Below the pieces are notes generated by a model, which ran no database searches, was not told the DNA's origin, and saw only the letters and a list, made by a program, of their open reading frames with translations. Of a stretch of 64,000 nt of DNA, positions 1 through 64,000 are shown in pieces. The DNA comes from Bacilli bacterium (GTDB lineage: Bacteria > Bacillota_I > Bacilli_A > RF39 > UBA660). How positions within the stretch are numbered: position 1 is the stretch's first letter; every line of letters starts with the position of its first letter. The stretch is taken from contig JAGAYJ010000015.1 of the NCBI GenBank assembly GCA_017940575.1, positions 17,083-81,082 on the forward strand. Reading direction: 5' to 3'. The position numbers were made by a program, and so were the translations under genes.

Positions 1-433
1 ATAAATAAAGAATTAAGTGGTAATGTAAACCAATTTAATAAATTAAATATTATTTTAACTGATAATTATTTACTAACATATAGTAAAAAGTTGTTATGTT
101 TTAACTATAGCGATATATTTATGATATATAAGCAAAAAGTAACAACTAAAAGAATAACTAATTATTTTTTACATATAATAGATAAAAGTGGTAAAACATA
201 TCAATTAGGTTCTTCAAATCAATTTGCGACTAAGCGTTTAAATGAGATTGATGATATAATAAATATGGTATCTTTAAAAAATCCAAAAGTACTTATTGAT
301 CAAACAAAAGAAAACAATGAGCTTTTAAAAGAACTTAGAAAAGAAATAAAAAATAATAAAAAAAATAAAATTACAAATTAATTGTAATTTTTTTTAACTC
401 GTTATATAATTTATATAGAATAAGAGGGATAAT

Positions 434-1498
434 ATGGAAACACTTAGTAATTATATAAAGTATTTTAAAGATGTACCATTTAGTGAAAGTCCATTCAATG
501 ATGTTGATAACATAATTTTTTCAACACTAGTATATTTAGATTTTAAAGAATTAGTAAATAAACCTATTACAATGAAAGAATTAGGTAAAAAATTCTTTAA
601 TAAAATTGACTATAGAGAAATAAAGAAAAATGCAATTATAGTTAGAAGAACTGTTGATAATTTTGAACTATTATTTAATGGTGACAGATATAAAAATATA
701 ATAGTGTCTGATTATGTAAAACATGTGGATAATGAAAAACAATTTTGTGCTGTTAAATTTAAAAGTGATGATTTTACGTATATTGCATATGAAGGAACAG
801 ATGATTCTATAGTAGGGTGGATGGAAGATTGTCAAATGATTTATAAGTTTCCAGTTCCTGCCCAAAAATTGGCAATTGATTATATAAATAAAACAGTTAA
901 ACTATCTGATAAAAAAATTATTGTTGGAGGACACTCTAAAGGTGGAAATTTAGCTATGACGGCAAGTATGTATGCTAAAAGTCATATTAAAAAAAGAATA
1001 ATTAGAGTATATAACAACGATGGACCAGGGTTTAGAATAAAAGAATATGAATCTCTTGCTTTCAAGGAAATGGAGAAGAAACTTAGAATGTTTGTTCCGG
1101 AGGAATCAGCTGTTGGAATGCTACTTAGAAATACTAAAAATATTAAGGTAGTTAAAAGCAGCGGAAAAGGATTATTTCAACATAATCCTAACAACTGGAA
1201 ATGTTATGGACCAATATTTTTAACAGGTACATTGTCAGATGGAAGTAGCGATATACATAAAAAAGCTATTACTTGGTTAAATAGACATAGTGATGATAAA
1301 AGAGCAAAAATGGTTGACTCACTATTTGATGTGATCAAAAAAAGTGATATCACATTATTTAGTGAATTAAGACAAATTAGATTAACTAGATTTTTAAAGC
1401 TACTTAAGGCAAGTAAAGAACTTGATAAAGAATCAAAAGATTTATTTTTAAGCGCTTTAAAAGTATTAATATTTAAAGATGATGACTTAATTGATTAA
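434..1498 (+). CDS. Alpha/beta hydrolase of the DUF2974 / Mbeg1-like (lipase-like) family
   Basis: GGHSKGGNLAMTAS nucleophile-elbow motif (G-H-S-x-G); size and N-terminal region typical of the DUF2974 family; ATG preceded by AGAGGGA RBS. Confidence 0.6.
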   Translation: METLSNYIKYFKDVPFSESPFNDVDNIIFSTLVYLDFKELVNKPITMKELGKKFFNKIDYREIKKNAIIVRRTVDNFELLFNGDRYKNIIVSDYVKHVDNEKQFCAVKFKSDDFTYIAYEGTDDSIVGWMEDCQMIYKFPVPAQKLAIDYINKTVKLSDKKIIVGGHSKGGNLAMTASMYAKSHIKKRIIRVYNNDGPGFRIKEYESLAFKEMEKKLRMFVPEESAVGMLLRNTKNIKVVKSSGKGLFQHNPNNWKCYGPIFLTGTLSDGSSDIHKKAITWLNRHSDDKRAKMVDSLFDVIKKSDITLFSELRQIRLTRFLKLLKASKELDKESKDLFLSALKVLIFKDDDLID

Positions 1499-1525
1499 AA
1501 AATAACAAATAAATAAAAAAACATA

Positions 1526-1555
1526 TTGACATTAAAAAATATAATGTGTTATAAT
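1526..1555 (+). promoter_or_regulatory. SigA-type promoter for tRNA-Ala (TTGACA, 18-nt spacer, TG-n-TATAAT)
   Basis: TTGACA at 1526-1531, extended -10 TGtTATAAT at 1547-1555, about 16 nt upstream of tRNA 5' end. Confidence 0.6.
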
Positions 1556-1571
1556 TTATTTGTTCTTTTAT

Positions 1572-1648
1572 GGGGAATTAGCTCAGTTGGCTAGAGCGCC
1601 ACGCTTGCACCGTGGAGGTCAAGGGTTCGAATCCCTCATTCTCCACCA
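1572..1648 (+). tRNA. tRNA-Ala (anticodon TGC)
   Basis: Cloverleaf GGGGAAT acceptor with G3:U70 Ala identity pair, anticodon loop CTTGCAC, GGTTCGAATCC T-arm, encoded CCA. Confidence 0.9.
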
Positions 1649-1660
1649 TATTGAATATAA

Positions 1661-1690
1661 ATCGCAAATGCGATTTTTTTTATTTATTGT
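1661..1690 (+). terminator. Rho-independent terminator after tRNA-Ala
   Basis: aatcgcaaatgcgatt hairpin followed by a run of 8 T. Confidence 0.75.
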
Positions 1691-1712
1691 GTTATAATGA
1701 TTTTGGTGATTT

Positions 1713-2405
1713 ATGAAGAAAAATATATATAAAATAGATAATAGTATTGAAAAAATATATATGGGACGAAATACTATGTTTTTAGATATGTCTGAATTTA
1801 AAAGAGTAAAAGCTAAATTAAAAGGAATTAACTATAATGTATATTATCCATATAAAGATAGTGAAAAAGTAATAATTTATACAAATAATCTACCAGATGT
1901 CACACTATTTAAAATAAATACTAATCATATTTTAACTCATCCAAGTGTTCTAGGTAGTATCATGTCTTTAAATATAGATTCAAACTATTTAGGAGATATT
2001 ATAATTGATAACAATAACTATTATTTTTATATTATGAGTGATCTTAAAAACTATATAAAACATAATTTAACAAGTATTGGAAATATTAAAATAACTTTAA
2101 AAGAAATTGATTTAAGAAGCCTTGAAAACTACGAGAGAAAATATATAGAAGAAAGTGTCATTGTATCAAGTCTTAGAATTGATAATGTAATATCTAAAAT
2201 AATAAAGACAAATAGAGAAAATGTGCTTAGTAAAATAAAAAATGATGAAGTTATATTAAACTGCGAAATACTTTCTAAAAATACTTATATATTAAAAGAA
2301 AATGATATATTTAGTATAAGAAGATGTGGTAAATATAAGTATATAGGTAATATTAAAAGTACAAAAAAAGATAACTATATAATTAAATATTTAAAATATA
2401 TTTAA
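1713..2405 (+). CDS. ylmH: YlmH-like S4-domain RNA-binding protein
   Basis: Collinear similarity to B. subtilis YlmH blocks (LTHPSVLGSIMSLNI..GDIII; VIVSSLRIDNVISKI; C-terminal TKKDN S4-like tail); GGTGA RBS. Confidence 0.6.
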   Translation: MKKNIYKIDNSIEKIYMGRNTMFLDMSEFKRVKAKLKGINYNVYYPYKDSEKVIIYTNNLPDVTLFKINTNHILTHPSVLGSIMSLNIDSNYLGDIIIDNNNYYFYIMSDLKNYIKHNLTSIGNIKITLKEIDLRSLENYERKYIEESVIVSSLRIDNVISKIIKTNRENVLSKIKNDEVILNCEILSKNTYILKENDIFSIRRCGKYKYIGNIKSTKKDNYIIKYLKYI

Positions 2406-2446
2406 AAAAGTTTAAATATAATGTATAATCTAATGAGGTGATTTAT

Positions 2447-3634
2447 ATGTTTAAAATAATTATGATTAAATATGGTGAGTTAACAACTAAAAAAGCAAAT
2501 AGAAAATTCTTTATAGAAACACTTACTCGAAACATTGAAAGAGTGTTAGAAAATTATAGTGTTAAAATAACTAAAGATAGAGTAAGAATGTATATTGAAT
2601 TTAATGAACGTGATTTAAATGGAGTATTAGCTTCTTTAAAAAAAGTCTTTGGTCTTCACGGTATAGTTGTTGCAACTCGTGTTAATAATAATATTGATGA
2701 TATAAAAATGTGTGTTTTAGATAGTATTAAAAATTTAAATGCAAATACATTTAAAGTTGAAACAAAAAGAGCAGATAAAAGTTTTCCTATTCAATCTATG
2801 GAGTTTAATAATGTAATAGGTGGCTTGATCCTTAAAAATACAAATCTAAAAGTTGATGTACATAATCCAGATTTAACTGTTCATATTGAAATACGACCTG
2901 AAGGTACATTTGTCTATACAAATGAAATTAGAGGAATTGGAGGATACCCTGTAGGTATTCAAGGAAAAGGACTTTTAATGTTATCCGGAGGAATTGACTC
3001 TCCAGTTGCTGGTTATTTAGCTCTTAAACGAGGTGTGGATTTAGAATGCTTATATTTTGATTCACCTCCACACACAAGTCAAGAAGCAAAAAATAAAGTA
3101 ATAGATTTAGCAAATATTATCAATGAATATTCAGGACACATAAAAGTAAATGTTGTACCTTTTACTAAAATTCAAGAAGAAATATATAAAAATGTACCAG
3201 ACAGTTATATTATTACCATAATGAGAAGAATGATGTATAGAATAGCAACCAAAGTTTGTCAAAAAAATAAACTTAAAGTAATTATAAATGGTGAGTCTAT
3301 TGGACAAGTTGCTAGCCAAACTTTAACAAGTATGATTGCTATAAATAGTGTAACAAACATGCCTGTAATTAGACCAGTTGCTTGTATGGATAAATTAGAG
3401 ATTATTGATATTGCAAAACAAATTAATACATATGAAACAAGTATACTTCCTTATGAAGATTGCTGTACTATATTCTTACCAAAACATCCAGTAATAAATC
3501 CAGAAGTTGAAAAATGTATAAAATATGAAAAATCATTTGACTTTGAATCTTTAATAGATGAAGCTATTAATAATATTGAAGTTATTAAAGACTTAAATAC
3601 AAAGTCTAATGATGAATTTTCTGAATTGCTATAA
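2447..3634 (+). CDS. thiI: tRNA 4-thiouridine(8) synthase ThiI
   Basis: N-terminal IKYGELTTKKANR (THUMP) region, PP-loop SGGIDSPVAG motif, about 395 aa; GAGGTG RBS 6 nt upstream of ATG 2447. Confidence 0.9.
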   Translation: MFKIIMIKYGELTTKKANRKFFIETLTRNIERVLENYSVKITKDRVRMYIEFNERDLNGVLASLKKVFGLHGIVVATRVNNNIDDIKMCVLDSIKNLNANTFKVETKRADKSFPIQSMEFNNVIGGLILKNTNLKVDVHNPDLTVHIEIRPEGTFVYTNEIRGIGGYPVGIQGKGLLMLSGGIDSPVAGYLALKRGVDLECLYFDSPPHTSQEAKNKVIDLANIINEYSGHIKVNVVPFTKIQEEIYKNVPDSYIITIMRRMMYRIATKVCQKNKLKVIINGESIGQVASQTLTSMIAINSVTNMPVIRPVACMDKLEIIDIAKQINTYETSILPYEDCCTIFLPKHPVINPEVEKCIKYEKSFDFESLIDEAINNIEVIKDLNTKSNDEFSELL

Positions 3635-3704
3635 TTTACCAAATAAATTTTGACATATTATTTAAACTTCCGTACAAATTATTAGTGTACGGGAGGTGAA
3701 TACA

Positions 3705-3908
3705 ATGAATAATAAAAATTCAAACAGACTACATGTACCAGGTGCAAAACAAGCTATCGAAAAAATGAAATATGAAATAGCTAATGAATTAGGTGTTAAT
3801 ATGGGACCTGATGCAACTAGTAGAGCTAACGGATCTGTTGGTGGAGAAATCACTAAAAGATTAGTTCAAATGGCTGAACAAAGTTTAACAGGAAATTATA
3901 ATAAATAA
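3705..3908 (+). CDS. ssp: Alpha/beta-type small acid-soluble spore protein (SASP)
   Basis: [23 protein letters not shown]...[18 protein letters not shown] is the canonical alpha/beta SASP signature; GGGAGG RBS. Confidence 0.9.
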
Positions 3909-3910
3909 TT

Positions 3911-3940
3911 ATAAAGACAGTCTTATAAAACTGTCTTTTT
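3911..3940 (+). terminator. Bidirectional intrinsic terminator (aaagacagtcttataaaactgtcttttttct)
   Basis: Perfect stem agacagt..actgtct with an A-run before and a T-run after; it sits between the convergent SASP gene and a minus-strand small gene. Confidence 0.7.
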
Positions 3941-3941
3941 T

Positions 3942-4121
3942 CTATCTACAATATGGACATGGATAATATGGATAAACAGGATATGGTGGATAATAAACAG
4001 GTCTATTAAATCCAGGGCTAACGAGTGCACCTGTAATACCACCTAAGATAAATGGACCTAAAAATCCGCCACCAATAAATCTATCAGATGTTCTATAAGG
4101 CATTCTATAGTTTTGATTCAT
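3942..4121 (-). CDS. Small Gly/Pro/Tyr-rich protein (59 aa), possible spore coat or surface protein
   Basis: Not in ORF track (59 aa). Minus-strand ATG at 4121 preceded by AAAGGAG RBS. Translation MNQNYRMPYRTSDRFIGGGFLGPFILGGITGALVSPGFNRPVYYPPYPVYPYYPCPYCR; ends at the bidirectional terminator. Confidence 0.45.
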   Translation of the reverse strand: MNQNYRMPYRTSDRFIGGGFLGPFILGGITGALVSPGFNRPVYYPPYPVYPYYPCPYCR

Positions 4122-4200
4122 ACGAAAACTCCTTTCACCATATTGTATGTAAACTAATTATAATTGTGAAAAATAGTCATATTATTTATTAGGTGATAGT

Positions 4201-4968
4201 GTGTATAAATTTTTTAAAAAAATAGGACTTGTTTTATTAGTAATAGGAAGTTTTATTTATACTGAAAAAGCAGCACTTGTAGTAAAAGAATATGATAAAT
4301 TAATGATTGAACTAAAAGAAAAAGCCTCTACTCTTAATTCTAATGTAAAAGAAGCAATTATTAAAGATAATAATATTATACCTGGTATTAGTGGTAGAAT
4401 AGTCAATATAGATAAGTCTTATAGTAAAATGAGAGAGTATTCTAAATTTGATTTAGATTTAATTGTGTATAACAAAACTTATCCAAAAAAAAGATTAATA
4501 GATAATAAAGATAAATTTATTATAAAGACTCAAAAAGAAGAAGTGGCTTTAATTATTAAAATAGTGGGAATAATAAATAATGAAATATTAGATATAGGTG
4601 ATAATGTAAGTTTTTATGCTGATAGTGCAACGATAAAGAATAATAAAGAGTTAATTAATAAATTATCAAAAAGACATACTATATTGAGCAATAATAATAA
4701 ATTTTTAAAACAAATAATTGGTCAAAAAAATGGATTTTGTCTAACTGAAGAATATGATAAAGAAATTTTAAAAAAGTGTTTTAAAAATAGTGATTTTACA
4801 ATTGTGCCAAGTATAGTTTTAAAAGATAATAATATGTATAAATTGAATAAAAATCTTGATAAAGGAGTTATTATATTATCTACAATGAACAATTATAAAA
4901 CAGTCTTAAAGTATATTAAAAATAAGGGATATAAAATTGTATCAATAGATGAATTGTTGAGTGAATAG
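4201..4968 (+). CDS. Hypothetical membrane-anchored protein (N-terminal TM helix; C-terminus ends GYKIVSIDELL as in polysaccharide-deacetylase-like proteins but NodB catalytic motifs not seen)
   Basis: ORF with N-terminal hydrophobic helix; no catalytic motifs recognised. Confidence 0.35.
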   Translation: MYKFFKKIGLVLLVIGSFIYTEKAALVVKEYDKLMIELKEKASTLNSNVKEAIIKDNNIIPGISGRIVNIDKSYSKMREYSKFDLDLIVYNKTYPKKRLIDNKDKFIIKTQKEEVALIIKIVGIINNEILDIGDNVSFYADSATIKNNKELINKLSKRHTILSNNNKFLKQIIGQKNGFCLTEEYDKEILKKCFKNSDFTIVPSIVLKDNNMYKLNKNLDKGVIILSTMNNYKTVLKYIKNKGYKIVSIDELLSE

Positions 4969-5001
4969 TTAAAATATGCTATTATATTTACGGTGATATT
5001 T

Positions 5002-7155
5002 ATGAAAAAACCAGAACTTTTATCTCCAGCTGGTAATATGGAGTGTTTATATGCTGCTATAAATGCTGGAGCTGATGCAATATATTTAGGTGGAAAATTA
5101 TTTGGAGCACGCAGTTTTGCAGGTAATTTTACACGTGAAGAATTAATTAGTGCTATAAAATATGCTCATACATATGGAGTTAAAATATATGTAACAGTAA
5201 ATACAATGGTATATGAAGAAGAAGTTGAATCATTTTTAGAGTATGTAGATTTCTTGCACAAAAATAATGTAGATGCTTTAATTATTCAAGACTTAGGAAT
5301 GATGGATCTACTTAGAAAAACATATCCTAATTTAGAACTTCATGCATCAACTCAAATGAATGTTCATAATGTAGAAGGTGTTAAATTTTTGAGTGATTTA
5401 GGCCTTAAAAGAGTAGTACTTGCACGTGAAACTAATATAGAAAAAATAAGAGAAATTAAAAGCAAAGTAGATTGTGAGTTAGAAGTATTCTCTCAAGGAG
5501 CACTTTGTCTAAGCTATTCTGGTGAATGTTTAATGAGTAGTCTAATAGGTGGTAGAAGTGGTAACCGTGGAACATGTAGTCAATGTTGTCGTATGCCATA
5601 TGATTTAATAAGTGATGGTAAAATAATCAATAAAAATAAATATCTACTTAGTACAAAAGACTTAAATACATTAGAAAACCTTCCTCTTTTAATAGAAGCA
5701 GGTGTTGACTCATTAAAAATAGAAGGTAGGATGAAAAGAAAAGAATATGTCTATTTAATGACTAAGATATATAGAACAGCTATTGATAACTATTTTGAAG
5801 GTAAGAAATTATTTACTAAAGAAGATATAATAGAAATGAAAAAAATGTTCAATAGAGAGTTCACAAAAGGATTCTTATTTAATGAATCTAATAGTAACTT
5901 TATAAATTCTTTTAGACCGAACCATATTGGTATAAAAATAGGTGAAGTAATTGGTAAAAATAGAATTAAACTAACAAGTGACATAAAACAAGGTGACGGT
6001 ATTAGAATAATAGGAACTAAGGATATAGGTTCAATTCTAAATAAAATATATAAAAATAAAAAATTAGTTAATGCTGCTTTTATTGGAGATATAATTGAAA
6101 TTGAACTTAAAGATAACGTAGCTGATGGTATAGTTGTACTTACAAGTTCAAAAGAACAATTAGATAGAATAGATAAAGAACTTTCTATATCTAAAAAAAT
6201 AAAAGTTAATATGAGTGTTAAAAATGAAGGAAGTTCTATAAAAGTATCTTTAACAGACTTTAAAAACACAGTATTTCTTGAAAAAAATATTGTTGAAAAA
6301 GCTATAAACGCTGGAACTAGCCATGATAGAATTATTGAACAATTAACTAAATTTGGTGATACACCATTTGTAATAAATGAAGTTACATCAAGTCTAGAAG
6401 ATAATATATTTGTAAGTATTAAAGAGCTTAATAACTTAAGAAGAGAATTAACTAATATGTTAATAGATAAAAGATGTTATAAAATAGACTATGTAAAAAA
6501 TGACTATTCAATAGATTTACATGATTATGATAAAACAAAAGATTATTCAGTTTTATTAAATGATGCAAAAGATTATGATTTAATAAAAAAATTCAAACTA
6601 GACGCTATTTATTCTGAAGATACTATAGAAGATTCTAGATTTGTAAGAAGAATACCTAGAGTTAACTTTGACTTATCAGATTACAGTGATAAATTACTTG
6701 TTGGTGATATTGGAGCACTAGCTAAATATAAAGACTTTGTAACAGATTTTAACTTTAATATATCTAATTCATATGCAGTTGCTTTTATGCATTCTATAGG
6801 TGCATCTAAAGTAACTTTATCATATGAACTAAAACCATTTCAAATAAAAAAAATAATTGATAAATATCATGAAAGATATAATAAACATCCAAATGTAGAA
6901 GTAATAATTTCATCTACTCCAGAGGTAATGATATCTAAATATGATATGTTAAAAGACTATAATATTAAAGAAGGTTATTTAAAAGATTCATTTAATAATA
7001 AGTTTAAAGTTGTATCAAAAGATAATTTAATGACTATTTACAATTTTAAAAAGATTATAGTTCTAGATAATCTACACCAAATTGGTGTTAACTCACTTAG
7101 AATTCATTTTGAAGATAAAGATGATTTAGAATTATTAGATAGTTTAGTAAAATAA
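5002..7155 (+). CDS. Peptidase U32 family protein (collagenase-like / tRNA hydroxylation accessory family), long form
   Basis: N-terminal KPELLSPAGN..AAINAGADAIYLGG and E..SQGALC..SGEC U32 signature blocks; 717 aa with C-terminal extension. Confidence 0.85.
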   Translation: MKKPELLSPAGNMECLYAAINAGADAIYLGGKLFGARSFAGNFTREELISAIKYAHTYGVKIYVTVNTMVYEEEVESFLEYVDFLHKNNVDALIIQDLGMMDLLRKTYPNLELHASTQMNVHNVEGVKFLSDLGLKRVVLARETNIEKIREIKSKVDCELEVFSQGALCLSYSGECLMSSLIGGRSGNRGTCSQCCRMPYDLISDGKIINKNKYLLSTKDLNTLENLPLLIEAGVDSLKIEGRMKRKEYVYLMTKIYRTAIDNYFEGKKLFTKEDIIEMKKMFNREFTKGFLFNESNSNFINSFRPNHIGIKIGEVIGKNRIKLTSDIKQGDGIRIIGTKDIGSILNKIYKNKKLVNAAFIGDIIEIELKDNVADGIVVLTSSKEQLDRIDKELSISKKIKVNMSVKNEGSSIKVSLTDFKNTVFLEKNIVEKAINAGTSHDRIIEQLTKFGDTPFVINEVTSSLEDNIFVSIKELNNLRRELTNMLIDKRCYKIDYVKNDYSIDLHDYDKTKDYSVLLNDAKDYDLIKKFKLDAIYSEDTIEDSRFVRRIPRVNFDLSDYSDKLLVGDIGALAKYKDFVTDFNFNISNSYAVAFMHSIGASKVTLSYELKPFQIKKIIDKYHERYNKHPNVEVIISSTPEVMISKYDMLKDYNIKEGYLKDSFNNKFKVVSKDNLMTIYNFKKIIVLDNLHQIGVNSLRIHFEDKDDLELLDSLVK

Positions 7156-7288
7156 AAAAATTATGATTTTCATAATTTTTTTTAATTATTTGAAGGAAAT
7201 TTAGAAAATTTATCGTATGTTATTTATAGAGGATACTTAATGTACTAGTGATTATTCCTTGCTTTTAAATTGAAAGCGAGGTGGTTGT

Positions 7289-7366
7289 ATGACTAAAAGA
7301 GAAAGCATGCTTTACCTTATAATCATTCTCCTTATACTAATTATATTTATACTACTGTATAAGTAA
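7289..7366 (+). CDS. Small hydrophobic membrane peptide (25 aa) MTKRESMLYLIIILLILIIFILLYK
   Basis: Not in ORF track; ATG 7289 preceded by GAGGTGG RBS at ideal spacing; followed by strong terminator 7381-7416; paralog of the minus-strand peptide at 36190-36273. Confidence 0.4.
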   Translation: MTKRESMLYLIIILLILIIFILLYK

Positions 7367-7380
7367 TTAATATAAAAAAT

Positions 7381-7416
7381 AATCCTAGTGCCACAGGGGG
7401 TCACTAGGATTTTTTG
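7381..7416 (+). terminator. Intrinsic terminator (aatcctagtg ... cactaggatt + TTTTTT)
   Basis: 10-bp perfect stem with an 11-nt loop followed by a T-run. Confidence 0.8.
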
Positions 7417-7617
7417 CAAAAAAACTTTTTGCAAGGAATACCTAAACCTATTAGGTGCCCTCAACATAATTATATGATATTTATAACTTACAGTCAATTA
7501 TATTTAAAGATTTATATAATAAAATAAACATATTAAAGTGTATAATATAGTCAAATTTTACATGATTGACTATATTTTTTCAAATAAAAAAGATATAATA
7601 AATATGAGGTGTTTTAT

Positions 7618-9729
7618 ATGAGAGAACATATATTAGATATTTTAAAGAGTTCTGATAAAGCGTTATCTGCAACAGAAATCGCAGATAATTTAGGATATGC
7701 TGATGTAGAACATTTAACAGAAGTATTAAAAGTATTAAATGAGTTAGAAGAAAACTATACAGTTTATCACACAAATAAAGATAAATATATGTTATTTTCA
7801 AACAGTCATTTAAAAATAGGTACACTTTTATCTACAAAGAAAGATTTTGCTTTTGTAGATATTGATGGTGATGAAGATGTTTTTGTTCATTCATCAAATC
7901 TTAATGGAGCAATTCATAAAGATAAAGTAATAGTTGAAATAACATCAAAAGTAGGTTTAAAATTAGAAGGTAGAATTGTTAAAGTTGTAGATAGAAACTT
8001 AGATAATATAGTAGGTGAAATATATTATCATAATGGAAGAACTTGCTTAAAACTTGATGAAGAAAAATTTAAAATAAATGTTGTAATTGATCAAGATAAA
8101 ACACTAGGTGCTCTAGAAGGACACAAAGTTTTAGCTAAGGTAACTAATAGACTTGATAAAAATACTTATCGAGGTGAAGTATTAAAAATACTTGGACATA
8201 AAAATGATCCTGGTGTTGATATATTGTCAATTGTATATAAATATGGTATTAATGATGTATTTAATGAAAGAGTTCAAGAAGAATTAAAAAGTATTCCAGA
8301 TCATGTCTTAGATGAAGATAGAAAAGGAAGAAGAGATTTAACAGATCACATGATATTTACAATAGATGGAGACGATACAAAAGATATTGATGACGCTATT
8401 GAAGTTGAAAAACTATCTGATGGTTATAAACTAGGTGTTCATATAGCAGATGTTTCTTACTATGTAAAAGAAGGAACTGCTTTATATGATGAAGCAATGG
8501 ACAGAGGTACAAGTGTTTATTTAGCTGATAGAGTAATACCAATGCTTCCTCATAAACTTTCAAATGGTATATGTTCACTTAACCCTGGTGTAGATAGACT
8601 AGCTATATCATGTGTTATGACAATTGATAATAACGGAAATATTAAAGATTATGATATATTCCCTAGTGTTATTAGATCACGTATTCAAATGACTTATAAA
8701 AAAGTTAATAAAATATTAGAAGAAAACATAGTGCCAGAAGGATATGAAGAATATGCTGATACTCTTCGTACTATGAAAGAACTTGCTGATATTTTAAGAC
8801 AAAATAAAATAAATAGAGGTTATATTGACTTTGAAGTTGAAGAACCTAAAATTATAGTTGATGATGAAGGCAAAGCAATTGATATAAAGGTGAGAGAAAG
8901 AGGAGTTGGAGAAAAACTAATCGAAGATTTCATGATTGCTGCTAATGAAGCAGTTGCAACTTATATCTACTTCCTAGAGTATCCATTTATTTACCGTGTA
9001 CATGGAACTCCAAGTGAAGAGAAGATTCAATCATTTATGACATATATTGAATCTTGTGGATATAAACTTACTGGTAACTTTAAAGAAATATATCCTACTA
9101 CAATGCAAGAGATATTAAGACAGCTTAAAGATAAACCAGAATTTCCAATATTCTCAAGTCTACTACTTAGAAGTATGAGAAAAGCTGTATATGATACAAC
9201 TAATATTGGACACTTTGGACTTGCTAGTAAGTGTTACACTCACTTTACATCTCCAATTAGACGTTTCCCTGACACTACTGTACATAGACTTTTACACAAA
9301 TATATATTTGATGCAAATAACTCATATCAAACATTACAAATTGAAGAAATGAAACTTCCAGCAATCGCAGAACATTCTTCACAAAAGGAAAGAGATTCTG
9401 TTGATTGTGAAAGAGAAGTAGATGATATGAAAATGGCTGAATACATGATGAATCATGTGGGAGAAGAATTTACAGGAATGATTTCAAGTATTACTAAATT
9501 TGGTATGTTTATAATGCTTCCTAACTTAGTAGAAGGTTTAATTAGAGTTGAAGATTTAAAAGGTGACTATTATATGTTTGATGAATCAACAATTAAACTT
9601 ACTGGTAAAAAGGATAAAAAAGGTTATAGACTTGGTGATAAAGTAGAAGTTGTATGTACTGCTGCATCAAAAGAAGCAAAAACTATCGATTTTGTTTTAA
9701 AGAAAGACTATAATGGAAATCAAAAATAA
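7618..9729 (+). CDS. rnr: Ribonuclease R
   Basis: N-terminal HTH/cold-shock region, RNB catalytic core (DxxDIDDAI..., FTSPIRRFPDTTVHR), C-terminal S1 domain; GAGG RBS before ATG 7618. Confidence 0.9.
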   Translation: MREHILDILKSSDKALSATEIADNLGYADVEHLTEVLKVLNELEENYTVYHTNKDKYMLFSNSHLKIGTLLSTKKDFAFVDIDGDEDVFVHSSNLNGAIHKDKVIVEITSKVGLKLEGRIVKVVDRNLDNIVGEIYYHNGRTCLKLDEEKFKINVVIDQDKTLGALEGHKVLAKVTNRLDKNTYRGEVLKILGHKNDPGVDILSIVYKYGINDVFNERVQEELKSIPDHVLDEDRKGRRDLTDHMIFTIDGDDTKDIDDAIEVEKLSDGYKLGVHIADVSYYVKEGTALYDEAMDRGTSVYLADRVIPMLPHKLSNGICSLNPGVDRLAISCVMTIDNNGNIKDYDIFPSVIRSRIQMTYKKVNKILEENIVPEGYEEYADTLRTMKELADILRQNKINRGYIDFEVEEPKIIVDDEGKAIDIKVRERGVGEKLIEDFMIAANEAVATYIYFLEYPFIYRVHGTPSEEKIQSFMTYIESCGYKLTGNFKEIYPTTMQEILRQLKDKPEFPIFSSLLLRSMRKAVYDTTNIGHFGLASKCYTHFTSPIRRFPDTTVHRLLHKYIFDANNSYQTLQIEEMKLPAIAEHSSQKERDSVDCEREVDDMKMAEYMMNHVGEEFTGMISSITKFGMFIMLPNLVEGLIRVEDLKGDYYMFDESTIKLTGKKDKKGYRLGDKVEVVCTAASKEAKTIDFVLKKDYNGNQK

Positions 9730-10153
9730 AAAAGCTTACTTTGATTACGAAATTTTAGAAGAAATAGAAACAGGTATAGTACTTAAAGGAACTGAAATAA
9801 AATCGATAAGAGAAGGTAAAGCTAATTTAAGAGACAGTTATGCGATCATTAGAAATAATGAAGTGTATATTTTAAATATGCATATAAGTCAGTACGCTCA
9901 AGGAAATATATTTAATCATGAAGAGACTAGAACAAGAAAACTTTTACTTCATAAAAGAGAAATATTAAAATTAAGAGATAGTTTGGAACTAAAAGGTTTA
10001 ACCTTAGTTCCCTTGAAACTATACTTTAAAGGTAATCATGCTAAAATACTACTTGGCCTTGCTCGTGGTAAAAAGCTTTATGATAAAAGAGAATCAATTA
10101 AGAAAAGAGATAACTTAATTGAAATAAAAAAAGAGTTAAAAAAATTATATTGA
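9713..10153 (+). CDS. smpB: SsrA-binding protein SmpB
   Basis: KAYFDYEILEEIETGIVLKGTEIKSIR... canonical SmpB; overlaps rnr stop by 17 nt; immediately upstream of ssrA. Confidence 0.9.
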   Translation: MEIKNKKAYFDYEILEEIETGIVLKGTEIKSIREGKANLRDSYAIIRNNEVYILNMHISQYAQGNIFNHEETRTRKLLLHKREILKLRDSLELKGLTLVPLKLYFKGNHAKILLGLARGKKLYDKRESIKKRDNLIEIKKELKKLY

Positions 10154-10178
10154 TAAAATAGATTATACGTGATATAAT
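10150..10178 (+). promoter_or_regulatory. Consensus SigA promoter of ssrA (TTGATA, 17-nt spacer, TATAAT)
   Basis: TTGATA 10150-10155, TATAAT 10173-10178, about 12 nt upstream of tmRNA 5' GGGGCTG. Confidence 0.7.
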
Positions 10179-10190
10179 CTATTTCAAGTT

Positions 10191-10568
10191 GGGGCTGTCT
10201 TGGTTTCGACGGGTATATTTAGCTATAGATTGCAGGTCGTAGGTATACGTTAAATACAAAACAAAATAAACGCAAACAAAGTTAAAAATGCATTAGCATC
10301 AGTATTCAGAAGTAATGCTGTTGCCTTTGCCTAATCGAATTTAGGTGATGCAACTCTAATTATTTCTTTTCCTACGGGAAATTCTTAGGGTTCGATTTAG
10401 TAGGATATATTATTTAATTTCTTTGCTTAAATAATGAATTTTAAAAAGATTACTAAATAAGAGTTGTCAGCTACTAACTTATTTAGGACACTAATTAGTT
10501 GACTAAGCTTGTAGATATTTATAGTGTGGTGTATTCGGACACGAGTTCAATTCTCGTCAGCTCCACCA
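10191..10568 (+). ncRNA. ssrA: tmRNA (SsrA). The tag ORF ends ...NAVAFA-stop at 10332-10334
   Basis: tRNA-like 5' end GGGGCTGTCTTGGTTTCGACGGG, 3' end GGACACGAGTTCAATTCTCGTCAGCTCCACCA with T-arm and CCA; follows smpB; internal tag reading frame ending in a hydrophobic AFA-stop. Confidence 0.9.
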
Positions 10569-10610
10569 TTAAAGAATCCAGTTGAACTTTGGTTCAATTT
10601 ACTAATAAAT

Positions 10611-10639
10611 ATCAATTCTAGAAATGGAATTGATTTTTT
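10611..10639 (+). terminator. Intrinsic terminator downstream of ssrA
   Basis: atcaattctagaaatggaattgat hairpin followed by TTTTTT. Confidence 0.7.
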
Positions 10640-10640
10640 G

Positions 10641-10873
10641 TTGTGTAAAAGAAAGGGATGATTTAAAGCACGAGAATTATCAACTTAAATATAAAAATGA
10701 AGAATTAGAGGAACAACATAAACAAATTGAAGCTAATAATCGAAGATTTAATTTATTTAATAAAAGAGAAATGGAAAAAAGCAACTAAACATATTAATGC
10801 TGAAATGGATGAAGCTACTGAAGAATTTTATCAAACAAAAAAGGGCAAAAAAAAAGACGATTACGGAATGTAA
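10641..10873 (+). pseudogene. Frameshifted coding remnant (charged coiled-coil-like fragments ...KYKNEELEEQHKQIEANNRRF... / ...HINAEMDEATEEFYQTKKGKKKDDYGM)
   Basis: Two consecutive short reading frames with coding-like composition and no start or RBS, directly after ssrA. Confidence 0.25.
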
Positions 10874-10884
10874 TTGTCTTAATT

Positions 10885-11391
10885 TTATCCTTTTCTAGTA
10901 TTCATTGAAACAAAATCTTGAGCGATTTTTTGATATTTATTGTATGTTTCTCTGACGTTTTGTGTTTGTACTATTTCTTTTGTAAATTCATTAAATGAAT
11001 CTTTGTTTTGAACTAATTCAATTAAAAATCTCTTTTTTTCTTCATCGCTTATTTCGTTTAACTTTTCAAGATAATTTGATAGTGCTGTAGTCCAAAATGG
11101 GTCTACACTTGTTATAAAACTAATAATATCTGATAAAGAAATTTCAAATCTCTTGTCCTCAATTTTATACTCTCTACCTGTTTTTTCTTTTAATAACTCT
11201 TCTAATGCAATTCTTGTAGAATTATTATTTACATCCTTGCTTGCATTTAAATAGTTCTTAATAATATGATCGATTTGTTCCTCTTTAGAATTAAAACAAT
11301 AATTTTTCTTTAATTCTTCATACTTTGCCTCTAATTCTTCTACAGATAAGTTTTCAAACCATTTTTTTGCTACATTTGGTGCAAATGCCAT
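10885..11391 (-). CDS. Hypothetical protein (acidic, helical; no recognisable domain)
   Basis: ORF with AAAGGAG RBS 10 nt upstream of the second ATG (MAFAPNVAKKW...). Confidence 0.4.
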   Translation of the reverse strand: MAFAPNVAKKWFENLSVEELEAKYEELKKNYCFNSKEEQIDHIIKNYLNASKDVNNNSTRIALEELLKEKTGREYKIEDKRFEISLSDIISFITSVDPFWTTALSNYLEKLNEISDEEKKRFLIELVQNKDSFNEFTKEIVQTQNVRETYNKYQKIAQDFVSMNTRKG

Positions 11392-11536
11392 AAATATCAT
11401 ACTCCTTTCTTAATTATTATAACATGATTTTTGAAAAAATATATTCATTTTGTGAAACTAATGCTATAATAAAAATAGAACTGATATTTATTAGTTTGTT
11501 CTTTATAGATATAAGTGTTCAAAATAGGCTCTTGTA

Positions 11537-11585
11537 TCGCACCAATAATGAATTATTCGAACTATAAGATAGTTCGTTTTTTATT
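11537..11585 (+). repeat. 49-nt direct repeat, copy 1 (module B: tcgcaccaatRatgaattattcgaactataagatagttcgttttttatt), contains a terminator hairpin
   Basis: 48/49 identical to 13959-14007; cgaactat..atagttcg stem + T-run. Confidence 0.8.
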
Positions 11586-11798
11586 GTAAAATTTATTCAC
11601 AATAAAATACATGGTATATTTGGTGATAAAGATGATAAATATAAAGACATGGCTGATAATTTATTTATAAATGGTATTATGGATGAAAAAGAATATACTA
11701 GTGTAATTAATAAAAAAGATAAAAATCGTGATGGCTTTGAACGATAGTATAGGAGAATTGCCTAAAATATGATAAAATTATATACGAGGTGTTTTACT

Positions 11799-12917
11799 AT
11801 GAAATATGATAAAAACGAAGAAAAAGAAAAATTAGAACAAGTTAATGAAGAATTAGTAAGATTTATGAGAGATTATCCGAAAGATAAATTATCTCTTACT
11901 GCAATAGGTAATTCAATAAGTGATGGATTTTCTATGTCAGAGCCTGGAAGGTTATTATTAGATAGAAATTTAGGTTTAATTGACTTTGGAAAAAGCAAAG
12001 GATTAGATGTTCAAACATATCAATTATCAAGAAGCGAAAATAATAATGCATTAGCAGTATCTAACTGGATTATACAAAATTGTTGTGAAAAGGACTCACA
12101 TAATTGGAATATAGCCGATTATAGAAGAGCTATAGAAAATGGAAGTCCACTTTTAACTGAAGAAGAAATCAATGAATTCTTTGCAGGTGGTTCTGATAAA
12201 AAAATACAAGATGTTATATTTGACACAAATAAATCAAATGCAAATATAGTAATTCTAAATTTAGGAACAGGTTCATTTTTAGATGTTGTAACTAGACATG
12301 GTTCTTTATCTATTCCAAATATTTTTGGCTCAGTTGATAGAGATATATATGGTATAAATGCCATACTTGAATTAATACAAAATAATAATAGAAATAATAA
12401 TTCAAATACTCAAATATATTTATGTGGGGCTCCTAGAATAGTTAATACAGCACTAACTGATATGTTTATGAATTCTAAAATAAAAAAGGTTGGAGCAGCA
12501 TTTGCTAATGTTACATATGTACCATCATTTCCTAGACAAGCATTTTATAAAACACCTAGTGGAAGTATTATTCCAGATCCACATTATAATCAAGCAGAAT
12601 ATTATCATTTTCTAGCAGAAATAGAAAACAAAATAATTGATAATTATTTCATTAGAGATTTAATGATTGATTTAGACAGAATATTATTCCAAATGAGTAA
12701 TGATAATGATGTAAATGGTACAAATTATTCTAAAAATGATATAAAAGATGTTATTGATGAAATTGCTAAAAAATATGAAAGTAAAACAGGGGATTATAAC
12801 TATTTCATTGATTTTATAAAAACTTATTTAAAAGGTAGATATCCATTTGATTTTTATAGAGGCTCAACTGACAACAATATAGCAAAAGATTTGAATGATA
12901 TGAAAAGACATAAATAA
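11799..12917 (+). CDS. SGNH/GDSL-like hydrolase (divergent, block I GNSISDG)
   Basis: Block I TAIGNSISDGFS (Ser nucleophile, Asn in place of Asp), Gly/Asn blocks, block V DPHYNQAEY (D-x-H); GAGGTG RBS. Confidence 0.5.
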   Translation: MKYDKNEEKEKLEQVNEELVRFMRDYPKDKLSLTAIGNSISDGFSMSEPGRLLLDRNLGLIDFGKSKGLDVQTYQLSRSENNNALAVSNWIIQNCCEKDSHNWNIADYRRAIENGSPLLTEEEINEFFAGGSDKKIQDVIFDTNKSNANIVILNLGTGSFLDVVTRHGSLSIPNIFGSVDRDIYGINAILELIQNNNRNNNSNTQIYLCGAPRIVNTALTDMFMNSKIKKVGAAFANVTYVPSFPRQAFYKTPSGSIIPDPHYNQAEYYHFLAEIENKIIDNYFIRDLMIDLDRILFQMSNDNDVNGTNYSKNDIKDVIDEIAKKYESKTGDYNYFIDFIKTYLKGRYPFDFYRGSTDNNIAKDLNDMKRHK

Positions 12918-12929
12918 AGGGTGATGTAT

Positions 12930-13817
12930 ATGGAAAATATTAATCTATTTTGTGGAATCTCATCTTTAGGAATGCCGTTTCCTAAAGAAAACAAGGAACA
13001 TATAGGTTATTATGATATTATATTAAGTAGATTACAAAATGATGGTTTTAATGTATCAGGCTTTAATATGTCTAAATTAAATAAAAATCATACATGGGAC
13101 TTGGAAAAAGCATTAAATGAAAATGCTACTTTGGCTTCAATAAAAAATATTCAATTACAGTCAATAGATTCATTAAGGAATGCCAATATATTGTTTAAGT
13201 TAGTTGTACCTAAAAAGTTTAAAAATACAATAATCATTAATTCAAGCGACCATAAAAATACACTAAAGAATATATATATTAATTCTAGTAATCCTATTTT
13301 TCTATATCATGGTGGCCCAAATGATTTTTTTACATATATACAAGCAGGCCCCGTTGAGTTAACGGATAGAAAAGTTAGAGAAAAACTACCAAAAGATATT
13401 AAGCCTTTGATAGAACAATGTATTAGTAATGTAGAAAAAAATTGGCAATTACTTCATCAATTAAATCCAAATACTAAAGTGTATGCAATGAGTTACTATT
13501 ATTCTCCATTATATGATAAGATTCAAAAACTAATATTCCTTCAAGAAAAAATGAAAAATAAAAACACGAAATATGTTAATAAATTTATGGAAGTAATAAA
13601 TATATATAACAGAATGCTACAAGAGGCAGCAGAAAAATATGATTATGTTGAATATTGCGATATTACGTTTTTAAAGGATTATTGTGCACCTATGGATTTC
13701 CATCCTAATACAATTGGTAATAAATTAATTGCTGATATGCTTTTAAAGAAAATAGAATTACAGATTGGTAAAGAGAATCAAACAACAAATAGTAATCAAT
13801 CGTTTAGAACAAAATAG
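12930..13817 (+). CDS. SGNH/GDSL-like hydrolase (second, divergent)
   Basis: Block I FCGISSLG, block III GGPNDF, block V DFHPNTIGNKLIA (the DxxH...G..A pattern typical of SGNH); 4-nt gap from previous gene. Confidence 0.5.
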   Translation: MENINLFCGISSLGMPFPKENKEHIGYYDIILSRLQNDGFNVSGFNMSKLNKNHTWDLEKALNENATLASIKNIQLQSIDSLRNANILFKLVVPKKFKNTIIINSSDHKNTLKNIYINSSNPIFLYHGGPNDFFTYIQAGPVELTDRKVREKLPKDIKPLIEQCISNVEKNWQLLHQLNPNTKVYAMSYYYSPLYDKIQKLIFLQEKMKNKNTKYVNKFMEVINIYNRMLQEAAEKYDYVEYCDITFLKDYCAPMDFHPNTIGNKLIADMLLKKIELQIGKENQTTNSNQSFRTK

Positions 13818-13900
13818 TTAATACTTCGTTTGAAGTATTTTCTTTTTTTAGAAAAATTATCAAAGTACTTTTAATTTCTAAAATTTATGGTAAAATGAAT

Positions 13901-14007
13901 ATAGTGATTGATATCAATCAATCGTCTTTAGCGGGTGAGTTGTAAACCACTTCGTCGTTCGCACCAATGATGAATTATTCGAACTATAAGATAGTTCGTT
14001 TTTTATT
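13901..14007 (+). repeat. Modular repeat element R1 = module A + module B. Module A is the palindrome TGATTGATATCAATCA plus a conserved 52-nt core; module B is the 49-nt repeat with terminator
   Basis: Module A about 50/52 identical to 16103-16156; module B 48/49 identical to 11537-11585; preceded by extended -10 TGGTAAAAT. Confidence 0.8.
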
Positions 14008-14138
14008 ACCTGGTTTGTGGAAAAAATTATATTTAGACATCTATTTTTTTTATGGTTTCATATTAATATGCAGAAAATTCTGATATAATAATTATAAGTT
14101 AAACTTTAAATTATTCAACAAGAAAGGTTGTGCTTAAA

Positions 14139-14846
14139 GTGAATACAAATAAAAAGATTTTAGTTAGTGATTATGATCAAACATTTTATTTAAATGATGA
14201 AGATATAGAAATCAATAAAGAAGCAGTAGATAGATTTAGAAAAGAAGGTAATATATTTGTTATTGCAACAGGTAGAAGTTATTTTGATTTTCATAATAAA
14301 GTGAATATGTATAATTTTGATTATGACTATGTAATTATTAATCATGGTGCAACATTATTAGATAAAAACGATAATGTTTTTGCAAATTTTTCTATAAATG
14401 CTGATGTTATAAATAATATTAAAGAAGATTTGCAATTAGAAAAATCAATAAAAGGTTTTTGCTGTAGTAAATTAGAAAGCAGAGTTGATTTTGAACATAA
14501 TGATTTAACAAAGATAAATGTTAAATATAATACTAAAGAAGAGGCAATGACTATTAATGAAATAATAAATAATAAGTATTCTGATGATGTTAATTCTTAT
14601 TATGTTACTGAAAATTCATTAGAAATAATTTCAAATAAAACAAATAAATCAAATGCCATAAATTTATTGATAGAGAGATTAAATATATTACATGAAAATG
14701 TCTATACAATTGGTGATGGTTATAGCGATATAGAAATGATTAAAGATTTTAATGGATATTCAATGGTTAATTCAGTAGATGAATTAAAGCAAGTAGCTAT
14801 AAAGGAATATGAAAGTGTTTCTAATTTAATAGATGAAATAATATAG
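14139..14846 (+). CDS. Cof-type HAD-IIB family phosphatase
   Basis: N-terminal ILVSDYDQTF (DxD motif I), VIATGRS motif II, C-terminal TIGDGYSDIEM motif; GTG start with AAAGG RBS. Confidence 0.7.
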   Translation: MNTNKKILVSDYDQTFYLNDEDIEINKEAVDRFRKEGNIFVIATGRSYFDFHNKVNMYNFDYDYVIINHGATLLDKNDNVFANFSINADVINNIKEDLQLEKSIKGFCCSKLESRVDFEHNDLTKINVKYNTKEEAMTINEIINNKYSDDVNSYYVTENSLEIISNKTNKSNAINLLIERLNILHENVYTIGDGYSDIEMIKDFNGYSMVNSVDELKQVAIKEYESVSNLIDEII

Positions 14847-14855
14847 GTGGTAGTC

Positions 14856-16046
14856 ATGAAAAATAAAAAAATAGAAGGAAATATAATTATTGCAATAAAT
14901 GCAATGAAAAAAATAATGGTATTATTTTTAGGACCATTTTTAACTGCTTATTTTATTAAAACTTCACAAGAAAGTATTGTTGATTTATCTATATATTATA
15001 TATTTTCATATATACTACTTGCTATTGGTAGCTTTATAGTAGCAAGTATAATAAAGAATAAATTTAGAATAGGAATGTTTAGAATTGGTGTAATATTAAA
15101 TTTCTTTTATATTTTAACAATTATTATTCTAAAAGAAAATATAATAAATCATTTAGCATTAATATCAATTTTATATGGCATATCATCTAGTGTATATTGG
15201 TTTCCATATAATTTATTTGTAATTAATAAAATTGATAATGATTATAGAACTGAATATACAGTAAAATCTCAGATAGTTACATCAATTATTGGTGTATTAT
15301 GTCCTATATTGTTAGGCTCAATAATAACTGCTACTAACTATGAACTAACTGCAATTATTATTTTATTTATATCTATGATTCAAATAGTTCTTTCATTTTT
15401 GCTAACACCAGAAAAAGATAATAATCTATCAAGTTTTAATTTAAAAAACACGTGGAAGAAGTTAAAAAACAATGAACAAATAAGAAAAATGTCTATCGTA
15501 GAATTTTTTATTGGTATGAATGTAAGTGATGGAGCTTTAGAAGTATTAATGACAATATTAATATTTAATTCATTCAAAACAAATTTAAATCTTGGAATAA
15601 TTACATCAATCACAACATTACTATCAATATTATGTGTTCATTTATATGGAAAATTTTATAAATACAAAGATGATAAAAGAATTATAAATATATCAAGTAT
15701 TATTCCTGTTTTATCAGTTTTATTATTACTTATTTATAAAAATAATATTACTGTTATAATTTATAATGTATGTTATGTTATTTTTACATCATTACTTACA
15801 TTAACAAGAGAAATAAGATTATTTAATATATCAGATAGTTCTATTGTAGATAAAAATAATCAGAGTGAATTTTTTGCTATCAGAGAAGGAATATTAAATT
15901 GTGGCAGAATTGTAGGATATTTAATGCTCTTATTAGCAGGTATGAGTGGCAATCAAATTGTTTTAAATATAGTTATGATATTACTAACATTGTCAATATT
16001 AGTGACAGGTTTAAACATTAAAAAAATAGAAAAATTTGAAAAATAA
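14856..16046 (+). CDS. Polytopic membrane transporter (about 12 TM; MFS-like)
   Basis: About 12 hydrophobic segments with short loops; 9-nt gap after the HAD gene (operon); AGGTGG RBS. Confidence 0.45.
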   Translation: MKNKKIEGNIIIAINAMKKIMVLFLGPFLTAYFIKTSQESIVDLSIYYIFSYILLAIGSFIVASIIKNKFRIGMFRIGVILNFFYILTIIILKENIINHLALISILYGISSSVYWFPYNLFVINKIDNDYRTEYTVKSQIVTSIIGVLCPILLGSIITATNYELTAIIILFISMIQIVLSFLLTPEKDNNLSSFNLKNTWKKLKNNEQIRKMSIVEFFIGMNVSDGALEVLMTILIFNSFKTNLNLGIITSITTLLSILCVHLYGKFYKYKDDKRIINISSIIPVLSVLLLLIYKNNITVIIYNVCYVIFTSLLTLTREIRLFNISDSSIVDKNNQSEFFAIREGILNCGRIVGYLMLLLAGMSGNQIVLNIVMILLTLSILVTGLNIKKIEKFEK

Positions 16047-16102
16047 TTTGTGTATAAGTAATAATTTATAGAATTATTTATAAAAATGGTGTATATTTAT
16101 AT

Positions 16103-16210
16103 TAGTGATTGATATTAATCAATCGTCTTTAGCGGGTGAGTTGTAAACACTTCGTCATCTCCACCATATTTGATAATTAAAGCAATTGATTATTTGATTG
16201 CTTTTTATTT
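16103..16210 (+). repeat. Modular repeat element R2 = module A (palindrome TGATTGATATTAATCA plus conserved core) fused to a different terminator; contains ACTTCGTCATCTCCACCA, which resembles the ssrA 3' end
   Basis: Module A identity to R1; 15/18 match of 16149-16166 to the tmRNA 3' terminus TTCTCGTCAGCTCCACCA; hairpin gcaattgattatttgattgc + T-run. Confidence 0.75.
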
Positions 16211-16246
16211 ATATTAAGTGTTATACTCTTTACTAAGAGGTGAGTT

Positions 16247-16762
16247 ATGAATATACCTATTAAATATAATGATGAAATAGATGAATTTACTCTTGATTTA
16301 ACGCTTCAAATGAGACTTGAAAAATATATAAAAAAACACTTTGATGTTGGATATGCAATATCAAATATGTGTAATATATACCTACTTGGAGGAGCAATTC
16401 GTGATTTAATTGAAGCCAAGATTCCCAAAGATTTAGACTTTGTAATTGTGGGACGTGATAATATAGATTTTATAAATCTTTTATTTAAAAAACTAAATAT
16501 TAAATATACATATAATAAATTAGGCGGCTTTAAATTTAATTATAATAATACTGAGGTAGATTTATGGCTTACAGATGATTTGTTTTCAGCTATTCAATAT
16601 AATGTTGATGGATTATTTTTTAACTTAAAAGATAATTCACTTATATCATTAACTTTTGATGATTTTATAAAAAATGGACTTAAAGAAGTAAATACTGAAA
16701 ATAACATTGAAAATGGAAGAGTAAAAAAATTAATTAATTTTGATAAAAGCTTTAGGATATAA
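16247..16762 (+). CDS. Minimal nucleotidyltransferase with CCA-adding / polyA-polymerase head-domain motif (171 aa, no body domain)
   Basis: IYLLGGAIRDLIEAKIPKDLDFVIVG matches the GGxVRD...DxD signature of the PolyA_pol/CCA head domain; downstream TEVDLW corresponds to the E-V-T-T-F-R region. Confidence 0.55.
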   Translation: MNIPIKYNDEIDEFTLDLTLQMRLEKYIKKHFDVGYAISNMCNIYLLGGAIRDLIEAKIPKDLDFVIVGRDNIDFINLLFKKLNIKYTYNKLGGFKFNYNNTEVDLWLTDDLFSAIQYNVDGLFFNLKDNSLISLTFDDFIKNGLKEVNTENNIENGRVKKLINFDKSFRI

Positions 16763-16873
16763 TAATATGAAAGAAATGTTTAAAAGTGCTGTTCATTTAA
16801 TTTTAATTAAAGATGATATAATACTTGTAAAAAAATAAAGTATATTATATAATAACTGACTGAGTGTGATGGT

Positions 16874-17338
16874 ATGGAAAAATATGTATTAAGTAATATG
16901 AAGGATAAAAATTTTTCAAAAGCGGTAAGTGAAATATATTTATTAACTGATTATAATAAATTACAATATCCTGATTATTATAAATGGTTTTATCAAAAGA
17001 ATATTCCAAGAATTTTAAATGGTGAAGGTGAAGCAATATTTTATCTTGATGGATTTAATGTGGTTGGACTTTCTATGATGAAAAAAGATGAACTTGAGGA
17101 AAAAATATGTACATTACTTATAAATGAAGAATATAGAAAATTAGGTTATTCTAAACAAATATTAGAAGATTCATTTGAATATCTAGGAACTGATAAACCT
17201 TTAATTACAATACCTGAAAATAGACTTGATGAATTTAAAAGTATAATAACTGCATATGATTGGATTGAATCAGAAATAATTACTGATTATTATTCACCTG
17301 AGGTTATTTTTAATCAAAAAATTAAAAGCTTAAAATAG
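16874..17338 (+). CDS. GNAT family N-acetyltransferase
   Basis: ICTLLINEEYRKLGYSKQILE acetyl-CoA binding motif A (R/Q-x-x-G-x-G/A). Confidence 0.6.
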   Translation: MEKYVLSNMKDKNFSKAVSEIYLLTDYNKLQYPDYYKWFYQKNIPRILNGEGEAIFYLDGFNVVGLSMMKKDELEEKICTLLINEEYRKLGYSKQILEDSFEYLGTDKPLITIPENRLDEFKSIITAYDWIESEIITDYYSPEVIFNQKIKSLK

Positions 17339-17399
17339 CTTTTTTATTTACCTAAATTTTAATAAATGATATAATAGATAACTAAATGGAGGGACAACG

Positions 17400-18521
17400 A
17401 TGTATAAGTATTTTAAACAATTAGATGATCCTTTAAAACAAACACTTAAACTATCTGATTATGATAGATATTCATCTATTTATATTACAAAATATATCGA
17501 TAATGAATTGTTGAGTCAAAACCAAAAAGTATTGTGTCAATTAAAAAATATAAGTCAGTTATATAAAACAATTACAAGAGAAATTATTGATGAAAAAATA
17601 AAAAATACCGATACTAAGTGGAAAATTTTATCTATGATTTCAGATATTGATGAAGAAAAATACTATGATTTTTTAGATAAATTACAAGATGGATTGTATT
17701 CAGAAAAATTGTCATATGAAGAATTAAAAAACTCTTTAGTAAATTCAAAAAGAAAAGTTGAAGTATTAGAATATATTTTTCCAAATCAATTGTATTATAG
17801 AAATGTTTTAAATGAACTTGATAAATTTATAAAAGTATTATCTAATAAAGATATAATATATGAAAGTAAACCTGTAAGATATAAACTTCCTAATGCATGG
17901 TATATAACGAAAGATGGATTTTTATATAACACAATGGGTGCGAATGGTCATAAAGAATCAACACTTATATATCCATTTGAAAAAATTCAGTGTGATTTAA
18001 AAAATTATGATAATGAAATTAAATCATATCAAAAAGAATTGCAAAATACTTTAAAAAGAGAATATGTAACTTTAGAACAATGCAAATTTTATTTAAACTT
18101 TTATGCGAAATATCCGCAGATAGAACAAGGAAAAATATATGATAGACAAATCAATATGCTTATAATAGGAATTATTGCTGCTCATATTGATTTATATGAA
18201 GCATTTAATGAGTTTTATAAAATGGATAATCCTATGCAAGAATACTTTAAATTACTAAAATTAACCAATTTTGAAATGGATGATATGTTTGTTAAATTCC
18301 TTGGAATGTCAAAGATTGGAGTATCAGGTACTAAAACTATATGTACAACTAATACTAATGAATCATTATTTAGAGAATATATAAAAAGAGGATATGCCAT
18401 TGATTTAGTAAATCCAATTAAAGCAGTTAATAATCACATAGAAGAAATCGATTTGAGTGGTCATAAAGTAATAAAAAAAGTATTGGATAAAAGTTTTAAA
18501 ACAAGTATAAAAGAACTTTAA
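17400..18521 (+). CDS. Hypothetical protein, no recognisable domain (373 aa)
   Basis: ORF with GGAGGG RBS; first of six co-directional unknown genes. Confidence 0.45.
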   Translation: MYKYFKQLDDPLKQTLKLSDYDRYSSIYITKYIDNELLSQNQKVLCQLKNISQLYKTITREIIDEKIKNTDTKWKILSMISDIDEEKYYDFLDKLQDGLYSEKLSYEELKNSLVNSKRKVEVLEYIFPNQLYYRNVLNELDKFIKVLSNKDIIYESKPVRYKLPNAWYITKDGFLYNTMGANGHKESTLIYPFEKIQCDLKNYDNEIKSYQKELQNTLKREYVTLEQCKFYLNFYAKYPQIEQGKIYDRQINMLIIGIIAAHIDLYEAFNEFYKMDNPMQEYFKLLKLTNFEMDDMFVKFLGMSKIGVSGTKTICTTNTNESLFREYIKRGYAIDLVNPIKAVNNHIEEIDLSGHKVIKKVLDKSFKTSIKEL

Positions 18522-18566
18522 TTAGTTCTTTTTTTGTGCTATACTTTAGAAGTAGGTGATCAATCA

Positions 18567-19328
18567 ATGAATGAAATAGAAAAAGTAAAAACAAAAGAAG
18601 AATTAATTAATGAATTAAAAAAATATAAAACTATATTAAGTGTAGAAATATATGACTACCTAAATTCACTTATTGAATTAGAGTTTTCCGCACTTCGTAA
18701 TTATATATTAGATAGTGAAAAAGAAATATTATCTAATTTAGAAATATATAGACAAATAGTTATATATAATATATATAAAAGAGCTATTAATATTCTATCT
18801 AATTATGAAAGCATTTCAAAAGTAGGAAATAATGCTAATTCAGAAAATCTTAATGCTTATTATAAAGGTAGAAAAATATATCAATTTAAATATAAAGCTC
18901 TTTGCTTAGATGATATAGAAAAAATAGGTTCAATAGAAGTATTTAATACTTTTGAAAGCCCTATTCAAAGAGAAAAAGAAATGAATAGAATAATAGATAA
19001 ATTAGATAGACTTTATAATGAAAGAAATCCTTTTGGATCAAGTAAAAAAATGGCTTTTCAAGCTCATAATTGGGCTTTTACTCATCAAAATATGATTGAT
19101 AAATATGAAAGATTATTGAGTGAAATTGATTCAAAGAATGAGCTTACTGATAAAGATAAAGAACATATTCAAATATCTAATGAATTAAATATTTTATTTA
19201 TGGATGATTATGATATATCATTTGATGAATTAACAGAAAAAAGAGATATGAATGCATCGCTTATGAATAAAGAATATATTAAAAAACTGCCAGATGTTAA
19301 TTTTAAAAATAAAATTAATTATGTATAA
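18567..19328 (+). CDS. Hypothetical protein, helical, no recognisable domain
   Basis: ATG 18567 preceded by AGGTGA RBS (track ORF 18534 uses a poorer upstream start). Confidence 0.4.
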   Translation: MNEIEKVKTKEELINELKKYKTILSVEIYDYLNSLIELEFSALRNYILDSEKEILSNLEIYRQIVIYNIYKRAINILSNYESISKVGNNANSENLNAYYKGRKIYQFKYKALCLDDIEKIGSIEVFNTFESPIQREKEMNRIIDKLDRLYNERNPFGSSKKMAFQAHNWAFTHQNMIDKYERLLSEIDSKNELTDKDKEHIQISNELNILFMDDYDISFDELTEKRDMNASLMNKEYIKKLPDVNFKNKINYV

Positions 19329-19337
19329 AGGAGTACT

Positions 19338-20228
19338 ATGAGCAGAATAAATTTAAACAATTATAAACATATCATTAATGATAATAATTATATGGGCCTT
19401 AAAAATAATCTTTCAAAAGATGGTATAGTTCCTATTTATATGAATGATAAAATATATATTTATAAAGTTAATTCCACAAATAAAAGTAAAGAATTAAAAG
19501 ATAATTATAATAGTTATTTATTTGACATATATAAAACTACGATACAACCACCAAAGGTAGATCCATTATTCTATTCTAATTATTTATATTACTATGGTAG
19601 TATCTTAGACTTTAATGTGCCTACAAATGAAGAATTGGAAAATAAATTTCATTTTGAAACAAAACAAGAAGAGTTCATAAAAAACAATCGAGAAATTATT
19701 TCTTTATATGATAAAGAATCTGAGAAGATGATGAGTCGTTATGAAAACTATGAAGAAATTGTCTCAAGAATTAAAAAAGATTATCTAACATTTACGTTTA
19801 AAAGGCCATCTAAATTAGGTATGACAATGAATATGTGCGGTGATAATAATTATATAAGTGTTGATATAATATCGAATATAATATATGAGTTTTTATATGG
19901 AAAAAAATTAAATATTAATGATTCTATGTTTTCATGTCATCAAGTTTATTTAAAAATAATGAATCTTCCATTTACTAACGCTGAGAAAAAATTAGGTATT
20001 AGTGATAAGTTATCAACAGTAAAAGATATAATAGATTCTTTTGAAATAGAATGTATATATATTGGAATGGAAAATGAAATCCCAAGTTATATATTTGGAT
20101 TAAATATAAATAATGAATTTAAAAAAAATATATACAGAATTGCTAAAGATAATGCATATATTTTATTTGAAAGTGAATTTAAATCTACATTTGATAGGCT
20201 AACAAAAACAAAAATATATAAAAAATAA
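19338..20228 (+). CDS. Hypothetical protein (296 aa), no recognisable domain
   Basis: AAAGGAG RBS; 9-nt gap from previous gene. Confidence 0.45.
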   Translation: MSRINLNNYKHIINDNNYMGLKNNLSKDGIVPIYMNDKIYIYKVNSTNKSKELKDNYNSYLFDIYKTTIQPPKVDPLFYSNYLYYYGSILDFNVPTNEELENKFHFETKQEEFIKNNREIISLYDKESEKMMSRYENYEEIVSRIKKDYLTFTFKRPSKLGMTMNMCGDNNYISVDIISNIIYEFLYGKKLNINDSMFSCHQVYLKIMNLPFTNAEKKLGISDKLSTVKDIIDSFEIECIYIGMENEIPSYIFGLNINNEFKKNIYRIAKDNAYILFESEFKSTFDRLTKTKIYKK

Positions 20229-20269
20229 TTTGCGAAATGCAAGCAAATATGATATCATATTTTCGCAAA
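20229..20269 (+). promoter_or_regulatory. Nested palindrome or operator-like site (TTTGCGAAAT ... ATATGATATCATAT ... TTTCGCAAA), overlapping a TTGCGA / TG-n-TATCAT promoter-like arrangement
   Basis: Perfect 14-nt palindrome flanked by 9-nt inverted arms immediately after the stop of the 19338 gene and 12 nt before ATG 20281. Confidence 0.45.
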
Positions 20270-20280
20270 GGAATGATACT

Positions 20281-20601
20281 ATGATAGACTTAGACCATCA
20301 AGATTTAATGCCTAATATTGAAATGATTGCTGATGAACTTATAAGAGATATAAAAAATGATCCACTATCTTATAGAAAAGATATAACAAGTATTGAAGGA
20401 TTAAATACATCAGAAGAGTATTTTATGTTGGAAAAATATTTAATGAAGAAAATGCCTAATTTAATAATTACACATCATGAAACTGATACTCCAGAAGATT
20501 TATCTAATCAGTTAAAAAGTATTAAAAATATTTTGTTAAATAATATGCAACCATATTTTATAGATTTTCCAAATTCAAAGCAAAATGTAAAAAAAAGATA
20601 A
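20281..20601 (+). CDS. Hypothetical small protein (106 aa)
   Basis: ATG 20281 with AAAGGA RBS; the track ORF starts at TTG 20230 inside the palindrome. Confidence 0.4.
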   Translation: MIDLDHQDLMPNIEMIADELIRDIKNDPLSYRKDITSIEGLNTSEEYFMLEKYLMKKMPNLIITHHETDTPEDLSNQLKSIKNILLNNMQPYFIDFPNSKQNVKKR

Positions 20602-20680
20602 CTAAGTTGTCTTTTTTTGTTGAATATATATTTTTTTAGAGATATAATAATTATAGAATAGAGTATGGTTGAGGTGTAGT

Positions 20681-20881
20681 ATGTATACATGGGAAATTGA
20701 TCAATTGATGAAAGTTAGAAATTATCTTTTAGAAAATGATGAATATGACAAAGTGTGTAAAACAAGCCCACAAATTGATCATGTTAAATATAGACCATTT
20801 GAAGATGATTTTTATATTCATACAAATGATAATTATGAAGTGTTTTTTAAAGTGAAAAAATATGTTAAACCTGAAAACTAG
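20681..20881 (+). CDS. Hypothetical small protein (66 aa)
   Basis: ATG 20681 with GAGGTG RBS. Confidence 0.4.
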   Translation: MYTWEIDQLMKVRNYLLENDEYDKVCKTSPQIDHVKYRPFEDDFYIHTNDNYEVFFKVKKYVKPEN

Positions 20882-20957
20882 AAGTTCTTTCTAGTTTTAT
20901 TTTACTATTTTAAAAAATGATGATATACTAGTATCTAATTTGGTAAAGAGGGATAAT

Positions 20958-22469
20958 ATGGACATTAAACAAAGACTAAAGGATTATAGATTTTATAGTA
21001 AAAAGAACAATATGGATAGAGCAGGAATTATAATTAATGAACTACTAGATATTTATCCAAATGATCCATATGTCTTATTTGAGTATTCTATATATCTTTC
21101 TAAAATAGGTGGTGCAAAAGAAAAGAAAGAATCTTTATTAATATTAAAGGAACTCATTGATAATAATGCTGTTAATAAATTTGATTGTTGTTATGAATTT
21201 GTTAGAGGTTCAGTGTTTACTAAATATTATATTGAATATGTTGAAGAATATGCTAATTTAATTATTGAAAATCATTATATGGAAATGCAAACTGAATATT
21301 ATTTAGGAAGATTCTATGAACTTAGAGGACTAAAAAATATGTCAATAGAGCATTATAAAAAGTCTTCTGATCTTGGATTTGAAAAATCTAAAAAAAGATT
21401 AAAAGATTTTGAAAATATGAGTAATTTAACTAATAAAGAAGTATTAAATGCAATATCTATAAGTGAAAACAATTGTTTATTTGAACTTGAAAATAGAACA
21501 TCTTTACTTAGGAGACAGGCAAAATATAATGAGATTAGAGTCTTACTTAGAAACTTTGAAGATAAGTATACTACTTTTTATAAAAAAACAACTGTTAATT
21601 ATTTGTTTAATGCATATTATAGTATAGGTTATTTTAATGATGCTATTAGAGTATATGAAAATAGTAAAAAGAATTTAAGTGAAGATTTTAAAATGTACAT
21701 AGATGCTAAAATTGATTTAATTAATAATAATTATAACGAAGCTGAGTCTAAATTTAATAAGCTTATTAGAAAGAATAGTGAGTATAAACCCAATAGTTAT
21801 TTTTATTTGGCAGAACTTGCTAATATTGCTAAAAATTATGAATTAGAAGAATTTTATTATAATTGTATATGTGATTTTAATGATTTCAGGGATGATGCAT
21901 ATTTAAAAAAATTAACACTTTATATAAGACAAAACAAAAAGAATAAAGCATTAAAAGTATTAAATAAAATTTCTAAATCATATATAAGAGTACATCAACC
22001 TATATTTTCTCAAATAAATGCATTATTAGGATTAAAACTTTTTGAATATGAAAATGATTATTATACTGTAAAACAAATTAAAAACTATGATTATAATCTT
22101 ACAGTTGATCATATTAAACGCCATACTAATGAAAGCGACTATTATAGTTCAAAAATCAATTTTAATGATGATATAAGAATTGAAGAACTTATTCCTGATG
22201 TTTGTTTAAGAATTAATCAAGATACGCTTAAATATTGTGATTTATTTGAACACTATATTATTCAATATAATAGTTGTGGAAGTTTTGATGATATTGAAGC
22301 AAACTATATAGAGGCAATTATAATACCAAATACTAAAAAGATTATCACAATGTATCCAGTAGTTTCTGATAATATGTTTTCTGCTAAACGAATGGATAAA
22401 GAGCCAAAAAAAATAAAAAGAAAATCACAAATTGATAAATTTAATGAGAGGTATAATAAAAATTTATAA
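20958..22469 (+). CDS. Hypothetical protein with TPR/Sel1-like helical repeats (503 aa)
   Basis: ATG 20958 with AGAGGGA RBS; repetitive helical hairpin-like segments (..YYLGRFYELRGLKN..EHYKKSSDLGF..); no enzymatic motif. Confidence 0.4.
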   Translation: MDIKQRLKDYRFYSKKNNMDRAGIIINELLDIYPNDPYVLFEYSIYLSKIGGAKEKKESLLILKELIDNNAVNKFDCCYEFVRGSVFTKYYIEYVEEYANLIIENHYMEMQTEYYLGRFYELRGLKNMSIEHYKKSSDLGFEKSKKRLKDFENMSNLTNKEVLNAISISENNCLFELENRTSLLRRQAKYNEIRVLLRNFEDKYTTFYKKTTVNYLFNAYYSIGYFNDAIRVYENSKKNLSEDFKMYIDAKIDLINNNYNEAESKFNKLIRKNSEYKPNSYFYLAELANIAKNYELEEFYYNCICDFNDFRDDAYLKKLTLYIRQNKKNKALKVLNKISKSYIRVHQPIFSQINALLGLKLFEYENDYYTVKQIKNYDYNLTVDHIKRHTNESDYYSSKINFNDDIRIEELIPDVCLRINQDTLKYCDLFEHYIIQYNSCGSFDDIEANYIEAIIIPNTKKIITMYPVVSDNMFSAKRMDKEPKKIKRKSQIDKFNERYNKNL

Positions 22470-22906
22470 AAAAATAAAACTATTTTATATATCATAAACA
22501 TTAAATAATGAATAAATAACAATTCTATATAATAAAATAGATGAGCTTAAGTATAAAAAACAATGTTATAATTATTTACCATTTATAATTCCACATGGAC
22601 AAGCAGCAATAACTATAGGAACTACTACAACAGGAGAGCCTGGAACAGATGCAAGTGTTGTAAATAGTGGAACAGAACCAGTCTCAGCTCATTTGATTAT
22701 TACGCAAATAAGTTAATAAAATAAAAAAACGAACTTTTTAGTTCGTTTTAAATTTCAAATGGAGCGGTTAAGCAACAGCTTACGAACCATAACGCTTTCT
22801 TTCTAAAAATATTATATATGAATCTTTATCAAATTTCAATGGGAGTATGGGAATCTTTTGCAATTTAATGTATAATATCTTATAGTTAATCATTGGGAGG
22901 TGTTAT

Positions 22907-23770
22907 ATGAATAAAAGAGTTCCTGCTATTATATCTACAGTTTCAAATAGTTTTTGTGATTTTACCTTAGACATAGCAGTTAATAAATATAATATGTACT
23001 TTATATTGTTTGGAACTGCATTAGGTTCATTTGTATTTCAATTAATTTATGGAATTATAAATGGTATATCGGTAACATTTCCATCTTTGATTTTTATTAT
23101 TGCAAATGGAATTTGTATGTTATTTGGATATATTCTTTATGTACAAGCATTAAAAAGATTACCCGTAGCCCTTACCGGTTTGATAGAGTCTGGGAGTTTA
23201 TTTGCATATTTGTTAATTGATTTTGTTTTTGGGTACCTAAAAATAAATCTATGGTTTCTGTTTTTATTTGCAATGTTTATGTTATCTATATTTATATTTT
23301 CGTATGAAACATATAAACTAAAAAATGAAAATAAAATTAAAAAAATTAAAATGTCAGGTATTTTAATATTACTTTGTTCAATGCTGTTTTATGGATTTGA
23401 ACCATATTTGATTAGGTTTGCAAGTTATGTTGGTGCAAATGAAGTAGCAATTAATTTTGGATATTATTTTTTTGCAATTCCTTTCTTTTTCATTATGATG
23501 AAAATGAACAAAACAATAGAATCAAAAAATAATTGCAGTGGTTCTATTAAATTGATTTTATTAATATCATTGTTTGAAGCAATATATTATTTATTTGGAA
23601 CAATGGGATATGTAAATGAAGCTGCTGTTATAAATGCAATAATACAAGAAATAAGAGTATTCTTACTATTCATTCTATCGATAGTTTTTGGAACCGATAA
23701 ATTATCATTAAATAAAATTATTGCTATAATTATGGGAATTTTATCAGTCATAGGAATATACTTATATTAA
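22907..23770 (+). CDS. DMT/EamA-like drug/metabolite transporter family membrane protein
   Basis: 10 TM, internal two-fold repeat, GGAGGTG RBS. Confidence 0.45.
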   Translation: MNKRVPAIISTVSNSFCDFTLDIAVNKYNMYFILFGTALGSFVFQLIYGIINGISVTFPSLIFIIANGICMLFGYILYVQALKRLPVALTGLIESGSLFAYLLIDFVFGYLKINLWFLFLFAMFMLSIFIFSYETYKLKNENKIKKIKMSGILILLCSMLFYGFEPYLIRFASYVGANEVAINFGYYFFAIPFFFIMMKMNKTIESKNNCSGSIKLILLISLFEAIYYLFGTMGYVNEAAVINAIIQEIRVFLLFILSIVFGTDKLSLNKIIAIIMGILSVIGIYLY

Positions 23771-23968
23771 TTTGTTTTTGGGGCTTGGGGTTTCCCAATA
23801 TGAGAATTTATGCGGGAGTATGAATTCAGTGCTGGCTAGACAAAGGTTTTACTCCCAAATTCTAAAAAATATAAAAAGAGAATTAAATTATTTTGATAAT
23901 TTTTTCCTCTTTTTAGTAAGTAAAATAAAAACTTACGAACTTTAATTAGTCCGTAAGTTGTCTTCAAA

Positions 23969-24043
23969 TGGAGCAAGTGAGCGGAATCGAACCGCCGTCT
24001 CAGCCTTGGCAAGGCCGCATACTAACCGCTGTACTACACCTGC
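23969..24043 (-). tRNA. tRNA-Gly (anticodon GCC)
   Basis: Reverse complement GCAGGTG...GGCGGTTCGATTCCGCTCACTTGCTCCA; anticodon loop TTGCCAA; encoded CCA. Confidence 0.85.
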
Positions 24044-24051
24044 ATATAAGT

Positions 24052-24125
24052 TGGAGGGCCTAGTCGGATTTGAACCAACGATCAGGGAGTTGCAGTCCCA
24101 CGCCTTACCACTTGGCTATAGACCC
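24052..24125 (-). tRNA. tRNA-Cys (anticodon GCA)
   Basis: Reverse complement GGGTCTATAGCCAAGTGGTAAGGC...CTGCAAC loop...GGTTCAAATCCGACTAGGCCCTCCA. Confidence 0.8.
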
Positions 24126-24277
24126 ATCACACAATTAGAATTATAGCAAAAAAAATTCTATTTGACAATACTTCATTAAAAAAATATGCAAAAAATAAAT
24201 TCTTTATTCCTAAATCGTTTTATTGACAATTAATACTATTAAAGGGTATAATTTAAGCAGCATAAGGATGATGAAAA

Positions 24278-24817
24278 ATGAAAAAATATACTAAAAAGCA
24301 ATTAACGAGATTAAAAATTGCTCTTATTTTTGAAAGCAAAAAAAGAACTAAATATATTGTAAAACATAAAATATTTAAATCGGTTGGGGATAATTTTTTC
24401 TTTCAACCTAGAATTATTCCATCAGATCCTGAACTTATTAAATTTCATAATAATGTATCAGTTGCTAGTGATGTAACATTTATTACTCATGATATTGCAC
24501 ATAATGTACTTAATAATTTAGGTGAGGGATATTTTCCATATAACTATGGATGTATAGAAGTACTTGATAATGTATTTATTGGTGCAAATTCAACAATACT
24601 TCCAAATATTAAAATTGGACCTAATGCGATTATAGCAGCAGGTTCAGTAGTAACAAAAGATGTCCCTGAAAATGCAATTGTGGCTGGAGTACCTGCAAAA
24701 GTAATTGGAACATTTACAGATTATGTGGAAAAAAGAAAGAATATAGTAAGTTATCCTATGGAAGAAGCTTGGAACAATTTTTATAAAGAAAAGGGTGTTA
24801 ACAATGAACAAGATTAA
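24278..24817 (+). CDS. Hexapeptide-repeat acyl/acetyltransferase (maltose/galactoside O-acetyltransferase-like)
   Basis: Left-handed beta-helix repeats [47 protein letters not shown]. Confidence 0.75.
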
Positions 24818-26093
24818 TCGATTTATAGAATCAAATATAGATAAGATTATTCTTGTTTTCTTGTTTTTAAATCCTTTTTTGGACGTACTTGCTGGCTTAC
24901 AAACTCATTATTTAAATATAAGTTTTTCATTTTCATCAGTAATTAGACTTATATTTATGTTATTGTGTATTTATTATATTTTTTGCTTAGACAATACTGT
25001 TGATAAAAATATAAATAAAAAATATCTGCTTGTTTTATTTGCTTATTTTATTTTGTTTTCAATTACAACCATTCTTTATAAAGATTATAATGCATTAGGA
25101 TATGAGATTAAAAATACTTTAAATACATTTTATTTTCCTGTAGTATTAATAGCTTTATTTGACATGTTTATTCAATATAAAATTAAAATTAGTTTAAAAC
25201 AAATAATAATGATATATTTTATTTATGTTTTATTTGTTTTAATTCCAGATTTTTTTAAAGTTGGTTTTATAAGTTATTATCATTCAAAGGTGGGTAGCGT
25301 TGGCTGGTTTATATCTGCAAACGCAGTTGGAAATATATTAAGTTTGCTTATGCCATTTTTTGCTTATTATTTAATAAACTCTAAAGAACATAAGATATTT
25401 AAATGTATATTAACTATTATGTTATTAATAGTATTATCAGATATGGGTACAAAAGTTCCAATGTTATCCCTTTTAATTGTAATGTTATTTCATTTAATTT
25501 ATTATTTAATAGAATGGATAAAAAACAAGGAAACTAAAAAAATTGTGATATCAATTATAGCAACATTAGTAGTTGTTGTATCATCTATAATAATGGTTCC
25601 AAAAACTTCTTTTTATAAAAATATAGAAATTCATAAAGATTTTTTAGGTATTAATCATTATTATGAAGTATTAACTGATTATCATTTAATAGATCATTTT
25701 ATATTTAGTCAAAGATTAACATTCTTATCAAATACACATAAAAATTATAAAGAATCAAGTGTATTAGAAAAAATTAGTGGAATAGGTTATATTGAAAAAT
25801 ATGGAACAGATAGTGTTAGTACAAAAACTATAGAAATAGATTATTTTGAAGTTTTTTATCGTAATGGAATAATTGGATTTATTTTATTTTTCTATATGAT
25901 TATTAAGGTGGTTAAAAGTACATTATCTAATATAAAAGAAAAAAGCTTAATTAATTTAGAATTTAAAACTTGTTATTTATTAATTATTTTATTAGCTTTA
26001 TTCTCAGGGCATATTTTAGTAACTCCTGCTGTTAGTATATTTGTATCACTTACTTTAGTAATGCCATTTTTTAAGGAAAACTTTGTAAAATAA
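24804..26093 (+). CDS. Polytopic membrane protein, O-antigen ligase/polymerase (Wzy)-like
   Basis: About 12 TM with a large extracytoplasmic loop; overlaps upstream acetyltransferase gene; AAGGGTG RBS. Confidence 0.4.
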
Positions 26094-26151
26094 ACGATTT
26101 GTATAAAATAAAAAAACAATGTATAATTATATGGGGTTATTTGGAGGAATT

Positions 26152-28188
26152 ATGAGTAAGAAAAAGAAAAAACTAAAAATAAAAAAGAAAAATATAATTA
26201 TATTTATAATGGCTATATTAGTTACTATAGCAAGCATCTTTTCAGTGTATTCACTATCACTATTAAGTGGTATAGAATCAATGCTTAGAATTACGCTTAG
26301 TGGAATAATAATTATTTTACTTGCATCTTTCTTACTAGGTTTTTATCACTCATTAAAGAAAAAAAATAAAAAGTACTTATTTTATATACCTATTGTACTT
26401 ATTTATTCATTTTTACTAATTGGATTTGGATACTATGTTATTAAAACTTATAATGTTGTTGATAAATTTACATCAGATGCTACAACATATTCAAGTAGTG
26501 TTGTAACACTTACATCAAATAAAGTAGAAGATGTATCTAAAGTTAGTGGTAAAGTAGGTATATTAAAAGATAAAGATAATATAATTGGAAATATTATTCC
26601 AAATGAGATTATAAAAGATAAAAAGTTAGATGTTAAAAAGATTGAGTATGAAACATATATAGATTTAATTGATGCTTTATATAATAAAGAAGTTGATTAT
26701 GTATTTTTACCAACTGGATATGTTGTTATGTTTTCTACATATGAAGGAAAAGATTTAAGTACATTAGATGATGATACTAAAATAATATATACACAAGAGA
26801 AAAAAGTTAAATCAAAACAAACTAGTAAATCCAATAATTTAAATAAACCTTTTACAATCCTTCTTATGGGAGTTGACTCTGAAGATGAAAGTTTAGCTAA
26901 TAGTTCATTTAATGGTGATTCATTAATGCTTATTACATTTAATCCAGAGAATTTAAATGCAACAATTCTTAGTATTCCAAGAGATACTTATGTTCCAATT
27001 ACTTGCTTTGCTAATCAAGCAAAAAGTAAAATAACACATGCAGCTTGGAATGGTGAGAGTTGTATGATGGATACAATTGAAAACTTTACTGGAATTAATA
27101 TTGACTATTATGTTAAGATTAACTTTAAAGGAGTTATTAAGATAGTTGATACTTTAGGCGGAGTAGATGTAGATGTTCCATATAGTTTCTGTGAAAGTAA
27201 TTCAAATCGAGATTTTGGAAATAATACAATATTCATAAATCAAGGATTTCAAACATTAAATGGTGAACAAGCACTTGCTTTTTCAAGAAATAGACATACA
27301 TGGCCAGAATACTGTGGAAAAGCATATTCTAACTATGTAAGTAATGATTTTGTCAGAGGACAAAATCAACAAACAGTTGTTAAAGCAATTTTAAATAAAA
27401 TAAAAGAAAAAAGTGATATATCTACAATTTACAAGTTACTTGATGTAGTAAGTAATAGTATGGAAACAAATATGACAAATAGTGAAATATTATCACTTTA
27501 CAATATTTTTAAAGATGTTATAGCTAAGAGTACTGGTAATAATATAGATGATGTTATTGGTATGCAAAAACTATATTTAAGTGGATATGGATCAATGAAT
27601 ATATATGATGTAACAATGGGTATGTATTTATATAACTATGTTTTATATCAAGAGTCACTTAATGATGTTGTAGAAGCTATGAAAATAAACTTAGGCTTAA
27701 TTGAACCTAAAATGATTAAAGAATTTAGTTTTGATATAGATGAAGAGTATGAAGAGAAAGTAATTGGTGAAAGATCAAGCGGAACACCTGTATCTTATGC
27801 TAAAGGAGCTCAAACTAAAAATGATTCTAAAGAAACTACAACAACTAAATCATGTGGTGAAAATGAAGAGTTAGGTGCTGATGGTGTATCTTGTGTTTGT
27901 AAATGGGGATATACAAAAGTAAACGGTTCTTGTGTTGAAAAGGAAGATAATCAAACTACAAGTAAAGATAATAATAAAACTAGTGAAGAAAAGGAAACTG
28001 ACAATAAAAAAATTAATAAATGCGTTTTAGAGGGAAGTAATTATTATTGGTATGATGCCGATGGTAATAAAAATACAACACCATATTCAGATTCCACATG
28101 TTCGACAAAAGTATCTGATGACGATGATATAACTCCAAGCGTTATTGATGATAATCAAGATGATGAAAAACAAAATAATGATCAATAA
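26152..28188 (+). CDS. LytR-CpsA-Psr (LCP) family cell-wall polymer transferase with Cys-rich, acidic C-terminal extension
   Basis: N-terminal TM, LCP core (ILLMGVDSEDE...DSLMLITFNP...SIPRDTYVPI), C-terminal CxCxxGYx6C EGF-like motif and D/E/N-rich tail; GGAGG RBS. Confidence 0.8.
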   Translation: MSKKKKKLKIKKKNIIIFIMAILVTIASIFSVYSLSLLSGIESMLRITLSGIIIILLASFLLGFYHSLKKKNKKYLFYIPIVLIYSFLLIGFGYYVIKTYNVVDKFTSDATTYSSSVVTLTSNKVEDVSKVSGKVGILKDKDNIIGNIIPNEIIKDKKLDVKKIEYETYIDLIDALYNKEVDYVFLPTGYVVMFSTYEGKDLSTLDDDTKIIYTQEKKVKSKQTSKSNNLNKPFTILLMGVDSEDESLANSSFNGDSLMLITFNPENLNATILSIPRDTYVPITCFANQAKSKITHAAWNGESCMMDTIENFTGINIDYYVKINFKGVIKIVDTLGGVDVDVPYSFCESNSNRDFGNNTIFINQGFQTLNGEQALAFSRNRHTWPEYCGKAYSNYVSNDFVRGQNQQTVVKAILNKIKEKSDISTIYKLLDVVSNSMETNMTNSEILSLYNIFKDVIAKSTGNNIDDVIGMQKLYLSGYGSMNIYDVTMGMYLYNYVLYQESLNDVVEAMKINLGLIEPKMIKEFSFDIDEEYEEKVIGERSSGTPVSYAKGAQTKNDSKETTTTKSCGENEELGADGVSCVCKWGYTKVNGSCVEKEDNQTTSKDNNKTSEEKETDNKKINKCVLEGSNYYWYDADGNKNTTPYSDSTCSTKVSDDDDITPSVIDDNQDDEKQNNDQ

Positions 28189-28263
28189 AAAGAAACTTTT
28201 GTTTCTTTTTTTATGCTCTTGTTATTTTAGTTAATAATTGATAAAATAATAATAGGTGATAAT

Positions 28264-28632
28264 ATGAATAATAAAGCATTTACATTAATGGAATTACTCG
28301 CAACTATAATAATTATAGCTTTAATAACATCTTTAGCAGTACCTGCTGTTATAAATCAAATAGCTGATAAAAAATCAAAAATTGATGAAACTACTAAGAT
28401 AATGATTTATAATGCTGCAGAGTTATATATGTCAAATAATCAATATGAATATCCTAAATTAAGTGGTAATAAATATTGTATTTCTCTTGATAAATTAGTT
28501 TCTTCTGGTTTACTAGAATCTCCAATAAAAGACTTTAAAACTGGAAGTGTTATAGCGCTTACAAAAAAAGTTAGTATATCAGTTAATACTAATAATGAAT
28601 ATGATGAATTTGAATTAGTGGATGAATGTTAA
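28264..28632 (+). CDS. Prepilin-type N-terminal cleavage/methylation domain protein (type IV pilin / pseudopilin-like)
   Basis: KAFTLMELLATIIIIALI class-III signal with Glu+5 and hydrophobic helix. Confidence 0.6.
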   Translation: MNNKAFTLMELLATIIIIALITSLAVPAVINQIADKKSKIDETTKIMIYNAAELYMSNNQYEYPKLSGNKYCISLDKLVSSGLLESPIKDFKTGSVIALTKKVSISVNTNNEYDEFELVDEC

Positions 28633-29723
28633 GTTTTTGATATATTTAGAACTAAAGCAATCATTATCATATAACTGAGTAAGCTAGAACCACCATAACT
28701 TATAAATGGAAGTGTAATTCCTGTAATAGGCATTATACCAATAGTCATACCTATATTTTGAAATTGTTGATAAATAAGCATACCAATAACTCCAGATATG
28801 ATATATTTATCAATATTTTTTTTTGCACTAAAACCAATTTTTATTATTTTAATATCAAAGCATACAAGAAGAAGTAATAAAATAATTGAACCAATTAAGC
28901 CAAAGCAACTAGAAAATACAGCAAATATAAAATCTGTTTGAGCCTCTGGTATATATAATTTAATATTAAAACCATGACCTAATAATCCAGCTGATCCAAT
29001 TGAAGTCATACTATTAATAAGTTGATATCCTTCTTTATTTGACCAATCAAGAAGTCTATTAATTCTAAGAAAAAAACTATTACCAAATAAACTTATAAAA
29101 AGCTTTTGATTAAAAAAATATACACCAAGTATTATAGCAATAATAGATATGAAAGTAATAGCTAGTATTATAAACCACCTATATCTTATGCCTGATACAA
29201 AAAGAATTGTCATAGTTATAATTAAATATATTAATACAACACCTGTATCTGGTTCTAAGAATGTTAAAATAGTCGGTGGTATTATAATCAACATTATTTT
29301 CAATAAAAACATAAATTCATCTTTAACGCTTGGTTTTTTATACTTTTCTTTATATTTTGAGCACTCATAAGAAAGAGTTATAATAAGAGATATTTTCATA
29401 AACTCACTAGGCTGTATTGTACCAATACCATTTACTTTAAACCAACACTTTGCTTCATTTATTGGTGGCGCAAATAATAAAAGTAAAATAAGCATAATGT
29501 TGCTTATAAAATAAAGAGGGTAAGTATATTTATAAATTTTTTCATTACCAATTTTTAAGATTAAAAAGATTAAAAAATATCCAATTATATACCAAATAAT
29601 TTGTTTTATATAATAGTTATTTGAATCAGCTAATAATATTTCCGATGCATATACGGTTATAATACTTATAATAGTAAAAACAATTAATAATAACAAAACA
29701 CTTTTATCTATTCTTTTTATCAT
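28629..29723 (-). CDS. SEDS family peptidoglycan glycosyltransferase (RodA/FtsW/SpoVE)
   Basis: 10 TM; conserved PEAQTDFIFAVFSSCFGLIG and LPFISYGGSS blocks. Confidence 0.8.
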   Translation of the reverse strand: MIKRIDKSVLLLLIVFTIISIITVYASEILLADSNNYYIKQIIWYIIGYFLIFLILKIGNEKIYKYTYPLYFISNIMLILLLLFAPPINEAKCWFKVNGIGTIQPSEFMKISLIITLSYECSKYKEKYKKPSVKDEFMFLLKIMLIIIPPTILTFLEPDTGVVLIYLIITMTILFVSGIRYRWFIILAITFISIIAIILGVYFFNQKLFISLFGNSFFLRINRLLDWSNKEGYQLINSMTSIGSAGLLGHGFNIKLYIPEAQTDFIFAVFSSCFGLIGSIILLLLLVCFDIKIIKIGFSAKKNIDKYIISGVIGMLIYQQFQNIGMTIGIMPITGITLPFISYGGSSLLSYMIMIALVLNISKT

Positions 29724-29809
29724 GCTATCACCAGTTTTATAATACAATTAATTACTAAATACAACAATCAATATGACAAAATTTGCTAAAAAAAACAGGT
29801 TTTACCTGT

Positions 29810-30040
29810 TTATAACATTTGATAATTAGAACTATTGTAGTTGTTATTTATTGAATTTTTATTGTTTATATAGTTTTCAATAGATGCAACTCTTCTTTCT
29901 AAATTATCAAGTCTAGCATCAATACCACTCATATCTACATTACTATTACATTCACTACTTACTATTGTAGGTGGCATCTGCATCATATTAGGCATTGGTC
30001 CTTGATATATAGGATATGGAAGATTAAAATTTTGATTCAT
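29810..30040 (-). CDS. Hypothetical small Pro/Asn-rich protein (76 aa); N-terminus MNQNFNLPYP resembles the 3942-4121 protein
   Basis: AGAGGTGA RBS; shares MNQN[YF]x[LM]PY start with the small protein at 3942-4121. Confidence 0.4.
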   Translation of the reverse strand: MNQNFNLPYPIYQGPMPNMMQMPPTIVSSECNSNVDMSGIDARLDNLERRVASIENYINNKNSINNNYNSSNYQML

Positions 30041-30084
30041 AAATTCACCTCTATCTGATAATAATATATGTAAATCACTAAAAA

Positions 30085-30723
30085 ATGTGTTATTATATTA
30101 ATATGGAAAGTATAGATAATAAAAAATATGAAAAAGAGTTAAATAAAAAGGGCGTAAAAATAATAGGAGGTGTAGATGAAGTTGGAAGAGGTCCTTTAAT
30201 TGGACCTGTTGTAGCTTGTTGTTGTGTTCTTCCAGATAACTTTGAACTAAAAGGATTAACAGATTCAAAAAAGTTAAGTGAAAAAAAGAGAAATGAATTT
30301 TATGAATATTTAACTAAAAATACTATTTATGGTCTTGGTATAATAGGACCTGAAAAAATAGATGAGGTAAATATTTATGAAGCCACAAAACTTGCTATGA
30401 TTGAAGCTATAAATAATGTAAAAAAACAAATAAAGTTAGAACATGTTTTGATAGATGCTATGCCACTTGATTTAGATATACCGTCAACATCCATTATAAA
30501 AGGTGATTTAAAAAGTATATCCATCTCAGCTGCAAGTGTAATTGCTAAAGTAACTCGTGATAATATGATGATTGAACTTGATAAATTGTATCCAATGTAT
30601 GGATATAAGTCTCATAAAGGATATCCTACGAAAAAACATATAGAGGCAATTAGTAAATATGGACTTATTGATGGATATAGAAAAACTTATGGACCGGTTA
30701 AAAAAATATTAGAGGGTGAATAA
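30085..30723 (+). CDS. rnhB: Ribonuclease HII
   Basis: GVDEVGRGPLIGPVVACCCVL..., DSKKLSEKKR, catalytic D/E/D blocks; alternative start at ATG 30103. Confidence 0.9.
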   Translation: MCYYINMESIDNKKYEKELNKKGVKIIGGVDEVGRGPLIGPVVACCCVLPDNFELKGLTDSKKLSEKKRNEFYEYLTKNTIYGLGIIGPEKIDEVNIYEATKLAMIEAINNVKKQIKLEHVLIDAMPLDLDIPSTSIIKGDLKSISISAASVIAKVTRDNMMIELDKLYPMYGYKSHKGYPTKKHIEAISKYGLIDGYRKTYGPVKKILEGE

Positions 30724-31141
30724 TATGAATATAAAAGTATTAAAAACAAATAACAAAGAAGTGTTTGATTTTTTAATAACACAAGCTTATAATGAATTAA
30801 AACACAATAGAGGATTATCTAATATAAAAGATGAATTTTTAAAAAATTATATAAAAGATATTAATGTTGATGATAAGTTATATGGTGCTTATATTGATTC
30901 TAAGTTAGTAGGGTGTGCATATCTTACTTATGATAACTATATAAAAGATATATATGTCTTAAAAGAGTATAAAAAATATGAAGTTGAAAAACAAATAATA
31001 AAAAAAATAATTGAAGATAATGATAAAAGTATTATTTCGTCACATATAAATCCTAATAGTATAGATAAATATGAAAAGTTGGGTTTTGAAGAGATTGATA
31101 ATGTTGGTGATTCTATAATGGTAGAAAGAAGAATTAAATAA
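30724..31141 (+). CDS. GNAT-like acetyltransferase (divergent)
   Basis: About 140 aa with VLKEYKKYEVEKQIIKKI motif-A-like segment; GAGGGTG RBS; start overlaps rnhB stop region. Confidence 0.35.
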
Positions 31142-31665
31142 TGATTATAAAAAATATAAAAGTAGGTTACTTACAAACTAATTGTTACATTTTAATTAAA
31201 GATAATAAATGTATTGTAATAGATCCAGGAGACGAAGTTTATAAAATAGAAAGTGTAATTGGAAATAATAAACTCGTAGGAATTATTGTTACACATTATC
31301 ATGAAGACCATATAGGAGCACTAGAGGAATTAAAAGAGTCACATAATGTACCAGTTTATGATAGAGGTAATTTAGAAGAAGGAATGAACTCTATTGATAA
31401 TTTTAACTTTGAAGTTTTATATACACCAGGTCATAGAAATGATTCTATAACAATCATATTTAGAGAATATCACTCAATGTTTACAGGAGACTTTTTATTT
31501 AAAGGATCAATTGGAAGAACTGATTTAGAAACTGGAAATGATATAGAGATGCAAGAGTCAATTAATAAGATAAAAGAGTATAGTAGTAATTATAGAGTAT
31601 ATCCGGGTCATGGTGATACAACAACACTTCTTGATGAATTTAATAACAATATTTTTTTAAGATAG
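31141..31665 (+). CDS. MBL-fold metallo-hydrolase
   Basis: VTHYHEDHIGAL (HxHxDH), downstream His/Asp ligands; start overlaps previous stop (TAATG). Confidence 0.8.
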   Translation: MIIKNIKVGYLQTNCYILIKDNKCIVIDPGDEVYKIESVIGNNKLVGIIVTHYHEDHIGALEELKESHNVPVYDRGNLEEGMNSIDNFNFEVLYTPGHRNDSITIIFREYHSMFTGDFLFKGSIGRTDLETGNDIEMQESINKIKEYSSNYRVYPGHGDTTTLLDEFNNNIFLR

Positions 31666-31683
31666 ATTTAATCTATCTTTTTT

Positions 31684-31716
31684 TGTCGAGTAAAATAATT
31701 AGCTACTTTTGTCGAA
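31684..31716 (+). promoter_or_regulatory. Two Spo0A-box-like sites (TGTCGAG at 31684-31690; perfect TGTCGAA at 31710-31716) upstream of spoIIAA
   Basis: Match to the 0A box consensus TGTCGAA, positioned 50-80 nt upstream of the spoIIAA start as in known spoIIA promoters. Confidence 0.45.
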
Positions 31717-31766
31717 TTTCACACAAATAAAATTTTAAGTGTTAAAGTTTATTTGGACGTGATAAA

Positions 31767-32108
31767 GTGAGGATAAATACAGAATATAGAAAAGGAATAA
31801 TTTTTTTAAGAATTAAAGGTTATTTAGATAAAAAGTCATATAAAGAGTTACTTGATGAAGTTAATAATATTATAGAAAATTTTGGAATAACTAATATAGT
31901 TCTTAACTTAGATGAGATTACAAAAATTGATATGAAAGGTATAAGTAGTATTTATTTTATATATGAAAAGTTAAAAAAATATAAAGGTAGCATTTATTTA
32001 TGTAGCAACAATAATGAAGTTAAATCAAAATTAAAAAAAGAAAGATTATTCAAATATATAAATGAGATAGATAGTGAACTTAAAGCCTTTGATTTAATTA
32101 AAATATAA
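31767..32108 (+). CDS. spoIIAA: Anti-sigma-factor antagonist (STAS domain), SpoIIAA-like
   Basis: STAS fold with LNLDEITKIDMKGIS aligned to the SpoIIAA LNLEDLSFMDSSG phospho-site region (Thr at the Ser position); immediately upstream of the sigF-like gene. Confidence 0.65.
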   Translation: MRINTEYRKGIIFLRIKGYLDKKSYKELLDEVNNIIENFGITNIVLNLDEITKIDMKGISSIYFIYEKLKKYKGSIYLCSNNNEVKSKLKKERLFKYINEIDSELKAFDLIKI

Positions 32109-32119
32109 GGAGGAATAAT

Positions 32120-32764
32120 ATGGATAATAGTGTAGTTTTAGAATACCAAAAATATATATATGGGATTGCTAAAAAGTTTGAAGGTTATAAGTCAAAAGAA
32201 GATTTATATCAAGCAGGATTTATGGGTCTTGTTATGGCGCTTAGAAATTATAAAAAAGAACTTGATTCAAAGTTTTCAACATATGCATATAAATATATAT
32301 ATGGTGAGATGTGTAAACTAGCACGTGAAGATAAACTTATTAGATTAAGTAGAAATGTTATAAAATTAAAAACTAGTATTGAAAATGCTAAAAGTTTTTT
32401 ACAACAAAAGCTGAATAGAGAGCCTACAATGTTAGAATTATCTAACTTTTTAGAGATGAGTATTAGTGATATAGAAGAAGTGTTAAAAATTAATACTACA
32501 TATCAAAGTATAGATGGACCAATTAAAGATGATTCAAAAGAATTAAATCTATATGATGTAATACCATGTAAAAGTTTGGATATGGAAACACTTGTTGCAC
32601 TAAAGGAAGCTTTGTCAAAAATAGATGATACGAGTAGAGATATACTTAACTATAGTATGAATATGACTGAAAGTGAGATTGCTAAGATGTATAATACTAA
32701 TCAGGTAAATATTTCAAGAACACTTAAAAAGATAAAACAAAACATAAGAACAAATATGCAATAA
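32120..32764 (+). CDS. sigF: Sporulation sigma factor of the SigF/SigG family
   Basis: Region 2 DLYQAGFMGLVMALRNYK..FSTYAYKYIYGEM; region 4 SEIAKMYNTNQVNISRTLKKI aligning to B. subtilis SigF SEVAERLGISQVQVSRLEKKI; context spoIIAA upstream, spoVA downstream. Confidence 0.75.
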   Translation: MDNSVVLEYQKYIYGIAKKFEGYKSKEDLYQAGFMGLVMALRNYKKELDSKFSTYAYKYIYGEMCKLAREDKLIRLSRNVIKLKTSIENAKSFLQQKLNREPTMLELSNFLEMSISDIEEVLKINTTYQSIDGPIKDDSKELNLYDVIPCKSLDMETLVALKEALSKIDDTSRDILNYSMNMTESEIAKMYNTNQVNISRTLKKIKQNIRTNMQ

Positions 32765-32809
32765 TGCATATTTTTTTTTAAACTAATCATAATAAAATTA
32801 GGTGATATT

Positions 32810-33256
32810 GTGGATAAAAATATGTATAAGAGTTTAGTTAATAAACATAAACCTAAAGAAGATTATTTAAAAAATGAAGTAATAGCTTTTATAGTTGGAG
32901 GATTAATGGGAATTATAGCGCAAGCTTTAATTGATATATATTCTTATATTCTAAATATTCCTTCAAAAGATGCATCTACGTTTATGATTGTTACATTAAT
33001 ATTTATAGGATGTTTACTTACATGTTTAGGTTTTTTTGACAATATTGTAAAAAAATGCGGTGCTGGTTTAATTGTCCCTATTACAGGATTTGCACACTCT
33101 ATGATGAGTGCCGCACTAGATTTTAGAAAAGAAGGAATGATAAATGGAATAGGCGCTAATATGTTTAAACTAGCAGGTTCAGTTATAGTATTTGGTGTTG
33201 TATCAGCATACATCTTTGGTCTTATTAGGTACTTATTTTTTGGAGGTGCTATATGA
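32810..33256 (+). CDS. spoVAC: Stage V sporulation protein AC
   Basis: Four-TM protein with the conserved GGLMGIIAQALID and GAGLIVPITGFAHSM SpoVAC blocks. Confidence 0.85.
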   Translation: MDKNMYKSLVNKHKPKEDYLKNEVIAFIVGGLMGIIAQALIDIYSYILNIPSKDASTFMIVTLIFIGCLLTCLGFFDNIVKKCGAGLIVPITGFAHSMMSAALDFRKEGMINGIGANMFKLAGSVIVFGVVSAYIFGLIRYLFFGGAI

Positions 33257-34242
33257 CATTTAAATATGATAATGTATTTATAAATAGTTCATCTACAACA
33301 GCAGGTAAGTATGAAGCAAATGGTCCATTTGGGAGTCTATTTGATAAGACTTATAATGATTTTTATATAGGATGTAATAACTGGGAGAGTGCAGAAGAAA
33401 AGATGAATATGGACTCTCTTCAAATATTATTTAAAAAAATAAACAAAAAAACTACTGATATAGATTTGTTTATATCAGGAAGTTTACTTAATCAAATTAT
33501 TCCATCTAACTATATAGCTAGTAAATTAAAAATACCATATCTTGGTATTTATAGTGCATGTGCAACTAGTGTAGAAGGTTTAATTATAGCATCTAACTTT
33601 ATAGAATCAAAACAAATTAAAAATTCTATTGTTACTACTTCTTCACATAATAATGCAGCAGAAAAACAATTTAGATATCCAGTTGAATATGGAGGAGTTA
33701 AACCTAAAACTACAACATTTACAACTACAGGATCAGCAAGCATTTATCTATCAAACGTTAAAAGTAGTATAAAAGTAGAATCATCTACTATTGGTAGAGT
33801 AATAGATATGGGAGTTACTGATGTATTTAATATGGGAGCAGTTATGGCACCTGCATGTGCTGATACAATTTATAGACATTTAATAGACACCAAGAGAGAT
33901 GTAAACTATTATGACTTAATCTTAAGTGGTGATTTAGGAATATATGGAAAAGATATTTTGAAAGACTATATGAATAAAGAGTATGGTATAAATTTAACTA
34001 ATTATGATGATTCAGCATCTATGATATTTGATATTAAATGTCAAGATGTATATGCAGGAGGTAGTGGTCCTGTATGTCTTCCTCTTGTTACATATACTTA
34101 TATATTTGATTTAATGAAAAAGAAAAAACTAAAAAAAGTATTATTAGTTGCAACAGGATCATTACATAGTGTACAAAGTGTTAATGAGAAAATGACTATA
34201 CCAGCAATTGCTCATGCTATTAGTTTGGAGGTAATAGAGTGA
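33253..34242 (+). CDS. spoVAD: Stage V sporulation protein AD (thiolase-fold)
   Basis: 329 aa; YIGCNNWESAEEKMNMD..., GSACATS; overlaps spoVAC stop; classic position in the operon. Confidence 0.85.
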   Translation: MTFKYDNVFINSSSTTAGKYEANGPFGSLFDKTYNDFYIGCNNWESAEEKMNMDSLQILFKKINKKTTDIDLFISGSLLNQIIPSNYIASKLKIPYLGIYSACATSVEGLIIASNFIESKQIKNSIVTTSSHNNAAEKQFRYPVEYGGVKPKTTTFTTTGSASIYLSNVKSSIKVESSTIGRVIDMGVTDVFNMGAVMAPACADTIYRHLIDTKRDVNYYDLILSGDLGIYGKDILKDYMNKEYGINLTNYDDSASMIFDIKCQDVYAGGSGPVCLPLVTYTYIFDLMKKKKLKKVLLVATGSLHSVQSVNEKMTIPAIAHAISLEVIE

Positions 34243-34589
34243 TTTATTTTAATGCCTTTATCTTTTGTGCAGTGGTATGTTTAATTGGTCAGATTATACT
34301 TGATCATACATCTCTTACTGCAGGACATGTTACAACTATTTTTGTAGTAACGGGAGCTTTTTTAGATATATTTAGTATTTATGATAAATTTGTTTTATAT
34401 GCTGGTGGAGGAGCTTGTGTTCCAATTACTAGTTTTGGGCACTCTTTAATTCATGGAGCAATTGAGAGTGCTAAAAATAATGGCTTTATAGGTTTACTTA
34501 TGGGTATGTTTGATCTAACTGCATCAGGTATAACTGCAGCTATTGTATTTTCATTTATCTTGTCATTTATATTTAAACCAAAGGACTAA
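34239..34589 (+). CDS. spoVAE: Stage V sporulation protein AEb
   Basis: 116-aa membrane protein similar to SpoVAC C-half (GGGACVPITSFGHSLIHGA); overlaps spoVAD. Confidence 0.8.
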   Translation: MIYFNAFIFCAVVCLIGQIILDHTSLTAGHVTTIFVVTGAFLDIFSIYDKFVLYAGGGACVPITSFGHSLIHGAIESAKNNGFIGLLMGMFDLTASGITAAIVFSFILSFIFKPKD

Positions 34590-34677
34590 ATTGGTTCTTT
34601 TTTTGTCTACTTTTGTCATATTGATTGATAAGTAAAAAATACTTGATATTATATATATCCCAGAAAGGAGATATAAT

Positions 34678-35652
34678 ATGATAGATATAAAAGAAGCATT
34701 AGATGAAGTCATATTAGATATTAAAAGTGAGATTAAAAATACACAAATTAAGACAATAAGACAGGCAAATTATAATCTAATGAATTTGTATTTTAATATT
34801 GGTAAAATATTAAATGAAAAGAGTAAATATGGTAATAATTTTATAAAAAAAGTTTCTATTGCAATTAAACTAGACTATCCAAGTATTAAGGGATTTTCAG
34901 AAAGAAATTTAAAAAGAATGAAAAGATTCTATTTAGAATATAGAGATTTAGGTGAAAAAGTGCCACAAGCTGTGGCACAATTACCTTGGGGACATAATAT
35001 ACTACTCTTTGAAAAAATAAAAGATAAAAAAATAAGAAAAACATATATAGATGCTACATTAGAAAATGGCTGGAGCAGAAATACTTTAGATTTTCAAATA
35101 AGGTCAGATTATCATAAAAGAGTTGGTAATTCCATTAATAATTTTAAAATGGTTTTAGATAATAAAAGTGATTTGGTTAATAATGTTTTGAAGGATCCAT
35201 ATATATTTGACTTTATTTCTATTGATAATGATTTTAAAGAAAAAGATTTAGAAAAAAATATGATTCAAAAAATTAGAGATGTTATCTTAGAATTAGGAGA
35301 TGGATTTAGTTTTGTTGGAAATCAATATAAATTAACTCTTGAAGGTAAAGACTATTATTTGGACATGTTGTTTTATCATTTGAAATTAAAATGTTATGTT
35401 GTTGTAGAATTAAAAATGACTGAGTTTAAACCGGAGTATGCAGGTAAAATGAATTTTTATCTATCACTTGTTGATGATAAGTTGAAAAATAAAAATGATA
35501 ATCCTACAATTGGACTAATACTTTGTAAGGATAAAAATAAATTAACTGTACAATATGCACTTAAAAATATTGAAAAACCTATTGGCGTTAGTTCATTTAG
35601 ATTAGCAAACTATCTGCCATCTGAAAAGGATTTAAATTTATTTATAAAATAA
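34678..35652 (+). CDS. YhcG/DUF1016 family PD-(D/E)xK nuclease
   Basis: N-terminal helical domain and C-terminal block GDGFSFVGNQYKL....DYYLDMLFYHLKLKCYVVVELK typical of the DUF1016 restriction-endonuclease-like fold. Confidence 0.7.
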   Translation: MIDIKEALDEVILDIKSEIKNTQIKTIRQANYNLMNLYFNIGKILNEKSKYGNNFIKKVSIAIKLDYPSIKGFSERNLKRMKRFYLEYRDLGEKVPQAVAQLPWGHNILLFEKIKDKKIRKTYIDATLENGWSRNTLDFQIRSDYHKRVGNSINNFKMVLDNKSDLVNNVLKDPYIFDFISIDNDFKEKDLEKNMIQKIRDVILELGDGFSFVGNQYKLTLEGKDYYLDMLFYHLKLKCYVVVELKMTEFKPEYAGKMNFYLSLVDDKLKNKNDNPTIGLILCKDKNKLTVQYALKNIEKPIGVSSFRLANYLPSEKDLNLFIK

Positions 35653-35684
35653 TTATTTTATGGTATAATTTATATGGTGATGAT

Positions 35685-36050
35685 ATGGATTGTGTATTTT
35701 GTAAAATAGTAGAAGGAACACTACCTTCAAAAAAAGTATATGAAGATGATTTAATAATTGGTATTATGGATATTGATCCATTTTGTGATGGACATGTTCT
35801 ACTTATTCCAAAAAAACACTATACTGATATGATGGAGTTAGATAGTGATTTATTAAAACATATTAATGATGTTGCTAAAGACTTAACTAAAAAACTTATG
35901 ACTAAATTAGATAAAAAAAGTATGACTGTAAGTTATAATTATGGCGATAAACAAGTTGTTAAACATTTTCACTTACATTTACTTCCTAATATGGATGATA
36001 AACCAACTCATACAGTAGATGAGATGTATGAGAGTATTATGAATAACTAA
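35685..36050 (+). CDS. HIT family (histidine triad) hydrolase
   Basis: CVFCKI N-terminal zinc motif, GHVLLIPKKH, HFHLHLLP histidine triad. Confidence 0.8.
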   Translation: MDCVFCKIVEGTLPSKKVYEDDLIIGIMDIDPFCDGHVLLIPKKHYTDMMELDSDLLKHINDVAKDLTKKLMTKLDKKSMTVSYNYGDKQVVKHFHLHLLPNMDDKPTHTVDEMYESIMNN

Positions 36051-36189
36051 CTTGTAATAATTAATTTTTTATGATATTATGTATTTAGATGAAGGAAGCT
36101 TCATAAAATAAAAAAGGAACACTTAATATGCAGAGTTGAGTGTTGCCTAAAATGTGGTTTCACCTAACTATGAGTTAGGTGTTTTTCTT

Positions 36190-36273
36190 TTATATAAATA
36201 TTATGATTAGTAATATTATAAGTAAAAGAATGATAAGAAGTAGTATGAAGATTAATGCATCTTTCTTACTCAT
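36190..36273 (-). CDS. Small hydrophobic membrane peptide (27 aa) MSKKDALIFILLLIILLLIILLIIIFI; RBS sequestered in a perfect hairpin
   Basis: Not in ORF track; GGAGGTG RBS 8 nt upstream; the SD lies inside the inverted repeat CCTCCAAgaTTGGAGG (36281-36296); paralog of the 7289-7366 peptide; terminator cacctaactatgagttaggtg shared with the upstream HIT gene. Confidence 0.4.
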   Translation of the reverse strand: MSKKDALIFILLLIILLLIILLIIIFI

Positions 36274-36407
36274 AATATCACCTCCAATCTTGGAGGTAAC
36301 ACCCAACTATTAAGTATTCCTAAACATATTATAGCAAAAATATGTTCGCAATACAAGAAATGATTAATTATTTCATTTTAATTGCATACATTTAACTAGG
36401 TGATTAA

Positions 36408-37610
36408 ATGAAAAAGTTTTTAATTATATTGATATGTCTTTTTATTCCAATAAATATCTATGCATCAGATACAGGTCCTATTGAAGGAAACGAATTAGAG
36501 GTAATAGGTGAGGTAAAAGAAGATAAAGGACTTGCTGGAAATGCAAAGTCAGCTATATTAATAGATGCATCAACTGGAGAGGTTTTATTTGAAAAAAATT
36601 CACATGAAAAATTAGCACCTGCATCAATGACTAAAATGATGAGTATGTTACTTATATTAGAAGCAATAGAGAATAAAGTAATTAATTGGGATGATATTAT
36701 AACCGTTAGTGAAAATGCATCAGGTATGGGTGGATCTCAAATACTCCTCGAGACTAATGAGAAGATGAGTGTACATGATTTATTTAAAGGAGTAGCTGTA
36801 GCTTCAGGTAATGATGCAGTTGTCGCACTAGCAGAGGCTACATATGGAACTGTTGATAACTTTGTGTCGGAGATGAATAAAAAAGCAAAAAAACTAGGAC
36901 TTAAAGATACTAATTTTAAAAATGTACATGGTCTTGATGTTGAGAATCATTATTCATCTAGTTATGATATGGCTTTAATTGCTAAAGAACTAGCTCGTCA
37001 TGAAAAAGTGTTTGAGTTTACTTCAATTTATGAAGATTACTTAAGAAAAGGAACTCCTCGTGAGTTTTGGTTAACTAATACAAATAAACTTGTTAGATTC
37101 TATACAGGAGTTGATGGTTTAAAAACAGGTTATACACCTGAGGCTGGATACTGCCTAACTGCAACTATAAAAAAAGATGATATGAGACTTATATCGGTAG
37201 TAATGGGTGAACCTTCCAGTACTGTTAGAAATAAAGAAACAACAGAACTTTTAAACTATGGATTTAGTCAATATAAAACAACTAATGTAGCGCGCAAAGG
37301 TCAAGTCATAACAGAAATAGAACTTCCAAAATCAGAAAATATAAAAATAGGCATTGTACCATATGATAATGTAAATATCTTAACTAAAAAAAATGAAAAG
37401 ATTGGTAATATTACATATAAAGCAAAAGTTGATAAAATAAACTTAAATACAAAAGTAAATGATAAAGTAGGAACACTTTTTATATATGAGAATAATAAAC
37501 TTATAAAAGAGACACCTTTAACTATTAAAGATGAATTAAAAAAAGCATCATTCTTAACTTTATATAAAAGATATTTATCTAACTTAATAACAGGCAATAT
37601 TAAATACTAA
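36408..37610 (+). CDS. D-alanyl-D-alanine carboxypeptidase (PBP5 family; DacB/DacF-like)
   Basis: Signal peptide, SxxK (ASMTKMM), SGN (ASGND), KTG (KTGYT) motifs, C-terminal PBP5 domain. Confidence 0.85.
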   Translation: MKKFLIILICLFIPINIYASDTGPIEGNELEVIGEVKEDKGLAGNAKSAILIDASTGEVLFEKNSHEKLAPASMTKMMSMLLILEAIENKVINWDDIITVSENASGMGGSQILLETNEKMSVHDLFKGVAVASGNDAVVALAEATYGTVDNFVSEMNKKAKKLGLKDTNFKNVHGLDVENHYSSSYDMALIAKELARHEKVFEFTSIYEDYLRKGTPREFWLTNTNKLVRFYTGVDGLKTGYTPEAGYCLTATIKKDDMRLISVVMGEPSSTVRNKETTELLNYGFSQYKTTNVARKGQVITEIELPKSENIKIGIVPYDNVNILTKKNEKIGNITYKAKVDKINLNTKVNDKVGTLFIYENNKLIKETPLTIKDELKKASFLTLYKRYLSNLITGNIKY

Positions 37611-37662
37611 TATTGTCTTTTTATGTATTGACAAGTTTGATATAATAAATGTAGGTGATAAA

Positions 37663-40600
37663 ATGAGAACAATAACAGTTGATGGAAATGAGGCTTGTAG
37701 TAAAACAGCCTATCTATTTACAGAGATGGCAGGAATATATCCTATTACGCCATCTAGTACAATGGCAGAACATGTAGATGAATGGAGTAAAAGTAAACTA
37801 AATATTTTTAATGATCATGTAAAAGTAGTTGAGATGCAAAGTGAAGCAGGAGCAGCTGGATTTATTCATGGAGCACTTCAATCAGGAGTATTAGCTACAA
37901 CTTTTACAGCAAGCCAAGGCCTATTACTTATGATACCTAATATGTATAAAATGGCAGGTGAGATGTTACCCGCTGTTATACACGTTGCAGCACGAAGCTT
38001 ATCTACACATTCTCTATCTATTTTTGGAGACCATCAAGATATATATGCAACACGTCAAACTGGATTTTGTATGTTAGCTTCATCTTCAGTTCAGGATGCA
38101 TCATACCTATCAGGCATAGCTCACTTATCTGCAATAAAAGGTAGTCTTCCTTTTCTACATTTCTTTGATGGTTTTAGAACAAGTCACGAGATAAATAAAA
38201 TAAATGTATTAGAAGATGCGGACTATAAAAATTTAGTAGATATGGAAGCTTTAAATAAATTTAGAAAAAGAGCTCTTAATCCACTTAATCCAACTATTAA
38301 AGGAACTGCATCTAATGATGATATTTATTTTCAAATGACAGAATCTAGAAATAAATATTATGATAGAATACCTGATATAGTTGAATACTATATGAATGAA
38401 ATTAATAAGCTAGCTCATACTGACTATATGCCATTTAATTATTATGGCTCTAAGAATGCCAAAAATATAATAGTTGCTATGGGTTCAGTTTGTGAGACAA
38501 TAAAAGAGACTATTGATGAGTTAGGTGGAGACATTGGCTTAATTGAAGTACATTTATATAGACCATTTAGTATTAAACATTTACTTAATGTTTTACCAGA
38601 TACTGTTAAAAATATAGCTGTCTTAGATAGAACTAAAGAAGCAGGATCAATTGGTGAACCACTATACTTAGATATATGTGCTGCTTTAAAAGATAAAGAT
38701 ATAAATATAGTAGGTGGAAGATATGGACTTTCTTCAAAAAATACGACTCCAAAAGAAATAGAAGCTGTATATAATATGTTAGAAGGTACTTTAAAAAATA
38801 ACTTTACAATAGGTATTGTTGATGATGTAACTAACTTATCTTTAAAATCAACTGATTTAAAAATAAATAAACATCATGAAATGCTTATTTATGGATATGG
38901 TAGTGACGGAATGGTATCAGCATCTAAATCAATTATTAAATTACTTGGTGATAATACAAACCTTGATGTACAAGGATATTTTGAATATGACTCTAAAAAA
39001 TCAGGTGGAGTTACAATTGGTCATTTAAGATTTTCTAATAATGAGATAAGATCTACTTATTATGTTGAAAACCCTGAGATAGTAGTACTTACAAAAGACT
39101 CATACATAAATAACTTTGATATGTTATCTAATATTAAAGAAAATGGAGTATTTTTAATCTCTACTGAAAAAGATGATGCTGAATTATTTAACATGTTTAC
39201 TAAAGATATGTTAGATACTATAAATAATAAAAATATAACTGTATATATATCTAGAGCTAGTGAACTTGCTAAAACTAATAATCTAGGTAATAAGATAAGT
39301 ATGATTATGGAAGCACAACTTTTATATCTACTTAACCTAATTGATTATAATGAGGCTTTATCTAAAATAGAAGAAGATATTAAGAAAAAATTTAATAAAA
39401 AAGGTGAGATAATAGTAAATAGTAATATAAGTGCTATTAAAGATGCAGTAAGTTATTTAAAGAAAGTAGAAGTAATAAGTAATGGAGATAATATAATAGA
39501 AGTTAATAACACTAACTATGACAAGATTAATAAAAGATTAGGTTATACTCTAAAAGTATCTGACTTTGATAATCCTGATGGAACATATATTCCAGCTACT
39601 TCTAAATTTGATAAAAGAAAAATAGCTGAAATGGTACCTAATTGGATAAAAGATAACTGTATTAGTTGTAATCAATGTGCAACAGTATGTCCTCATGCAG
39701 TTATAAGACCTTACTTAATTGATGAAGATGAATATAACAAAATGCCAGATAATATAAAAGATAGATGCATAAAACCTATGAATCCACTATATAAAGACTA
39801 TTATTTTACAATAGCTGTTTCAATTGATGATTGTACAGGTTGTGGATTATGTATTAATACATGTCCAGGTCGTATGAAAAATAAAGCTCTTGAATTTAAA
39901 AGTTATGATTCTTTGAAAGTTGAACAAGAAGTATTTAACTATTTAGAAAAAAATATAAGTGAAAAAGATACTGATACATCAAATGTTATAGGATGTGCAT
40001 TTAAAAAACCTCACTTTGAATTTTCTGGAGCATGTGCTGGATGTGGAGAAACATCATATCTTAGAATTCTAACTCAATTATTTGGTAAACATTTAGTTAT
40101 ATCTAATGCAACAGGCTGTTCATCAATTTATGGCGCATCAATGCCTTCAATGCCATATAGTATTCCTTGGGCATCAAGCTTATTTGAAGATAATGCTGAA
40201 TATGGATATGGTATTACAATGGGTGATAAATTAATTAAAAATAGAATTAAAAATATTTTTGAAAGTAAAAATGATGAACTAGCTCAAAAATGGTTAAATA
40301 ATATAGATAATTATGAAGTTACAAAAGAAGTATATGATAACTTAGATTATTCTAAGTATCCTGAGTTATCTGATATAAAAGACTATTTAGTTAAGAAAAG
40401 TGTATGGATAACTGGAGGAGACGGTTGGGCATTTGATATAGGATTCTCTGGAATTGATCATGTTTTATCTAGTGATGAAGATGTTAATATATTAGTTTTA
40501 AATACACAAGTATATTCTAATACTGGAGGACAAACATCAAAGGCAACAACAGAAGGAATAGTTGCTCCATTTTCTAGTAATGGTAAAAAGACTAAAGCAA

Positions 40601-41028
40601 AAGACTTAGCAAGAATTGCAATGTCATATCCAAATGTTTATGTTGCGCAAATTAACTTAGGTGCTAATATGTTACAAACTATAAAAGCTTTAAAAGAAGC
40701 AGAAGCACATAAGGGACCTTCTATAGTAATTGCTTATGCACCTTGTATATCACATGGTATAAAAGGTGGAATGGCAAACAGCTTAAGTGTATCTAACCTA
40801 GCTACTAAATCAGGATACTATCCAATATTTAGATATAATCCGGATTTAAATAAATTCACACTGGATTCTAAGAATGTTGACTTTGAATTATATAATGAAT
40901 TCTTATCAACTCAAAATAGATTTAACATCTTAAAAAATAGTGATCCAAAAGAAGCTGAAATATTACTTAATAGTAATAAAGAACATGCTATAGAAAACTA
41001 TAATTATTATAAGGAATTAGAACAATGA
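37663..41028 (+). CDS. nifJ: Pyruvate:ferredoxin (flavodoxin) oxidoreductase, single-polypeptide form
   Basis: AYLFTEMAGIYPITPSSTMAEH N-terminus, two 4Fe-4S ferredoxin CxxCxxCxxxCP motifs, TPP-binding GGDGWAFDIG; 1121 aa. Confidence 0.9.
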   Translation: MRTITVDGNEACSKTAYLFTEMAGIYPITPSSTMAEHVDEWSKSKLNIFNDHVKVVEMQSEAGAAGFIHGALQSGVLATTFTASQGLLLMIPNMYKMAGEMLPAVIHVAARSLSTHSLSIFGDHQDIYATRQTGFCMLASSSVQDASYLSGIAHLSAIKGSLPFLHFFDGFRTSHEINKINVLEDADYKNLVDMEALNKFRKRALNPLNPTIKGTASNDDIYFQMTESRNKYYDRIPDIVEYYMNEINKLAHTDYMPFNYYGSKNAKNIIVAMGSVCETIKETIDELGGDIGLIEVHLYRPFSIKHLLNVLPDTVKNIAVLDRTKEAGSIGEPLYLDICAALKDKDINIVGGRYGLSSKNTTPKEIEAVYNMLEGTLKNNFTIGIVDDVTNLSLKSTDLKINKHHEMLIYGYGSDGMVSASKSIIKLLGDNTNLDVQGYFEYDSKKSGGVTIGHLRFSNNEIRSTYYVENPEIVVLTKDSYINNFDMLSNIKENGVFLISTEKDDAELFNMFTKDMLDTINNKNITVYISRASELAKTNNLGNKISMIMEAQLLYLLNLIDYNEALSKIEEDIKKKFNKKGEIIVNSNISAIKDAVSYLKKVEVISNGDNIIEVNNTNYDKINKRLGYTLKVSDFDNPDGTYIPATSKFDKRKIAEMVPNWIKDNCISCNQCATVCPHAVIRPYLIDEDEYNKMPDNIKDRCIKPMNPLYKDYYFTIAVSIDDCTGCGLCINTCPGRMKNKALEFKSYDSLKVEQEVFNYLEKNISEKDTDTSNVIGCAFKKPHFEFSGACAGCGETSYLRILTQLFGKHLVISNATGCSSIYGASMPSMPYSIPWASSLFEDNAEYGYGITMGDKLIKNRIKNIFESKNDELAQKWLNNIDNYEVTKEVYDNLDYSKYPELSDIKDYLVKKSVWITGGDGWAFDIGFSGIDHVLSSDEDVNILVLNTQVYSNTGGQTSKATTEGIVAPFSSNGKKTKAKDLARIAMSYPNVYVAQINLGANMLQTIKALKEAEAHKGPSIVIAYAPCISHGIKGGMANSLSVSNLATKSGYYPIFRYNPDLNKFTLDSKNVDFELYNEFLSTQNRFNILKNSDPKEAEILLNSNKEHAIENYNYYKELEQ

Positions 41029-41906
41029 TTTTAAACGTCAGTGGTAGGACAGATGTTGTTGCTTTCTATACTGATTGGTTTATGAATAGAATAAAAGAGG
41101 GTTATGTTGATGTTAGAAATCCTATTGCACCTAAGTTAATTAGTCGTATTAGTTTTTCTGATGTTGATCTAATCCTTTTTTGTACTAAAAATCCAATACC
41201 TATACTTAAACATTTAAAAAGTATAGATAAGCCAATATTATTTCATATAACGCTTACTCCTTATAAAAAAGATATTGAACCTAATGTACCTCCTAAAGGT
41301 AAAATTATAGAAGCTATTAAAGAGGTATCAAAAATAATTGGAATAGATAATGTATATGTTAGATATGATCCGATTTTTATTAACTCAAGATATACGCTTA
41401 ATTACCACATTAAAGCTTTTGATAAAATGTGTAATTTACTAGATGGCTATGTTAAAAATATAATTATTTCATTTATAGATGACTATAAAAATGTTAGAAA
41501 TAATAAAGATGAGTTAAGAATCAAAGAATTAACTGATAATGACCTAAAAGAAATTGGTCTAAACTTTAGTAAATCAGCAAAAGAACATAACATGACTGTT
41601 CAAACATGTTATGAAGATAAAAATTTAGTTGAATATGGATTTATAAAGAAGGAATGTATAGATGCAACACTTGCTTTTAAAAAAACAGGTAAAACTGATT
41701 TTAAGAAGTGGAAAGCAAGAAATTGTGGATGTGTTGAAATGGTTGATATTGGACTTTATAACTCGTGTAAGCATTTTTGTAAGTATTGCTATGCAAATTT
41801 TGATGAAGGAAAAGTTGAAAATAATTATGTTCATCATGATAAAACATCTTCGTTATTAATAGGGCATATAATGTATGATGATATTGTGAAAACTAGAAAA
41901 AAATAG
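41025..41906 (+). CDS. DUF1848-like protein with C-terminal Cys cluster (CGCVEMVDIGLYNSCKHFCKYC)
   Basis: Start overlaps PFOR stop (ATGA); N-terminal SGRTDVVAFYTDWFMNRI block and C-terminal cysteine cluster as I recall for DUF1848. Confidence 0.45.
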   Translation: MILNVSGRTDVVAFYTDWFMNRIKEGYVDVRNPIAPKLISRISFSDVDLILFCTKNPIPILKHLKSIDKPILFHITLTPYKKDIEPNVPPKGKIIEAIKEVSKIIGIDNVYVRYDPIFINSRYTLNYHIKAFDKMCNLLDGYVKNIIISFIDDYKNVRNNKDELRIKELTDNDLKEIGLNFSKSAKEHNMTVQTCYEDKNLVEYGFIKKECIDATLAFKKTGKTDFKKWKARNCGCVEMVDIGLYNSCKHFCKYCYANFDEGKVENNYVHHDKTSSLLIGHIMYDDIVKTRKK

Positions 41907-41950
41907 TTGTTAATTATATTTAAATGTGTTATATTTATGTAGGTGAAAAA

Positions 41951-42469
41951 ATGAATACAACATTAGATATTAAAAATGATAAAGATTTGATTCGTCTATT
42001 AAATGAAAAAGATTGTTTAAAAACAAAACTTGATCAATTAAAATATATTGATAAATCCACTGATTTTAATATGATAGAAATACTAGAAAATAGAATTGAT
42101 TTAATTGATATTATTGTATACAACTATATTTTTCAAAATAATGATATTAAAGAAATTATATGTACACGTGATACCTTGATTAAAACAGATCACATGCCAC
42201 AATTTATTCTAACTAATATTGATGATTTAAATAATTATTCAATTATTTTTAGAGGCTTTTTATCAATAACAGGAAAGTTAGATATTTATTATGATGAACA
42301 AGCAAATGCTTTGTTCGCAATTAATAAAATTCATCCATCAGATATGATAGAGTCTAGTGAAAATCAATTTTGTAAAATAGATACATCAATATGTTTTTAC
42401 CCAGGTATTTATAAAATAAAAGAAGGCGATGTTATTGGCCTTGCTAAAGAAAAAGTATTAGTTAAGTAA
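41951..42469 (+). CDS. Hypothetical protein
   Basis: ATG with AGGTGA RBS; no domain recognised. Confidence 0.4.
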   Translation: MNTTLDIKNDKDLIRLLNEKDCLKTKLDQLKYIDKSTDFNMIEILENRIDLIDIIVYNYIFQNNDIKEIICTRDTLIKTDHMPQFILTNIDDLNNYSIIFRGFLSITGKLDIYYDEQANALFAINKIHPSDMIESSENQFCKIDTSICFYPGIYKIKEGDVIGLAKEKVLVK

Positions 42470-42598
42470 TACTTTTTTTCATATTTATGGAGATAGCTTT
42501 ATAATATAGGTTATTAATAATTATTACACTATTGTAATAAAATATTATGGTGATATAATTAATACAGGTATTACTAAAAATTTAGATGTAGGTGTATT

Positions 42599-43243
42599 AT
42601 GAAAAATATTTTTAATGGTTATATGAATGATAATTTAAAACTAGAGTTATGGCAAAAGATAGGTGTTATATGTTTTATAATATCAATTTCCGGATTTTTC
42701 GGTTGGATTTATGAATTTATCTTTTATTATTTTAATTTTGGTTGTGAAAAATTTTATTGGCAAGGTGGAAATTTTTTACCATGGATTAATATATATGCAA
42801 TAGGATCCATACTCATTATATTATCCACAATAAAATTTAAAAAAAATCCTATAGTAGTCTTTTTGATAGCTACGTTATCAACAGGAATTTTAGAATACAT
42901 TTCAGGTTATTTAATATATGTATTAAATGATGGATTAAGACTTTGGGATTATAATACGGAAATTTTAAATTTTGGAAATATTAATGGCTTTGTATGTCTT
43001 AGAAGTGTTTTATTTTTTGGTATATCGGGCTTATTATTAATGTATATAATATTACCATTTGGAATATATTTATCTACAAAACTAAGTAGAAAAGTATTTT
43101 TAACAATTACTATTTTAGTTTGTTCAATTATTTTAATAGATGAATTTTATAATTTATTAATTGCTTCAACTTTTAAACTTCCAAGAGCACGTGATATTTA
43201 TAGTCAACTAGGTATAAACTATATGACATATAAAAGAGGTTAG
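42599..43243 (+). CDS. Small polytopic membrane protein (paralog pair, 1 of 2)
   Basis: 4-6 TM; paralogous to next gene (both carry G..GxxYE after the first TM helix). Confidence 0.4.
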   Translation: MKNIFNGYMNDNLKLELWQKIGVICFIISISGFFGWIYEFIFYYFNFGCEKFYWQGGNFLPWINIYAIGSILIILSTIKFKKNPIVVFLIATLSTGILEYISGYLIYVLNDGLRLWDYNTEILNFGNINGFVCLRSVLFFGISGLLLMYIILPFGIYLSTKLSRKVFLTITILVCSIILIDEFYNLLIASTFKLPRARDIYSQLGINYMTYKRG

Positions 43244-43254
43244 TAGGTGGCTTT

Positions 43255-43914
43255 ATGAAAAAAGAGTTTAATAAAATTATTCTTATATTTATAATAGGAA
43301 GCATAATTGGAGCAATTTACGAAGAGATGCTTCATGTTGTAAAGTTTTATATAAGTCATGGAACATTTGACTGGGTTACCAAAAGAGGGCTTATAATAGG
43401 ACCACTAAGCCCAATATATGGAATAGGATCAGTACTAATATATGTTGTATTTTATTTAAAAAAAAGAGATTGGTATAAAACATTTTTATTAGGTTCTATT
43501 TTTGGCGGAGTATTTGAATATTTAATGGGTTTTTTACAAGAAACTATATGGGGAACTATATCATGGGATTATACAGACAAGTTTTTAAATATAGGTGGTA
43601 GAACTACAGTTCCTTTTATGTTCTTTTGGGGAATGCTTGTTATATTTTTTGTATATGTAATCTTTCCTTTCCTAGATAAACTTTATTCTAAATTTAAGGA
43701 AAATTATATAAACAAAATAGTAAATATTTTATTTGTTGTTTTATTAGTTGATGTTGTAGTTACTATAACAGCAGTTACCAGACAAACTTTAAGACAAAGA
43801 GGATATAAATCTTCTACTATAGTAGGTGAGTATTGTGATAAATATTTTACTGATGATTATTTAAAAACTATATATAGAACATCAAAAGTTGTAAAAAAAA
43901 GTAATTCAAAATGA
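43255..43914 (+). CDS. Small polytopic membrane protein (paralog pair, 2 of 2)
   Basis: Tandem paralog of 42599-43243. Confidence 0.4.
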   Translation: MKKEFNKIILIFIIGSIIGAIYEEMLHVVKFYISHGTFDWVTKRGLIIGPLSPIYGIGSVLIYVVFYLKKRDWYKTFLLGSIFGGVFEYLMGFLQETIWGTISWDYTDKFLNIGGRTTVPFMFFWGMLVIFFVYVIFPFLDKLYSKFKENYINKIVNILFVVLLVDVVVTITAVTRQTLRQRGYKSSTIVGEYCDKYFTDDYLKTIYRTSKVVKKSNSK

Positions 43915-43915
43915 A

Positions 43916-44626
43916 TTACTTTTTTAGTACTTTACTAGTAACTTTATAACTTTCTTCTAATAGTTGTTTAATCTCACTATCACAGTTTAAAGTATGTAAT
44001 ATATTAGCATACACATTTGTATAAGTGGAAACTACATATTTTTTTTCTGCCTCGTTATTAAATGACATTTGATTTAAATAAGAAATAGCAATATTTAAAA
44101 GTTCAGATTTATCTGTAATATTATCTAGACTATCACAAACATTTTTGTAGTTGTAAATAATATTTTGTTTATTTTTTAAATCACTTATAACTGATAATTT
44201 ACCAATCATAAATTTAAATTTGTTTATTTTTTTATTATATTTATCTTTAAGTTTTAAATTAACGTCTAAGTATTCTTCAATATATTTACAAGCTTTACAA
44301 TATTTATTATATAAATAGGATTCAATAGCACATGTAAATAGACAGTCACTATTTTTATCAAGATTAAAATTATAAAAATTAATATTATTTTTACTAAGGT
44401 GTTTTAATATTTTAACTCTAGCATTATTAATTCTTATATTAATATCTGGAATTTTAGAATAGCCAATAGTATTTTGTATTCTATTAATATAATCAATATA
44501 ATGGTAAGTTATATCTGAGTAATCATTATATACTTTATTAATCATATCATAATAATCATTTTTAGTAACATTTTCACTTTTATTACAAAACTCTATATAT
44601 TTATATATTTCCTCATTAATAATCAT
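43916..44626 (-). CDS. Hypothetical Cys-containing protein
   Basis: GGTGA RBS; no domain recognised. Confidence 0.35.
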   Translation of the reverse strand: MIINEEIYKYIEFCNKSENVTKNDYYDMINKVYNDYSDITYHYIDYINRIQNTIGYSKIPDINIRINNARVKILKHLSKNNINFYNFNLDKNSDCLFTCAIESYLYNKYCKACKYIEEYLDVNLKLKDKYNKKINKFKFMIGKLSVISDLKNKQNIIYNYKNVCDSLDNITDKSELLNIAISYLNQMSFNNEAEKKYVVSTYTNVYANILHTLNCDSEIKQLLEESYKVTSKVLKK

Positions 44627-44712
44627 ACAATCACCAATTTAATTATATCATATTTATTATTTACAAATATATATTTTTAATTTATAATTAAATTATAGAG
44701 TAGGTGGTTTTG

Positions 44713-45279
44713 ATGAAAGAATTAATTAATAAAAGTATAGGGGCAGCGATTTTAATATCGTTAGGTAATTATGCACTATTAAAACTAGGTAGCCCAATTG
44801 GTCCTGTTATATTTGCATTTGGTCTACTTGGCGTGTGTTATATGGGACAGAACTTATTCACAGGAAAGTGTGGATTTCTAATTCAAGATAAAATAAAAAT
44901 AGATGATTTATTAATTATTTTAGAAGTTAACTTAATAGCAGGATATATATTAGGATATATTTATTCATTTGCTGATCCTGATATTTGTAAGACAGCAATA
45001 GCTAAAGTAGCTACATGGGATATTTCAATAGCATTCTTCATAAAATCAATATTATGTGGAATAATCATGTATATAGCAGTTTTACTTTATAAAAAAGGAA
45101 CAAGTCTTGGAATTATTTATGGAATACCACTTTTTATATTTTGTGGTTTCCAACACTGCATTGCGAACATTATAACTTTGGGAGTCGCTAGAACATTTAG
45201 TTTTTCCATAATAATATGTATTATAGGTAATTTAATAGGTTCACTACTTATGTGGTATTTTTCAAAAGATAGTGTATAA
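44713..45279 (+). CDS. Hypothetical polytopic membrane protein
   Basis: AGGTGG RBS; 5-6 TM. Confidence 0.4.
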   Translation: MKELINKSIGAAILISLGNYALLKLGSPIGPVIFAFGLLGVCYMGQNLFTGKCGFLIQDKIKIDDLLIILEVNLIAGYILGYIYSFADPDICKTAIAKVATWDISIAFFIKSILCGIIMYIAVLLYKKGTSLGIIYGIPLFIFCGFQHCIANIITLGVARTFSFSIIICIIGNLIGSLLMWYFSKDSV

Positions 45280-45316
45280 ATAAAAAAATAATAACCATAT
45301 TATTAGTGGTGATAAT

Positions 45317-45754
45317 ATGGATGAAAATTTAGAAATGTTAGAATATATTGTTAAAAACTCTGAGATGGGTGTATATAGTTCTAATAAGTTAATTAAAATG
45401 CTTAGTGATAAAGAAAATAAAATTAGAAAAGTAGTTGAAGGTATTTTAAAAGGATATGAAAACTACTATAAAGAATCAAAAAAATTAATAAAAAAATATA
45501 CAGATGATATTAAAGAAAATGGTACTATGGCTAAAATGAATGCATCTATGATGATGAAGATGGATGTTATGAAAGATAATAGTGACGCTAATATCGCCCA
45601 TATCCTAACACAAGGTCTTACTATGGGAGTAGTTGATATTACAAGCAAGATAGATAGATTTAAAGGCGATGCTGATAAGAAAATAATTAATATGGCCAAA
45701 GACTATTTAAAATTTCAACAAGAATCAATAGATTTTTTAAAAGACTATTTATAA
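45317..45754 (+). CDS. Hypothetical protein
   Basis: ORF followed by the terminator caccttaaaaaggtg + T-run. Confidence 0.4.
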   Translation: MDENLEMLEYIVKNSEMGVYSSNKLIKMLSDKENKIRKVVEGILKGYENYYKESKKLIKKYTDDIKENGTMAKMNASMMMKMDVMKDNSDANIAHILTQGLTMGVVDITSKIDRFKGDADKKIINMAKDYLKFQQESIDFLKDYL

Positions 45755-45830
45755 CACCTTAAAAAGGTGTTTTTTTCTTGATTTTAAAGGGCTTTATATA
45801 GTATAATTAAGAAGATTGTAGGGTGATTTT

Positions 45831-48776
45831 ATGTACTTAAAGAAAATAGTAGCAAGTGGATTTAAATCATTTGCTGATAAAATAAATATTGAATTAGATA
45901 ATGGTATAACTGGAATAGTAGGACCTAATGGATCAGGTAAATCAAATGTAGTAGATGCAATTAGGTGGGTACTCGGAGAACAATCAGTTAAATCACTTCG
46001 TGGTGAAGGAAATATGACTGATGTAATATTCTCAGGATCTAAATCAAGAAAAGCTCAAAATGTCGCATCAGTAACACTAATATTCGATAATACAGATAAA
46101 TACTTACCACTTGACTATACTGAAGTATCAATAAAAAGAAGAGTATATAGAGACGGTACTAATGAATACTTTATCAATGATGAGAAATGTAGACTAAAAG
46201 ATATAACAGATTTACTACTAGATACAGGTATTGCAAAAGAATCATTTAATATTATCTCACAAGGTAAAGTAGAAGAAATAATTCTAAATAAACCAAGTGA
46301 TAGAAGAGTAATATTTGAAGAAGCTGCAGGAGTACTTAAATATAAAAGAAGAAAAGAAGAAGCTATAAGAAAATTAGATAGAACTCATGATAATATGAAT
46401 CGTGTAGGTGATATAATAAGTGAATTAGAAACACAAGTAAATCCTTTAAAAGAACAAAGAGATAAAGCACTTATTTATAAAGAAAAATCAAGTGAATTAA
46501 AAGACTTAGAAATATCTTTAATAACACACGATATAACAAGCTTAAATGATATATATCAAACTAAAAAGAATAAAATAGAAGAGCTTAATAAAGAAATAAT
46601 AAAATCAACTACACTAAACTCTACAAATGAATCTAAGATAGAAGAATATAAAGTTAAAATATCAAAACTTGAAAATGATATAAATGAAACAAATAAAAAT
46701 TTGATTAAAACAACAGAAGAAGTAGAAAAAATAAATGGGCGCAAAAATATAATATTAGAAAGAAAAAAATATGCATCAAATGATCCTAAACTACATGATA
46801 ATTTAATAAATATAAAAGAAGCTAAAGCTAAATGTGAAGTAGAAGCTGATAAGATAAATAATGAAATTGAAACATTAAAAGAAGAACTACTTGATTTAAA
46901 GAAAAAATATGAAATAGAAGAGACTAATATTTCTAAAATAAAAGCTTCAAAACAAAACTTAGAAAAAGAGTTAAATAATAAACTTGGAGTTAAAATAAAT
47001 GTTCAAAATAAAATAGAATATTTAAGAAATTCAATAGAAAATAATAATACTCTACCTAGTGGAGTTAAAAATGTTTTAAATAATCCAAAATTAAAAGTAC
47101 ATGATACAATAGGTAATGTTATAGATGTTGATGAAGAATATTCAATAGCTATATCAACATCACTTGCATCAGCTATAAATAACATAATTGTTGATAATGA
47201 ACTATGCGCTAAAGATGCAATTGCTTATTTAAAACAAAATAACTTAGGAAGAGCAACATTCTTCCCACTTAATATTATAAAATCAAGAATTATATCAAAT
47301 GATATTTTATCTAAAATTAAAAATTCTGAAGGCTTTATAGATATAGCTTCTAATCTTGTTAAATATAATCCAATATATAAAAACATAATAGAAAATCAAT
47401 TAGGTAATGTAATTGTAGCAGATGATATAGATAATGCAAATAAAATAAGTAATATAATAAATCATACATATAGAATAGTTACACTTGATGGAACACTTCT
47501 ACATGTAGGTGGATCTCTTACAGGTGGTACTCAATTAAAACAAAAAAATACAATTACAGAAAAATATGAATTAGAACACTTACTTAAAGAAGAAGAAAAT
47601 GTAATAGATGAGGTAAAAGCATTAGAAGAAAAAATAAATACAAGCGACTATGATCTAAAATCAAAAGAAGATAAATTATATATCATAAATCGAGATTTAA
47701 TTAGCAAAGAAGAATACTTTAAAGTAAAAAATAATAACTTAATTGAATTAAAAAATAAATTAGAAGATTATATAAAAGAAGAAAGTGATACACAAGGTTT
47801 AATTAGTAACACTTTATCTAGTGAAGAAGAAAGCGTTATTAATGAATACTATGATGTATTAGCACGTAAAAATGAACTAGAAGAATTATTAAATAGACTA
47901 CAAAATCAAAAAATATCTTTAAAAAATGAACAAGAAGAATTTGAATTTACAATAAAACGTGAGAATAGTTTATTTAATCAAAAAAGTAAGGAATTAAAAG
48001 CACTTGAAATAGAAGTAAATAGAATGGATGTAAAACTTGATAACTTACTTAACAGATTAAATGAAACATATTCTATCACTTATGAAAAAGCAAATAGTGA
48101 ATATATTCTTGAAATTGACTCAGAAGAGGCTAGAGATAAAGTGGATACACTTAAAAGAATTATTCGTGATCTTGGAAATGTTAATTTAGATGCAATAGAA
48201 GAGTATGTAAAGGTAAGCGAAAGATATGAATTCTTAATTGCTCAAAGAGATGATTTAACTAAGGCTGAAGATACACTATTAGAGATTATAAGTGAAATGG
48301 ATGAAGTAATGAAAACTGAATTTGAAAGAGCATTTAAAGTAATAAATCAAAATTTCACAGAAACATTTAAGGAATTATTCAAAGGTGGTAATGCATATCT
48401 TAAACTAACAGATCCAGATAATTTACTTGAAACAGGAATAGAGATAATTGCATCTCCTCCAGGAAAGAGTTTAAAAAGTATTACGCTTTTATCAGGTGGA
48501 GAAAAAACATTTACTGCAATTAGTTTATTATTTGCAATCTTAAAATCACGTAGTGTGCCTTTCTGTGTATTAGATGAAGTTGAAGCCGCACTAGATGAGG
48601 CAAATGTTGATAGTTTTGGTGAATATATAACTAAATTTAAAGATCAAACACAATTTATATTAATTACACATAAAAAAAGAACAATGGAATATGCAAATAC
48701 CTTATATGGTATTACAATGCAAGAATCAGGTGTATCAAAACTTGTTAGTGTAAAACTTGAAGATTTTGATAAATAA
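45831..48776 (+). CDS. smc: Chromosome partition protein SMC (short, 981-aa form)
   Basis: Walker A GPNGSGKSNVVDAIRWVLGEQS, long coiled coils, hinge, C-terminal LSGGEKT signature and Walker B LDEVEAALD. Confidence 0.85.
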   Translation: MYLKKIVASGFKSFADKINIELDNGITGIVGPNGSGKSNVVDAIRWVLGEQSVKSLRGEGNMTDVIFSGSKSRKAQNVASVTLIFDNTDKYLPLDYTEVSIKRRVYRDGTNEYFINDEKCRLKDITDLLLDTGIAKESFNIISQGKVEEIILNKPSDRRVIFEEAAGVLKYKRRKEEAIRKLDRTHDNMNRVGDIISELETQVNPLKEQRDKALIYKEKSSELKDLEISLITHDITSLNDIYQTKKNKIEELNKEIIKSTTLNSTNESKIEEYKVKISKLENDINETNKNLIKTTEEVEKINGRKNIILERKKYASNDPKLHDNLINIKEAKAKCEVEADKINNEIETLKEELLDLKKKYEIEETNISKIKASKQNLEKELNNKLGVKINVQNKIEYLRNSIENNNTLPSGVKNVLNNPKLKVHDTIGNVIDVDEEYSIAISTSLASAINNIIVDNELCAKDAIAYLKQNNLGRATFFPLNIIKSRIISNDILSKIKNSEGFIDIASNLVKYNPIYKNIIENQLGNVIVADDIDNANKISNIINHTYRIVTLDGTLLHVGGSLTGGTQLKQKNTITEKYELEHLLKEEENVIDEVKALEEKINTSDYDLKSKEDKLYIINRDLISKEEYFKVKNNNLIELKNKLEDYIKEESDTQGLISNTLSSEEESVINEYYDVLARKNELEELLNRLQNQKISLKNEQEEFEFTIKRENSLFNQKSKELKALEIEVNRMDVKLDNLLNRLNETYSITYEKANSEYILEIDSEEARDKVDTLKRIIRDLGNVNLDAIEEYVKVSERYEFLIAQRDDLTKAEDTLLEIISEMDEVMKTEFERAFKVINQNFTETFKELFKGGNAYLKLTDPDNLLETGIEIIASPPGKSLKSITLLSGGEKTFTAISLLFAILKSRSVPFCVLDEVEAALDEANVDSFGEYITKFKDQTQFILITHKKRTMEYANTLYGITMQESGVSKLVSVKLEDFDK

Positions 48777-48816
48777 CTTGACAAGTATGATACAATTATA
48801 ATGGAGGTAATAAAAT

Positions 48817-49494
48817 ATGGCTGAAAAGAAAACTGTAAAAAAATCAGTAGCAAAAGAAGAAACAAAAAAAGTTGAAACTAATACAATGCATGAATGTGAA
48901 TGCAAAGAATGTAATTGTGGATGTAATTGTGGATGTAATTGTTCACAAAAATTAAATTATATTTTGTATTGTTGTATTGCAATATTAGCACTTGTAATAA
49001 TCTTACTTGGTGTTGTCATTGCAAATAATACAAAAAATACTAGTGAAACAAGCGATGAAAGTAGTGAATCATCAACTGAATATGATGTTTCTATGTTTGA
49101 CACATTAACAACAACAGATGCAATTGCTAAAATTAGTAAAGGAGATAAAGTTTTAGTATATATAGGAAGATCAAACTGTGGATATTGTGTTAAATTTTTA
49201 CCAAGCTTACAAAAAGCTCAAAAAGAATTTGGATATAAAACAGTTTATGTAGATTTAAATCAAGTATCAACTAGTGATCAAGAAGCATGGGCTAAATTTG
49301 GTGGCGTTGCTAAATTATATGATGAGACATGTACTGATCCTGAAAATGCTACTGTAGAAAATAAATGTGGTAAATTTGGACTTACTCCAATGGTGTTAGT
49401 TTTTGAAAATGGAAAATTAAAAGACGATTGGGTAGGTTATTCAGAATATGAACAATTTGCTTCATTCTTAACAGAAAATGGATTTAAAAAATAA
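48817..49494 (+). CDS. Membrane-anchored thioredoxin-fold protein (CGYC) with an N-terminal cytoplasmic CxCxxCxCGCxCGCxC cluster
   Basis: Lys-rich N-terminus, HECECKECNCGCNCGCNC, one TM, then thioredoxin-like domain with RSNCGYCVKF active site; GGAGGT RBS. Confidence 0.6.
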   Translation: MAEKKTVKKSVAKEETKKVETNTMHECECKECNCGCNCGCNCSQKLNYILYCCIAILALVIILLGVVIANNTKNTSETSDESSESSTEYDVSMFDTLTTTDAIAKISKGDKVLVYIGRSNCGYCVKFLPSLQKAQKEFGYKTVYVDLNQVSTSDQEAWAKFGGVAKLYDETCTDPENATVENKCGKFGLTPMVLVFENGKLKDDWVGYSEYEQFASFLTENGFKK

Positions 49495-49632
49495 AAAGTG
49501 ATTTAATCACTTTTTTTTTAATAATTAAATAAAATTAGAATATAATAATAATGTAAATACAATAAAATTAAAAAAAATTATCAAAAAGTATTGTAAAAGT
49601 TTTTTTTTTAGTATATAATTAAGAAGTCAAAT

Positions 49633-49708
49633 GCCTAATTAGCTCAGTTGGTAGAGCACTCGGCTGTTAACCGATAGGTCGTAGGTTCGAGTCCTACATT
49701 AGGCGCCA
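49633..49708 (+). tRNA. tRNA-Asn (anticodon GTT)
   Basis: GCCTAAT...CGGCTGTTAACCG anticodon arm...GGTTCGAGTCC T-arm; near-identical architecture to B. subtilis tRNA-Asn. Confidence 0.85.
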
Positions 49709-49716
49709 TTTTTTTT

Positions 49717-49793
49717 GGCCAGTTGGTGAAGCGGCTTAACACACTGCCCTTTCACGGCAGCATTCACGGGTTCGAATCCCGTACTGGTCACCA
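49717..49793 (+). tRNA. tRNA-Glu (anticodon TTC)
   Basis: GGCCAGTTGGTGAAGCGG...CTGCCCTTTCACGGCAG...GGGTTCGAATCCCGTACTGGTCACCA. Confidence 0.85.
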
Positions 49794-49797
49794 TTTA

Positions 49798-49830
49798 GAA
49801 GTATGAAGTCTTATATACAAGACTTTTTTT
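49798..49830 (+). terminator. Intrinsic terminator after the tRNA pair
   Basis: aagtcttatatacaagactt hairpin + TTTTTTT. Confidence 0.7.
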
Positions 49831-49908
49831 AATGCAAAAAATAATTTGCATTTTAAAAAAATTGTGATATAATATCTTGCGTTTTGACGAAAAAAGGAGG
49901 CGATATTA

Positions 49909-50289
49909 ATGTACGATGAATATTTTATAGAAAATCTTATGATAGGAAATAGAGTAACAATATATAATGTAGGTGGATCTACAGGTATAAATAATTTAAC
50001 AGATGGACCTTATATATTTTATAAAGTTCCAACAGAAGATGGAAAAAAACAAAAATATAAAGAAATTTTTACTGAAGATGTTTATAAATTATCTTCTAGT
50101 ATTGAAAAACAAAAATTTGGTAAAACTTATATAGTTAAATCAGATAATATAAAAAAATATATTAACAAAGATGAATTGACAAAAGGTTCAGTAAATAAAG
50201 TAAGACTTTTAGAAATATATAATAAAGTTAGAGAAGACAGTTATAAAGATACTTTAAACAATCATAAGCAAAAAACATTACAAAGATAA
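49909..50289 (+). CDS. Hypothetical protein
   Basis: AAAGGAGG RBS. Confidence 0.45.
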   Translation: MYDEYFIENLMIGNRVTIYNVGGSTGINNLTDGPYIFYKVPTEDGKKQKYKEIFTEDVYKLSSSIEKQKFGKTYIVKSDNIKKYINKDELTKGSVNKVRLLEIYNKVREDSYKDTLNNHKQKTLQR

Positions 50290-50499
50290 TTTTGATAATT
50301 ATCTTTTTTTCATTATTCTTTCATATAATTTTCACATTTAAAGTTTATACTTGATATTGAAAGGAAGGAATGGTGATAATAATAAAAAAATTATAATTTT
50401 AAGTAAAAGATAAAATAAAAAAAGTGAATCCTTAATAAACATTTTTCATATATACGATAACTAAAAACCCTAAAAAAAATAAGCAGTATTGCTTATTTT

Positions 50500-51060
50500 T
50501 TATGTTATGTCTAAAAGTTCCATAGCTTTTTTTGTATCTTCACCCTTAAATGAAAGTTTTTGTAAATCATTACATTCTTCATAATTTCTTTGATAGTAAA
50601 TATTAATATAGTTATTGATTAATTCCTCAACATTATCAAAATCTTGTTTTAACCAATCAATAATATCATTATAATGTTTTCTTCCAATTAAGTTTGTTAT
50701 ATAATTGCAACATTGGTCATTATAATCATCACTGCCTTCAATTTTTCTTATTAATGTATTATAAGCATGTTTTTCAATCATACATTTTAAAAATAATTTT
50801 ATAAGTAGTTCATTACCAATAGTATATATATTATTTCTAATATTATTCTTACTAGTAAATGAATGCATATCACCTTTTAAATAGTTTCTTAAAAGTTCTT
50901 TAGCATATAATTTTTCATCACTAAAACTAATATCAGGCATTTGTTTCCTAATAGTAGAATTTAAAGCATAATCTAAGTATATTTTAATTCTATTTAAACC
51001 ATCTAAATCAGATGATGAAATATAGTTTTTAATGTCAAAGTTCATATCTTCAAAGTTCAT
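50500..51060 (-). CDS. Hypothetical protein
   Basis: AGGTGA RBS on the minus strand. Confidence 0.4.
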   Translation of the reverse strand: MNFEDMNFDIKNYISSSDLDGLNRIKIYLDYALNSTIRKQMPDISFSDEKLYAKELLRNYLKGDMHSFTSKNNIRNNIYTIGNELLIKLFLKCMIEKHAYNTLIRKIEGSDDYNDQCCNYITNLIGRKHYNDIIDWLKQDFDNVEELINNYINIYYQRNYEECNDLQKLSFKGEDTKKAMELLDIT

Positions 51061-51321
51061 ATTATCACCTAATTAAATTATAAAGTATAGATTATAGATA
51101 AGTCAAACTAAATAATATTCAAATTATAAAAGTGTGTAAAAATGTGTCAAGATAATAAAAAAAGACTTAATATGCCTTTTATTTTAAAAATCTTATGTTA
51201 TACTTTAATTGTAAGTTAGAAGTAACTTATTCTGGGAACAGACATAAAAGAATGAACTTTTTAATAAGTTCAAAAAAGGGGAAAATGATATATTTTATAT
51301 CATTTTTTTTATAAAAAAATA

Positions 51322-51413
51322 GAAACTGTTCCCCCTGAGAACAGTTTCATAAAAGAATAAAAAGGGGTTGGCTAGTGTGATACTAGCACCAATTCGACAT
51401 TTCCGAACTGGTG
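51322..51413. other. Cluster of three strong hairpins (27-nt perfect stem-loop gaaactgttc-ccccctga-gaacagtttc; gctagtgtgatactagc; caccaattcgacatttccgaactggtg); candidate small structured RNA or REP-like element
   Basis: Seen directly. On the minus strand the first hairpin is followed by a T-run (terminator) and a TTGACT..TAGTAT promoter-like pair lies at about 51430-51465. Confidence 0.4.
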
Positions 51414-51699
51414 CTTTATATACTACATCTAAAATTAAATAAAGTCAAGTTTTTAACATTAAAAAAAATATTTTTTTAAGCACTATATTGACTTACGAAC
51501 AGTTGTTTGATATTATTGTTTTGAAAGCGGTGATATTATCGAACTTATAGATTTAAAAGGAATAGGACCAAAAGGCGTTAAAATACTTAATAAACTTGGT
51601 ATTTATAGTATAGAAGATTTAATTTGTTTTTATCCCTTTAGATATAATTTAATAAGAAGAAGTGATGTAAATACACTTGAAACTAATGATAAAATTGTA

Positions 51700-53508
51700 A
51701 TGGATGGAATAATTGAGACAACACCAACGTTATTTAGACTTAAAAGAAAACTTGATTTAATGCGTTTTAAACTTAATACAGGCTCTAATTTAATGAATGT
51801 AACAATATATAACAGAGGATTTTTAAAAAATAAATTAAGTGTTGGAAGTAGTGTTACTTTAATTGGAAAATATGACAAACAACATAATGGAATAATAGCA
51901 AGTGAAATTAGATTTGGCAGTATTTCTAAAGAGAAAATTGAACCGGTTTATCACTTAACATATGGTATTACTAATAATCAAATTAGTCTTTATGTAAAAG
52001 AGGCACTTGAAAACTGTTGTGAGGTTAAAGATTATATTCCTGATATTATAAAAGAAAAGTATTTGTTTAATGATAAGATTAATGATATTAGAAATATTCA
52101 TCTACCAAATAATATAAATAATTTAAAAAAATCTATTAATAGATTAAAATATGAAGAATTATTTACATTTATGCTTAAAATGAATTATCTTAAAACAAAT
52201 AAAAAAAACAGAATTGGTTTAAAAAGAAAAGTTGATTTTAAACTTGTTGATAAATTCATTAAAACTCTTTCTTTTGAACTTACACCAGATCAATTAAAAG
52301 CTGTTAATGATATTTATAATGATTTAATGAGTGAAAAAAGAATGAATAGACTTATCCAAGGTGATGTTGGTTGTGGAAAAACTATAGTTGCAATAATATC
52401 TATGTATATAAATTATTTAAGTGGATACCAAAGTGCATTAATGGCTCCAACAGAAATACTTGCAGAACAACATTATCAAAATATTAAAACCTTATTTAAG
52501 GATTATGATATAAGTATTGCTTTATTAACAGGTAAATTAAAAGTAAAAGAAAAAAAAGAATTATATAAGAAGATAGAGTCTGGCGAGGTTGATTTTATAA
52601 TTGGCACGCATGCTTTAATATCTGATAGTGTTAAATATAATAATTTAGGATTAGTTATTACAGATGAACAACATAGATTTGGTGTAAATCAAAGAGCTAA
52701 TTTAAAAAATAAAGGAATAACACCTGATATTTTATATATGAGTGCAACTCCGATACCAAGAACTTATGCACTTACTTTATATGGAGATATGGATATAACA
52801 AATATTAAGACATCTCCAAGTGGAAAAAAAGAAATTATCACTACTTTAAAAAAAGAATCCGAGATTAAAGATGTACTTGAATCTATGTATAAAGAATTAA
52901 AAGAAGGCCATCAAGTCTATGCAATTGCACCTTTAATTGAAGAAAGTGATAAATCAGATTTAAAGAATGTTTATGAGTTAGAAGAAAATATGAATAAAGC
53001 TTTTGGAAAACTTTATAATATTGGAATACTTCATGGTAAAATGACGGATATCGAAAAAGAAGAGGTAATGAATAAGTTTAAAAATAATGAGATACAAATA
53101 CTCATTAGTACAACTGTTGTAGAAGTTGGAGTAGATGTTAAAAATGCAACAATGATGGTTATATTTGATGCGTTTAGATTTGGTTTATCTGCACTTCATC
53201 AATTAAGAGGAAGAGTTGGTAGAAATAATCTTCAGTCATATTGTATTTTAATTAGTAATAGAGAAACTAAAAGGCTTGATATTTTAACTCATACCAATGA
53301 TGGTTTTAAAATAAGTGAAGAAGATTTTACCTTAAGAGGAAGTGGAGACTTATTTGGACTTAGACAAAGTGGAGATATGAAGTTTAGACTTGCTGATATA
53401 AAAAAAGATTTTAATATTTTACTTAAAGCAAAAGAAGATAGTTTAATTTTTTTAGGTAAAAAGGAAAATATTGATGATTATATTAAAGAAGATGAAAATA
53501 TAGATTAA
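51700..53508 (+). CDS. recG: ATP-dependent DNA helicase RecG (the true N-terminus extends upstream to about 51511-51540 but has no canonical start codon)
   Basis: The in-frame upstream translation IELIDLKGIGPKGVKILNKLGIYSIEDLICFYPFRYN is the conserved RecG N-terminus. Helicase motifs GDVGCGKT, DEQHRFGV, QLRGRVGR. The upstream in-frame stop is at 51508-51510 and there is no ATG/GTG/TTG in frame before 51700. Confidence 0.85.
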   Translation: MDGIIETTPTLFRLKRKLDLMRFKLNTGSNLMNVTIYNRGFLKNKLSVGSSVTLIGKYDKQHNGIIASEIRFGSISKEKIEPVYHLTYGITNNQISLYVKEALENCCEVKDYIPDIIKEKYLFNDKINDIRNIHLPNNINNLKKSINRLKYEELFTFMLKMNYLKTNKKNRIGLKRKVDFKLVDKFIKTLSFELTPDQLKAVNDIYNDLMSEKRMNRLIQGDVGCGKTIVAIISMYINYLSGYQSALMAPTEILAEQHYQNIKTLFKDYDISIALLTGKLKVKEKKELYKKIESGEVDFIIGTHALISDSVKYNNLGLVITDEQHRFGVNQRANLKNKGITPDILYMSATPIPRTYALTLYGDMDITNIKTSPSGKKEIITTLKKESEIKDVLESMYKELKEGHQVYAIAPLIEESDKSDLKNVYELEENMNKAFGKLYNIGILHGKMTDIEKEEVMNKFKNNEIQILISTTVVEVGVDVKNATMMVIFDAFRFGLSALHQLRGRVGRNNLQSYCILISNRETKRLDILTHTNDGFKISEEDFTLRGSGDLFGLRQSGDMKFRLADIKKDFNILLKAKEDSLIFLGKKENIDDYIKEDENID

Positions 53509-53512
53509 TAAT

Positions 53513-53547
53513 TTGACAAGGTTAAATAAAATAAATATAATTATAAT
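53513..53547 (+). promoter_or_regulatory. Consensus SigA promoter (TTGACA, 17-nt spacer, TATAAT; second tandem TATAAT)
   Basis: TTGACA 53513-53518, TATAAT 53536-53541 and 53542-53547. Confidence 0.65.
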
Positions 53548-53548
53548 A

Positions 53549-53648
53549 GCGTGATACTAACTCACGCATACACTCTTACGATATTTAGTTGAGAGTGATT
53601 ATAAAACCCCCTGAATGCCCAGTCATTGTGACTGGGTTATTTTTTTTT
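53549..53648 (+). ncRNA. Structured 5' leader or small RNA of about 100 nt (two hairpins plus intrinsic terminator cccagtcattgtgactggg + T-run), candidate riboswitch or attenuator of the downstream gene
   Basis: Lies between a perfect promoter and the downstream RBS/ATG (53680); hairpins GCGTGA..TCACGC, CACTCT..AGAGTG, CCCAGTC..GACTGGG followed by U-run. Confidence 0.45.
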
Positions 53649-53679
53649 GTTATAATATTCTTAGAAGTGAGGAATGCTT

Positions 53680-54165
53680 ATGAAAAATTTTTACATTATT
53701 TGGTCTTTTATATTTATTTTAATAGCTTTTATATTGACTATAGATATGCTTAATAAACCAGGCACTAAAATAAAAAAAATAGGTGAAATAGCAGGTGTTA
53801 ATTTATATGAATGTAAAATTATTTATAATAATGATACACATGGTGGATTTCATGGAGATGGGGAATATTTTGCTAAATTAGATTGTTCTTCATTAAAGAA
53901 TTATTCAGCTATTTTAAAGTGGAATAAATTACCTTTAAATGAAGATATAAAAAAAGAGATTTTAGTTGAATCTTGTTCAATAGAAAAATGTACAAATGTG
54001 CTTGAAAGATATAATATTCCAAATATTAAAAATGGATATTATTATTTTATTGATAGAAATAGTACATATGATAAAGAATTAAATATAAAAATATATTATA
54101 ATTATAGTTTATTTTTATTTGATGAGGATAATAAAAGTATATATTATTATGAACTAGATACTTAA
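53680..54165 (+). CDS. Hypothetical secreted/membrane-anchored protein
   Basis: GTGAGGA RBS 8 nt upstream of ATG 53680; N-terminal hydrophobic segment. Confidence 0.45.
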   Translation: MKNFYIIWSFIFILIAFILTIDMLNKPGTKIKKIGEIAGVNLYECKIIYNNDTHGGFHGDGEYFAKLDCSSLKNYSAILKWNKLPLNEDIKKEILVESCSIEKCTNVLERYNIPNIKNGYYYFIDRNSTYDKELNIKIYYNYSLFLFDEDNKSIYYYELDT

Positions 54166-54248
54166 GAATATTAATAATGTTTGCTTTTTTTGTTGATTAC
54201 ATAATTTTCTTGTGTTATAATTAATATGAATAATTGGGAGGCTAGTGT

Positions 54249-54506
54249 ATGGAAAAAGAAACAATTTTAGTAACAGATCAAAATGGAGTAGAGAAAGAAG
54301 CAGAAGTTATTCTATGCTTTGAAAAAGATAATAAGAATTTTATAATATATACATTTAATGAAACTGATGAAAAGGGAATGACTATCTTATATTCTTCTAT
54401 GGTTAAAGTTGAAGACGGCGTAAATGTATTTGAAAAAATCACTCCTGAAGATTGGACAATGGTAAAAAGTGTTATGAATAGCATTGTTAAAGAAGGGAAG
54501 GAATAA
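54249..54506 (+). CDS. DUF1292 / UPF0473-family small protein
   Basis: ILVTDQNGVEKEAEVILCFEKDNKNFIIY...EDWTMVKSVMNSI matches the DUF1292 pattern (I-xL-xDenGne-e-yeVlf-f...d-ew--ve-vln-f). Confidence 0.55.
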   Translation: MEKETILVTDQNGVEKEAEVILCFEKDNKNFIIYTFNETDEKGMTILYSSMVKVEDGVNVFEKITPEDWTMVKSVMNSIVKEGKE

Positions 54507-54507
54507 T

Positions 54508-55623
54508 ATGTTAGATAATATAAATTTAAAAAAAACAAGTGAGTTATTAGGCACATTTAAAAATAAAATTAATGGCTATAATAAAAGTAAAGCTAAGCTT
54601 TCAATTTTAGATAAGATTAGAAAATTTTATTTTGGACTTGTTTTAAATATTAAAAATAATCAACTTGATAAATTAGATGAAGAACAAAAAAATATTAAAG
54701 AAAATTTAGAAAATTATAAAGAAGAATTTGATAGACAAATGACAATTGCAAATAATGAAGTCAAATTAAAAGAAACTGAAAAAAATATTAGTAAAGAAGA
54801 ATTGAAAAAAACTAATAATGAGAAAAAAATTAAAAGTATAGAAAAAAGTGCAAATGAAATACAAGCCAAAATTGATGAAATTGATACTAAAGAAGTAGAA
54901 GATAGACTTGCTGATATTAAACCAATCGAAAACACAAGTGATGTTGAAATTGATCAAGTATCTAAAAATTTAGAAGCAGAAGCTGATAAAGTGGCTCAAG
55001 AAGAAAAATCTAATGTTCAAGTAGAACAAGAATTGAAAAATGTTGAAGAAGAATTAAAAAATACAGTTAATGCTTCAACAGAACCTGTTAAAATTGAAGA
55101 GCCAAGTGTAAATGTAGAACAACCTAAAGAAGAAAATGAAATTGAAAAGATTAAAGCTGAATTAACTAATGGTTTTAATGAAGAGATAAAAGCATTATCT
55201 ATTAGATTTATGCAAACGGTTGAATCTAAGCTTAATGAACAAGCTAGAAGATATGAAACCAAATTACAAAATCAAAAAGCTGATTATGAAAATGAATTTG
55301 ATGTGTTAACTAATAAAGCTGAAAAAATTGATAGTGAGAATAAATCAAAAATTGATGAACTTACAAGTCAAAACAAAAAATTAGCAACTGATAAAGATAA
55401 TGCATATAGTACAATAGCTTCTAAAGAAACTGAAATTAAATTTTTAAATGAACAAGTTGCATCATTAAATTCAACAGTTGAAGCAAATAAAATTGAAATG
55501 GATGCTAAAGATAAAGAAATAGAAAGACTTAAAGTATTTGAACAAAGATGGATGCTTATGTCTCAAGCAATGGCACCAGTTGCTCAAGCTGAAACTTTAG
55601 CTGAATCTACAAAAACAAGATAA
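54508..55623 (+). CDS. Coiled-coil protein (Glu/Lys-rich), unknown function
   Basis: GGAAGGA RBS; long heptad-like charged repeats. Confidence 0.4.
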   Translation: MLDNINLKKTSELLGTFKNKINGYNKSKAKLSILDKIRKFYFGLVLNIKNNQLDKLDEEQKNIKENLENYKEEFDRQMTIANNEVKLKETEKNISKEELKKTNNEKKIKSIEKSANEIQAKIDEIDTKEVEDRLADIKPIENTSDVEIDQVSKNLEAEADKVAQEEKSNVQVEQELKNVEEELKNTVNASTEPVKIEEPSVNVEQPKEENEIEKIKAELTNGFNEEIKALSIRFMQTVESKLNEQARRYETKLQNQKADYENEFDVLTNKAEKIDSENKSKIDELTSQNKKLATDKDNAYSTIASKETEIKFLNEQVASLNSTVEANKIEMDAKDKEIERLKVFEQRWMLMSQAMAPVAQAETLAESTKTR

Positions 55624-55696
55624 AAGTTATACACATGTATAACTTTTTTTGTTGTAAATATAAGTGTTTAAGCGTATAATTTAATTAGGAGGTAGT

Positions 55697-56119
55697 ATGA
55701 ATTTATTTTGGGTTATATTAATACTTTTTTTAGCAATTATTGAAGTATTAACAGTAAACTTAGTTACAATATGGTATGTAGCAAGTGCAATAGTTGCACT
55801 TATAATATCATTTTTTAGCAAAGATTTTACACTTCAATTTGCTGTCTTTGTAATTCTTGGAACAATATTCTTAGTAACTACCAAAAAAACACTAGATAAA
55901 TTAGTTAAATCAAAAAATGAAAAAACTAATATAGATAGAATAGTTGGTATGGAAGGTATTGTTGTTGAAGAAATTACTAAAAACAAACTTGGTGCTGTTA
56001 AAGTAGATGGAAAAGTCTGGTCAGCATCATCTAATATTACTATAAAAGAAAATTGTATAGTAAAAGTACTAGAGATTAATAGTACAAAACTAATAGTAGA
56101 AAAGGTTAAGGAGGATTAA
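55697..56119 (+). CDS. NfeD-like membrane protein (OB-fold C-terminus)
   Basis: Two N-terminal TM segments + C-terminal beta-rich OB domain; immediately upstream of an SPFH gene (conserved NfeD-SPFH operon). Confidence 0.7.
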   Translation: MNLFWVILILFLAIIEVLTVNLVTIWYVASAIVALIISFFSKDFTLQFAVFVILGTIFLVTTKKTLDKLVKSKNEKTNIDRIVGMEGIVVEEITKNKLGAVKVDGKVWSASSNITIKENCIVKVLEINSTKLIVEKVKED

Positions 56120-56121
56120 AA

Positions 56122-57015
56122 ATGGATATATTAGTTATTATTTTAATTTTAATTGTAGCTTTGGTTATTCCAAACATTAAAATTGTTCCACAAGCTAAAG
56201 CATATGTAATTGAAAGACTTGGTTCATATAGTCAAACATGGGGTAATGGTCTTCATATGAAAATACCATTTATTGATAGAATATCATCAACTGTTACTTT
56301 AAAGGAAATAGTAAAGGATTTCGCACCACAACCTGTTATTACAAAAGATAATGTTACTATGCAAATAGATACAGTTGTATATTTTCAAATAACAGATCCA
56401 AAGTTATATACATATGGTGTTGAAAGTCCAATTAATGCGATTGAAAATTTAACAGCAACAACACTTCGTAATATAATTGGTGAGTTAGAATTAGACCAAA
56501 CATTAACATCACGTGATATAATTAACTCAAAAATGCGTGCTATTTTAGATGAAGCAACAGATCCTTGGGGAATAAAAGTAAACAGAGTTGAAGTTAAAAA
56601 CATAATTCCACCAAGAGACATTCAAGAAGCAATGGAAAAACAAATGCGTGCTGAACGTGAAAGAAGAGAAAAGATTCTTCAAGCAGAAGGTGAAAAGAAA
56701 TCTAGTATCCTAATAGCAGAAGGTGAAAAAGAAAGTGCTATTTTAAGAGCAGAAGCAAAAAAAGAATCACAAATTAAGATAGCTGAAGGTGAAGCTGAGG
56801 CATTAATTAAAATAAAACAAGCGGAAGCTGAAGGAATTAAACTTCTTAAAGATGCTAAAGCAGATAATTCAGTACTTACTTTAAAAGGATTTGAAGCACT
56901 TGCTAATTTAGCTGATGGACAATCAACTAAAATAATAGTTCCATCTGATTTATCAAATGTCGCAACTATAGGTTCAACTATAAAAGAAATGCTTGAAACA
57001 AATAAGACCAAATAA
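56122..57015 (+). CDS. SPFH/band-7 (stomatin/flotillin-like) domain protein
   Basis: N-terminal TM, SPFH core, EA-rich (AEGEKxSAIL... repeats) C-terminal region. Confidence 0.85.
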   Translation: MDILVIILILIVALVIPNIKIVPQAKAYVIERLGSYSQTWGNGLHMKIPFIDRISSTVTLKEIVKDFAPQPVITKDNVTMQIDTVVYFQITDPKLYTYGVESPINAIENLTATTLRNIIGELELDQTLTSRDIINSKMRAILDEATDPWGIKVNRVEVKNIIPPRDIQEAMEKQMRAERERREKILQAEGEKKSSILIAEGEKESAILRAEAKKESQIKIAEGEAEALIKIKQAEAEGIKLLKDAKADNSVLTLKGFEALANLADGQSTKIIVPSDLSNVATIGSTIKEMLETNKTK

Positions 57016-57106
57016 TGGTCTTTTTAAGTCTTTATTTGACAAAAATCAAAAATTGTGGCATAGTATTTATTGCTTGGTTAAAGAGACCAAAGATAGGTGG
57101 TAATGT

Positions 57107-58177
57107 ATGAAAGGTGAGCTGATTAGTATTATTGTTCTTGTATATAATACAGATCAATATGTTAATAAATGCTTAAAATCTATTTTAAACCAAACTTATA
57201 GCAATTTAGAAGTTATTGTTATTAATGATGGTTCAACAGATAGAAGTTCAAAAAAAATTAATGCAATAGCATCAAATGATAAAAGAATCAAAGTTATCGA
57301 AAGAGAAAATAAGGGTAGATACTTATCAAGATTAGAAGGATATAAAAAAGCCAAGGGTAAATATATATTCTATCTTGATGGAGATGATTGGATAAAAAAA
57401 GATACAATTGAAAAAATGTATGATGCTATGAAAGAGACAAAAGCTGATGTAGTTAGATGTCAATATCAAAAGTATGTAAACAATCATATCATAACACCAA
57501 AGTCTTATTTAAATAGAAATGTACTTATGGATATAGAACATCTAGAGCCTCAATTCTTTGATCTTTTATATAAGACAAATTATTGTAATACAATATGTAA
57601 ACAATTAATGAAAAAATCAGTTATGAAAGATATAAAAGATGTAGAGGAAGAATTAAATTACTGTGAAGATTTAGCTTGTAATTTAAAAATATATAAAAAT
57701 ATGAAATCAATTTTATTCATGCCTGATGAATTATATATATATAATTTTAATCATAGTTATAAAAAAAGAAGATTATCTAAAGCTGAAGTTATGAAAAAGA
57801 TTGAAGACACTATTTATGTATATTATGATTTATATATGACTACAAAAGAATTTGATATAAAGAATAAAAAAGAATATAAAAAAGTAGCTGCAATGCGAAT
57901 GATAGAAAAATTATCAATATTAGTATGTGATTTACTTAAAACTGGTATTTCTAAAAAAGAATTTATTGATACATTAGAAAATATTATAATGGATAAAAAA
58001 GTAAAAGCCATATATAAGGAATTAGATAAAGAAGATACATCAGATGTTTATAAGGATGTTAGAGTTTATGATTTAACGAAAAGAGTTATAAAAAACTCAG
58101 ACTATATGTTAAATAAAAAATTCGCACAACTTTATAATTATAATAAATTATTTTTAAATTTTAAGAAGATATTCTAA
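57107..58177 (+). CDS. Glycosyltransferase family 2
   Basis: ISIIVLVYNTDQYVNKCLKSILNQTY...EVIVINDGSTD, DxD (YLDGDD). Confidence 0.8.
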   Translation: MKGELISIIVLVYNTDQYVNKCLKSILNQTYSNLEVIVINDGSTDRSSKKINAIASNDKRIKVIERENKGRYLSRLEGYKKAKGKYIFYLDGDDWIKKDTIEKMYDAMKETKADVVRCQYQKYVNNHIITPKSYLNRNVLMDIEHLEPQFFDLLYKTNYCNTICKQLMKKSVMKDIKDVEEELNYCEDLACNLKIYKNMKSILFMPDELYIYNFNHSYKKRRLSKAEVMKKIEDTIYVYYDLYMTTKEFDIKNKKEYKKVAAMRMIEKLSILVCDLLKTGISKKEFIDTLENIIMDKKVKAIYKELDKEDTSDVYKDVRVYDLTKRVIKNSDYMLNKKFAQLYNYNKLFLNFKKIF

Positions 58178-58243
58178 AAACTAATAATAATTATTAGTTT
58201 TTTTTCATATATATTTATTGTAGAAAGGAATGATTTAATATAT

Positions 58244-58504
58244 ATGGAAACACTTAAAGTTTCATCAAAATCTAATCCAAATAGTGTAGCAGGAGCCTTA
58301 GCTAATGTATTTAGAGAAAAGGATTCAGTTGAGGTACAAGCAATTGGAGCTGGAGCTTTAAATCAAGCAATAAAAGCAATTGCAATTGCTCGTGGTTTTG
58401 TCGCACCAAGTGGAAAAAACTTAGTATGTATTCCAGCTTTTACAGATATTACTATTGAAGGCTTAGAAAAAACAGCAATTAAGTTAATTGTAGAGACTAT
58501 CTAG
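58244..58504 (+). CDS. spoVS: Stage V sporulation protein S
   Basis: Near-canonical SpoVS sequence (METLKVSSKSNPNSVAGALA...GAGALNQAIKAIAIARGF). Confidence 0.9.
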   Translation: METLKVSSKSNPNSVAGALANVFREKDSVEVQAIGAGALNQAIKAIAIARGFVAPSGKNLVCIPAFTDITIEGLEKTAIKLIVETI

Positions 58505-58561
58505 TCTCTTTTTTTCTTGTAATCTTAATGTTTTAGTGTTAAACTATTTATGGTGATGTTT

Positions 58562-58990
58562 ATGGATCCAAGTTTAAAAAGAAGTATAATACTTGAGCAT
58601 TATCAAAATCCTAAGAATAAAGGACTAATTGATGATGACTCATATATTTTAGTTAATACAAATAATGAATCTTGTATTGATGAAGTTAATTTGATGGTAA
58701 AGCTTTCTGATAATAAAATAGTTGATGCTCATTTTGATGGAGAAGCATGTGCTATTTGTACCTCATCTACATCGATTATGATTGATACAATTATTGGTAA
58801 AACTTTAGATGAAGCAATAATAATACTCAATAATTTTAAAAACATGATAGATGAGAAAGAGTATGATCCAGATATACTTGAGCAAGCTATTGTATATGAT
58901 GATATCTATAAACAAGCAAACAGAAAAAAATGCGCGCTACTACCTTGGTGGGGGTTAGAAAAAGTAGTAAATAAAATTAAGGGAGATTAG
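58562..58990 (+). CDS. sufU: SufU/IscU-like Fe-S cluster scaffold (NifU N-terminal domain)
   Basis: ILEHYQNPKNKG..., conserved Cys (NESCID, GEACAICTSS, KKCALL). Confidence 0.7.
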   Translation: MDPSLKRSIILEHYQNPKNKGLIDDDSYILVNTNNESCIDEVNLMVKLSDNKIVDAHFDGEACAICTSSTSIMIDTIIGKTLDEAIIILNNFKNMIDEKEYDPDILEQAIVYDDIYKQANRKKCALLPWWGLEKVVNKIKGD

Positions 58991-58992
58991 AA

Positions 58993-59373
58993 ATGTTTAA
59001 AGCTACGATTGGAAAATTTTATGATGTAGATAATAATATTACATCGCTTAGATATTATATGTCTGAAGATACTAAAGAAAGATTAGCTATAAAAATAAAT
59101 GACGATTGGATGTTTACTATAGATAATGATAATCTTGAAATATATCCTATAGTCAAAAGAGATAACAGAGGTTATATAAAAGATAATATAAAGTTAAATC
59201 AGGAATATGTAATATCATATAAACTTGTAAAAAATATAGATTATAAAATTTATTTAAAAAATATAATAGTTGCTAAATTATTTGCGCCTGTATTAAATTA
59301 TTATGCAAAATATATGCATAAAGATTTATGTGATTCAGATAAAATAGAAAAAACTAAAAAATTAGTTAAATAA
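58993..59373 (+). CDS. Hypothetical small protein (weak paralog of next gene)
   Basis: N-terminal KATIGKFYDVDNN vs next gene RAKVGKFKNYDAH. Confidence 0.4.
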   Translation: MFKATIGKFYDVDNNITSLRYYMSEDTKERLAIKINDDWMFTIDNDNLEIYPIVKRDNRGYIKDNIKLNQEYVISYKLVKNIDYKIYLKNIIVAKLFAPVLNYYAKYMHKDLCDSDKIEKTKKLVK

Positions 59374-59400
59374 CACTAGTTAATTATAGGGGGGATAATA

Positions 59401-59748
59401 ATGATAAATATAGAAAGCGGAATGTGTAGAGCTAAAGTTGGAAAATTTAAAAACTATGATGCACATTATAATTTTAATAATTTATATTTAAAAAAAGATA
59501 ATAAAGATATATTAGATATAATTGGTATTGTAAATGATGGTTCTGTAATTGATATAAATACAGGAGTTGAATATCCAATTTTAAAACACGATGAAAATAA
59601 TAATATATCTATAAATCAAGATATAAATCTAGATACTTTATATGCACTTGATTTAAATTATATTAATGAAAAAAGAACTACATCAAAAGATTATATAAAA
59701 GCTATTGATATAAAAGTTAAAAGACTATTAAAACAAAAAAATAATTAA
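59401..59748 (+). CDS. Hypothetical small protein
   Basis: GGGGGATAA RBS. Confidence 0.4.
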   Translation: MINIESGMCRAKVGKFKNYDAHYNFNNLYLKKDNKDILDIIGIVNDGSVIDINTGVEYPILKHDENNNISINQDINLDTLYALDLNYINEKRTTSKDYIKAIDIKVKRLLKQKNN

Positions 59749-59788
59749 AAAGAGAATTATTCTTTTTTTATAAAAAAAGAGGTGACTT

Positions 59789-61096
59789 ATGTCTAAAAGT
59801 CTTACTGAAGAAAAAGTTAGAGAAATATCTAGTATAAAGGGTGAACCATCTTGGATGACAGACTTTAGGGTTATGTCATATAAAAAATTTGAGGAGTTAG
59901 ATAATCCAACATTTGGTCCTAAAATAGACTTAGATTTTGACCTTATTAATTATTATAAAAGAATGAATGATAAGGTTGAAAAAGATTGGTCTAAAGTATC
60001 ATGTAATATTAGAGATACATTTGACAAAATTGGTCTTATTGATTCTGAAAAAAAATACTTAGACGGTGTTGGTGCTCAATTTGAAAGTGAAGTAGTATAT
60101 CACAATATGATAAAAGAGCTAGAAGATAAAAATGTAATATTCTCTGATACAGATACAGCTCTTAAAGAACACCCTGAGATATTTAAAAAATACTTTAATA
60201 ATTTAGTTAAATATGATGAAAATAAATATACAGCATTAAATGGAGCAGTATGGAGTGGAGGTACATTTATATATGTCCCACCTCATACAAAAATAGATAG
60301 ACCGCTTCAAAGCTATTTTAGAATTAATAGTAAAAATATGGGTCAATTTGAAAGAACAATTATAATAGTAGATGAAGATTCAGAACTTCATTATATGGAA
60401 GGCTGTACTGCACCTACTTATACATCAGATGCTCTTCATGCAGCAGTAGTTGAGATATATGTTGGCAAAAATGCAAAGTGCAGATATACAACGATTCAAA
60501 ACTGGTCAACTGATTTATATAACTTAGTTACTAAAAGAGCTATAGTTGATGAAAATGGTTTAATGGAATGGATAGATGGAAATATTGGCTCTAAGGTTAA
60601 TATGAAATATCCATGTTGTATTTTAAATGGTAAATATGCTAAGGGTAATTGTATAAGTATAGCTGTTGCTAAGGAAAATCAAGTACAAGATACAGGTGCC
60701 AAGATGATTCATTTGGCCCCATATACATCAAGTAATATAATTAATAAGTCAATATCAGTTAGTGGTGGTAATGCATCTTATAGAGGACTTGTAAAAATTA
60801 CTAAAGAAGCAGAATACTCATCAAGTACTATTAAATGTGATACATTAATTCTTGATGATAATTCTAAAAGTGATACAATACCAACTAATATAGTATGTAA
60901 TAAAAATTCAAATCTAAATCATGAAGCCACTACATCTAAAATAAGTCAGGAAAAATTATTTTATTTAATGAGTAGGGGACTTAATGAAGAAAAAGCTAAA
61001 GAACTTGTTATAATGGGATTTATTGATCGCTTTAGAGAAGAACTTCCAATGGAATATGCTGTTGAGTTAAATCAATTATTAAAAAATTATTTTTAA
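59789..61096 (+). CDS. sufB: Fe-S cluster assembly protein SufB
   Basis: C-terminal SufB blocks ...TSSNIINKSISVSGGNASYRGLVKI..., KCDTLILDDNSKSDTIP, HEATTSKISQEKLFYLMSRGLNEEKAKELVIMGF. Confidence 0.8.
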   Translation: MSKSLTEEKVREISSIKGEPSWMTDFRVMSYKKFEELDNPTFGPKIDLDFDLINYYKRMNDKVEKDWSKVSCNIRDTFDKIGLIDSEKKYLDGVGAQFESEVVYHNMIKELEDKNVIFSDTDTALKEHPEIFKKYFNNLVKYDENKYTALNGAVWSGGTFIYVPPHTKIDRPLQSYFRINSKNMGQFERTIIIVDEDSELHYMEGCTAPTYTSDALHAAVVEIYVGKNAKCRYTTIQNWSTDLYNLVTKRAIVDENGLMEWIDGNIGSKVNMKYPCCILNGKYAKGNCISIAVAKENQVQDTGAKMIHLAPYTSSNIINKSISVSGGNASYRGLVKITKEAEYSSSTIKCDTLILDDNSKSDTIPTNIVCNKNSNLNHEATTSKISQEKLFYLMSRGLNEEKAKELVIMGFIDRFREELPMEYAVELNQLLKNYF

Positions 61097-61259
61097 AAAC
61101 TTTAAATTTTATAAATTGATAAAAAAATTGCTTTCAATTTAGAAAAATCATTAAACGAATTTTTAAAATTCGTTTTTTTTTAGCTTCCATTTTTTATTAA
61201 TTGTCATTTGCATTCATAATTTTAGTCGTTTATATTATTGCCTGAAAGGAGGTGATAAT

Positions 61260-61598
61260 ATGCTTAATCAAACAGTATTAGTAGGTAGATTAACAACTGA
61301 TCCTGAGGTTCATGAGATAGAAGGAGGAACAAAAGTTGCTAGTATAACACTTGCTGTACCAAGAAGTTATAAAAATACAAATGGTGAATATGATACTGAT
61401 TTTATTCCATGTATATTATGGAGAGGAGTAGCTGAAAATACAGCTGAATATTGTCATAAAGGTGACTTAATTGGAATTAGAGGTAGAATTCAAACAAGAA
61501 AGTATGAAACAGATGAAGATAAAACGAGAGAAAAAACAGAAGTTATTGCTGAGAAAGTAACATTTTTATCTAGTAAAAAGAATTGTATTGAAGAGTAA
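61260..61598 (+). CDS. ssb: Single-stranded DNA-binding protein (OB fold, short form without acidic tail)
   Basis: MLNQTVLVGRLTTDPEV...VASITLAV.R...NGE..TDFI.C..WR..AE OB-fold SSB pattern; AAAGGAGGTGA RBS. Confidence 0.75.
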   Translation: MLNQTVLVGRLTTDPEVHEIEGGTKVASITLAVPRSYKNTNGEYDTDFIPCILWRGVAENTAEYCHKGDLIGIRGRIQTRKYETDEDKTREKTEVIAEKVTFLSSKKNCIEE

Positions 61599-61649
61599 AT
61601 AATTAAAGTGGTATAATTAAATAGAAAATTAAAACTAATAGGTGATATC

Positions 61650-62405
61650 ATGAAGATTAATTGCATAAAAAAATTATCTGGTAATAAATATAAAGTAGAA
61701 TTTGAAAATGGTAATTCTATAATTATTTATGAGGATGTTATTCTTGATAATAATCTACTTTATAAAAAGGAAATTGATGATAAATTATTTAAAAAAATAG
61801 AAAAAGAAAATATGTATTATGCTGTTTATAATAAGACACTTAAATATGTATTGACTAAGATGCGTAGTATTTATGAAGTAGAAAAATATTTAGAAAAATT
61901 TGATATAAAAGATAGTGATAAAACAAAAATTATAAATAAACTATGTAATATTAATTTATTAAATGATAAATTATATGCAGAGGCATTTATATCAGATAAA
62001 ATTAACTTATCAAGTGATGGACCTAATAAAATAAAAAGAGAGCTACTATCAAAAAGAATAGCTGAAGATATCATTGATTTGGAATTTCAAAAATATGATG
62101 ATTCTATATTTGAAGATAAAATAAAAAAAATAATATCAAAGAAAAAGAATACAAAGTATTCTAATTATGTATTCAAACAAAAAATAAATTTATATCTTAT
62201 TAACTTAGGATATGATAGCAAATATATAATTCCAATTTTAAATAGCCTTGATACTGATACAACCAACCTAATTAAAAAAGAATATGATAGTTTATATAGA
62301 AAACTATCTAAAAAATATAGTGATGAAAAACTTGATTATGAAATAAAATCCAGGCTTTATAAAAAGGGATTTAATATGGACGAAATAAATAATATAAAAG
62401 AGTGA
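61650..62405 (+). CDS. recX: Regulatory protein RecX
   Basis: Three-helical-repeat RecX pattern (..YNKTLKYVLTKMRSIYEVEKYLEKF..; ..YAEAFISDKIN..; SKRIAEDII). Confidence 0.65.
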   Translation: MKINCIKKLSGNKYKVEFENGNSIIIYEDVILDNNLLYKKEIDDKLFKKIEKENMYYAVYNKTLKYVLTKMRSIYEVEKYLEKFDIKDSDKTKIINKLCNINLLNDKLYAEAFISDKINLSSDGPNKIKRELLSKRIAEDIIDLEFQKYDDSIFEDKIKKIISKKKNTKYSNYVFKQKINLYLINLGYDSKYIIPILNSLDTDTTNLIKKEYDSLYRKLSKKYSDEKLDYEIKSRLYKKGFNMDEINNIKE

Positions 62406-62407
62406 AA

Positions 62408-63619
62408 TTATTCACTCTTTTTTGTAGTATTATCATATTTTTCTTTAATAGTTGTATCTTTAATAACTAAATTATATTTTTTTCTTAGGTCTGCCCAAGT
62501 AGTAGTATATAATGTAGTATCTGAATTTAATTTTTCATCAACTATTTTATCAACAAGTTCATCTTTCATATCTTTAAGAGCTTTTTTATCAGTTGAGCTA
62601 ACTCTTAAGATAACATGATATCCATAAGTACTCTTAACTGGTTCTTTAGTATATTCACCATCTTTAAGTGCTACAGTTGCATTCCAGAATTCATCAACAA
62701 CATCACCTTTTGTAAAGTTTTCAATTAATCCTTCATTTTCTTTAGAACCTGTATCTTCTGAATATTCACCAACTAATGTTTTCCAATCGCCACCGTTATT
62801 TAATTTATCAATAACTTCTTGTGCTTTTGCTTTAGCAGCTTCTTCATCTTCTTCACTTGATGCAGTAATTAATATATGTTTAGCTGTATAAGATCCGAAT
62901 ACGTTTTCTTCATAATATTTATTTAATTCATCATCTGTAATTTTACTTGCTAAATAATTTTTAGCAACAGTTTCTTTTTCAACAGATAAAGTCATTTCAT
63001 CAACTAAAGCATCTTCAGAAGTATAACCATATTGTTTTAAAACATCTTCCCATTTATATCCAGCACTTTCATATTGTCCTTTAATTGTTTCAATTTGACT
63101 TTGTGCTGTTTTTTTAGCTTCAACTTTGTCTTCATCTTTAATTTCTTTTGAAACAATAAATTCATCGATCATATTTAATAATGAATCTGTTCCATATTTT
63201 GCTTTTAATTCAGTAAATAAATCTTCAGCAACAAAGCTTTTTCCATCAATTGTAGCAATAACTTCTTTACCATCTTGTAATTTTACTTTATGTCCTAAAG
63301 ATACAATAACAATATTGATAATTAATAGAATTGCAATAATAACTGTTCCTACAATCATGTAGTTTTCTTTTAACCATTTTGCTATATCAAATTTTTCCTT
63401 TTTAGTTTTTACAACTTTTTTAGCTTCAACTGGTTTAACTTCAACTGGTTTAACTTCAACTTTTTTAGCAGCTGGTTTTTTAACTTCAGTTTTTTTAACT
63501 GGAGCTTTTTTAGCGGCTGTTTTAGTTGTAGTTTTTTTAGTAGTTGTAGTTTTTTTAGTAGTAGCTTTTTTTGATGAACTTGTTGTTTTTTTTGCAGTAT
63601 TTGTTTTCTTTTCTGCCAT
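62408..63619 (-). CDS. prsA: Foldase PrsA-like parvulin-type peptidyl-prolyl isomerase with K/T-rich N-terminal tail and TM anchor
   Basis: PpiC/parvulin block TAKHILITASSEEDEEAAKAKAQEVIDKLNNGGDWKTLVGEYSEDTGSKENEGLIENFTKGDVVDEFWNATVALKDGEYTKEPVKSTYGYHVI; AAGGAGG RBS before ATG 63619. Confidence 0.75.
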   Translation of the reverse strand: MAEKKTNTAKKTTSSSKKATTKKTTTTKKTTTKTAAKKAPVKKTEVKKPAAKKVEVKPVEVKPVEAKKVVKTKKEKFDIAKWLKENYMIVGTVIIAILLIINIVIVSLGHKVKLQDGKEVIATIDGKSFVAEDLFTELKAKYGTDSLLNMIDEFIVSKEIKDEDKVEAKKTAQSQIETIKGQYESAGYKWEDVLKQYGYTSEDALVDEMTLSVEKETVAKNYLASKITDDELNKYYEENVFGSYTAKHILITASSEEDEEAAKAKAQEVIDKLNNGGDWKTLVGEYSEDTGSKENEGLIENFTKGDVVDEFWNATVALKDGEYTKEPVKSTYGYHVILRVSSTDKKALKDMKDELVDKIVDEKLNSDTTLYTTTWADLRKKYNLVIKDTTIKEKYDNTTKKSE

Positions 63620-63762
63620 ATTCCATATCCTCCTTGTACATAAACATATTATCACTAATTAATAAAAAATACAAGAAAATTCACAATTTTATCATATTAA
63701 TACACACCTTTTTAATAATTTTCCATAGAATAATGTGAAAGATAAAAAAGGAGGAATGCTTA

Positions 63763-63852
63763 TGTGTAATACTAATAACGGAATTTCTGGTGCAGCAATT
63801 GTTCTTGTATTATTTATTCTTTTAATTATTATACTAGGGGCTTATATTTAAG
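63763..63852 (+). CDS. YjcZ-family small sporulation membrane protein (29 aa) MCNTNNGISGAAIVLVLFILLIIILGAYI
   Basis: Not in ORF track; AAAGGAGG RBS; G..A.IVLVLFILLII.G pattern typical of the YjcZ family. Confidence 0.5.
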
Positions 63853-63864
63853 GAGGTGTAATAA

Positions 63865-63978
63865 ATGACTTGTCAAAATGAACAAAATAATGAATGTCAA
63901 AGAAGAGGCAATGGATATGTATTTATTATAGTTTTATATATATTACTAGCAATAATAATTGGAACAGTTATTTATTAA
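63865..63978 (+). CDS. Second YjcZ-like small membrane protein (37 aa) MTCQNEQNNECQRRGNGYVFIIVLYILLAIIIGTVIY
   Basis: Not in ORF track; AAGGAGGTG RBS; tandem to 63763-63852. Confidence 0.45.
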   Translation: MTCQNEQNNECQRRGNGYVFIIVLYILLAIIIGTVIY

Positions 63979-64000
63979 GAGGTTAAACCTCTTTTTCTTT

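Follow-up and report, generated by a model that had tools for sequence, protein, structure and literature searches.

What are the near-identical modules that stand in front of two accessory operons in the stretch of Bacilli DNA considered here (64,000 nt, henceforth the window)? A sequence-only reading saw in each of two places, R1 and R2, a palindrome and a conserved core behind a -10-like box and followed by a terminator, and took this layout for a repressor-controlled promoter with an attenuator or riboswitch, or else for a multi-copy small RNA. The resemblance on which that reading was built is real: R1 and R2 share a common block of 55-56 nt with 96-98% identity (module A), and with up to 3 mismatches allowed, the window contains the 27-nt core exactly two times (0 expected). 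The -10 hexamer upstream of each copy and the hairpin with a T-run after each, different in the two, were also found as described, the hairpin of R1 being recovered by a terminator scan (7 sites found vs 0.7 expected). What had been overlooked is a third copy, R0, of which the 3' 49 nt are 98% identical to the 3' part of R1 and the 5' part is homologous to module A, but diverged; R0 is also 92% identical to positions 2874-2970 of a related locus, L003. All three units lie shortly downstream of the tmRNA gene. Probably, as we argue here, R0, R1 and R2 are the junctions of decayed serine-recombinase integrative elements that stand in tandem, and module A is the attachment module of their right ends. 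In window coordinates, the features of this array are as follows.

10191..10568, + strand: tmRNA gene (ssrA), found by Rfam (RF00023, 165.7 bits) and ARAGORN.
10569..10640, + strand: left-end flank of the first cassette, a diverged 'F' flank of about 13 nt, the hairpin GTTGAACTTTGGTTCAA and a second hairpin with a T-run.
10669..10872, + strand: 3' part of a serine-recombinase gene, a frameshifted remnant whose C-terminal tail is of the P0160 type (tblastn and translation).
11462..11585, + strand: unit R0 ('B type'), with an RNA-like body at 11477-11544 that ends in GCACCA.
11462-11470, + strand: extended -10 of R0, TGcTATAAT.
11545-11585, + strand: T1 terminator after R0, assigned to the next cassette.
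11583..11747, + strand: 5'-truncated 3' remnant of a recombinase module, the 'X96' tail, with KFIHNKIHGIFGDKDDKYKDMADNLFINGIMDEKEYTSVINKKDKNRDGFER before the stop (tblastn).
11769..13817, + strand: cargo genes of cassette 2, for two proteins, one of 382 aa and unknown function, the other of 298 aa (weak GDSL-like match).
13888..14007, + strand: unit R1 ('A type'), body 13903-13966, ending in TTCGCACCA.
13888-13896, + strand: extended -10 of R1, TGgTAAAAT.
13967-14007, + strand: T1 terminator after R1, the left end of the next cassette.
14081-14089, + strand: own extended -10 of the HAD/MFS operon, TGATATAAT, read from the sequence, after the terminator.
14130..16046, + strand: cargo genes of cassette 3, for an HAD hydrolase of the Cof type and a transporter of the MFS family (Pfam Hydrolase_3, 2.9e-29; MFS_1, 5e-13).
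16092..16210, + strand: unit R2 (also 'A type', its 3' strand being tmRNA-like), body 16104-16166, ending in CATCTCCACCA.
16092-16097, + strand: -10 of R2, TATATT.
Up to 16210, + strand: T2 hairpin and T-run of R2.
16219-16227, + strand: own extended -10 of the operon after R2, TGTTATACT, read from the sequence, after the terminator.

The anchor of the array is the 3' end of the tmRNA gene, ...CTCCACCA, an attB-like site. Conspecific contigs (L025-L027) are 98.4% identical to the window through base 10568 and unrelated to it from 10569 on, and strains with an identical SmpB protein part from the window exactly after the CCA of the tmRNA gene. The flank that begins there has the same layout as the F flanks that follow tmRNA or tRNA genes in L003, L014, L004, L010 and L028. 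Behind it, tblastn of P0160 (400 aa, with a Resolvase domain) matches 10763-10861 at 64% over 33 aa, as well as 10669-10785. The remnant at 11583..11747 is matched, at 91% over 54 aa (E = 1e-26), by L028 7601-8320, a coiled-coil ORF located 23 nt after a Resolvase/Recombinase ORF, and DNA copies of the same tail are present in L004, L008, L010, L012 and L014. No intact recombinase was detected in the 30 kb of the window scanned, and tblastn revealed no recombinase catalytic domain anywhere in the window. Since the recombinase genes of the window are 3' remnants only, its cassettes, which carry neither recombinase nor relaxase of their own, are now non-autonomous (CIME-like), and their mobility would have to be either past or supplied in trans.

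The three units form a mosaic, in which R0 consists of X and T1, R1 of A and T1, and R2 of A and T2. Two successive integrations of an attP composed of A and T1 into an attB composed of X and T2 would give this R0/R1/R2 arrangement. The final 13 nt of R2 are the tmRNA 3' end of L003 and L014, and, in CTCCACCA together with the first part of T2, 19 of 22 positions agree with the tmRNA flank of the conspecific L025; R2 is a candidate for the distal junction (attR) of the array.

Related loci place the breaks at the same point. The arrays of L003, L014, L004, L010, L028 and L035, too, start where a tRNA or tmRNA gene has its 3' end, and the break after CCA recurs at four or more tRNA genes besides the tmRNA gene. 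One and the same F flank follows the CCA of the tmRNA gene (L003, L014), of tRNA-Thr(cgt) (L004, L010), of tRNA-Thr(ggt) (L035), of tRNA-Leu (L028) and of another tRNA (L034), and it follows A and C units as well (L010, L012, L028, L031). Synteny also breaks at the CACCA of the units, as seen when L001 is compared with L018 and L008 with L015. Cassette K is found in both L004 (4265-5483) and L014 (1644-422), with 96% identity over 1,223 nt; on the left it is bounded by the CACCA of tRNA-Thr in the former and of the tmRNA gene in the latter, and on the right by CACCATTAT of the A unit that it carries itself. Movement of this cassette by homologous recombination alone was considered and rejected, because its two left neighbours have only CACCA(TT) in common. 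The junctions show dyad symmetry centred on the CCA, with the T-loop AGTTCGA separated by 31 nt from TCGAACT of the F flank; at the A/F junction, the dyad is formed by TTCGTC and GACGAA, 12 nt apart. On the far side of the unit terminator, within the recombinase-tail remnant, the breakpoints vary from locus to locus, and, judging from these comparisons, the arrays also owe their shape to deletions or illegitimate events.

Complete relatives of the cassettes (L031, L035, L028) carry a serine recombinase at the left end, often together with a Mob_Pre relaxase, and a unit at the right end. In L031, positions 7409-13843 comprise, in this order, the F flank, orf90, the recombinase (Resolvase, 7e-33; Recombinase, 3e-18), Mob_Pre, the cargo and an A unit; the L035 element, about 6.3 kb long, lies behind tRNA-Thr(ggt) and ends with a unit of type A2, and the L028 element, of 3.5 kb, lies behind tRNA-Leu. 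A gene with Resolvase and Recombinase domains, in some cases with a Zn ribbon, immediately follows the left flank in L028, L031 (twice), L034, L035 and L037-39. Every complete element has the serine recombinase in this place (5/5 element types). As expected of an integrative mobilizable element (IME), with a recombinase and a relaxase or oriT of its own but no mating-pore genes, the relatives L031 and L035 each combine a serine recombinase with Mob_Pre (PF01076), in elements of 6.3-6.4 kb. Gene calling splits many of the recombinase genes into two ORFs, in one case with an in-frame TAA, so that their activity is uncertain. The position of the junctions, the mobility of a cassette along with its unit and the linkage to serine-recombinase genes are evident from the comparison of these loci; from linkage only, we infer that the recombinase acts at the CACCA junctions, and what is said below of the agency of the linked enzyme, the exact crossover point and the role of the transcript is to be taken in the same conditional sense.

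Under the accretion scenario, each element would span from one ...CACCA to the next and would consist of a left flank that includes one or more terminator hairpins, then (in intact relatives) a small ORF followed by a large serine recombinase and, in many cases, Mob_Pre, and finally the cargo and the right-end module. The attP would be formed by the joined ends of the excised element, unit CACCA and flank, and the serine recombinase would join it with an attB, namely the CCA end of a tRNA gene, of the tmRNA gene or of a resident unit. Because every element carries a new look-alike of a tRNA end at its right end, the next element could dock there and arrays would grow. According to the established model, attL and attR are no targets for large serine recombinases unless a directionality factor is present, so that array growth would require the half-site of the unit to behave like an attB half-site. 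The CTCC of the tmRNA-like 3' strand of R2 is at odds with a single fixed crossover at the CCA. Furthermore, a recombinase half-site needs about 25 bp, against some 130 bp conserved here (terminator, promoter and two hairpins), and, accordingly, the attachment role leaves a part of the module unaccounted for.

The design of the unit was assessed with 24 related units from 17 metagenomic or genomic loci, which have in common a fixed -10 box, a 5' hairpin, a long 3' hairpin and a tail that runs to ...CACCA. Two elements of the earlier description do not survive this comparison. What is conserved is not the 16-nt palindrome but a hairpin, GAUUGAU-NNNN-AUCAAUC, degenerate in several of the units (in L004, L014, L017 and L018), and the terminator, counted as a part of the repeat, lies beyond the limit of between-copy homology, which is at ...CAC(C/T)A, with differing sequence further on, and belongs to the next segment. 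The upstream terminator is also a part of the self-contained, RNA-gene-like module. The unit sits some 40-90 nt after the stop codon of at least ten unrelated genes and, as far as the compared loci tell, is linked to its upstream, not its downstream, neighbour. Its sequence is nearly invariant across hosts that have only about 78% identity in their core DNA, and, as DNA, its last 25-30 bp or so resemble the 3' ends of tRNA and tmRNA genes. All that the units share with tRNA is an acceptor-like stem, the ...NCCA tail and, as a weakly T-loop-like element, GAGTTGTAAACC; neither ARAGORN nor the Rfam tRNA models call the units, and the reading as a tRNA or tRNA-like gene was dropped. A displaced tmRNA 3' fragment was rejected as well: only the last 13 nt of R2 match, and the body of the unit, which shares just GAGTT and CACCA with the tmRNA 3' domain, gives no convincing alignment to it. 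A coding interpretation (GTG ATT GAT ..., a 13-aa ORF) fails on inspection, with no RBS and a frame broken in L004. BLAST of plasmids and phages with the unit gave no match, and a 16-mer scan of the IMG/VR viral contigs yielded three chance hits only.

A different emphasis would be to take the units, first of all, for genes of a small RNA that is present in multiple copies, acts in trans and has two hairpins with a CCA-ended, acceptor-stem-like helix; mobile DNA would merely be prone to break or integrate at the 3' ends of these genes, as it is at tRNA genes. This possibility, which we consider unlikely, is compatible with the accretion scenario and differs from it in the purpose of the conserved 5' two-thirds of the unit. 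Part of the original small-RNA proposal holds, at the level of prediction: the putative promoter has a fixed spacing in 23 of the 24 units (TAnnnT, 6 nt, AG, with the -10 at -12..-7) and a TG extension in 19, a T-run is found within 75 nt of the unit in 19 of 24, and six sequence types with unrelated stems (A, A2, B, C, C2 and D) all adopt one two-hairpin-plus-tail fold (z between -2.1 and -4.2). The stems contain G·U pairs, in 11 of 13 units the fold of the sense strand is better than that of the antisense, and one-sided changes in the long hairpin (P2) preserve pairing in 98% of cells. A predicted chromosomal small RNA of the same build is found at 36087-36186 of the window. What counts against the proposal is that type A contains no compensatory double changes, the shuffle control being not significant, and that no Rfam family matches the units (Rfam 15, at the gathering score and, on 13500-16600, at E<=10). 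Gathering-score scans of the whole window and of 9 loci, together with one at E<=10 on 36040-36420, returned only tmRNA, tRNAs and one T-box. Nor does the unit RNA have an antisense target beyond chance in its own element (L031) or in the array of the window, where the longest complements, of 11-12 nt, are within the shuffle expectation; moreover, the unit travels with the cassettes, and recent transfer explains its near-invariance equally well. A sigma-70 promoter scan was uninformative in this AT-rich DNA (48 sites vs 59 expected).

A more specific suggestion, on which we would put less weight still, is that the right-end module is a functional, element-encoded RNA gene for a CCA-tailed, acceptor-stem-like minihelix RNA that is part of the integration system. 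Such an RNA might mark or regulate the attP junction, the transcript crossing into the recombinase operon only if the element is excised or in tandem, or it might present a host or element factor with an imitation of a tRNA 3' end. Another option is a family of serine recombinases that would recognise generic tRNA and tmRNA 3' ends (T-loop and CCA), with many RNA genes and the element's own mimic as landing pads.

The accretion scenario assigns the junctions to the serine recombinase; it is very unlikely, in our estimate, that this enzyme is incidental and that another machinery acting on hairpin ends or short cores, of the IS200/IS605 type, integron-like or a tyrosine integrase, made them. 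Elements of the IS200/IS605 type use a single-strand transposase, insert 3' of a pentanucleotide and have subterminal hairpins. Comparable traits are seen here, inasmuch as insertion is invariably 3' of CACCA and in a single orientation, one hairpin lies about 13 nt inside the left end while another abuts the right end, and the identity at the junctions extends over only some 5-7 nt. However, these left and right hairpins (TTCGAAC and P2 of the unit, respectively) are unrelated, unlike the ends of IS200/IS605 elements, no Y1 transposase, TnpB, IntI or tyrosine integrase is present in the Pfam-scanned loci or the precomputed annotations, and the serine recombinase stands right behind the left flank in every complete element type. 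A search of 10.8-30.7 kb of the window and of L003, L004, L010 and L012 likewise turned up no tyrosine integrase, transposase or IntI. An IS200/IS605-type element or PATE was rejected on the dissimilar hairpins and the lack of Y1 (HUH) transposase and TnpB in the scanned loci, and an integron cassette with attC on the lack of a tyrosine recombinase and, by inspection, of GTTRRRY/RYYYAAC boxes in the units. The sequence-only reading had allowed that module A might be the terminal repeat of an IS or MITE; it does appear to be the end of a mobile element, albeit of serine-recombinase integrative elements or cassettes.

As for an operator palindrome, leader and terminator that would together form an attenuator or riboswitch for the HAD/MFS and nucleotidyltransferase/GNAT operons, the order of promoter, structured RNA, intrinsic terminator and operon at R1 and R2 is as expected, but the comparative data already largely refute this model and leave it next to no probability, because the downstream DNA is non-homologous between copies, with different genes at all 24, the terminators themselves (T1, T2 and others) are non-homologous, too, the operons have their own extended -10 boxes past the terminators, the palindrome degenerates, and there is neither a conserved terminator/antiterminator alternative nor a match in Rfam. 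Thus, a false lead is removed, and no new class of riboswitch or attenuator is to be sought here.

The attachment sites of large serine recombinases (phiC31, Bxb1, A118, TndX, Ccr) show minimal identity between partners and an imperfect dyad around a short crossover, and the recombinase gene is located at one end of the element. The junctions described here share all these features; unlike in phiC31/Bxb1-type sites, the target is a generic tRNA or tmRNA 3' end across several RNA genes, and the half-site of the element is embedded in a much larger, RNA-gene-like module. The arrays also resemble those of integrons (attI followed by ORF-attC repeats) in that small cargo cassettes, all in one direction, join at a fixed junction, and the site at the cassette end, like attC, forms hairpins and varies in sequence with its architecture conserved. 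The differences are the lack of IntI and of R''/R' (RYYYAAC/GTTRRRY) boxes, the predicted promoter and G·U-containing stems of the units, the cassettes' own promoters and terminators, and the tRNA/tmRNA anchor.

Among the closest known systems are the ssrA islands of Dehalococcoides, which form tandem arrays with a serine recombinase adjoining attL, include islands without an integration module that are read as cis-mobilizable remnants, and have an extra conserved sequence adjoining each repeat (McMurdie et al. 2011, PMC3146451). Stacking directly downstream of the tmRNA gene, an integration module at one end, module-less remnants and extra conserved sequence at the repeats are common to both; by contrast, the shared core here is only about CACCA at the extreme 3' end, the boundary is not an ssrA fragment but a 65-nt, two-hairpin unit of several types with a predicted promoter, and the elements also use several tRNA genes. 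Accretion of ICEs and IMEs, with CIMEs, is known in Firmicutes (Pavlovic 2004; Bellanger 2011; reviewed in PMC5704250). Tandem cargo segments separated by att sites and relaxase-only (MobV/Mob_Pre) mobilizable elements are found in both cases, whereas the described ones mostly involve tyrosine integrases with identical core repeats. Serine-recombinase IMEs have been reported to insert mainly within genes (PMC5704250), unlike the insertions at RNA-gene 3' ends seen here, where the att module itself is RNA-gene-like. If the linked recombinases do act at the CCA of many RNA genes via a portable look-alike, they would constitute an unusual multi-target family, which could serve genome engineering, and an att module built like an RNA gene would add a new feature to the design of integrative elements.

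The hosts are low-GC, spore-forming, uncultured Bacilli of the gut and rumen. From these arrays one sees how this poorly known clade packages its accessory genes, in stacks behind the genes for tmRNA and tRNAs. As the units mark cassette boundaries, they can be used in annotation to delimit such islands. The cargo in related arrays includes, among others, HAD/MFS, Fic, GNAT, nucleotidyltransferase and CHAT genes and nucleases.

R1 (13901-14007) and R2 (16103-16210), the two copies reported in the sequence-only reading, are indeed present and have in common a block of 55-56 nt (module A) at 96-98% identity; each is followed by a hairpin and a T-run, the hairpins differing between the copies. 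The 27-nt core ATCGTCTTTAGCGGGTGAGTTGTAAAC has exactly two matches in the 64 kb at ≤3 mismatches, against an expectation of 0. That reading, however, missed a third unit, R0 (11477-11585), the 3' 49 nt of which (TCGCACCAAT...terminator) are 98% identical to the 3' part of R1, while its 5' part, X, is a diverged homologue of module A. Hence, the family in the window is mosaic: with T1 and T2 denoting the terminator hairpins directly 3' of the units, R0 is [X][T1], R1 is [A][T1] and R2 is [A][T2]. The three units are all found just 3' of the tmRNA gene (10191-10568), itself preceded by the genes for RNase R and SmpB. The 16-nt palindrome proposed as a conserved feature gives way to a conserved hairpin, GAUUGAU-NNNN-AUCAAUC. 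A metagenome contig of the same strain (L023) ends at window position 11537, where the repeated TCGCACCA+T1 block starts, which fits with the repeat disrupting assembly at unit junctions.

A core-based search (one scan each of genomes and metagenomes, with chance matches told apart by composition) yielded 14 true core copies, all in contigs of 22-31% G+C that derive from uncultured rumen and gut 'Bacilli'; after protein-guided look-ups, the census stood at 24 units from 17 loci. These represent six or more sequence types (A, A2, B, which is R0, C, C2 and D) that follow one common design: a -10 hexamer TAnnnT followed after 6 nt by AG (23 of 24 units), with a TG extension in 19 of 24; a 5' hairpin and then a long 3' hairpin that is unrelated in sequence between types; and a tail of 3-6 nt ending in CACCA (CACTA in two cases). 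The conserved module of ~130 bp comprises an upstream terminator, a positioned promoter and two hairpins with G·U pairs. The folds have z-scores of -2.1 to -4.2, and in 11 of 13 units the sense strand folds better than its complement. In type A, pairing of the 3' hairpin is kept through one-sided changes in 98% of cells, with no compensatory double changes and a shuffle control that is not significant; the structural support therefore comes from the recurrence of the architecture across six unrelated types. The units match no Rfam family and no viral, plasmid or phage sequence, and a search within the element for an antisense target of the unit RNA found none. By inspection, the last 17 nt (CTTC(G/T)TC......CACCA) resemble the pyrimidine-rich acceptor/T-stem strand of the tRNA/tmRNA targets, and a T-loop-like GAGTTGTAAACC is present, placed 4 nt further out than the T-loop of tRNAs.

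Homology between unit copies ends at CACCA, and all sequence 3' of it varies from copy to copy, so that the intrinsic terminator, previously counted as part of the repeat, lies outside the module and differs between copies. The sequence 5' of the unit varies as well, the upstream genes, which end 40-90 nt away, being unrelated in at least 10 cases. With both flanks variable, the unit is a portable module at the 3' end of many gene sets. An identical break point occurs after the CCA of real RNA genes. The flank found 3' of CACCA at left ends (F) reads ~TTGACGAATCTGTTCGAACTATTCGAAC... and continues into a second hairpin with a T-run; T1 of R0 and R1 and the flank 3' of the window tmRNA are diverged versions of it.

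Occurrence of the F flank in related genomic and metagenomic loci
After tmRNA: L003, L014
After tRNA-Thr(cgt): L004, L010
After tRNA-Thr(ggt): L035
After tRNA-Leu: L028
After another tRNA: L034
After A or C units: L010, L012, L028, L031

Downstream of an orthologous M18 peptidase gene, the neighbour is tRNA-Thr(cgt) in L004 (4193-4269) and L010 (1705-1781) and a variant A unit in L028 (9745-9814), with the F flank next in all three; unit and tRNA gene appear interchangeable as anchors here. Units also stand directly 3' of T-box-leader tRNA-synthetase genes, namely type A in L001 and L018 (3398-3583) and type D in L028 (~12560-12890).

Mobility is apparent from cassette K, a 1.2-kb segment that is 96% identical between L004 and L014. 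Its left edge directly follows a CACCA, that of tRNA-Thr in L004 and that of tmRNA in L014; its right edge in both is CACCATTAT of its own A unit, beyond which the DNA differs. Since the left neighbours have only CACCA(TT) in common, homologous recombination cannot account for this move. Likewise, conspecific contigs (identical SmpB protein, DNA 98.4% identical) follow the window as far as the final A of the tmRNA CCA (base 10568); from 10569 onwards they bear no relation to it. Synteny also breaks at a unit CACCA between L001 and L018, where the unit follows the T-box-regulated tRNA-synthetase gene, and between L008 and L015. In L012 (564-1028 and 1092-2573), SmpB is followed by no tmRNA gene (neither ARAGORN nor Rfam detects one within 14 kb), and the cassette array is on the other strand, directed towards SmpB, which suggests inversion or rearrangement at the array.

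The short, repeated ORF fragment after R0 (11583-11747) belongs to X96, a recombinase-tail family restricted to this clade. In L028, the X96 sequence forms the C terminus of a coiled-coil ORF located 23 nt after a Resolvase+Recombinase ORF, itself directly behind tRNA-Leu, the F flank and a small ORF. The recombinase family has 1,837 homologues at E<=1e-20, with Resolvase (7e-33) and Recombinase (3e-18) domains and zinc-ribbon motifs. Complete elements were found, as follows.

Complete elements
L031, 7409-13843: C unit-CACCA, then F, orf90 (the small left-end ORF), recombinase, Mob_Pre relaxase, three cargo genes, A unit-CACCA
L035, 6.3 kb: behind tRNA-Thr(ggt), ending in unit A2
L028, 3.5 kb: behind tRNA-Leu, ending in a variant A unit

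Just upstream of the L031 element lies a second recombinase/Mob_Pre element, the end of which is the same C unit. The L031 recombinase gene (8001-9938; also protein entries P0077, P0078 and P0079) has a single in-frame TAA after codon 388 (...KEYNQ*RKKVEG...), the frame staying open for ~250 further codons; the 388-aa form represents >125 member sequences, and in P0085 the downstream part is fused in frame. The TAA could be a fixed nonsense mutation, be read through, or give two products. The X96 ORFs (L010 1875-2165; L004 4373-4547; L014) have the orf90 N-terminus (MIKIIKEEIEIDESLV...) fused with the recombinase module's C-terminal tail; these are deletion derivatives, with the recombinase removed and the open frame kept.

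In the window, 10669-10872, at the start of the first cassette, is a frameshifted recombinase-tail remnant of another subtype; tblastn finds no catalytic recombinase domain in the window, and Pfam no integrase or transposase in 10.8-30.7 kb. The region 10569-16210 is best read as an accretion array (a tandem stack) of decayed serine-recombinase integrative elements.

Order of the proposed array, window 10569-16210
tmRNA
Cassette 1: recombinase remnant and 171-aa ORF
R0
Cassette 2: recombinase remnant and two unknown or GDSL-like genes
R1
Cassette 3: HAD and MFS genes
R2

Two integrations of an attP of the form A|T1 into an attB of the form X|T2 would produce the mosaic of unit halves seen. R2 may be the distal junction of the array: its final 13 nt are identical to the end of tmRNA in related species, and CTCCACCA plus the start of T2 agree at 19 of 22 positions with the flank 3' of tmRNA in a conspecific strain. 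Two junction dyads (T-loop AGTTCGA, 31 nt, TCGAACT of F; and, in A|F, TTCGTC, 12 nt, GACGAA) would suit a dimeric recombinase site centred near CCA.

The layout had been interpreted as an attenuator or riboswitch, with a multi-copy small RNA as the alternative. The observation itself was largely correct; a small RNA is possible but secondary to the integrative-element reading, and the attenuator or riboswitch interpretation fails, the units falling outside that class as they do outside tRNAs; the IS200/IS605 and integron classes do not apply either. A recombinase half-site needs ~25 bp, so an attachment role leaves the size of a ~130-bp RNA-gene-like module unexplained. The predicted unit transcript could run on into the orf90-recombinase operon when the element is excised or in tandem, mimic tRNA ends or act in insulation, or have no role.

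Among described systems, the nearest are the tandem ssrA islands of Dehalococcoides, which have a CcrB-like serine recombinase adjoining attL and remnants resembling cis-mobilizable elements (CIMEs) (PMC3146451), and the ICE/IME-CIME accretion of Firmicutes (PMC5704250). Unlike in these, the crossover region here is at the very CCA end, several tRNA genes are used along with tmRNA, and the boundary repeat is a multi-type RNA-gene-like module rather than a fragment of the target gene.

The cargo at window 16247-17338 and in the arrays of L012, L010, L028 and L037 contains many genes with a possible role in toxicity, defence or nucleotide modification: a minimal PolyA_pol-head nucleotidyltransferase paired with a GNAT; Fic; NT5C; CHAT; a DUF1016/YhcG nuclease; NTP_transf_2 pairs; and ADP-ribosylglycohydrolase. 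Further downstream, two convergent, abutting features look like a type I toxin-antitoxin pair; the pair has no Rfam family and only a weak BsrG match (E = 1.3).

36087-36186 (+): small RNA candidate, promoter and two hairpins
36190-36273 (-): 27-aa hydrophobic ORF MSKKDALIFILLLIILLLIILLIIIFI*, RBS GGAGGTG

Homologues directly follow the tmRNA arrays in L014 and L012 and lie at ~18.9 kb in L035; in L012, a degenerate 5' half of an A unit takes the place of the 5' half of the RNA.

Follow-up and report, generated by a model that had tools for sequence, protein, structure and literature searches.

A putative C-rich-seed small RNA gene beside recG in uncultured gut Bacilli, which probably doubles as an attachment site for integrative elements

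The C-rich regions of the Bacillota small RNAs (sRNAs) RoxS/RsaE, FsrA, and CsfG pair with G-rich Shine-Dalgarno (SD) regions, and C-rich sRNAs can in turn be titrated by G-rich sponge RNAs such as RosA and RsaI, the latter of which has a C-rich region in addition to its G-rich one (PMC8216469). Here, we describe a predicted sRNA (sRNA-1) that shares with RoxS/RsaE (RF01820), FsrA, and CsfG an independent sigma-A promoter, a length of ~100 nt, hairpins together with an accessible C-run, and an intrinsic terminator, but has no sequence or structure homology to any of them. Its single C5 tract lies in the 3' tail, whereas known C-rich sRNAs have two or three CCCC motifs, located partly in loops, and its conserved flank reads (ACC)AAAA-CCCCC-UGAAG, as opposed to CCCCUUUGUUU in the known C-rich sRNAs. 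A second set of parallels is with the tRNA and tmRNA genes that serve as attB sites of tyrosine-integrase prophages, ICEs, and IMEs: there, as at sRNA-1, elements insert into a conserved small RNA gene at its 3' end and supply a replacement for that end, the core is found as a direct repeat flanking the element, the integrase lies beside the att site, and tandem arrays are possible. Unlike tRNA and tmRNA sites, the target in this case is a gene of the regulatory sRNA type, and just its terminator hairpin is replaced. Our analysis makes it probable that positions 53513-53648 constitute a stand-alone gene for a trans-acting sRNA of ~100 nt with a C-rich seed, which doubles as an attB site.

The window (i.e., the whole stretch of 64,000 nucleotides of a Bacilli bacterium contig that was analyzed) contains all of the features collected in Table 1. 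The original prediction had described a perfect promoter, and the site in question is indeed the best promoter-like site in 52000-55500, matching at 12 of 12 positions. From this promoter, a transcript running from ~53548 to 53650 is predicted to form three hairpins (P1, P2, and the terminator), with a minimum free energy (MFE) of -32.4 kcal/mol (z = -5.9), and none of 200 dinucleotide shuffles fold as well; the + strand orientation fits the U-G pairs and the U-tail. That the last of the three hairpins is a canonical terminator had likewise been proposed, and on this point the fold agrees with a terminator scan of the region (2 sites vs 0.4 expected). Between P2 and the terminator, the C-rich stretch AAAACCCCCUGAAU (53603-53616), which had been singled out as unusual and single stranded, is unpaired in the MFE structure and proved to be the key feature of sRNA-1. 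The SD sequence and ATG of the gene at 53680 are also where they had been reported, ~30 nt past the U-run. In sRNA-1, a promoter and an intrinsic terminator of its own bound a short non-coding unit, as they would in a stand-alone sRNA gene. The possibility of a small peptide encoded by the ORF at 53589-53753, which overlaps sRNA-1, was rejected because this ORF crosses the non-conserved terminator.

Table 1. Coordinates of the features of the sRNA-1 locus in the window
Feature	Position	Strand	Details
Predicted sRNA-2 with promoter, divergent from recG	51312..51448	-	RNA 51413 to 51312; promoter 51448-51420; terminator 51348-51322
recG, usual upstream neighbor of sRNA-1	51700..53508	+	In-frame homology to ~51535
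Predicted sigma-A promoter of sRNA-1	53513..53541	+	TTGACA-17-TATAAT, 12/12
Predicted sRNA-1, ~100 nt, from fixed start to end of U-run	53547..53648	+	Covariance model R1
Hairpin P1	53549..53567	+	GCGUGA / UCACGC, loop UACUAAC
Hairpin P2	53571..53597	+	CACUCUUA / UGAGAGUG; UUACG conserved, 5' side of apex
Single-stranded tail AUUAUAAAACCCCCUGAAU	53598..53616	+	Presumed seed inside
Equivalent of putative attB core (AACCCCCTGAAG/A in relatives)	53605..53617	+	Unoccupied in the window
Invariant CCCCCUGA, presumed seed	53607-53614	+	Within sRNA-1 tail
Intrinsic terminator	53617..53648	+	9-bp stem 53617-53637, 5 GC pairs, loop UUG, then UA+U9
Candidate extended -10 promoter of the 53680 gene	53628..53656	+	GTGACT-17-TG-n-TATAAT, 10/12; overlaps terminator
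Membrane-anchored hypothetical gene (163/161 aa)	53674/53680-54165	+	On insertion 53649..54185

Relatives of this locus were collected with the C-terminal half of RecG as query, one genome being kept per species, which yielded 80 loci from metagenome-assembled genomes (MAGs) of uncultured gut Bacilli/'Tenericutes' (RecG 69-82% identical); one of these, Candidatus Fimihabitans, is classified as Mycoplasmatota incertae sedis. Iterated nhmmer searches revealed sRNA-1 in 63 of the 80 recG loci and covariance model R1 in 66 of them, always ~90 nt 3' of the recG stop codon, and in ~14 of the 80 related species no sRNA-1 was found beside recG. The original prediction had named a lack of conservation in related genomes as a refutation; the element is conserved in these 66 species loci. 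In the window itself, R1 matches a single copy (53547-53616, 62.5 bits). In addition, a metagenome scan returned 120 contigs, 103 of which contain the whole of sRNA-1 with far more divergent hairpins; its query was the 17-mer tail, so this set is uninformative on tail conservation. Full-length homologues have a mean length of 97 nt (range 82-110), and their carriers are MAGs from the guts of humans, ruminants, rabbits, and chickens, with annotations as Bacilli, 'Tenericutes', or Mycoplasmatota.

The promoter pattern TTGAC[A/T]-17-TAnnnT is kept in 61 of the 62 recG-linked homologues, and in 60 of the 62 the -10 box ends exactly 5 nt before the start of the RNA model. In the recG-anchored set (alignment A3, 62 sequences), which was fitted to the covariance model and therefore leans toward the modelled structure, 91.2% of the pair cells are standard and 12 of the 14 pairs display compensatory double changes. 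The covariation score of this set is 0.506 vs 0.272 for shuffled alignments (none of 500 shuffles reaches 0.506), and sliding the 3' partners by 1-3 columns lowers pairing to 23-69%. The metagenome set (alignment A4, 83 distinct copies), fitted to the model with the same leaning, has 94.7% of its cells paired, compensatory changes in all 14 pairs, and a covariation score of 0.744 vs 0.262, and its slid controls pair at 32-52%. Both hairpins contribute to this signal: compensatory changes affect 4 of the 5 modelled P1 pairs in the recG set (98.7% of cells paired) and all 5 in the metagenome set, with variants such as GCGUGA/UCACGC, GGUAUGG/CAUACC, and GCACGA/UCGUGC, among others, and they affect 8 of the 9 and all 9 P2 pairs, respectively. 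The variety of pair types, up to six per pair, would be difficult to account for without a real structure. This covarying structure is independent of the flanking genes, another trait of a stand-alone sRNA gene.

Within the tail, CCCCCUG is invariant and is embedded in a nearly invariant (AACC)AAAACCCCCUGAAG tract; in the recG-anchored alignment, which is unbiased in this respect, no variation occurs at C62-C65 or G67, and AAAC..U.AA reaches at least 90% conservation. For CCCCCUG, the unpaired probability is 0.90 in the window and averages 0.94 (minimum 0.82) across 59 homologues, whichever terminator follows. The element hence possesses the accessible C-rich motif that characterizes RsaE/RoxS, albeit in one such tract only. 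The terminator hairpin displays no conserved sequence between species. Taken together, these comparisons indicate selection on the promoter, on both hairpins, and on the tail.

Searches of Rfam 15 with the whole window at the gathering threshold recovered only tmRNA and tRNAs, and relaxing the threshold to E ≤ 10 over 53300-53900 gave noise only (Hrs1 on the wrong strand, 22.6 bits; NsiR1, 16 bits, driven by the terminator), which bears out the earlier statement that the element cannot be assigned to a known riboswitch class. Likewise, no match for sRNA-1 was obtained on 14 homologous loci, and RF01820 (RsaE/RoxS), whose gathering score is 79 bits, did not match sRNA-1 even at E ≤ 10. A full-text literature search with the core string retrieved unrelated papers only. 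An identity as SRP RNA, 6S RNA, or another housekeeping RNA was rejected given the lack of an Rfam match and an architecture of two short hairpins. On these comparisons, the predicted sRNA-1 is a new sRNA family, outside RF01820 and any other Rfam family, though it embodies no new principle.

The combination of a promoter, two hairpins, an accessible invariant C-run, and a terminator is the anatomy of a C-rich sRNA, from which we infer that sRNA-1 is expressed and acts in trans by base pairing, with the C-tract as its seed. A strong constitutive sigma-A promoter would start transcription at a fixed point just 5' of P1; P1 and P2 would play a structural or stabilizing role and be followed by the always-unpaired tail with its invariant CCCCCUG(A); and the intrinsic terminator would end sRNA-1 and recG transcripts alike. 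The C-rich tail would most likely base-pair with G-rich sequences, whether mRNA sites of the SD type or a G-rich loop in another sRNA.

A candidate for such a loop is present in a second predicted sRNA (sRNA-2), which is transcribed divergently from recG and whose promoter reads TTGACT-17-TAGTAT. It occurs in 61 of the 80 recG loci, including species without sRNA-1, and combines a covarying 5' hairpin and an invariant GCUAGUAUCACACUAGCCAACCCCUUUUUAUUCUUUU segment with a terminator whose stem covaries and whose loop reads YUCAGGGG(G) in 55 of 62 sequences (i.e., the 61 loci and the window). The loop sequence UCAGGGGG is the exact complement of CCCCCUGA in sRNA-1, and the complementarity reaches 10-11 nt in several species. 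As in the RoxS-RosA and RsaE-RsaI pairs, a G-rich region of one RNA is thus complementary to the C-rich seed of the other, and sRNA-2 resembles RsaI in having both C-rich and G-rich regions. Unlike in those pairs, the match between CCCCCUGA(AG) and (CU)UCAGGGGG is a predicted complementarity of 8-11 nt only and is not universal; the G-loop is absent in 7 species that keep sRNA-1 and present in 3 without it. Duplex energies of the full-length RNAs, a calculation in which intramolecular structure is ignored, are no better than those of shuffles (mean z +0.2). With its ACCCCUUUUUAUU motif, sRNA-2 is more RsaE-like than sRNA-1 is, and it too has no Rfam match, RF01820 reaching only 25.2 bits vs a gathering score of 79. 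It is conceivable, although we would not call it likely, that recG is flanked by a conserved sRNA pair in which the sRNA-1 tail kisses the sRNA-2 loop, resulting in a sponge or in sRNA-controlled termination. Were this so, elements that insert at the sRNA-1 tail with new terminators would rewire the stability of one partner. Past sRNA-2, on the - strand at ~51190-51300, the window as well as its nearest relatives (L001-L004 and L026) contain a further, related module composed of a hairpin, UUUUCCCCUUUUUUGA, another hairpin, and then AUUCUUUUAUG, which looks like a tandem duplicate of the C-rich sRNA.

The sequence GGGGG is rare in the window (six overlapping start positions in five places, one of which is the sRNA itself), and the ORF at 59401-59748, a candidate mRNA partner between a NifU_N/SufU-like gene and sufB, is the only window gene with a GGGGG-containing SD sequence (UAGGGGGG). 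With -15.5 kcal/mol, the predicted duplex of sRNA-1 with this SD is the best of all translation-initiation regions in the window, for which the background has a mean of -5.0 and a 1% quantile of -11.9 kcal/mol. The UAGGGGG(G) SD, with five to six Gs, is retained in 4 homologues of 76-81% identity. This protein family comprises 7 clusters among 5.8 billion proteins and is restricted to the genus; accordingly, it is not the ancestral target and cannot explain clade-wide conservation. The 58993-59748 interval between the NifU_N/SufU-like gene and sufB holds two paralogous small ORFs (126 and 115 aa), and it is the 115-aa one that has this SD. We also found UAUCAGGGGGC inside recG codons, but only at three loci, of which two come from species genomes and one from a metagenome contig, and not in the window.

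A search for recurrent G-rich sites at start codons across 1.5 Mb of related loci, amounting to a few kb per genome, produced nothing consistent. Such a lack of a clade-wide mRNA target would also be expected if sRNA-1 bound or titrated a protein, with (ACC)AAAACCCCCUGAAG recognized by a single-strand C-rich RNA-binding protein (e.g., one with a KH domain), and the invariance of an always-unpaired tract over 7-12 nt suits this reading as well. We nevertheless judge it unlikely: the missing target carries little weight when each genome is represented by only a few kb of fetched sequence, no protein emerged as a candidate, and the architecture is that of the known C-rich pairing sRNAs (PMC8216469).

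The proximity of recG raises another alternative, namely that the element is nothing other than the 3' untranslated region (UTR) and terminator of recG, its hairpins stabilizing the recG mRNA without giving rise to an independent RNA. The recG stop codon (53508) lies 5 nt before the -35 box of sRNA-1, the gene has no terminator of its own before 53617, so that the sRNA-1 terminator serves recG too, and the element usually adjoins recG. However, a consensus promoter is conserved at a fixed distance in 60 of 62 species, and an invariant unpaired tail is unexpected in a mere stabilizer. The metagenome copies point in the same direction: RecG is a neighbor in 56 of 103, and recG lies directly upstream in 36, one gene away in 12, and downstream on the opposite strand in 8, and is unseen in 24. 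A linkage that is frequent and yet not obligatory argues against a mere recG 3' UTR, an explanation that we therefore hold to be very improbable. As regards recG itself, the RecG homology runs in frame 5' of the first ATG (51700) to ~51535 (..ATT ATC GAA CTT ATA GAT..), and the 51535-51700 extension offers no ATG, GTG, or TTG start; RecG could start at a non-canonical ATT/ATC codon, or its N-terminus could be truncated.

In addition to its predicted role as a pairing sRNA, comparison indicates that sRNA-1 provides, at its 3' end, the integration site of tyrosine-integrase elements and prophages. At L035, the direct repeat AACCCCCTGAAGA, an attL/attR pair, is found at 5165, where the RNA body ends, and again at 8289, where the body is missing. 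Between these copies lies a 3.1-kb island that encodes a tyrosine integrase (Phage_integrase + Arm-DNA-bind_4; 5446-6543), a HipA_C kinase-like protein, and a HIRAN protein, and a second element follows this island in tandem; L220 contains another repeat of the core. These are core direct repeats flanking an element that has an integrase near one end, as is typical of an occupied attB site. An integrase ORF lies 100-250 nt past the core in 14 loci; next to it there usually come a Mob_Pre relaxase and then an AAA_25 protein, and the combination of an integrase with a Mob_Pre (MobV) relaxase matches the make-up of integrative mobilizable elements (PMC5357655, PMC5704250). In the same place, L119 (IMG/VR) carries a temperate-phage module consisting of an integrase, a CI-like repressor, Erf, an exonuclease, SSB, and NinB. 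A scan of viral_contigs with the 14-mer AAAACCCCCTGAAG gave almost exclusively chance matches, only L119 and L161 being real. Elements located directly 3' of the core bring their own terminator hairpin, and 14 MAG contigs break within 300 nt past the core, as expected at a variable, repeated junction.

We take the invariance of the tail to be the reason why integrative mobilizable elements and temperate phages with tyrosine integrases have AACCCCCTGAAG as their attB core; on insertion, the terminator is exchanged for the element's own copy. The RNA of many species is consequently chimeric, its body coming from the host and its 3' end from an element. No integrase lies downstream in the window, L001, or L003, which correspond to the empty site and still keep AAAACCCCCUGAA; this suggests that the tail is conserved for the sake of the host and that the elements exploit it. 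With respect to cargo, the elements past the core in L035, L038, L028, L068, L042, and L080 encode either an integrase with HipA_C and HIRAN proteins or an integrase with Mob_Pre and AAA_25 proteins, and that in L037 encodes a Macro-domain protein. Short direct repeats beside the att site, such as TAGGTACC..TAGGTACC, resemble arm-type integrase binding sites.

The original prediction had interpreted the element as a candidate riboswitch or attenuator, that is, a ligand- or protein-controlled leader that governs read-through into the 53680 gene. What stands of this proposal is the promoter-driven, structured, and terminated RNA; what falls is its assignment as the leader of that gene. The linear order of promoter, structured RNA, and terminator is indeed shared with riboswitch and attenuator leaders, and an SD and ATG follow ~30 nt on, but the region 53649-54185 is a lineage-specific insertion of 537 bp that carries the 163-aa gene together with its promoter and is not part of the RNA unit. 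In L001 and L003, which are the closest relatives, at most 11 nt separate the homologue of 53501-53648 from the ensuing homologue of 54186-54600. The extended -10 promoter that overlaps the terminator could plausibly drive the 53680 gene alone. A comparison of the regions upstream of the orthologues of this gene had been suggested; tblastn detected the 163-aa protein, which is N-terminally hydrophobic and has no Pfam match, in none of ~320 fetched related loci, whereas the RNA itself recurs with covariation.

What lies downstream differs between species and may be DUF1292, some unrelated gene, a prophage, or a mobile element with an integrase. DUF1292 was rejected as a conserved downstream target, given that it has its own promoter, that elements intervene in many species, and that it is detectable by tblastn only in L001 and L003. 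Moreover, terminators are swapped horizontally: ten species pairs are at least 94% identical over the 70 nt past the core, with RNA bodies that are less than 0.8 similar. The terminator is therefore an exchangeable module without conserved sequence, which leaves no room for a conserved antiterminator or an expression platform, and no conserved alternative (antiterminator) pairing was found in sRNA-1. Neither the window nor the 14 diverse homologous loci yielded an Rfam riboswitch match, and linkage to a downstream gene, a competing antiterminator, and a match to a curated cis-regulatory family were all absent. Unlike riboswitch and attenuator leaders, sRNA-1 has no conserved regulated gene, expression platform, or aptamer-like core; its conserved bases sit in the unpaired tail, and the remainder consists of two simple covarying hairpins. 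The comparison thus indicates that the sRNA-1 gene is independent of its downstream neighbor, and a cis-acting attenuator or riboswitch that senses a ligand or protein seems scarcely credible. Equally implausible is the idea that the RNA is part of the mobile elements (an att site together with an element-encoded RNA) and not of the host. Elements do carry the 3' part from the core onward and spread it horizontally, but the promoter and hairpins P1 and P2 covary and have diverged along with the host lineage, integrase-free sites (window, L001, and L003) contain the full gene, and the attR copy of L035 lacks the RNA body.

Several other RNA elements were observed in the course of this analysis. 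At 7290-7500 of the window, a hairpin with the loop CACAGGGGG comes after a hydrophobic ORF of 25 aa (MTKRESMLYLIIILLILIIFILLYK), and a convergent strong promoter (TTGACT-17-TATAAT, 7497-7469, - strand) is predicted to produce an antisense RNA with CCCCCUGUG in that hairpin, a layout that resembles a type I toxin-antitoxin system. Unrelated to sRNA-1, metagenome contigs of related organisms contain a NiCo riboswitch (L241 7966-8033, 49 bits) and an L31-Firmicutes leader (L230 2435-2466, 37 bits).

From these uncultured, reduced-genome gut Bacilli, a poorly known lineage, sRNA-1 now adds a well-supported structured sRNA family with no counterpart in Rfam 15. If it acts as predicted, the theme of sRNAs with C-rich seeds would extend beyond cultured Bacillales, with the concept itself unchanged. 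Covariance model R1 may serve to annotate the family. The site at its 3' end, where MAG contigs often break owing to integration, may provide a precise attB landmark with which to delimit integrative mobilizable elements and prophages in fragmented MAGs. Finally, the locus offers a testable hypothesis of pairing between sRNAs or between an sRNA and an SD sequence in these bacteria.
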